NCBI GenBank assembly: GCA_029259185.1
Contig: JAPDJF010000047.1
Coordinates: forward strand, 1 to 20,267
Source of the DNA: Hadesarchaea archaeon
GTDB taxonomy: Archaea; Hadarchaeota; Hadarchaeia; Hadarchaeales; WYZ-LMO6
DNA length: 20,267 nt
Direction: 5' to 3'
Below are positions 1 through 20,267 of this stretch, piece by piece. The number at the start of each line of letters is the position of its first letter. The first letter of the stretch is position 1. The translations under genes were made by a program, and so were the position numbers. Below the pieces are notes generated by a model. That model ran no database searches. It saw only the letters and a list, made by a program, of their open reading frames with translations, and was not told where the DNA came from.

Positions 1-140
1 ACTCCCTCTCCCTTGAAAGCTGTTCCATCGGAATCCACGGCGAGGTTGACTATGCCCAAGTCGACACCGAGAACGCCAACTGGGTCGTATGGCGATGGCT
101 CGGGAGCATCTACGACAACGGCGAGGTGAAACGAAGTTCT
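1..140 (-). pseudogene. tnpB: IS200/IS605-family TnpB fragment, 5'-truncated, running off the window start
   Basis: Manual minus-strand translation ...SFHLAVVVDAPEPSPYDPVGVLGVDLGIVNLAVDSDGTAFKGEG; GVDLG...LAV.SDG is the TnpB RuvC-I motif. The N-terminal part is absent and replaced by the structured element at ~143-265. Confidence 0.85.
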
Positions 141-142
141 AA

Positions 143-265
143 GCCAACAAGAAACCGTTAACTCCCCCGCCGGGAAGTCCCTTCCGCAAGGGAGAGGACG
201 AGAGGCGGAACGCATTAGTTGGTCGCCGAAGCAGGATGCCCCCTGCGAGAGCTGGGGGCAGTCAC
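143..265 (+). mobile_element. IS200/IS605 right end / omegaRNA-like structured element
   Basis: Ends GAAGCAGGATGCCCCCTGCGAGAGCTGGGGGCAGTCAC (subterminal hairpin plus TCAC). Nested helices: GCCAAC/GTTGGT, CGTT/AACG, CCGCC/GGCGG, GTCC-CTTCC-GCAA-GGGAG-A-GGAC. 222-265 closely matches the reverse complement of 20141-20185. Confidence 0.7.
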
Positions 266-286
266 GAACTGTAGACCGTAGGGCTC

Positions 287-296
287 TGAAAAAAGT
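287..296 (-). terminator. Putative oligo-T terminator after rpl12
   Basis: T6 tract on the minus strand ~10 nt after the rpl12 stop, at the end of the operon. Confidence 0.45.
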
Positions 297-304
297 TTGC
301 TCGA

Positions 305-619
305 TCAACCGAAGAGTGCTGAGAGCCCAGCCATTGCCTCTTCTTCTTTCTTTTCCTCCTCTTCCTTCTTCTCTTCTTTCTTCTCCTCTGCTTTCGGCGG
401 GGCCTCACCAGCTGGTGCCGTAGGCGCTGCAACCGCTGTTGGGGCAACCGCACTTTTGATCGCCTCATCTATGTTCACACCTTGGAGTGCTGAGATCAGG
501 GTTTTCACCCTGGCTTCGTCCACTTCTACACCGGCCGCCTTCAACACGTTGGTCAGGCTTTCCTCGTCAATTTTCTTTCCAGCTGCGTGGAGCAACATCA
601 CAGCATGTACGTATTCCAT
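305..619 (-). CDS. rpl12: 50S ribosomal stalk protein P1/L12
   Basis: [11 protein letters not shown] start, Ala/Pro hinge, acidic run and GLSALFG C-terminus; GGAGGTG Shine-Dalgarno upstream. Confidence 0.98.
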
Positions 620-671
620 CTCACACCTCCTTTAGACTGAAATTCTCCATTTTAGTCTTTTTCCCAGTTTA

Positions 672-1592
672 TCAACTTTTGCCCGAACCCCGGAGGATCT
701 CTTTCAACTCATCATCGATTGCCCCCTCGCTCCTAGCCATTACGTTTAAAGCCAATGCCAGCATTTCCGAGCGGGCCCTGGCGATCAGACGGGGTAATGT
801 CTCCCGGGTGAAAAAGGCTGGGGCCAAAGAAAGGGCGAGGGCCAAGGCTTCGGTGGATGTTTCGATCAGCATGGGCATAACGGTCGCAGCGGTCGGGTAG
901 CCGATGTTGAGGGCTAGACTCAAGCACTCCCCGTGCGCTCGGGCCACACACTCCGAAACCACCTTTTCGTCGATATCCAAGACATCTCCTGAGAAGATCA
1001 GCCCTTTTTCGTAAATTGCCCGTGGTCGGAGGAAGAGTTCTACCGGCTCGATCCCTAGCTTGTTTAGGAGATCTACCATTTCCCTTGTTATGACCTCTCC
1101 CACCCTTACCACGGGAAAGTCCTCCGAGACCACAACCTTCCCAGCTTGAACCTTGGCCTTTACCCCCATCCTTTGTAACTCGCTCACGATAGGCCCGGGG
1201 GGAAAATCCGTTTCTCCAGCCTTTATCACAACATCAACCGAAGAGACGGCTCCCAGTTTGGCAGGGGCTTTCTCCCTCTCCCCCCTCAAGAGTTTATTGA
1301 GCTCGAAAGGACTGAGATCAGTAAATACGAGGGCAGATTGACCTTCGAGGTATTTTGACAGTTCTGCTAGCTTCGGATGCTCCTCCGCTGCCCGCTGCAA
1401 GGCCAACGCGATAAGCGTGTTCTTGGTAACCACTATCTCCGCTTGCCCACTCAGCCTTCTTCTGATCCGCTGGAAGAGTCGAGCTGGAAGACCGTGAAAG
1501 TCAACCACACCTACGGCTTTGGATCTCTTGAGTTTTTCGACAAGTTTTTCGACCGTTTCGGTCTTCCACTTGGGATAGGTAGCTCTCCTCAC
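672..1592 (-). CDS. rplP0: 50S ribosomal protein L10/P0 (uL10)
   Basis: PKWK, KNTL, GETDFPPGP motifs; lies between rpl1 and rpl12; lacks the usual acidic C-terminal tail. Confidence 0.96.
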   Translation of the reverse strand: MRRATYPKWKTETVEKLVEKLKRSKAVGVVDFHGLPARLFQRIRRRLSGQAEIVVTKNTLIALALQRAAEEHPKLAELSKYLEGQSALVFTDLSPFELNKLLRGEREKAPAKLGAVSSVDVVIKAGETDFPPGPIVSELQRMGVKAKVQAGKVVVSEDFPVVRVGEVITREMVDLLNKLGIEPVELFLRPRAIYEKGLIFSGDVLDIDEKVVSECVARAHGECLSLALNIGYPTAATVMPMLIETSTEALALALSLAPAFFTRETLPRLIARARSEMLALALNVMARSEGAIDDELKEILRGSGKS

Positions 1593-2242
1593 CCCCTCAC
1601 CTCCACCCTAACAGGTTTTCCCATCGTAGTTTTGATATACATGACCCTGATCTGGGCCATTCCCTTAGGAAGCTTTTGCTCGATCGCCTCGATCACCGAG
1701 AGCGCATTCTCGGCGAGCTGCTCATCTGACATCGCTTCGTCCCCTATCTTTGTTCGGATCGCGGGTTGGTCTCTCGTCCGCAGGGTTATCACCCTACGGT
1801 ATCTCTCGATAATTGGCTTGGGATTCACGTTTGAGGGAACCGGTTTTGGCATTTTATCCCTCGGGCCGAGGACGCGCCCCAGCAATCTCCCTATAACTGG
1901 CATGAGCTCGGTTTGAGCTAAAAAAACATCGTACTCCCGAGCCAGTTTTTTCGTCCGTTTGAGATCTTTGCCCAGCTCCTCTAGCTCCGCCCTCGAGAGG
2001 ACGAGCTCAGCTCCAGCTTCTCTCGCCTGTCTAGCGAGTTCCCCGTCTGCAAAGAACACCACCCTCCTATGTTTTCCCAACCCATGGGGGAGAAGAACGT
2101 CAACTGCAATACGCTCCTCTGTTTTCCTTAGGTCCACATTTTTCAGAGAAACCATCAGCTCCATGCCCTGCTTGAAATTTCTCTTCTTTCCAGACATCTT
2201 TGCCTCGCGTATCGCCTTCATGATGTTTTCTTTCAGATTCAC
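1589..2242 (-). CDS. rpl1: 50S ribosomal protein L1 (uL1)
   Basis: [27 protein letters not shown] motifs. Confidence 0.97.
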
Positions 2243-2715
2243 TTCAGTTCCTCCCCGTACGCACCCTCCTCTATTTCTCTTTGAACCTCTCTCGGATCCT
2301 TACCCTCAACCGTCACCCCCATACTCTTACACGTCCCCAGAACCTCCTTCACGGCACTCTTCAAGTCTTTTGAGAGACCTGCGTCTCCCCTCTCTTTGAC
2401 TATCTTTACGAGCTGAGCTATCGAGAGATTTCCAACCACCTCCTTTCCGGCAGTTTTCGCACCTTTTTCAAGTCCGAGTTCTTTTTTGATCAAAACCGAC
2501 ACGGGAGGGAGCCCAACCTCTACTTCGAACTCCTTTGTCTTCCTATCTACGATGAGGGTCACGGGTACTTTCATTCCCTCAAACCTCGCAGTCTCTTGGT
2601 TTATCTTCTGCACGACCTTTCCAACGTTCAGTCCCAGAGGGCCCAACGCCGGACCCAGCGGTGGACCGGGATTCGCCTTTCCCCCTTCTACAAGCAGTTT
2701 TATTCTTGCCTTCAT
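2239..2715 (-). CDS. rpl11: 50S ribosomal protein L11 (uL11)
   Basis: [18 protein letters not shown] and [12 protein letters not shown] motifs; ATG at 2715 preferred over GTG at 2724. Confidence 0.97.
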
Positions 2716-2766
2716 CCATCCCACCGAGCCAAACCACTACCTTGATTAGAAAGCTTGGCTAAAATC

Positions 2767-2775
2767 GTTTTAAAG
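2767..2775 (-). promoter_or_regulatory. Putative TATA box upstream of rpl11
   Basis: TTTAAAA on the minus strand just after the stop of the OB-fold gene, ~55 nt upstream of rpl11. Confidence 0.4.
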
Positions 2776-2776
2776 C

Positions 2777-3076
2777 TTACTCGCCCTCTTGGATGGCTTC
2801 CAGTTTCCCGTACTTACCGGCGCTTACGTGGAGTTCTCCTTTGAATATCTTGGCATACCCGTTGGTTATCTTCACACGACATCCTGGTCTCACTCGTTCT
2901 ATCTCCTCATTCCAGAGCGACACTTTTATTCGCCCAGAATCGTCCTCACCTGTGGCTGTGGTCACTATCCCTTCCCTGCCCTCAGGGGTGAAATACCTTC
3001 TAGGGTTCTCCACTTCCACTATTCGGAGTTCGAGATCCACGTTCTTCATCCTAGGTCTCACATCGCTAACCCTCAT
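2777..3076 (-). CDS. Single OB-fold ssDNA-binding protein (SSB/RPA-like)
   Basis: DDSGRIKVSLW, V.ITNGY...FKGELHVSAGKYG match the single-OB archaeal SSB-like family; 4-nt overlap with spt5. Confidence 0.85.
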   Translation of the reverse strand: MRVSDVRPRMKNVDLELRIVEVENPRRYFTPEGREGIVTTATGEDDSGRIKVSLWNEEIERVRPGCRVKITNGYAKIFKGELHVSAGKYGKLEAIQEGE

Positions 3077-3558
3077 TTTTCACCTCCAGGTTCTCTCTTT
3101 TGGATTACTTTGATGGAGTCCGCTCTCACGGTCACGGGAATGGGAACGGTGGCTTCGAAAAACTCCACGGTTACCTCTTCTTTCTCCTTGTCTACTTGCA
3201 CTATCCTTGCCCTTTCACCCTTGAATGGGCCCGAGATGAGTTCTACGAGATCTCCGACCTCCATCCTCATCACGGGGGGCTTCGGAACGAGATACTGTTC
3301 CAGCTCCTCGATAGTGAGTTCACCCGAAACCATCCCCCGAGCGTGTTTGACACCGCTCCTCGCCCTCTCGACCGCTGTTCTCCCGAAGGCCTCTACGAAC
3401 ACGTACCCCGAAAGATTAGTGGGGGCCAATGCGGCTATGATGGGGAGGTCGTGTTTTTTTGCATGGGTAATTATAACGTCGGCTGTGTTCCTTTCCTGCC
3501 CGACGGTCACCCGTATAGCGTAGATGCTTGGTTTTTGGATCTCCTCCTCCACCCTCAC
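3073..3558 (-). CDS. spt5: Transcription elongation factor Spt5 (NusG)
   Basis: VTVGQE, GYVFVEA (NGN domain); GDLVELISGPFKGE (KOW). Confidence 0.97.
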   Translation of the reverse strand: MRVEEEIQKPSIYAIRVTVGQERNTADVIITHAKKHDLPIIAALAPTNLSGYVFVEAFGRTAVERARSGVKHARGMVSGELTIEELEQYLVPKPPVMRMEVGDLVELISGPFKGERARIVQVDKEKEEVTVEFFEATVPIPVTVRADSIKVIQKREPGGEK

Positions 3559-3722
3559 ACGCTCCCTTCGATCAGGTAGCTGATCGCCATCATCAAGAAC
3601 CCTATAAGTCCTATTATGAGAACACCCAACCCCGTCACTCTTGATACCTCTTTGAACTCTTCTTGGCTCGGCTTCTTAGCGACCATCAAAACTCGCTTGA
3701 CCTCGTAAAGCCATCGCGACAT
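3555..3722 (-). CDS. secE: Protein translocase SecE / Sec61-gamma
   Basis: [23 protein letters not shown] followed by one TM helix; ATG at 3722 overlaps the ftsZ stop (TGATG). The longer ORF-track start (3869) lies inside ftsZ. Confidence 0.93.
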   Translation of the reverse strand: MSRWLYEVKRVLMVAKKPSQEEFKEVSRVTGLGVLIIGLIGFLMMAISYLIEGSV

Positions 3723-4849
3723 CAGATGTACTCCAATCCTAGATCTATTTTCTCCGGCCTCAGCTCCACCACTTTGGATTCCATTTGGGCATAGGGAGAA
3801 TAGACCCCCGTAACCACTATCAGAACCCTTAGATCGTTTTTCATCTCCTCCGAGATCTGAGCACCCCAAACTATCTGTGCATCTGGATCCAGAACCTCTG
3901 AAACCCTCCCCACCACCTTCTCCGCCTCCTCTAGTGTCAAGCTAGGACCACCGCTCACGTTTACCAGTGCACCCTTCGCCCCTGAGATATCGGCATCCAA
4001 TAGCGGACTGTGGAGGGCCTCTTCAACCGCCTCCTCAGCCCTGTTTTCACCATCAGATTCTCCTATCCCTATTATCGCAGTTCCACTGTCTTGGAGGACT
4101 GCTCTGAGATCGGCAAAATCCAAGTTTATTAGCCCTGGCTTTGTTATGGTTTCGGTTATCCCCTTCACGGCATCCATGATGAGTTGATCTGCAACTTTGA
4201 ACGCGGCTCCGATCGGAAGATTGGGTGAGACTTCTAAAAGCTTGTCATTGGGGATGACTATCACGGTGTCCACGTTCCTCTTCAACCTCTCTAATCCCTC
4301 CTTCGCGTTCGACATCCTTCGGCTTCCCTCCACCCGAAAGGGGAGTGTCACTACGCCCAGCGTCAAGGCTCCGAGTTTCCTCGATATCTCTGCTATCACC
4401 GGAGCTGCACCGGTTCCAGTTCCACCCCCCAGCCCGCACGTCACGAATACCATGTCCGCTCCATAGATGTGATCCTTAATTATATCCTCATCCTCCCTAG
4501 CAGCTTGTTCACCCTTGCTAGGGTCGTTCCCAGCCCCCAAGCCTCCAGTCGTCTGCTTGCCTATCAAGATCTTCCTGTCAGCCGCTGTGTAGAGGAGATC
4601 CTGGGCATCGGTATTCACGGCTATCGCCTCCGCCCCCCATATTCCAACTTCCATCATCCTTGAGAGCGTGTTACCCCCGCTCCCACCGCAACCGATCACG
4701 AGTATCTTGACTGCTGCTTTCTCTTGAATCTCCTTTAGCTCTTCATCTGTGAAGGTCCTCTGAGGAAGCCTGACTTTGCTCTCCAGCTTCGATGGAACGG
4801 AGATCCCGGGTTTTACCCTCGATTCAACTTCACCCGAAGGTAAGCTCAC
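3722..4849 (-). CDS. ftsZ: Cell division protein FtsZ (FtsZ1 type by synteny)
   Basis: GGGTGTG tubulin signature, [14 protein letters not shown]; ftsZ-secE-spt5 synteny. Confidence 0.98.
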
Positions 4850-4872
4850 CTCACCACTTCAACTGATTGGAT

Positions 4873-5658
4873 TTAAGTTTTAAAGCTTTGTTGGAATGCA
4901 GCATCAGTGGTGTTTATCACCTTTATCCCCAATTTCTCAGAGGCCTTGAAGACGATCCTCCGCTGGATCGAGTTCAATCCCTTTTTATCCACGAGAAACA
5001 GACTCACCCCTCCCTGAGTCCTCTCCACCGCGAGTTCGAGAAGTTCCTCGTCTAGGGAAACGTACTTCGGAAGCACGTGCCCCACCCATACCTTTGTATA
5101 CAAGCACGCTTCGGTATGACGGGGTGAGTAGTGGGGCCCACCTACCCCCACCGCTTGGAGACATTTTGGGGTAGAAGCTGAGATCACAGCCCGCGCGACC
5201 ACCTCTCCGGCTTTCCTATCCACCCATTCTCTCGGAGAACTCCCTATCTCAACAAAGGTCACCGGGACTTCCAGATCAGTTGGCCCGTGATGTGTGGCCT
5301 CCAGCGACACTTCATATCCAAGCCCCGTTTTTTTCTCGATCGAATGAAGGGCTCTGAGTATCGATCCCACCGTGCTGGGTTTAGCTATTCCCAACCTCTT
5401 CTCCTCTGGTTTTCCTGGAACATGAACGGAGAGGGTTGGCCTGTGTGACTCACTAACATGTCTGGATACCACGATGGTCTCATCCGCGAAAGGTGGAACG
5501 AAGTCTATTTCAGCCGAATCTTTCTCCGTGTATGCGAGTACCGCATCCCCATACCTGAACTCCTCTTCCCCCACTCTCCTGAAGGGATAAAGCTCCAACA
5601 AACACGTAGCGATGTTTTGAGCCGCTGGGTCCTTTTTCGAGGCTAAGATGAGCTTCAC
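4873..5658 (-). CDS. dtdA: D-aminoacyl-tRNA deacylase (archaeal DTD2 type)
   Basis: SRH.S, EATHHGPT, FVEIGS, GGPHY motifs; conserved position upstream of ftsZ. Confidence 0.92.
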   Translation of the reverse strand: MKLILASKKDPAAQNIATCLLELYPFRRVGEEEFRYGDAVLAYTEKDSAEIDFVPPFADETIVVSRHVSESHRPTLSVHVPGKPEEKRLGIAKPSTVGSILRALHSIEKKTGLGYEVSLEATHHGPTDLEVPVTFVEIGSSPREWVDRKAGEVVARAVISASTPKCLQAVGVGGPHYSPRHTEACLYTKVWVGHVLPKYVSLDEELLELAVERTQGGVSLFLVDKKGLNSIQRRIVFKASEKLGIKVINTTDAAFQQSFKT

Positions 5659-5703
5659 ACCACTTCCTCAATCCCTTACGTTAAATTCCTTGCACGGAGC
5701 GAG

Positions 5704-7602
5704 TCAAGGAGGGTTACTGCCCAAGGCCCTCCGGACCTCCTCTATTGCGGTAGGATCTTCTATGGTGGAGTAGTCACCCAAGGGCTTATCCATGACGAGA
5801 GATTTCAATATTCGTCTCATGATCTTTCCACTCCTCGTTTTCGGAATTTTGGTCACGAAAACAAGTTTTCCGAATACCACTATCGGCCCCATTATGTTTC
5901 TAATCGTTTGAATGATCTCCTTTTTCAATTCCTCCTTTGGTTCCACTCCTCCTTTCAGGACTACGAATGCACACACGACTTCTTTCCTCAAAGGATCGGG
6001 CATCCCTGTAACCGCTGCCTCAGCCACGGCAGGATGGGTGAGGATTGCGCTCTCGATCTCTATCGTTCCCATCCTGTGCCCCGCTATTTTAATGACTTCG
6101 TCCGTTCTCGCGATGAACCACACGTATCCGTCCTCGTCCCGCTTAGCTGCATCACCCGTGTAGTAGCAGTTTGGAATTTTGCTCCAGTATTCTTCCACGT
6201 ACCGTTTGTCATCCCTCCACAAGGTTTGGATCAACCCCGGAAACGGTTTCCTGCATACGAAAATCCCCTCTATCCCGGGCGGGAGGGGTTCCCCTCTTTC
6301 ATCCACAACATCTCCTTCTATTCCGGGAAGGGGTATGGTGGCAGATCCGGGCTTTATCGGTAGGAGGGATATCCCGTAAGGATTTCCCACTATCGGTCCT
6401 CCGGTTTCAGTCTGCCACATGTGATCCACCACTGGGGCTCTGTCCTTCAACACTTTTTTCTGCAACCATTCCCAAGCGGGAGGATTCAGAGGCTCGCCCG
6501 CGGACGCGACGAATTTTATGCTACGCAAGTCATGTTTCAACGGAAGATCTTCTCCATACTTCATCAGAGACCTTATAAGAGTTGGCGAAACCCACATTTT
6601 GGTCACCTTGTGTTTCTCAACGATTTTCCAGAGTATGTCGGGAGAGGGATAATCGGGCGTGCCCTCATACATCACCGTCGTAGCCCCAACAAGCATCGGA
6701 CCGAAGAGAACGTAACTCGATCCCACGATCCATCCTATATCCGAAAGACAGAACCAAATATCACTCTCGTTCAATCCATACACCCACTTCCCCATAGCAT
6801 AAACGTGGACCTGATACCCCCCATGCGTATGGACTGTGCCCTTGGGCTTCGCTGTGGTGCCCGATGTGTGGAGTATAAAAGCTGGCTCATTGGCTTCCAT
6901 GGGTATCGCCTCGTGCTCCCCCTCTCCCATCTCCAAAGCCTCTTCCCAGTACAAGTCTCGATCCCTCCGCATCGGTGGTTCCTCGCTCCCCCTCCGGAGA
7001 ACCACTACTTTTTCAACTCCATCCACGAGTTCTAGGGCTTTGTCCGCGATACTTTTGAGTTGGATGATCGTACCCCTCCGGTAAGCCACATCAGAGGTGA
7101 GTAGCACTTTTGATCCAGCATTCTCTATTCGATCGGCCAGAGCCCGATATCCAAATCCAGCAAAAACCGGAGAGTATATCGCCCCTATTCGAAGGGTGGC
7201 AAAGATTCCAATTGCAGCTTCTGGAACCATTGGCATATAGAGGGTAACACGATCTCCTTTTTTGACTCCCAACGCCCTCAACGAGGACGCAAAACGCTTC
7301 ACCTCAGTCAGAAGTTGACCGTAGGTAAGGATCTTACTCTCTCCCCTCTCGGCAGACTCCCAGAGGATAGCCGGTTTATCTTTCCTCCCATTTAAAACGT
7401 TGTGATCAATACAGTTATATGAGATATTCGTCTTCCCGCCGACGAACCATTTGAAGAAAGGATATTTTTCCCGTTGAAAAACTCTCTCCCAAGGCTGAAA
7501 CCAGTAGAGTTCTCTCGCCACGTCTCCCCAAAACCCTTCCATATCCTTTGAGGCTCGCTCGATGAGTCTCCCCAATTCATCTGAAAACTCGATCCCACCC
7601 AT
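5704..7602 (-). CDS. acs: AMP-forming acetyl-CoA (acyl-CoA) synthetase
   Basis: HTSGTTAKPKG, WQTETGG, YYTGD, PKTRSGKIMRR (acetylation-site Lys). Confidence 0.93.
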   Translation of the reverse strand: MGGIEFSDELGRLIERASKDMEGFWGDVARELYWFQPWERVFQREKYPFFKWFVGGKTNISYNCIDHNVLNGRKDKPAILWESAERGESKILTYGQLLTEVKRFASSLRALGVKKGDRVTLYMPMVPEAAIGIFATLRIGAIYSPVFAGFGYRALADRIENAGSKVLLTSDVAYRRGTIIQLKSIADKALELVDGVEKVVVLRRGSEEPPMRRDRDLYWEEALEMGEGEHEAIPMEANEPAFILHTSGTTAKPKGTVHTHGGYQVHVYAMGKWVYGLNESDIWFCLSDIGWIVGSSYVLFGPMLVGATTVMYEGTPDYPSPDILWKIVEKHKVTKMWVSPTLIRSLMKYGEDLPLKHDLRSIKFVASAGEPLNPPAWEWLQKKVLKDRAPVVDHMWQTETGGPIVGNPYGISLLPIKPGSATIPLPGIEGDVVDERGEPLPPGIEGIFVCRKPFPGLIQTLWRDDKRYVEEYWSKIPNCYYTGDAAKRDEDGYVWFIARTDEVIKIAGHRMGTIEIESAILTHPAVAEAAVTGMPDPLRKEVVCAFVVLKGGVEPKEELKKEIIQTIRNIMGPIVVFGKLVFVTKIPKTRSGKIMRRILKSLVMDKPLGDYSTIEDPTAIEEVRRALGSNPP

Positions 7603-7625
7603 CCTCCACCCGATACTCCCCCCCT

Positions 7626-7634
7626 CTTATATGT
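7626..7634 (-). promoter_or_regulatory. Putative TATA box of acs
   Basis: ATATAAG on the minus strand ~25-30 nt upstream of the acs ATG. Confidence 0.45.
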
Positions 7635-7783
7635 GTTTCCAACACCCGTACGATTTTGGAAGCGCCAAGTGTCCCAGTCCATCCAATACTCGAAATCTTC
7701 AGGAGTTTCCCACTGGAACTACCCACCCCAAACCAAGGGGATTTCGGTATCGAGCCAAAATATTCAATAATTCTTTTCTCTCG

Positions 7784-7882
7784 TGGTGGGCCCGGAGGGA
7801 TTCGAACCCTCGATTTTCGCCTCGTGAAGGCGACGTTTGTCAGAGGTCCATTCTCCCCTCATGACCGCTAGACCACGGGCCC
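7784..7882 (-). tRNA. tRNA-Val(CAC) with a 23-nt intron at 23/24 (7837-7859); CCA encoded
   Basis: GGGCCCG acceptor, TCGCC-TTCACGA-GGCGA anticodon arm, GAGGG-TTCGAAT-CCCTC T arm, ACCA end. Removing AGGGGAGAATGGACCTCTGACAA gives a 76-nt cloverleaf. Confidence 0.93.
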
Positions 7883-7904
7883 ACCAATATTTTAGGTTCT
7901 TCCA

Positions 7905-7917
7905 ATTTAACTTAAAC
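7905..7917 (-). promoter_or_regulatory. Putative TATA box of tRNA-Val
   Basis: TTTAAGTTAAA on the minus strand ~25-35 nt upstream of the tRNA 5' end. Confidence 0.45.
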
Positions 7918-7999
7918 GTCCCACTCTAAATTTTGATACTCAATAGAAAGGAACCCAACATAATATTTGCGGGCCGGTATCATCCGGAGGTTCACGAGG

Positions 8000-8101
8000 T
8001 GGACCTTCCGCGGAGGACCCAAGAGCCCTCCTGGGCGGGATTCGAACCCGCGACCTCCCGCATGCCAAGCGGACGATCATACCAGGCTGATCTACCGGCC
8101 C
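8000..8101 (-). tRNA. tRNA-Ala(GGC) with a 27-nt intron in the acceptor stem at 67/68 (8006-8032)
   Basis: GGGCCGG-TA-GATC D arm, TCCGC-TTGGCAT-GCGGG anticodon arm, GCGGG-TTCGAAT-CCCGC T arm, then CC[intron]GGTCC-A-CC. Splicing restores a 7-bp acceptor stem with G3-U70 and A73. Confidence 0.9.
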
Positions 8102-8153
8102 ACCATCATAAATGGGATCCATAGGTTTATTGAATTTATTCTCGAAAGCCAAC

Positions 8154-8163
8154 TCAAAAAAAC
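8154..8163 (-). terminator. Putative oligo-T terminator after rpl37e
   Basis: T7 tract directly after the rpl37e stop. Confidence 0.5.
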
Positions 8164-8358
8164 TCACCGAAGCCGTATTCCTTGAACCTTTTTTGTTTTC
8201 CAGCTGTACCGATAGATTCTTCTTGTTCTACCGAACCCGCATGCCGCACAAACACCTTTCTGAAGATGAAACGCTCTTCGTCCACACCTCCTACAGCGGA
8301 CATGCACAACTTTGTGTCGCTTACCCATTGAAGGGGTACCTTTAACCACATAGCTCAC
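8164..8358 (-). CDS. rpl37e: 50S ribosomal protein L37e
   Basis: [15 protein letters not shown]...CAACGFG zinc finger; downstream of Lsm. The true start may be GTG at 8349. Confidence 0.96.
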
Positions 8359-8582
8359 TCCGCTGGGGAGATGTAGACCACATTATCGCCACGGATCATC
8401 ATTAGTCCATACCTCTTGGCTGGTTCCCCTCCTTGGAGCTCCTCGGCTTCCTCTAAGACTAGGTTCACATGAACATCGAATCCCACGAGTTTGCCCCGAA
8501 ATTCCCGTCCACCTTTGAGGCTCACCAGTACAGCTGACCCGAGAGCGCGATTCAGCAGGTCAAGTGGTCTTTGGGCTGCCAT
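8355..8582 (-). CDS. Sm-like archaeal protein (Lsm/SmAP1)
   Basis: RPLDLL, Sm1 G.L.GFD.HVNLVL, Sm2 [11 protein letters not shown]; ATG at 8582; Lsm-rpl37e synteny. Confidence 0.95.
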
Positions 8583-8604
8583 GGAATCACTATTTTTTCT
8601 CTCA

Positions 8605-8616
8605 AGATATTTAAGT
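8605..8616. promoter_or_regulatory. Possible shared TATA element between the divergent Lsm and PUA genes
   Basis: ATATTTAAGT lies ~25 nt from both starts in a 53-nt spacer. Confidence 0.4.
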
Positions 8617-8635
8617 AGGTATCTAACCATTAATC

Positions 8636-9145
8636 GTGACTCCGAAGAGGTACCACTTGAGAAAATCTGCCATCAGAAAACTTGCGAAACGGATCAAAGA
8701 GGAGTTCGGGGAAAAAACAGAGTTAAAGGGCAAAAAATTCGAAATGGTTGAGCTGAGAAAGAGAGAGGTACTGCTCGTAGATGACCTTCCTTTTTTATTC
8801 AAATCCGGGGATGAGATCTTTCCCACTCTGTATTCGGTGGAACGATTCGGGTTGAAGAAGGTTACGGTAGACATGGGCGCAGTTCCACACATCGTCAACG
8901 GAGCTGATGTTATGTCCCCAGGAGTGACTCAAGTAGATACTGAGATTTCTACCAATGATAAGGTAGTGGTGGTGGACGAGAGGCACGGAAAAGTGCTAGC
9001 TGTAGGTGTAGCGCTCGTCCCGGCAAGGGAGATGAAAAAACCGAAAGGGAAGGTAGTGAAAATTGCCCACCACGTGGGGGATGAGATATGGAATCTCACA
9101 CATATCGGAAAAAAGTTATATAAGGAAAAGTCTATGGACAATTGA
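8636..9145 (+). CDS. PUA-domain RNA-binding protein (MCT-1/Tma20-like)
   Basis: [31 protein letters not shown] motifs. Confidence 0.92.
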
Positions 9146-9150
9146 CACCT

Positions 9151-9528
9151 ATGCGAACTCTGAAAAAGCTCTTCAGCGGAGGGCAGAGATCGGTAGAACC
9201 GGAGAGAGCACCCGTGATGACCACTGAGGTTTCACAAATGAGGGAGCGCAGGGTGGGGATAGAGCCCATATACATAAAGAGCATGGATTTGGAGTCACCG
9301 GACGACCTCAAAAGAGTTGGAGATGAACTCCGATCAGGAAACATTGTGATCCTGAATATAGCTTCCTTTATGAGCCGTGACGTCGAGGGGCTCAAGCAGA
9401 CAATTGCCCAGCTCAAGGGGATATGCTATGCCATCGGTGGAGATATCGGACGTTTAAGCGATTCCTGGATAGTAGCCACTCCGAAGTACGTCACGATCCA
9501 ATTTCGCGGGAAAGAGACTACGGTTTGA
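9151..9528 (+). CDS. sepF: Cell division protein SepF
   Basis: ELRSGNIVILNI, IGGDIGRL, IVATP motifs; ATG at 9151 preferred over TTG at 9142. Confidence 0.88.
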   Translation: MRTLKKLFSGGQRSVEPERAPVMTTEVSQMRERRVGIEPIYIKSMDLESPDDLKRVGDELRSGNIVILNIASFMSRDVEGLKQTIAQLKGICYAIGGDIGRLSDSWIVATPKYVTIQFRGKETTV

Positions 9529-11433
9529 TCACTGCAACCTCACCGTTTCCAAATTCGGAGGTGCTCTGGTCTCTACCCTAAAAAGTTTATGTAATGCGCT
9601 CGCCAGACTCACGCATTTGTCCTCATCCCCATGACAACATATTATCCTAGAAGGTTTTGGTGAGAGCCTCCTGACGTAGTTAAGCAGTTGAGCCCGATCG
9701 GAGTGGCCGCTAAACCCGTCTATGGTCTCGATCCTCATGTTAACGTTTATAACTTCCATCCTTCCATCTTGCGATCTCATCGGTACCTCCTTCCACCCTT
9801 TTTGAATCCGTCGACCCAATGAACCCTCACTCTGATATCCCACGAACACGAGGGTGTTTTTTGGGTCGGGTGCAAATTTTTTGAAGTATTCCAGAACCGG
9901 ACCTCCGGTCATCATTCCCGCGGTGGCCAAGATTATACAGGGGGGACCCTCCATTATCTCCGACCGTTGGTCAGGGGTCGTCACCCTGACGAACATCTCG
10001 GAGAGGAATGGGTTGCTATCATCTTGGAATATCAACTTCCTCAAACCTGGGGACAAGTATTCGGGATACACGGTGTGAATCGCGGTGGCTTCCCATATCA
10101 TGCCATCCAGATACACATCTCCATCAAAGAGTCCTTTCCTATGAAACTCCTCAAGCAACACCATTATCTCCTGGGCCCTTCCAACCGCAAAAACCGGTAT
10201 CAACACTTTTCCACCCTTCTCGATCGTTTCCCTTATGACTCCCAAGAGTCTTCGCTCAGCCTCCGCTCTCGGCAACTGCATGTTATCGGATCCGCCGTAG
10301 GTGCTCTCCATTATCAAGGTCTCCACTCTCGGAAAAGTACACATAGCCGGAAAGAACAGTTTGGTTCGATCGAATTTTATGTCCCCCGTGTACACGACGT
10401 TGTGCAATCCCTCCCCAACATGGATGTGGACGATAGACGATCCCAAGATGTGTCCCGCGTTATACAGAGTTATCTTAATGTCCGGAGAGATATCAGTCAC
10501 TTCCCCCCACTCCAAGGGGATCGAGTGATGGACGAAAGAACGGATATCCTTTCGATCGTAAGGGAGTGGTCTATCCTCCCTCTCCGCGACCTCGATGAAA
10601 TCTTGGAGGAGAAGTACCGCGAGGTCCCGGGTCGGTGTGGTACAGTAGACGGGCCCCTCGTACCCATATTTGTACAAGTAGGGGACGAAACCCATATGAT
10701 CCAGATGGGCGTGGGTGATCACCACCGCATCTAGCTCGGCTATCCTGACCTCGGGTACTTCTAAATGGGGATAAGCCCTATCGTCAGAAGCCACATTCAA
10801 CCCACAATCCAACATCACCTTGCTTTCAGGGGTTTGGAGTAAGAGCGAGGATCTTCCGACTTCTCTAGCTCCACCCAACATCGTGACCCTGACCCAGTCT
10901 CCCCTCGCCCTAGGCTCTCGATGAATTCTCCTCCCTATCTTCTGCATTATTCCCCGATCTTTACTGCTTGACTGAATCAGTGAAAGACGGATGTTTTGAA
11001 TCAATTCGGATTGGATGGGTGGTGTTCGCACAACCTTCGGGGTCCAACCGATTTCGTTCATTATCCTTCGGAGGAGGGTACCATCCTTTCCTATAACCAC
11101 TCCTGGTTTCTTCGCCTCTATGGTGACCTCGCCGAGCGACTCATCAAATATTATGTTCGTTATCCCCGCGGTCTCAGGAACTAGGTTATTTATTTTTTCC
11201 TCAGCTTCCTTGGGATCGATGAGTAGCTTGGGGTCGGGGCGAAGAAGCACGCGCTTGTGGAGTTTACGCGCCAACTCCTTGATCACTTCTCCATTCTGGG
11301 TCAGGGGCTCCAAGTTCTTACAATAAAGCACCACCCGGGGTCCCTCGAAATCCACACCTGATACGGACTCCCCAAATGGTGTCTCTTCTTTCACCACTTT
11401 CTTTATCTGCTCGAGTAGTTCCTCGGCCGCCAT
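9529..11433 (-). CDS. fttA: Beta-CASP ribonuclease aCPSF1 / termination factor FttA
   Basis: N-terminal KH domains (KPGVVIGKDG), HAHLDH, AGHILGS, FSGHSD, HGD motifs; downstream of psmB. Confidence 0.96.
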   Translation of the reverse strand: MAAEELLEQIKKVVKEETPFGESVSGVDFEGPRVVLYCKNLEPLTQNGEVIKELARKLHKRVLLRPDPKLLIDPKEAEEKINNLVPETAGITNIIFDESLGEVTIEAKKPGVVIGKDGTLLRRIMNEIGWTPKVVRTPPIQSELIQNIRLSLIQSSSKDRGIMQKIGRRIHREPRARGDWVRVTMLGGAREVGRSSLLLQTPESKVMLDCGLNVASDDRAYPHLEVPEVRIAELDAVVITHAHLDHMGFVPYLYKYGYEGPVYCTTPTRDLAVLLLQDFIEVAEREDRPLPYDRKDIRSFVHHSIPLEWGEVTDISPDIKITLYNAGHILGSSIVHIHVGEGLHNVVYTGDIKFDRTKLFFPAMCTFPRVETLIMESTYGGSDNMQLPRAEAERRLLGVIRETIEKGGKVLIPVFAVGRAQEIMVLLEEFHRKGLFDGDVYLDGMIWEATAIHTVYPEYLSPGLRKLIFQDDSNPFLSEMFVRVTTPDQRSEIMEGPPCIILATAGMMTGGPVLEYFKKFAPDPKNTLVFVGYQSEGSLGRRIQKGWKEVPMRSQDGRMEVINVNMRIETIDGFSGHSDRAQLLNYVRRLSPKPSRIICCHGDEDKCVSLASALHKLFRVETRAPPNLETVRLQ

Positions 11434-11457
11434 GCTCTGCCCTCAAAGAGTAGATCG

Positions 11458-12081
11458 TTAGACCAGTTTGACTACCTCACGAGGGGAAAGTCTCCTACAT
11501 CCAGTTTCACTGATAGTCATAACTTCTAGCTCGTTCCCCGTAGCCGTGTCTCTCCGCATAGCTGCCTTGATGGCTCGAACTACTATGGGAAGGGCATCCT
11601 CTACCCCCATACCCTCTTTGAACTCACTCTCAAGCACCCCATAAGCCACGGGTGAGCCAGACCCGGTTGCGGTCATCCACTCTTCGGTTACCGTCCCATC
11701 CAGATCCACGAAATACACTTGAGGCCCCCTGCCGTCCACCCCTCCCACCAACAAGTTCGCGATAAACGGGATAAGTGCTTGAGAGTGAAGGATGTTAGCC
11801 GCAAGCCTCGCCACCGAACTCACCGAAATCAACCTCCCCTCACGCGCTTGGAAGAGGCCGGATTCTGCTCGGAGGAACTTCACGAGCGCTTGAGTGTCTC
11901 CCACCCCCCCAGCAACCGTCGCTGCTATCCTCTCGGTTATCTCGTATAGTTTTTGTGCACGCTTGCTCGCGATGAGATATCCAGCTGTGGCTCTGGTGTC
12001 AGCGGCTAAGACCACTCCATTCCTACACGCAACACCCACGGTTGTGGTGCCCGCGAGTTCTTTGATCCTCTTTTCCTCCAA
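11458..12081 (-). CDS. psmB: Proteasome subunit beta
   Basis: Short propeptide then G|TTTVG (catalytic Thr), AADTRATAG, ATGSGS. Confidence 0.97.
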   Translation of the reverse strand: MEEKRIKELAGTTTVGVACRNGVVLAADTRATAGYLIASKRAQKLYEITERIAATVAGGVGDTQALVKFLRAESGLFQAREGRLISVSSVARLAANILHSQALIPFIANLLVGGVDGRGPQVYFVDLDGTVTEEWMTATGSGSPVAYGVLESEFKEGMGVEDALPIVVRAIKAAMRRDTATGNELEVMTISETGCRRLSPREVVKLV

Positions 12082-12124
12082 TCCAATCCCTCAGAAAGAG
12101 ACCAGCTATCTTACGTCATTCCAT

Positions 12125-12132
12125 ATTTAAAT
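12125..12132. promoter_or_regulatory. Palindromic TATA-like element between divergent psmB and M28 peptidase
   Basis: ATTTAAAT in the 71-nt spacer. Confidence 0.4.
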
Positions 12133-12152
12133 TTTACCATTTTGATTGGTCA

Positions 12153-13328
12153 ATGGTGAGGAATTTGGGTGGATTTGAAGTCAGGAAAGTCTTCGAGCAC
12201 GTGGACAAACTCGCATACGAGATAGGTCCTCGAAGGGCTGGTGAAAAAGGGGACGAGCTGGCCACCAGATATGTCTCGGAGAAGCTTAGGGAATGTGGGC
12301 TCCAGACGAGCGTGATGGAATTCGAATTCGTCAGGGAAACCCTAAAGGAGGGGATCATGGCAATCATTGGCTTGATCGGTTTTCTCCCGTTGATCGTCGT
12401 CCCGGGATTTCAATCGCTCTTTCTCTGGATAGCGGTCTTAGCGATAATTGGGCTCTCGGGTCAAGTGCTTCCAAAGAAAAAAACGTGGAATGTGGTCGCT
12501 AGACGAAAAACGGACAAAGGGGGAAGACACATTGTACTCATGGCCCACCGGGATTCTGCCGTTTGTATCACGCGTCCCGGACTCGCTAGACTCGCTTATT
12601 TCCTCTTTTACCCTACCTTTGTACTAGCCACCTTCACCCTCATTTTGAGGCTACTATTTCACTCCATTTGGCCCACCGGATGGGTCTTGAGCACATCCCT
12701 TTTCATTCTTCTCAGCTCAGCTATCTTTCTTTCTAAATCTCAGAAGGAGGTCTCCCCAGGGGCGAACGACAACGCTTCAGGGGTATCGATCCTACTAGAA
12801 GTCGCGCGGGTATGCTCCGAGTCAAGCCCATCCTGTGATCTAACATTCGTGATTACAGGGGCAGGGGAGGAAGGAGCAATAGGGGCGAAAAAATTGCTCT
12901 CAGATGGTGTTCTGAGAGGTGATGAGACCGTACTGAACTTAGATACGGTAGGTGTTGGTAAAAATGGTTACGTTATCAGCGGGACTGGGGTGATAAGACG
13001 AATGAGAACCCCTCGAGAACTCAATGAAGAACTGAAGGTTTGCATGAGGGAGGCAGGGTTTGATCCCAGAAATTGGTGGGCAACATTTTCAGGGTACGAG
13101 CACGCACCCCTGCTCCATGCTGGTGTAAAGGCCATAACTCTCACCACCGATGTCAGATCCCGTAAAAGTCTATCACAAAAAATTCTCTCGAAGCTCCTCA
13201 ACATGCCCGCCACCAGAGAAAGGGGATACGAGTACATCCATACCCCCCATGACCTGCCAGACAAGCTCGATCTGAACACGGTAGAGAAGGTGGGAAATGT
13301 CGTGTTGAAATTCATCGGAGTGAATTGA
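12153..13328 (+). CDS. Membrane-embedded M28-family metallopeptidase
   Basis: AHRDS, GANDNASG, GEEG, NLDTVG, YIHTPHD motifs with about four hydrophobic segments inserted. Confidence 0.88.
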   Translation: MVRNLGGFEVRKVFEHVDKLAYEIGPRRAGEKGDELATRYVSEKLRECGLQTSVMEFEFVRETLKEGIMAIIGLIGFLPLIVVPGFQSLFLWIAVLAIIGLSGQVLPKKKTWNVVARRKTDKGGRHIVLMAHRDSAVCITRPGLARLAYFLFYPTFVLATFTLILRLLFHSIWPTGWVLSTSLFILLSSAIFLSKSQKEVSPGANDNASGVSILLEVARVCSESSPSCDLTFVITGAGEEGAIGAKKLLSDGVLRGDETVLNLDTVGVGKNGYVISGTGVIRRMRTPRELNEELKVCMREAGFDPRNWWATFSGYEHAPLLHAGVKAITLTTDVRSRKSLSQKILSKLLNMPATRERGYEYIHTPHDLPDKLDLNTVEKVGNVVLKFIGVN

Positions 13329-13341
13329 AGGATGATTCTAG

Positions 13342-14352
13342 ATGAGTACCCTCCCCGCTCTCGCCTTAACAGCCACCCTTTACGTAGCTTGGAACATAGG
13401 AGCTAGTGACACCGCCAACGCAATGGGAACCGCCGTCGGTGCTAGGATCATCACGTACCGGAGAGCGATCACCTTTTTCATCCTATTCGTTCTCCTGGGT
13501 GCCATGCTGGAGGGATGGAAACTCATCCAACCGGTGGGTAAGGAGATAATCACGGGACCCATCTTTCAGCTTCACCCCCATCTCATCTTTTTTGCGATGT
13601 TGTGTGCGGGAGTCGCCGTGATGATATCCACCAAGTACGGTTTTCCGGTTTCAACCCACCAAGCGATAGTGGGTGGACTCACGGGTGCTGGCGTGGCGGC
13701 TTGCATGTTCGCGAGCCCTTCGATAGCCGCCCAGACTGGAGTGAACCTCGACAAAATAGTTGAGATACTGATCGCTTGGGGCTTGACTCCTGTAGGTGCG
13801 ATGGTGTTCGCAGCCATTTTGTGTCACGGGTTCAGGTGCACCATTTCCATGGTAAAAGATCCTGCCAAACTGAACTCCATCTTTTCGCTAGGTGTTATCG
13901 TCACCGGATGCTACGTAGCCTATGTTATGGGGGCCAACGATTTGGGAACGGTAATGGGTGGTTTCTACGCCACCCAAGCGGAGGGTACCGCTCCTCACTT
14001 CGTCTCCGAGATGACGCTGGCAGGCGCGGCGATGGTCGCGATCGGATCGATCTGCTGGGGGGAGAGAGTCGTCAAAACGGTGGGTAGGGGGATAGCACCA
14101 CTCTCACCGATGACGGCGCTAGTGGCCCAACTGAGTGCGAGCGTGACGATTCATCTGTTTACCCAGTGGGGTCTCCCGGTCTCCATGAGCCAAGCGATCG
14201 TCAGTAGTGTGGTTGGGGTTGGATGGGCAATGGACATTTCGATGATCAGAAAAGAAAAAGTGAAGAAAATGATCCTCATGTGGATTATAGTTCCCCTGAT
14301 AGCCACCATGCTTAGTTTTTCCTTGGCCTCGCTGTTTCTGAGTGCTATGTAG
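13342..14352 (+). CDS. Inorganic phosphate transporter, PiT family
   Basis: Duplicated signatures GASDTANA...PVSTHQA and GANDLG...GLPVSMSQ; many TM helices. Confidence 0.92.
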   Translation: MSTLPALALTATLYVAWNIGASDTANAMGTAVGARIITYRRAITFFILFVLLGAMLEGWKLIQPVGKEIITGPIFQLHPHLIFFAMLCAGVAVMISTKYGFPVSTHQAIVGGLTGAGVAACMFASPSIAAQTGVNLDKIVEILIAWGLTPVGAMVFAAILCHGFRCTISMVKDPAKLNSIFSLGVIVTGCYVAYVMGANDLGTVMGGFYATQAEGTAPHFVSEMTLAGAAMVAIGSICWGERVVKTVGRGIAPLSPMTALVAQLSASVTIHLFTQWGLPVSMSQAIVSSVVGVGWAMDISMIRKEKVKKMILMWIIVPLIATMLSFSLASLFLSAM

Positions 14353-14387
14353 AACACGCTAAGAGGAATCGAGAACAAGAAAATTTG

Positions 14388-14543
14388 ATGGGGCAACCCG
14401 AATCTTGGAGAATCATCTATGCTTCCGTTGTCCTAGTTGGAGTTATACTAGGGTGCTCTTTCGATTCTCGGTTGGGAGCCATCTTCATTTGGATGACGAT
14501 CATCATCTTCGAGTTACTGCATGCGCTCGGCAAAACTCCGTGA
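14388..14543 (+). CDS. Small hypothetical membrane protein (51 aa, two hydrophobic segments; not in ORF track)
   Basis: MGQPESWRIIYASVVLVGVILGCSFDSRLGAIFIWMTIIIFELLHALGKTP; fills the PiT-DUF47 gap with no overlaps. Confidence 0.55.
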   Translation: MGQPESWRIIYASVVLVGVILGCSFDSRLGAIFIWMTIIIFELLHALGKTP

Positions 14544-14547
14544 GAAA

Positions 14548-15231
14548 TCACAACTTCAAACCATACACAATGATTGAGACCAGATGGCTAGCATCCTCAG
14601 CGTTGTCTGAGATATCACCTACTCCGTGAATCACGTTATCCAGTTGGACGATTGTCACGGGATCGAGAAACTTCTCTAATTCATAGAGCCCCACCAAGAG
14701 GTCTTGCTCGATCAAATCAGATTCGTGCTCGATCCTTCCAACCTCGCTAGCCCGTATCTCCGCCAGATCGATATTCACCGCCAGTATCTTCAGGGATGAG
14801 TTCAATGCATCCACGCTCTTGACCGCAAGTTCACCCATTTTTATCAATCCTTCTCGGATCTCCTTGATCCTTCTTTCCCTCCTCTCAGCCCTTTTGATCG
14901 CCCGGAGCATCTTCTCCCTCATCAGAATCGTTCGAGTCACCTCCTCCGTGATATCAGCGACTTTGTCGAGCTGGTCCCCAAGTCTCGCAAAATCCCCCCT
15001 ATATGCTGGGAGGAATGCACCCTGACTGAGAACCTTATTAAAGTTTCTCACCTGCTCGTCTGCCAGACTCTCTAGTTCACTCACCGCTCTCCCCAAGCTC
15101 TCCGCCTTTTGGAAATCGAATTCCGAAAAAACCGCTGAAAGTAATTCTTCAAATTTCTTCACGACCCCCAACACGGATTCCGAGTGTTGCTGAACGGCAG
15201 CAAGGGCCCTTTTTTCTTTCTTTCCCCACAT
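14548..15231 (-). CDS. DUF47 (PhoU-like) phosphate transport regulator
   Basis: LES.AD, GAFLP..R.D, D.VAD, IEHESD, GDISD.AED repeat motifs; adjacent to PiT. Confidence 0.9.
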   Translation of the reverse strand: MWGKKEKRALAAVQQHSESVLGVVKKFEELLSAVFSEFDFQKAESLGRAVSELESLADEQVRNFNKVLSQGAFLPAYRGDFARLGDQLDKVADITEEVTRTILMREKMLRAIKRAERRERRIKEIREGLIKMGELAVKSVDALNSSLKILAVNIDLAEIRASEVGRIEHESDLIEQDLLVGLYELEKFLDPVTIVQLDNVIHGVGDISDNAEDASHLVSIIVYGLKL

Positions 15232-15240
15232 CCTCTAACC

Positions 15241-15744
15241 CTACGAGCCGAGATTCTCAGGCACTCTCCTCAGCTTCGATCCACAGACCTCACATCTAAT
15301 CGCGGGTCTGCGATATTTTCTCCCACATGCCGGGCATACTACCCTCCACCTGAACAGCTTCTTTATACCGGGGGTTAACACCGCCCTGCAAGGGATGCCT
15401 AGAACCCCTGCGACATTTTGAATACCATAATCATCCGTCACTATCTCAGGTAGCTTCCCTCTTCTCTTCATGTCCAAGGCTAAAGCGAGCAGCCCTACAT
15501 CCGTTTTGGAGATGGAGTCCCCAGTCCTTTTAATCTTCCGTTGAATGGTAGACACCGCCCTGAGAGAGGGGTTCAAGAGCTTTACCCTTTTCATCAAGAC
15601 GGCGGTATCGATCTTCGACCTTAGAATTTCATCCTTAACTTCATTCAGCACGGGCTCGATCGTGACCTGTTCGATCTCCGTCGTCGCAGGACTGAACCCC
15701 CCTATGAGGGCGGACGTGTCCAACACATAAACTTTTTTCTTCAC
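15241..15744 (-). CDS. nob1: Nob1-family endoribonuclease (PIN domain plus Zn ribbon)
   Basis: VLDTSA, S.TD, TDDYGIQNVA, CPACG...CEVCGS. Confidence 0.92.
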   Translation of the reverse strand: MKKKVYVLDTSALIGGFSPATTEIEQVTIEPVLNEVKDEILRSKIDTAVLMKRVKLLNPSLRAVSTIQRKIKRTGDSISKTDVGLLALALDMKRRGKLPEIVTDDYGIQNVAGVLGIPCRAVLTPGIKKLFRWRVVCPACGRKYRRPAIRCEVCGSKLRRVPENLGS

Positions 15745-15780
15745 AAAGTTCTGGTAAATATTCGTGGCTTAAGTATTTAA

Positions 15781-16204
15781 GGAGCCCATCCAAACGCAAA
15801 TCAAGCTGGAGAAATTGAAAGATCTTTTGGCCGAGTGGGACCGTGTCTAGGCCCTTGAGAGGGCTACCGGACTCTGAAAGAGCAAACGAGGCTGCCCTCT
15901 TACTACTGCCGTGCTTGGCTTGGAAGGCTGGCGATGGGCGGGGGTCCCCGTTGTCCTAGCCAGCGAGGACTGCACGAGCAGAACGTGCCACCGCTGCGGA
16001 AACGAAGGACGAAGGGTCTCTCGAGCTTCTTCAAATTCCCGTCGTGCGGGCTGAAGTACAACGCCGACCTGAACGGAGCCGTAAACATAAGTAAGAGGTT
16101 CCTCGACCATTGGTTGGGGGACAGGGTGCTAGAGTTCGCGCCCTTGAGGGGGGAGCCTAGCTACCTCCCAAGGTAAGTCGCGAATACTCACCAGAACCCT
16201 TCAC
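15781..16204 (+). pseudogene. tnpB: Internally deleted, frameshifted TnpB remnant (IS200/IS605)
   Basis: Pieces in different frames: KLEKLKDLLAEW and GYRTLKEQTRLPSYYCRA (N-terminal-like), GVPVVL...TSRTCHRCG (Zn finger), FKFPSCGLKYNADLNGAVNI (RuvC-III). RuvC-I and RuvC-II are missing. Boundaries approximate. Confidence 0.8.
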
Positions 16205-17004
16205 CATATCTTTTCCTTCAGCTTCTCATAGAAATCGGTTCTCCACTTCAAAAAACGTGCTGGTTCATTCGATTTCAGAAACCTCAATTTTGTTCCAGGC
16301 TTGATCGGAGTGGTGAACTGACCATCGATCACCACAACTGCCTCACCGCCGCTGGGGTTCGTTTCCACCTCTACCGAGCTCGACTCGGGCACGACTATCG
16401 AGGGCACTTTCGGCCGTGAAACGCAGATCGGTGAGAGCACCAACGAGTCCACACGCGGATCAACCACCGGCCCACCCGCGGACAAGGAGTATCCCGTACT
16501 CCCAGTAGGGGTTGCTACGATCACCCCGTCTCCTTTCGTCTCATACAGATTCTTTCCATCGATCGATACCCTGAATTCTATCGCCCTTCCCGGAGAACCG
16601 GAGACTAACGCCGTTTCGTTTATCGCGTCCGGTAATCGCTTTTTCCCCACGAAGGTGGCGAGGGTCATCCTCTCTTCCACCCTCAGTTCTCCGCTCACAA
16701 GTCTTTTCACGGCCTCTTCTGCCCCTTCCGGAGACACTTCGGCTAAGAAGCCCCTCCCACCCATATTGATACCCAGAATGGGCACCTGGGGGGCTAACAT
16801 GTGAGTGGCGAGAAGAGTCCCATCTCCCCCCACCGTGATCATCACGTCCACATCCATTTCTTGGATTTTAACCCCTCTCCGTCCCACCGCTCTCGCCACT
16901 TTTTTTTCCAGCACCGTTTGCGTGCCCGATAGGGCCTGCAAGAGCCTGCGCGTGAGTTCTACAGCTTCCGGAACGTCCGAGCGAGCAATTATCCCTATCT
17001 TCAA
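16201..17004 (-). CDS. nadK: NAD(+) kinase
   Basis: GGDGT, GIN.G..GFL, INE, GDG...ATPTGSTGYSLSAGGP; TTG at 17004 preferred (the longer ORF runs through a TATA-like tract at ~17034-17043). Confidence 0.95.
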   Translation of the reverse strand: MKIGIIARSDVPEAVELTRRLLQALSGTQTVLEKKVARAVGRRGVKIQEMDVDVMITVGGDGTLLATHMLAPQVPILGINMGGRGFLAEVSPEGAEEAVKRLVSGELRVEERMTLATFVGKKRLPDAINETALVSGSPGRAIEFRVSIDGKNLYETKGDGVIVATPTGSTGYSLSAGGPVVDPRVDSLVLSPICVSRPKVPSIVVPESSSVEVETNPSGGEAVVVIDGQFTTPIKPGTKLRFLKSNEPARFLKWRTDFYEKLKEKIW

Positions 17005-17143
17005 CCGATCACTATTCCAATTGAGCTGAGAAGTTTTTTTAAGGTGATGGTGACCCATCCACTCTCAATTTCCCATCCGCCTCTGTGCCGATATGCTCGG
17101 GAGAGTCAAAGAGAGGACCTATCCAACTGAATCACCCAAACTT

Positions 17144-17172
17144 CTTTAAACACATCGCCGAATAATATTCGG
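17144..17172 (+). promoter_or_regulatory. eIF5A promoter: TATA box plus 15-bp palindrome
   Basis: TTTAAA at 17145-17150; CCGAATA-A-TATTCGG at 17158-17172, 5 nt before the ATG. Confidence 0.5.
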
Positions 17173-17177
17173 TTCTC

Positions 17178-17564
17178 ATGAAAGAGATGGTGGAAGTGGG
17201 GAAACTGAAAGAGGGGAGATTCATAATAATAGATGGGGAGCCATGCAGGATAGTCGGATACAGCACTTCTGCGCCAGGGAAGCACGGACACGCAAAGGCG
17301 AAGATAGATGCTATAAGTTTTTTCGATGGACAGAAAAGAACCATAGTGAAGCCGACCAGCGCGAAGGTTGAGGTTCCCATAGTCCACCGGGGAAACGCAC
17401 AAGTCCTCGCCATCGTGAAGAACAACGCTCAGCTGATGGATCTCAACACCTACGAAACCTTCGAGTTACCCGTTCCGATGGAACTCAGGGGAGAAATCCG
17501 GGAAGGTGTAGAAGTTGAATACATCGATGCCCTCGGACGCCGAAAGATAGAGAGGGTGAAGTAA
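17178..17564 (+). CDS. eif5a: Translation factor aIF5A (eIF5A)
   Basis: SAPGKHGHAK hypusination loop; QLMDL.TYETF. Confidence 0.97.
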   Translation: MKEMVEVGKLKEGRFIIIDGEPCRIVGYSTSAPGKHGHAKAKIDAISFFDGQKRTIVKPTSAKVEVPIVHRGNAQVLAIVKNNAQLMDLNTYETFELPVPMELRGEIREGVEVEYIDALGRRKIERVK

Positions 17565-17614
17565 ACCCCGATCGATCCAAACTTCCTCGCGATTTCTTGT
17601 CTCCGTGGTATGGT

Positions 17615-19192
17615 ATGGTAAAGTTCGACACGGAAAAGATAGAATCTGAGGCCAAGAGGGATTTTGAGAGGGCTTGGCTGGAAAGCGGGAAACTCTTGGA
17701 TAGGGAAGGGATTTTCCACCGCCAGATAAAGAAAACGAAACGCCACCCGCTAATGGAGTTGGTGGTGGAGATTCGAAACATTTTGCTGGATATGGGATTC
17801 ACCGAGGTCGTCCTCCCGATGATAGTGGACTCGAGTGAAGTTGTTCGCCAATATGGTCCTGAAGCACCTGTCATCTTGGATCGAGTTTTTTTCCTAGCGG
17901 GACTCGAAAGACCAGACATAGGGATGGGAAAGAAGAAACTAGAACTCATCAAGAAGATCGCTCCGGAGTTCGAGGAGGTAGAATCGCTCAAAAATATCCT
18001 CCGAAGATACAAGAGGGGAGAAATAAGTGCAGACGACCTCGTCGAAGCGCTCGTTGAGGAGTTGAGAATCACGGAAACTCAGGCTGGCAAGATCATCCAC
18101 GAAGTTTTCCCCAGGTTTAAGGAGATGAAGCCTATCCCTTCGAACCTCTCCTTGAGATCCCATACCACTTCTCTTTGGTTCCCTACAATCACTGAATTTT
18201 TGAAACGGGAACCGTTGCCGATCCAGCTCTTTTCGATTGGGCCGAAATTTAGAAGAGAACAGAAGCTAGACCAAACCCACCTCTACGAATCGTGGACGGC
18301 TTCTCTCGTGGTAATGGATGAGAACGTCTCCTTGGAGGACGGAAAACGTGTTACCCGAGAAGTGTTCTCAAGACTGGGGTTCCCACGGGTGGAACTTGTC
18401 ACCAAGAAGACCACTTCCAAGTACTATGCTCCACGAACCGAGTTCGAAGTTTTTCTCAAATCCGGTGAAAAAAATGTGGAAGTTGCGGATGGAGGACTAT
18501 ACAGTCCAGTGGCGCTGAGCAGATACAAAATACCTTACCCAGTTTTTAACTTGGGTGTGGGGCTGGAAAGGCTCTTGATGGCGAGGACGGGAGAGGCTGA
18601 CATTCGCAGACTCGTTTATCCCTACTTCTACACGAAAGTTGAATTCTCAGATCAAGAGTTGGCTAAGATGATTCGAGTGAAGGAAACCCCGAGAACCGAA
18701 GTCGGAAGGGAAATAGCCAGAGCCATTTCAGCCACCGCTCGAAAGTACGCGGATACACCAAGCCCCTGTGAATTCGAAGCCTACAGGGGGAGAGTGACTA
18801 ACAGAACCGTTGTCGTTAAGCTCATCGAGCCGGAGAGTGGAACCAAACTCATCGGACCCGCTGGTTTCAACTCGGTATACGTGTACAAAGGAAACATCGT
18901 GGGGGTCCCCCCCAAAGGGTGGGAGGAAGATGTCTTTTTAAATGAGGTCAAGAGATATGGAACTCCCACGGGCATAACCTACATGGATGGAGTCGCTGCG
19001 CTGGCCGCAAGTGAGATAGAGAGATCCGCAAAAAAGGATGGGAGGATAAAGGTGAGAATCCGGAACGTGAAGTCCCCTGCTGATGTGAATCTCATGATAG
19101 AAGATGTCGCTTACCGCTACCTCACTTCAAACAAAAAGCGGATCGATATCAGGGGGCCCGTGTTCACTACCATAACGGCTGAATTCATCTAA
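17615..19192 (+). CDS. sepS: O-phosphoseryl-tRNA(Cys) synthetase
   Basis: QYGPEAPVILDRVFFLAGL.RPDIG, LRSHTT, FRREQ, SKYY.P.TEFEV, GLYSPVAL, NLGVGLERL, IDIRGPVF; ATG at 17615 preferred. Confidence 0.93.
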   Translation: MVKFDTEKIESEAKRDFERAWLESGKLLDREGIFHRQIKKTKRHPLMELVVEIRNILLDMGFTEVVLPMIVDSSEVVRQYGPEAPVILDRVFFLAGLERPDIGMGKKKLELIKKIAPEFEEVESLKNILRRYKRGEISADDLVEALVEELRITETQAGKIIHEVFPRFKEMKPIPSNLSLRSHTTSLWFPTITEFLKREPLPIQLFSIGPKFRREQKLDQTHLYESWTASLVVMDENVSLEDGKRVTREVFSRLGFPRVELVTKKTTSKYYAPRTEFEVFLKSGEKNVEVADGGLYSPVALSRYKIPYPVFNLGVGLERLLMARTGEADIRRLVYPYFYTKVEFSDQELAKMIRVKETPRTEVGREIARAISATARKYADTPSPCEFEAYRGRVTNRTVVVKLIEPESGTKLIGPAGFNSVYVYKGNIVGVPPKGWEEDVFLNEVKRYGTPTGITYMDGVAALAASEIERSAKKDGRIKVRIRNVKSPADVNLMIEDVAYRYLTSNKKRIDIRGPVFTTITAEFI

Positions 19193-20000
19193 AATATCTC
19201 CTAAGACTCTTTATACCTTCCCGAGCCACACCAATTGGATCCTCGGGATCCCACAGCTCAGCTATGATCATATTCCGATAACCGATCCTCCGGAGAGTCT
19301 TTCCCATCGACTCGAAGTCTATGTGTCCCTTCCCCGGAACCATGTGGTCGTCATCTTTTCCTCTGTTATCGTGGACATGGATATGGACCAAGCGATCCTT
19401 GATTTCCTCTAATGCCTTCGACACGTTCAGCTTCTTCCCATCTTCCCTCTCCCTCAAGCATGCATGTCCCACATCGTAAGCTATACCCCCATCTATCCTT
19501 TCTGCCAAATCCCTAAGTTCTCGAGGTTTTGAGAAGGGGCTCGCTCGGGAACTCCCATTCTCCACCGCGAGTTTCACCCCTAGCTTTTTCGCGTAGAGGG
19601 AAGCACTTCGCAACAGCTGAAAGCACTTACGTTTAGTTTTTTCCCAGAACTCTCTCAACATCGGGACCCTGCATACCCCGGTGTGTGCCACAACTATCTC
19701 CCCTCCCAACCTCTTACACACTGCCATGCTTTTCTCCAAACACTTCCGGTTCAGCTCGAAGATCTCCCTGTGGTGACTTACGGGGTTTAGATCCACGAAG
19801 CTTGAATGCACCGAAACATCCATCCCATACCCCTGTAAGAGTCGCTTGAGCTCTTCTATTTTTTTTGAATCTGACCGAAAGTCGAAGTGAGGAATTTCGT
19901 ATATGATCTCGATACACTCGTACCCGAACTCGTGAGCGAGGGATATCGCCTTCTCAAGGGGAAGGCGGATGAACAGCAAGCTAGAAATCCCAAACTTCAT
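19185..20000 (-). CDS. Sugar phosphate isomerase/epimerase (AP endonuclease 2 TIM-barrel family)
   Basis: SVH, H.G, LAVEN, DVGHA, HIHVHDN.G..D.H..PG.G.IDF motifs; ATG at 20000 (MKFGISS). Confidence 0.88.
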   Translation of the reverse strand: MKFGISSLLFIRLPLEKAISLAHEFGYECIEIIYEIPHFDFRSDSKKIEELKRLLQGYGMDVSVHSSFVDLNPVSHHREIFELNRKCLEKSMAVCKRLGGEIVVAHTGVCRVPMLREFWEKTKRKCFQLLRSASLYAKKLGVKLAVENGSSRASPFSKPRELRDLAERIDGGIAYDVGHACLREREDGKKLNVSKALEEIKDRLVHIHVHDNRGKDDDHMVPGKGHIDFESMGKTLRRIGYRNMIIAELWDPEDPIGVAREGIKSLRRYFR

Positions 20001-20140
20001 CCCCGTCAACCCCCGGCGAACTGCCTTGCGGAGGCCGAAAACGCTGACTCGCTTGTGCCGACCCGGTCCCCGCAACCGATCCTAATCGAAAGGTTTCAAC
20101 CATTGAATCACCCACGAACCCTCATGCCGAGATGATTAAC

Positions 20141-20267
20141 GTGAACTACCCCCAGCTCTCGCAGGGGGCTTCCTGCTTCAGCGACGGGACTTGCCCAGCG
20201 ACCACGGCTTGCGCCGGAACGCTGAGTAGAGGTCCCATCTCCACAGGCGTTACTTCGGACCGTCCCA
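20141..20267 (-). mobile_element. IS200/IS605 right end with TnpB omegaRNA scaffold (element continues beyond the window)
   Basis: Minus strand reads GGGACGGTCCGAAGTAACGCCTGTGGAGAT...CGTCGCTGAAGCAGGAAGCCCCCTGCGAGAGCTGGGGGTAGTTCAC, a typical tnpB 3' end with terminal hairpin and TTCAC. Confidence 0.85.

Follow-up and report, generated by a model that had tools for sequence, protein, structure and literature searches.

Among the closest described parallels to the gene reported here are the split tRNAs of Nanoarchaeum equitans and Caldivirga maquilingensis. In these, according to the accessible parts of the reports, sequence lying outside the mature tRNA pairs the exon pieces beside a relaxed BHB motif and is then removed by the splicing endonuclease (PMC4090602, PMC4033280). 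The tRNA-Ala(GGC) gene of a Hadesarchaea archaeon resembles them in that sequence outside the mature tRNA is predicted to pair in a way that joins exon pieces, here in cis. Unlike a split tRNA, it is one gene with one transcript, its exons, intron, and trailer lying contiguously from 8101 to 7971. Instead of a second flank, the partners of its trailer are exon nucleotides (nt 1-9 and those of the 5' T-stem strand), and because the endonuclease does not cut this trailer off, it must leave by another route.

Three other systems invite comparison. The noncanonical BHB introns of Thermoproteales, Asgard archaea, and others share with this gene a 4-bp central helix, 3-nt bulges, and an intron-side helix, but as described, their motif is built from exon and intron only, unlike that of the gene studied here (10.64898/2026.10.13.758758). 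The word "trailer" does not occur in the accessible text of that study, which classes insertions in the acceptor stem as "other." In precursors of archaeal rRNA and of permuted tRNAs, the 5' and 3' ends also pair, forming a long helix that presents the BHB (PMC7714728, PMC4090602, in their accessible parts). There, the BHB lies inside the leader-trailer helix, whereas the terminal helix predicted here stands far from the motif and uses nucleotides of the mature tRNA. The integration model proposed for Caldiarchaeum subterraneum, as given in the accessible part of the paper (PMC3293823), also involves recent, patchy gain of a tRNA intron along with nearby tRNA-related sequence. That model leaves behind direct repeats of the tRNA terminus and a recombinase gene, whereas the repeat here is inverted, direct-repeat similarity is lacking, and no recombinase is found among 12 ORFs. 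The BHB tRNA intron is the known part of this locus, and a proposed split-tRNA-like helper acting in cis is the new one. We found no description of a trailer that pairs with an exon to build or hold the splicing substrate in the literature searched, which took in few subscription journals and no supplements and was in part accessible only as partial text.

The window, by which we mean the whole stretch of DNA analyzed, comprises 20,267 nt of contig JAPDJF010000047.1 (GCA_029259185.1; positions 1-20,267, forward strand). Rfam finds two tRNA genes in it, both on the minus strand, while ARAGORN calls no tRNA in the window and misses both tRNA-Ala and tRNA-Val. Read directly from the strand, tRNA-Ala(GGC) occupies 8101-8000 with its intron included. 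Its Rfam match is confined to 8033-8096 (41.3 bits), covers model positions 6-65 only, and leaves the acceptor stem unaligned: the sequence is that of a normal tRNA as far as the T loop and the 3' T-stem strand, after which it diverges. The anticodon loop is TTGGCAT, and among the 40 Rfam tRNA matches of the 1.27-Mb genome, this is the sole GGC isoacceptor. The features of the gene and its flanks are collected in Table 1.

Table 1. Features of the tRNA-Ala(GGC) gene and its flanks (window positions)
Feature	Position	Strand	Remarks
A+T-rich TATA-like stretch, 25-39 nt upstream of nt 1	8126..8140	-	putative promoter element
5' exon of tRNA-Ala(GGC), linear nt 1-69 (Sprinzl 1-67)	8033..8101	-	Rfam; body identical or near-identical to orthologues
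BHB central helix, 5' strand CCGC (= 3' T-stem strand)	8035..8038	-	pairs with 8011-8008
Bulge CCA after the 5' central-helix strand	8034-8032	-	
Intron, 27 nt, between Sprinzl 67 and 68, with 7-bp inner hairpin	8006..8032	-	absent from 21 orthologues
BHB central helix, 3' strand GCGG (intron end)	8008..8011	-	
Bulge AAG after the 3' central-helix strand	8007-8005	-	
3' exon GGTCCA, 6 nt (Sprinzl 68-73)	8000..8005	-	same as the 3' end of all listed orthologues
Trailer segment 1 (anti-T-stem), CTCGTGAACCTCC	7986..7998	-	pairs with linear nt 44-55
Linker GGATGA, 6 nt	7980..7985	-	opposite the D and anticodon arms
Trailer segment 2 (anti-acceptor), TACCGGCCC	7971..7979	-	perfect complement of nt 1-9
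First T-rich stretch past the gene, TTCCTTTCTATT	7942..7953	-	possible transcription stop

The splice motif is a perfect 3-4-3 BHB, in which C64-C67 pair with G91-G94 between the bulges CCA and AAG. The four central-helix pairs (CG, CG, GC, CG) are invariant in the three intron-bearing genes described below. The intron-side helix (h', the 7-bp inner helix), by comparison, is changed on both sides in six of its seven pairs among those genes. The cut sites fall after the second nucleotide of each 3-nt bulge, with the borders fixed by 21 orthologues. Joining of the exons gives a 3' end that reads ...CCCGCCCGGTCCA, as in all listed orthologues without an intron at 67/68 (40 relatives), and within the window this end is obtained only by removal of the 27 nt from 8032 to 8006. 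It is the 6-nt 3' exon that provides U70 for the G3-U70 pair and A73, which we take to be the alanine identity elements. We also considered a reading with a longer intron, in which CCGGCCC plus a G in the trailer would be the true acceptor strand. This was rejected, as the preceding GATA cannot pair with CCGC, and the tRNA would carry G3-C70 and G73, unlike the 3' end common to the 21 orthologues. One candidate for the splicing endonuclease is encoded in the same genome (a single PF01974 match of 123.8 bits in a 197-aa frame, G000:C15:35579-35836).

The central helix occupies the 3' T-stem strand but for one of its five nucleotides, and the BHB can therefore form only if the T stem is opened, as a reading made from the sequence only had claimed. 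[quoted passage not shown] As the accessible part of the published classification has it, class HBh' is a BHB without the exon-side helix, as opposed to hBHBh' (10.64898/2026.10.13.758758). Because only one exon-side pair can form, the motif belongs to class HBh' and not to hBHBh'. In the folding model, exon-side closure would come from acceptor pairs 1-5 or from the trailer.

Two segments of the trailer are antisense to the tRNA. The partner of segment 1 is GGAGGTCGCGGG (linear 44-55, Sprinzl 42-53), which spans the variable region and the 5' T-stem strand, and the pairing amounts to 12 bp with two G-U pairs and a bulged A at 7992. Segment 2 forms nine Watson-Crick pairs with nt 1-9, and the two helices are nested. 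The linker between them is partly paired with D-arm nucleotides in the minimum-energy fold at 70°C. Both segments had been noted in the sequence-only reading, and on re-reading their coordinates and pairings proved exact (12 bp for 7998-7986 and 9 bp for 7979-7971). The same reading took the two G-U pairs as a sign of selection at the RNA level; the pairs are there, but as an argument they are weak, because C-to-T transitions are the commonest change.

How far could such pairing arise by chance? The trailers of 36 of the 40 Rfam tRNA matches in the genome were compared, the four with undefined 5' ends being left out. A perfect complement of nt 1-12 reaches a length of 9 in this trailer, and none of the other 35 exceeds 6. 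TACCGGCCC was also considered as a member of a repeat family and dismissed, since it has 8 copies on both strands of the 1.27-Mb genome, versus 9.7 expected. A search of the genome for paralogues of the intron or trailer gave short chance matches only, the best being 19 nt with one mismatch. Among contigs of four sequencing runs, X4 and X5 are identical over the trailer; outside it, they show a single difference, an A-to-G change at 7958. Against dinucleotide shuffles of the whole trailer (n = 150), the real trailer adds -21.0 kcal/mol at 37°C, compared with -11.6 ± 2.6 for the shuffles (0 of 150 as good, z = -3.7). At 70°C, 1 of 150 is as good (z = -4.05). For segment 1, with segment 2 held fixed, 16 to 40 of 100 to 150 shuffles are equally stabilizing (z = -0.5 to -0.9). 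It stands out at 70°C only, and only by central-helix probability (0.79 versus a mean of 0.37 to 0.38, with 5/150 and 2/100 shuffles reaching 0.79). Chance is therefore excluded for the 9-mer of segment 2, whereas segment 1 alone in the window gene is within the chance range and statistically weak.

Of 12 window ORFs compared with Pfam, 10 match housekeeping families, two match none, and no integrase is among them. Between 3722 and 11433, the matches are to acetyl-CoA synthetase, D-aminoacyl-tRNA deacylase, FtsZ, an LSm protein, a PUA-domain protein, SepF, and the termination factor FttA; the presence of FtsZ and SepF presumably argues against a Cdv-dividing crenarchaeon. The second tRNA gene, tRNA-Val(CAC) (7787-7882, minus strand), follows tRNA-Ala at a distance of 117 nt, and the Rfam alignment places a 25-nt insertion in its D region. 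At least 7 relatives keep the Ala and Val genes in synteny, 43 to 237 nt apart. Elsewhere in the genome, tRNA-Asn(GUU) (G000:C12:18629-18790, plus strand) also has a canonical intron and carries its 5' acceptor strand, GCCGGGG, twice, 3 nt apart, before the D arm. The duplicated strand may be a 5'-side counterpart of a decoy strand. At G000:C13:15012-15074, G000:C13:15239-15303, and G000:C37:4131-4201, short or low-scoring tRNA matches have their 5' parts upstream behind insertions, and the same genome therefore contains further heavily interrupted tRNA genes.

Orthologues without the intron offer a direct comparison. Loci from 29 relatives yielded 21 recognizable orthologues that lack the 67/68 intron (one of them, L054, partly masked by N); the other 8 failed the 5'-end filter or were incomplete. 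In the trailers of all 21, the longest complement is at most 6, versus 9 in the window gene, which bears out the expectation that the trailer complement would be lost where the intron is missing. In one orthologue without this intron (L036, genome G004), the trailer reads TACCG-CT-GGCCC, 16 nt past A73, which is the complement of nt 1-9 with a 2-nt interruption. This may be a remnant or a precursor of the module within the same family. A contig from the sequencing runs (X7) represents a relative without an insertion at this site and keeps the Ala-Val tRNA pair. Across the 65 genomes of the order, which is the whole class examined, the 67/68 intron module is found in the window genome only. A strict module pattern run over species-representative genomes gave 85 matches, none of them true, and in viral contigs, 0 of 1 and 0 of 24 matches were tRNA-like.

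The metagenome scan, with totals that are lower bounds, was more productive. Among the 120 loci listed, 118 are unrelated bacterial-type matches and two are true relatives, L131, a tRNA-Ala(GGC), and L176, a tRNA-Ala(CGC), both with the 67/68 intron and the same BHB core. Rfam, applied to these two, gives tRNA matches only, besides a YrlA-like match far below threshold (20.9 bits against a cutoff of 69). The downstream flank of L131 is similar to that of a locus of family f2 (L053; 93.5% over 62 nt). The complement of nt 1-9 is present in all three listed genes with the 67/68 intron (the window gene, L131, and L176), its CCGGCCC core beginning 21 to 24 nt past A73 in each. In segment 2, 26 of 27 letters agree among the three genes, in contrast to a heavily diverged intron hairpin and remaining trailer. 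The one change is A to G in L131, which leaves U8 paired as U-G. With nt 1-9 invariant, the helix shows this single one-sided change only, and it is a case of conservation, not covariation. A trailer segment also sequesters the 5' T-stem strand in all three genes. Its registers differ (linear 44-55 in the window gene, 47-58 in L131, and 49-60 in L176); the target of the pairing is kept, the sequence is not. The sequence-only reading thus holds up in its expectation that complementarity would persist where the intron does.

In none of the three genes is the stretch from A73 to the end of segment 2 interrupted by TTTT, and in L131 and L176, segment 2 gives way at once to a T run. As an argument, this is weak, because 12 of the 21 orthologues without the 67/68 intron likewise have no TTTT in the first 10 nt. 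The module is probably common to the three genes by descent, and hence they do not represent three independent events. Both additional loci have further peculiarities. In L131, some 340 nt (134-480) between the trailer and the conserved promoter of tRNA-Val are unmatched in the relatives or in the window genome, have CCATCGA at both ends, and contain no convincing ORF. In L176, the motif that contains the complement is duplicated ~85 nt downstream (GGTTGCCGGCCCGTAT versus GTGTTACCGGCCCGTCT), the second copy standing after a T run and A+T-rich DNA, and this copy could mark a duplication or insertion.

Predicted folds, from an energy model that ignores tertiary structure and proteins, differ between the three genes in how far they depend on the trailer. 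At 37, 55, and 70°C alike, L131 and L176 have the nested architecture as their minimum-energy fold. A 9-bp helix closes it at the ends, the D and anticodon arms are intact, and trailer and T stem form a 12-bp helix; enclosed by these are the 4-bp central helix, the 3-nt bulge, and the intron hairpin. The central-helix probability at 37°C is 0.87 in L131 and 0.94 in L176 with the trailer and 0.01 without it; shuffling of segment 1 brings the mean down to 0.06 to 0.13, and 0 of 100 shuffles reach the real value.

For the window gene, the nested conformer is dominant at 55 to 85°C, while at 37°C the minimum-energy fold retains the T arm and leaves segment 1 unpaired. The higher temperatures are taken as the relevant ones because the DNA runs that hold the window are labeled hydrothermal vent metagenome, a label that suggests, but only indirectly, a hot habitat. 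The pairing probability of segment 1 is 0.65 at 55°C and 0.84 at 70°C, and that of segment 2 is 0.97 to 1.00 at every temperature tested. Central-helix probabilities with and without the trailer are 0.61 versus 0.58 at 55°C, 0.79 versus 0.63 at 70°C, and 0.42 versus 0.29 at 85°C. The helix that forms without the trailer (0.58 to 0.63 at 55 to 70°C) is closed by acceptor pairs 1-5. In the model, then, the gain from the trailer is modest in the window gene, which is the weakest of the three cases, and the trailer is not required there for the central helix. The nested order proposed from the sequence is accordingly recovered throughout 37 to 70°C in L131 and L176, and in the window gene at 55 to 85°C but not at 37°C. 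The predicted rise upon adding the trailer is large in L131 and L176 and modest in the window gene (0.79 versus 0.63 at 70°C). The term "folding chaperone" suits the window gene less well, since a splice-helix probability of ~0.6 is reached without the trailer at 55 to 70°C, and this gene supports a tether more.

The energetics of the cleaved product point to such a tether. At 70°C, the 6-nt 3' exon alone is predicted to bind the 5' exon with -1.0 kcal/mol in all three genes, which in this model is effectively no binding. The 3' exon together with its trailer is predicted to bind with -10.6 to -12.7 kcal/mol across the three genes. In a swap control, 20 natural trailers of orthologues without the 67/68 intron reach no more than -4.7 to -5.0 kcal/mol of binding at 70°C. 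In each gene, its own trailer surpasses all 20 in added stability and in exon-exon binding, and it also surpasses all 20 in central-helix probability, bar one tie (L176 at 70°C). When the spliced product is modeled, segment 2 stays on nt 1-9 (1.00), and the true acceptor stem has a probability of 0.00.

We therefore favor, at a probability of about 0.55, the reading that the 3' trailer of tRNA-Ala(GGC) acts in cis as a splint and tether for an awkwardly placed intron. What carries this reading is that the complementarity exists, is rare, and occurs together with the intron, along with the folds and energies predicted. An intron at 67/68 would pose two difficulties, in that the BHB must borrow the 3' T-stem strand and that cutting leaves a 3' exon of 6 nt. 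In the primary transcript, presumed to extend through the trailer, segment 2 would hold nt 1-9, and segment 1 would take the 5' T-stem strand and the variable region, so that the 3' T-stem strand would be free for the 4-bp central helix. The trailer would thereby supply the exon-side closure that the cloverleaf cannot. After both endonuclease cuts, it would hold the tiny 3' exon on the 5' exon for ligation at high temperature. If the tether works through the trailer, splicing must precede 3' trimming. The trailer is presumably needed for splicing, and its later removal would be left to some other activity than the splicing endonuclease.

It is possible, although in our view improbable, that the trailer is a passive relic, its complement being left-over or hitchhiking DNA with no role in RNA. 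The patchy distribution (one of 65 genomes of the order) fits this, as do the presence of the module in a contig related to family f2 (L131) and in a different isoacceptor (the CGC gene, L176) and the signs of insertion or duplication, namely, the ~340 unmatched nucleotides with CCATCGA ends in L131 and the second motif copy in L176. There is also, in the accessible part of the paper, a published model for intron gain via an intron-carrying attP site that leaves tRNA fragments behind (PMC3293823). Such integration leaves direct repeats, however, and what we see is an inverted complement. [quoted passage not shown] Pfam gives no integrase or recombinase among the 12 window ORFs scanned, and no viral contig carries the module (tRNA-like matches 0/1 and 0/24). 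Conservation of the 9-mer in 26 of 27 letters, next to a heavily diverged intron hairpin and remaining trailer, also argues against a mere left-over. Origin of the trailer as a transferred cassette and a function in RNA are compatible, and we favor both.

Still less probable, we think, is that the pairing of the trailer with nt 1-9 mainly sets the order of processing and does not serve motif formation, either by hiding the acceptor stem from tRNase Z, RNase P, CCA addition, or charging until splicing has occurred or by protecting the precursor ends. The hold of segment 2 on nt 1-9 (0.97 to 1.00 before splicing and 1.00 after) is consistent with this, as is the central helix that the model forms without the trailer at 55 to 70°C, and the order of archaeal tRNA processing is described as varying between organisms (PMC7714728). 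Such a role leaves unaccounted for the anti-T-stem segment in all three genes and the large rise of the central helix in L131 and L176; it also overlaps with the splint and tether and does not exclude them. Chance complementarity in G+C-rich sequence finds some room in the 12-bp segment 1, which alone is within the shuffle range in the window gene, but it is very improbable as an explanation of the whole. The 9-mer is an outlier against both the 35 other tRNAs of the genome and the 21 orthologues, shuffles of the whole trailer are as good in only 0/150 and 1/150 cases, and the same feature recurs at the same distance in two further genes, L131 and L176.

The splint and tether, if correct, matter in several respects. 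To our knowledge, archaeal tRNA introns persist only at sites where the splice motif can be formed by exon and intron between them. Were a trailer to contribute to the substrate, introns could survive at a wider range of sites, and processing would be given an order, with splicing followed by 3' trimming. It would likewise supply a definite stage between interrupted and split tRNA genes. Such tRNA genes are also under-annotated: ARAGORN misses tRNA-Ala altogether, and Rfam covers model positions 6-65 only.

A bolder and more tentative proposal, which we consider possible but rather doubtful, is that a portable module of intron, 6-nt 3' exon, and splint trailer amounts to a tRNA gene architecture of a new type, namely a split tRNA in cis. 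If this were true, an obligatory trailer would pair with nucleotides of the mature tRNA and would both assemble and hold the splicing substrate, with a 3' piece too short to stay bound alone. The substrate of the archaeal splicing endonuclease would then be definable by sequence outside exon and intron. The gene would then represent an extant intermediate form linking intron-containing and split tRNA genes.

Follow-up and report, generated by a model that had tools for sequence, protein, structure and literature searches.

The tRNA-Ala(GGC) gene of a hydrothermal-vent Hadarchaeota archaeon carries a 27-base archaeal-type intron that lies six bases before the 3' end of the gene. On the strength of its sequence, we consider it probable, at roughly 0.8, that this insert is a working intron in a functional gene and is handled by the splicing endonuclease EndA and the ligase RtcB. 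The gene occupies positions 8101..8000 of the window (the whole stretch of DNA that was analyzed, 20,267 nucleotides) on the minus strand, and the 27 bases (8032..8006) split nucleotides 67 and 68 of the tRNA.

Read along the minus strand, the 3' strand of the T stem, CCCGC (8039..8035), is followed by C66, C67, the 27-nt insert, GGTCC, A, and CC. Exon 1 (8033..8101, minus strand) comprises tRNA nucleotides 1-67, including the acceptor 5' strand, the D arm, the anticodon arm with GGC, the T arm, C66, and C67, and shares 97% identity with uninterrupted orthologues of the sister genus. Exon 2 (8000..8005, minus strand) supplies nucleotides 68-73, made up of GGTCC and the discriminator A, with CC following at 7999..7998. 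Excision of the intron (8006..8032, minus strand) yields a cloverleaf: when the 27 nt were removed, ARAGORN called a 77-nt tRNA-Ala(GGC) with a 7-bp acceptor stem and the G3:U70 pair. The letters of the gene and this call on the spliced form bear out a first-pass annotation, made from the sequence alone, in which the gene was read as broken at 67/68 by 27 nt and the 7-bp stem and G3-U70 pair as regained by cutting.

The unspliced gene was next to invisible to annotation tools. No tRNA was called by ARAGORN on the unspliced sequence or on the window as given, and use of its intron option resulted in a false chimera that joined the 5' part of tRNA-Ala to the 3' end of the neighboring tRNA across a 241-nt "intron." The Rfam tRNA model covered model positions 6-65 only (8096..8033), with a score of 41.3 bits. 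Thus, standard scanners truncate or miss this gene, as the first-pass annotation had warned that they might. Under such tools, the genome would appear to be without tRNA-Ala(GGC), and the genes of relatives and the tRNA-Asn gene described below would be affected likewise.

Orthologues of the gene were sought in 60 related genomes, and the strong matches in relatives all end at query position 83, which is C67. Thirty loci were fetched (29 from relatives and the window's own), among which 25 Ala-GGC genes of relatives were parsed and 4 loci were left unparsed. One of the 25 parsed orthologues was cut by a contig end, leaving 24 for comparison. In all 24, the T stem runs into CCGGTCCA and the insert is missing. 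Since these orthologues run uninterrupted across the junction, they fix the boundaries of the intron independently.

A pattern scan of 66 genomes of the phylum detected the insert in this genome alone and not in the 65 others; the pattern requires this T arm and this acceptor end, so that inserts in other tRNAs would escape it. Matches in two further genomes (G002 and G003) were rejected as intron cases, being ordinary tRNA-Leu genes. When the 27-nt intron was compared with the whole genome by blastn-short, no second copy was found, and the best match was a 14-nt exact one at C1:87718 (E 0.06). Transposition of the intron from another tRNA of this genome is therefore not supported. In relatives, the same tRNA carries introns elsewhere, namely, in the T arm (L012 and L020), at 37/38 (L026), and after the anticodon stem (L029). 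Hadarchaeota lineages thus differ in the intron site of a single tRNA (37/38, after the anticodon stem, in the T arm, or 67/68), and the phylum offers a clean system, outside the TACK and Asgard groups, for dating when introns were gained and lost.

The sequence around the junctions forms a bulge-helix-bulge (BHB) motif. The 5' strand of its central helix is CCGC, nucleotides 62-65 of the tRNA in the 3' strand of the T stem (8035..8038, minus strand), which pairs with intron GCGG (8011..8008) as the 3' strand (8008..8011, minus strand). The splice-site bulges are CC^A, formed by C66, C67, and the first intron base, and AA^G (8007..8005), formed by AA and G68. The remainder of the intron (8012..8031, minus strand) folds into a hairpin with a 4-nt loop, for which both folding and covariation speak, and its inner helix, GGAGG/CCTCC, can be lengthened to 8 bp. 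Each strand of the motif thus has a 3-nt bulge, with a 4-bp helix between the two, and splicing falls after the second nucleotide of each bulge, as the BHB rule states. Cuts at these points fall at the same boundaries that the orthologues fix.

The contiguous helix on the exon side is a single base pair, C61:G69. A strict hBHBh' motif, the substrate of classical alpha4 and alpha'2 EndA, calls for helices of at least 2 bp outside both bulges, contiguous with the central helix; here the inner helix has 8 bp and the outer helix 1 bp. Because the contiguous outer helix is one pair, the motif was assigned to the relaxed HBh' form, in which the central and inner helices are present and the outer helix is missing. 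In predicted folds, pairings with the trailer downstream of the gene start past an internal loop and are not contiguous with the central helix. The outer helix of 1 bp given in the first-pass annotation thus stands as a description of the contiguous helix, but the long-range trailer pairings had gone unseen.

The frequency of such motifs was estimated from every 27-nt segment on both strands of the genome, with the boundaries fixed. The geometry of a 4-bp helix between 3-nt bulges, with 5 bp or more in the inner helix, was found in 469 of 2,531,968 segments (1.9e-4), and 34 of the 2,531,968 (1.3e-5) had an inner helix of at least 8 bp. The motif itself is as it was first described, with CCGC/GCGG, bulges CC^A and AA^G, and a GGAGG/CCTCC hairpin, and carries the chance level of 1.9e-4. 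The central helix borrows a strand from the T stem, so that the RNA can adopt either the cloverleaf or the splicing fold but not both. For the window pre-tRNA, the BHB-constrained fold was predicted to lie 5.7 kcal/mol above the minimum at 37°C, and at 70°C the hairpin, the central helix, and the 5' bulge are already part of the predicted minimum-energy fold.

Homologous introns were found in metagenome contigs, which were scanned for the T arm followed, after 18-40 nt, by the acceptor end. Of 47 stretches recovered, 3 carry an intron exactly at 67/68, with a tRNA called by ARAGORN only after removal of the gap. The other 44 were rejected as ordinary tRNAs or as non-tRNA sequence with a chance GGTCCAC downstream. 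The three genes are an Ala-GGC gene with a 28-nt insert (L106), an Ala-CGC gene with a 26-nt insert (L116), and an Ala-CGC gene with a 28-nt insert in addition to a canonical intron (L119). L106 is syntenic with the window, in the order Ala, Val, and then a protein of 49% identity, and the L116 contig encodes a protein 63% identical to one from this genome. The contigs thus derive from related but distinct organisms.

All four inserts are closed by GCGG and AA, and CCGC at nucleotides 62-65 is invariant in the four intron-bearing genes. The sequence of the hairpin varies among them, but its pairing does not. In the four-sequence alignment, six of the seven helix pairs have changes on both sides, and 95.5% of the cells are paired, compared with 38.6-56.8% when the partners were slid. 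The covariation score of the hairpin was reached by 1 of 500 shuffles. With four intron-bearing Ala genes known, two of them (L116 and L119) close kin, the covariation is suggestive, short of statistical proof, and fits a maintained BHB hairpin.

The host has genes for both a splicing endonuclease (PF01974, 123.8 bits, contig C15) and a ligase (RtcB, PF01139, 520 bits, contig C5). EndA, of 177 amino acids (C15:35330-35860), gave a full-length match of 135 bits to the alpha4 EndA of M. jannaschii, the best full-length structural relative of the protein. The nearest EndA loci in public genomes all bear the labels Hadarchaeota or Hadesarchaea. A search with the beta-subunit model NF007085 and with the EndA protein, at E values of up to 10, found no second EndA or beta subunit in this 95% complete genome, apart from a 12.5-bit match at chance level. 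By sequence, the single endA gene is of the alpha type, a label that does not extend to the oligomeric state.

A Hadesarchaeon has been reported to have an alpha4-type EndA together with a marked rise in disrupted tRNA genes (Kaneta et al. 2018, PMC5829648), and the alpha4 enzyme is described there as strict for canonical BHB motifs. Such strict specificity counts against the intron, whose 3' splice site has one contiguous flanking pair. Broad-specificity EndA is marked by an inserted L1, L2, or L3 loop with a conserved lysine. The L3 loop reported for a Hadesarchaeon in the same source is not evident in the phmmer alignment of this EndA with the M. jannaschii enzyme, an alignment of sequences and not of structures, in which no inserted loop of at least 3 residues was seen.

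Relaxed-BHB non-canonical inserts are present elsewhere in the genome, in tRNA-Val (three genes), tRNA-Gln (two genes), tRNA-Ser-GCT, and tRNA-Asn, and in several of them the outer helix is short or absent. An insert in the 3' acceptor strand is carried by tRNA-Ala(GGC) alone in this census. The census was BHB guided and noisy, with 1 of the 40 Rfam matches left without a call (C37:4131-4201); its isotype labels are partly wrong, as alternative registers score higher, and it was used for the presence of inserts only.

Downstream of the tRNA-Ala gene, the trailer contains two blocks complementary to exon 1. The distal block, TACCGGCCC (7971..7979, minus strand), is a perfect complement of tRNA nucleotides 1-9. 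Its motif CCGGCCC is found about 20 nt 3' of the tRNA in four of four intron-bearing genes and in none of the 24 intron-less orthologues. The second block (7986..7997, minus strand), which sits between the tRNA and the first, is complementary to tRNA nucleotides ~42-56, in the variable region and on the 5' side of the T arm, with a predicted duplex energy of -16.2 kcal/mol. The distal block resembles a decoy of the 3' acceptor strand in which C replaces U70 in all four genes.

Duplexes between the 5' acceptor strand and the trailer were predicted at -19.3 to -19.9 kcal/mol in the four intron-bearing genes, compared with -2.1 to -16.3 kcal/mol in the 24 intron-less ones. Corresponding values for the 5' side of the T arm were -16.2 to -24.5 kcal/mol (-19.3 to -24.5 kcal/mol in L106, L116, and L119) and -4.1 to -17.7 kcal/mol. 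Three lineages use different registers to pair their trailers with this one T-arm region, and the pairing of nucleotides 1-9 with the trailer was retained by RNAalifold in all four sequences. A single intron-less gene, of the sister genus (L007, genome G004), has fairly strong trailer complementarity (-16.3 and -17.7 kcal/mol), and its trailer looks like a decayed version; thus, the trailer blocks are not strictly tied to the intron. The trailer was rejected as a degenerate duplicate of the 3' quarter of the tRNA, since alignments were no better than those of shuffles (p 0.29, 0.10, 0.41, and 0.12 in the four genes). The L106 trailer has a loose likeness to the stretch from the T loop to the 3' end of its gene.

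Partition-function calculations predicted an effect of the trailer on folding. In L106, L116, and L119 at 37°C, the T stem is favored without the trailer (P 0.89-0.98) and the central helix has a probability of 0.01-0.08, which climbs to 0.86-0.94 once the trailer is included. For the window pre-tRNA at 37°C, the T stem is predicted to be kept regardless of the trailer (P(H) 0.12 versus 0.09). At 60-75°C, the trailer lifts the central helix from 0.62 to 0.73 and from 0.53 to 0.72; shuffled trailers gave means of 0.26-0.29, and single shuffled trailers, with maxima of 0.66-0.98, match the P(H) of the real one. Once both cuts are made, the predicted binding energy between exon 1 and the 3' fragment (70°C) is -1.0 to -4.4 kcal/mol for a fragment ending at nucleotide 75 and -9.6 to -13.5 kcal/mol with the trailer.

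A mirror image of this arrangement is found in tRNA-Asn(GUU) (C12:18629-18795), which has a 17-nt intron after nucleotide 8. This gene had been labeled Ala-CGC by the census and was read as Asn from C3:G70, G73, and the GTT loop common to its relatives. Ten bases upstream, in the leader, the sequence of its 5' acceptor strand, GCCGGGG, is present once more. Thirty loci (29 from relatives and its own) were compared, 2 of them unparsed. The leader copy is exact in 16 of the 17 intron-bearing loci and degenerate in 1, and it was found in 0 of 11 intron-less loci. The exact copies span three families, amid flanking leader sequence that has diverged. In the minimum-energy fold with the leader, the copy pairs with the 3' acceptor strand and the real 5' strand pairs with the intron, forming the BHB; the fold without the leader has an ordinary acceptor stem. 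Thus, in two unrelated tRNAs, a mini-exon intron is accompanied by an element in the flank whose pairing partners are the displaced strands.

From these features we infer transcription, cleavage, ligation, and a role for the trailer along the following lines. The primary transcript would carry the 27-nt BHB intron within the 3' strand of the acceptor stem. In the fold that allows splicing, nucleotides 62-65, on the 3' side of the T stem, and intron GCGG would make up the central helix of 4 bp. The scissile bonds would be exposed in the bulges CC^A and AA^G, and the covarying hairpin would provide the inner helix, for an HBh' motif overall. The single alpha-type EndA could then cut after the second nucleotide of both bulges, and RtcB would ligate C67 to G68, giving a 3' end identical to the one encoded directly in relatives. 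The BHB fold leaves the acceptor 5' strand and the 5' side of the T arm unpartnered, and these strands may be bound by the two antisense blocks of the trailer. Such pairing would tip the balance to the BHB fold over the cloverleaf and would keep the 6-nt 3' exon on the body of the tRNA before ligation. After ligation, the continuous 3' strand would displace the trailer, which would then be trimmed.

That the trailer is part of the splicing device, as a fold switch and a mini-exon tether, is a proposal that we hold at a little under even odds, because its co-occurrence with the intron may reflect shared origin and because the thermodynamic predictions are soft. Co-occurrence is expected both from function and from a shared origin of intron and flank and does not distinguish them. 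We extend the proposal more tentatively to mini-exon introns of 6-8 nt at either end of a tRNA, which may bring with them a cis flank element, a decoy or antisense of the displaced strands, that serves as both switch and tether. If true, this rule would account for the very existence of acceptor-stem introns and would indicate how they are handled at high temperature by a single-subunit EndA that has no evident specificity loop. Flank elements working as proposed would also explain how a six-nucleotide exon is kept between cleavage and ligation in a thermophile.

A different account of the flanks grants that the intron is spliced and denies any role to the trailer and the leader copy of tRNA-Asn, each being the scar of how the insert arose, for example by a local duplication or from a mobile element with tRNA-like sequence that has since been lost. 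Integration of mobile elements has been proposed as a route to both tRNA intron gain and scattered tRNA fragments (PMC3293823), and the loose resemblance of the L106 trailer to its gene and the partial trailer retained by the intron-less L007 would fit such a history. However, the trailers resemble the 3' quarter of their own genes no better than shuffles do (p 0.1-0.4), and three lineages reach the same T-arm region in different registers. The C that stands in place of U70 in four trailers betters the pairing with nucleotide 3 and would ruin Ala identity; this substitution therefore favors selection for pairing over the decay of a copy. The persistence of the Asn leader copy in 16 of 17 intron-bearing loci of three families, in the midst of diverged leader sequence, also speaks against a scar. 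We regard roleless flanks as unlikely.

Loss of the gene was considered as well. A random 27-base insertion could have killed tRNA-Ala(GGC), with GCC and GCU read by another tRNA; the 65 other genomes of the phylum searched lack the insert, and the genome is 95% and not 100% complete, both of which leave room for a decaying gene. Against this, the exons are intact, at 97% identity to orthologues, the boundaries fit a BHB motif at a chance level of about 1e-4 to 1e-5, and homologous introns with compensatory changes are found on three other contigs. The genome assembly (1.27 Mb, 54 contigs, 94.94% complete) has 40 Rfam tRNA matches, with one each for Ala-UGC, Ala-CGC, and Ala-GGC. Among 17 stem-loops with a GGC anticodon in this 94.94% complete genome, none besides the present gene has tRNA context. 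The question raised at first pass, whether this is the sole Ala-GGC gene, is thus answered with no other found among these matches and stem-loops. Decay of the gene is very improbable in the face of this evidence, and an intron in a functional gene is the reading that we retain.

A contig from the run of a different study is identical to positions 7857-8038 with 0 differences, a span that takes in the trailer, all of exon 2 and of the insert, and the adjoining 6 nt of exon 1; it bridges the junction of exon 2 and the intron by more than 31 nt on each side and that of the intron and exon 1 by 6 nt. Exon 1 is also matched by further contigs from those runs, which then continue into an uninterrupted 3' end and come from other organisms. 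An artefact of assembly or binning, by which the insert would be foreign to the DNA of the organism, is conceivable for a 54-contig metagenome assembly but can be set aside in view of this independent contig, which reaches 6 nt into exon 1, and of related inserts at the same site in other metagenomes.

Reviews include the acceptor stem among the sites of canonical and relaxed BHB motifs (PMC6379350, PMC12397907), and tRNAscan-SE 2.0 lengthens the flanks of its candidates to catch introns near the ends (PMC8450103). The one acceptor-stem position named in the sources is 3/4, in some tRNAs of Thermoproteales (PMC4090602), and a few acceptor-stem inserts in Asgard archaea are mentioned in a 2026 preprint (10.64898/2026.10.13.758758). 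The 67/68 Ala intron is therefore of a known kind, an acceptor-stem BHB intron, with a rare position and an unusual host. Neither an intron at 67/68 nor flank decoys turned up in a limited literature search, which lay outside the primary catalogues and supplements, and this is not proof of absence. The novelty is narrower than hoped, because the reviews list the acceptor stem and Hadesarchaea were already known for disrupted tRNA genes. As far as the searches reach, the intron-plus-flank module would be what is new, and it needs experimental proof.

The mobile-element model of intron gain in Caldiarchaeum (PMC3293823) resembles the present case in a recent, lineage-specific gain and in tRNA-like sequence near the gene. 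Unlike in that model, no recombinase or element adjoins the Ala gene, and its trailer is not significantly like the 3' part of the tRNA. Likeness is also found with the non-canonical BHB introns of Thermoproteales, Thaumarchaeota, Asgard, and DPANN archaea, which are also short, lie outside 37/38, and have relaxed HBh' motifs with two 3-nt bulges 4 bp apart; removal by EndA and a ligase, here inferred, would be shared as well. The Ala insert differs from these in its place in the 3' strand of the acceptor stem with a 6-nt 3' exon, where the position lists in the sources name none, in its host, which is a Hadarchaeote and not a TACK archaeon, and in a flank with antisense blocks. The Hadesarchaeal EndA case (Kaneta et al. 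2018, PMC5829648) belongs to the same phylum and likewise combines one alpha-type EndA gene with numerous interruptions of tRNA genes, but concerns another genome, YNP_N21, and its main text gives neither positions nor flank elements.

The split tRNA genes of Nanoarchaeum equitans and its relatives, and permuted tRNAs, are similar in that pairing outside the tRNA holds exon pieces beside a relaxed BHB, where EndA and the ligase can act (PMC4090602). In tRNA-Ala, by contrast, a single transcript holds all the pieces, flank would pair with exon and not with another flank, and the flank would be lost by trimming of the end and not at the BHB. If the flank elements work as proposed, the pairing logic of split-tRNA leaders and trailers would extend to genes in one piece.

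The tRNA-Ala(GGC) gene, which carries a 27-nt intron at position 67/68, is followed on the same strand by a tRNA-Val(CAC) gene (7787-7882, minus strand) with a D-arm insert of 23-25 nt after nucleotide 23. In the census of tRNA introns in this genome, a noisy survey of 40 Rfam hits guided by the bulge-helix-bulge (BHB) splicing motif, the insert was fitted to a BHB with an inner helix of 4 bp and an outer helix of 3 bp, and the same insertion site was found in both remaining Val genes of the genome (contig C2, 17908-18004; contig C17, 24646-24734). When ARAGORN was run with its intron option, the 5' acceptor strand of the Ala gene was paired with the 3' end of the tRNA-Val, so that a spurious tRNA-Ala was reported at 7784-8101, its supposed intron being 241 nt long. 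This call represents an annotation trap for automated pipelines.

The tRNA-Asn(GUU) gene of the genome (contig C12, 18629-18795; locus L136/L137) was found to contain two introns, one of 17 nt after nucleotide 8 and a canonical intron of 60 nt with a core conserved between families (around CATGGATGAAGA...CCTC). The leader of this gene also contains a copy of the 5' acceptor strand 10 nt upstream. For one Rfam tRNA hit in the census (contig C37, 4131-4201), no cloverleaf was obtained, and several isotypes, including Asp, His, Tyr and initiator Met, were not assigned with confidence. Further heavily interrupted tRNA genes probably remain in this genome.

The RtcB gene (contig C5, 18449-21118; loci L032 and L033) matched its profile in two parts approximately 1.3 kb apart, covering model positions 1-52 and 49-426. 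Since both parts lie within a single stop-free open frame of 941 aa, the split match points to an insertion that preserves the reading frame, for instance an intein.

One uninterrupted Ala-GGC orthologue, from the sister genus (L007, contig C24 of genome G004), is followed by a trailer similar to that of the window gene, differing by small indels. Fairly good pairing of this trailer was retained with both tRNA nucleotides 1-9 (-16.3 kcal/mol) and the 5' side of the T arm (-17.7 kcal/mol). These findings could reflect precise loss of an intron, or a trailer that is older than the intron.

Among Hadarchaeota, the intron site of Ala-GGC genes was variable: the T arm is interrupted in L012 and L020, position 37/38 in L026, and the region following the anticodon stem in L029. 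Like the 67/68 intron, the T-arm introns of these relatives have AA after a 4-nt helix strand as their last nucleotides.
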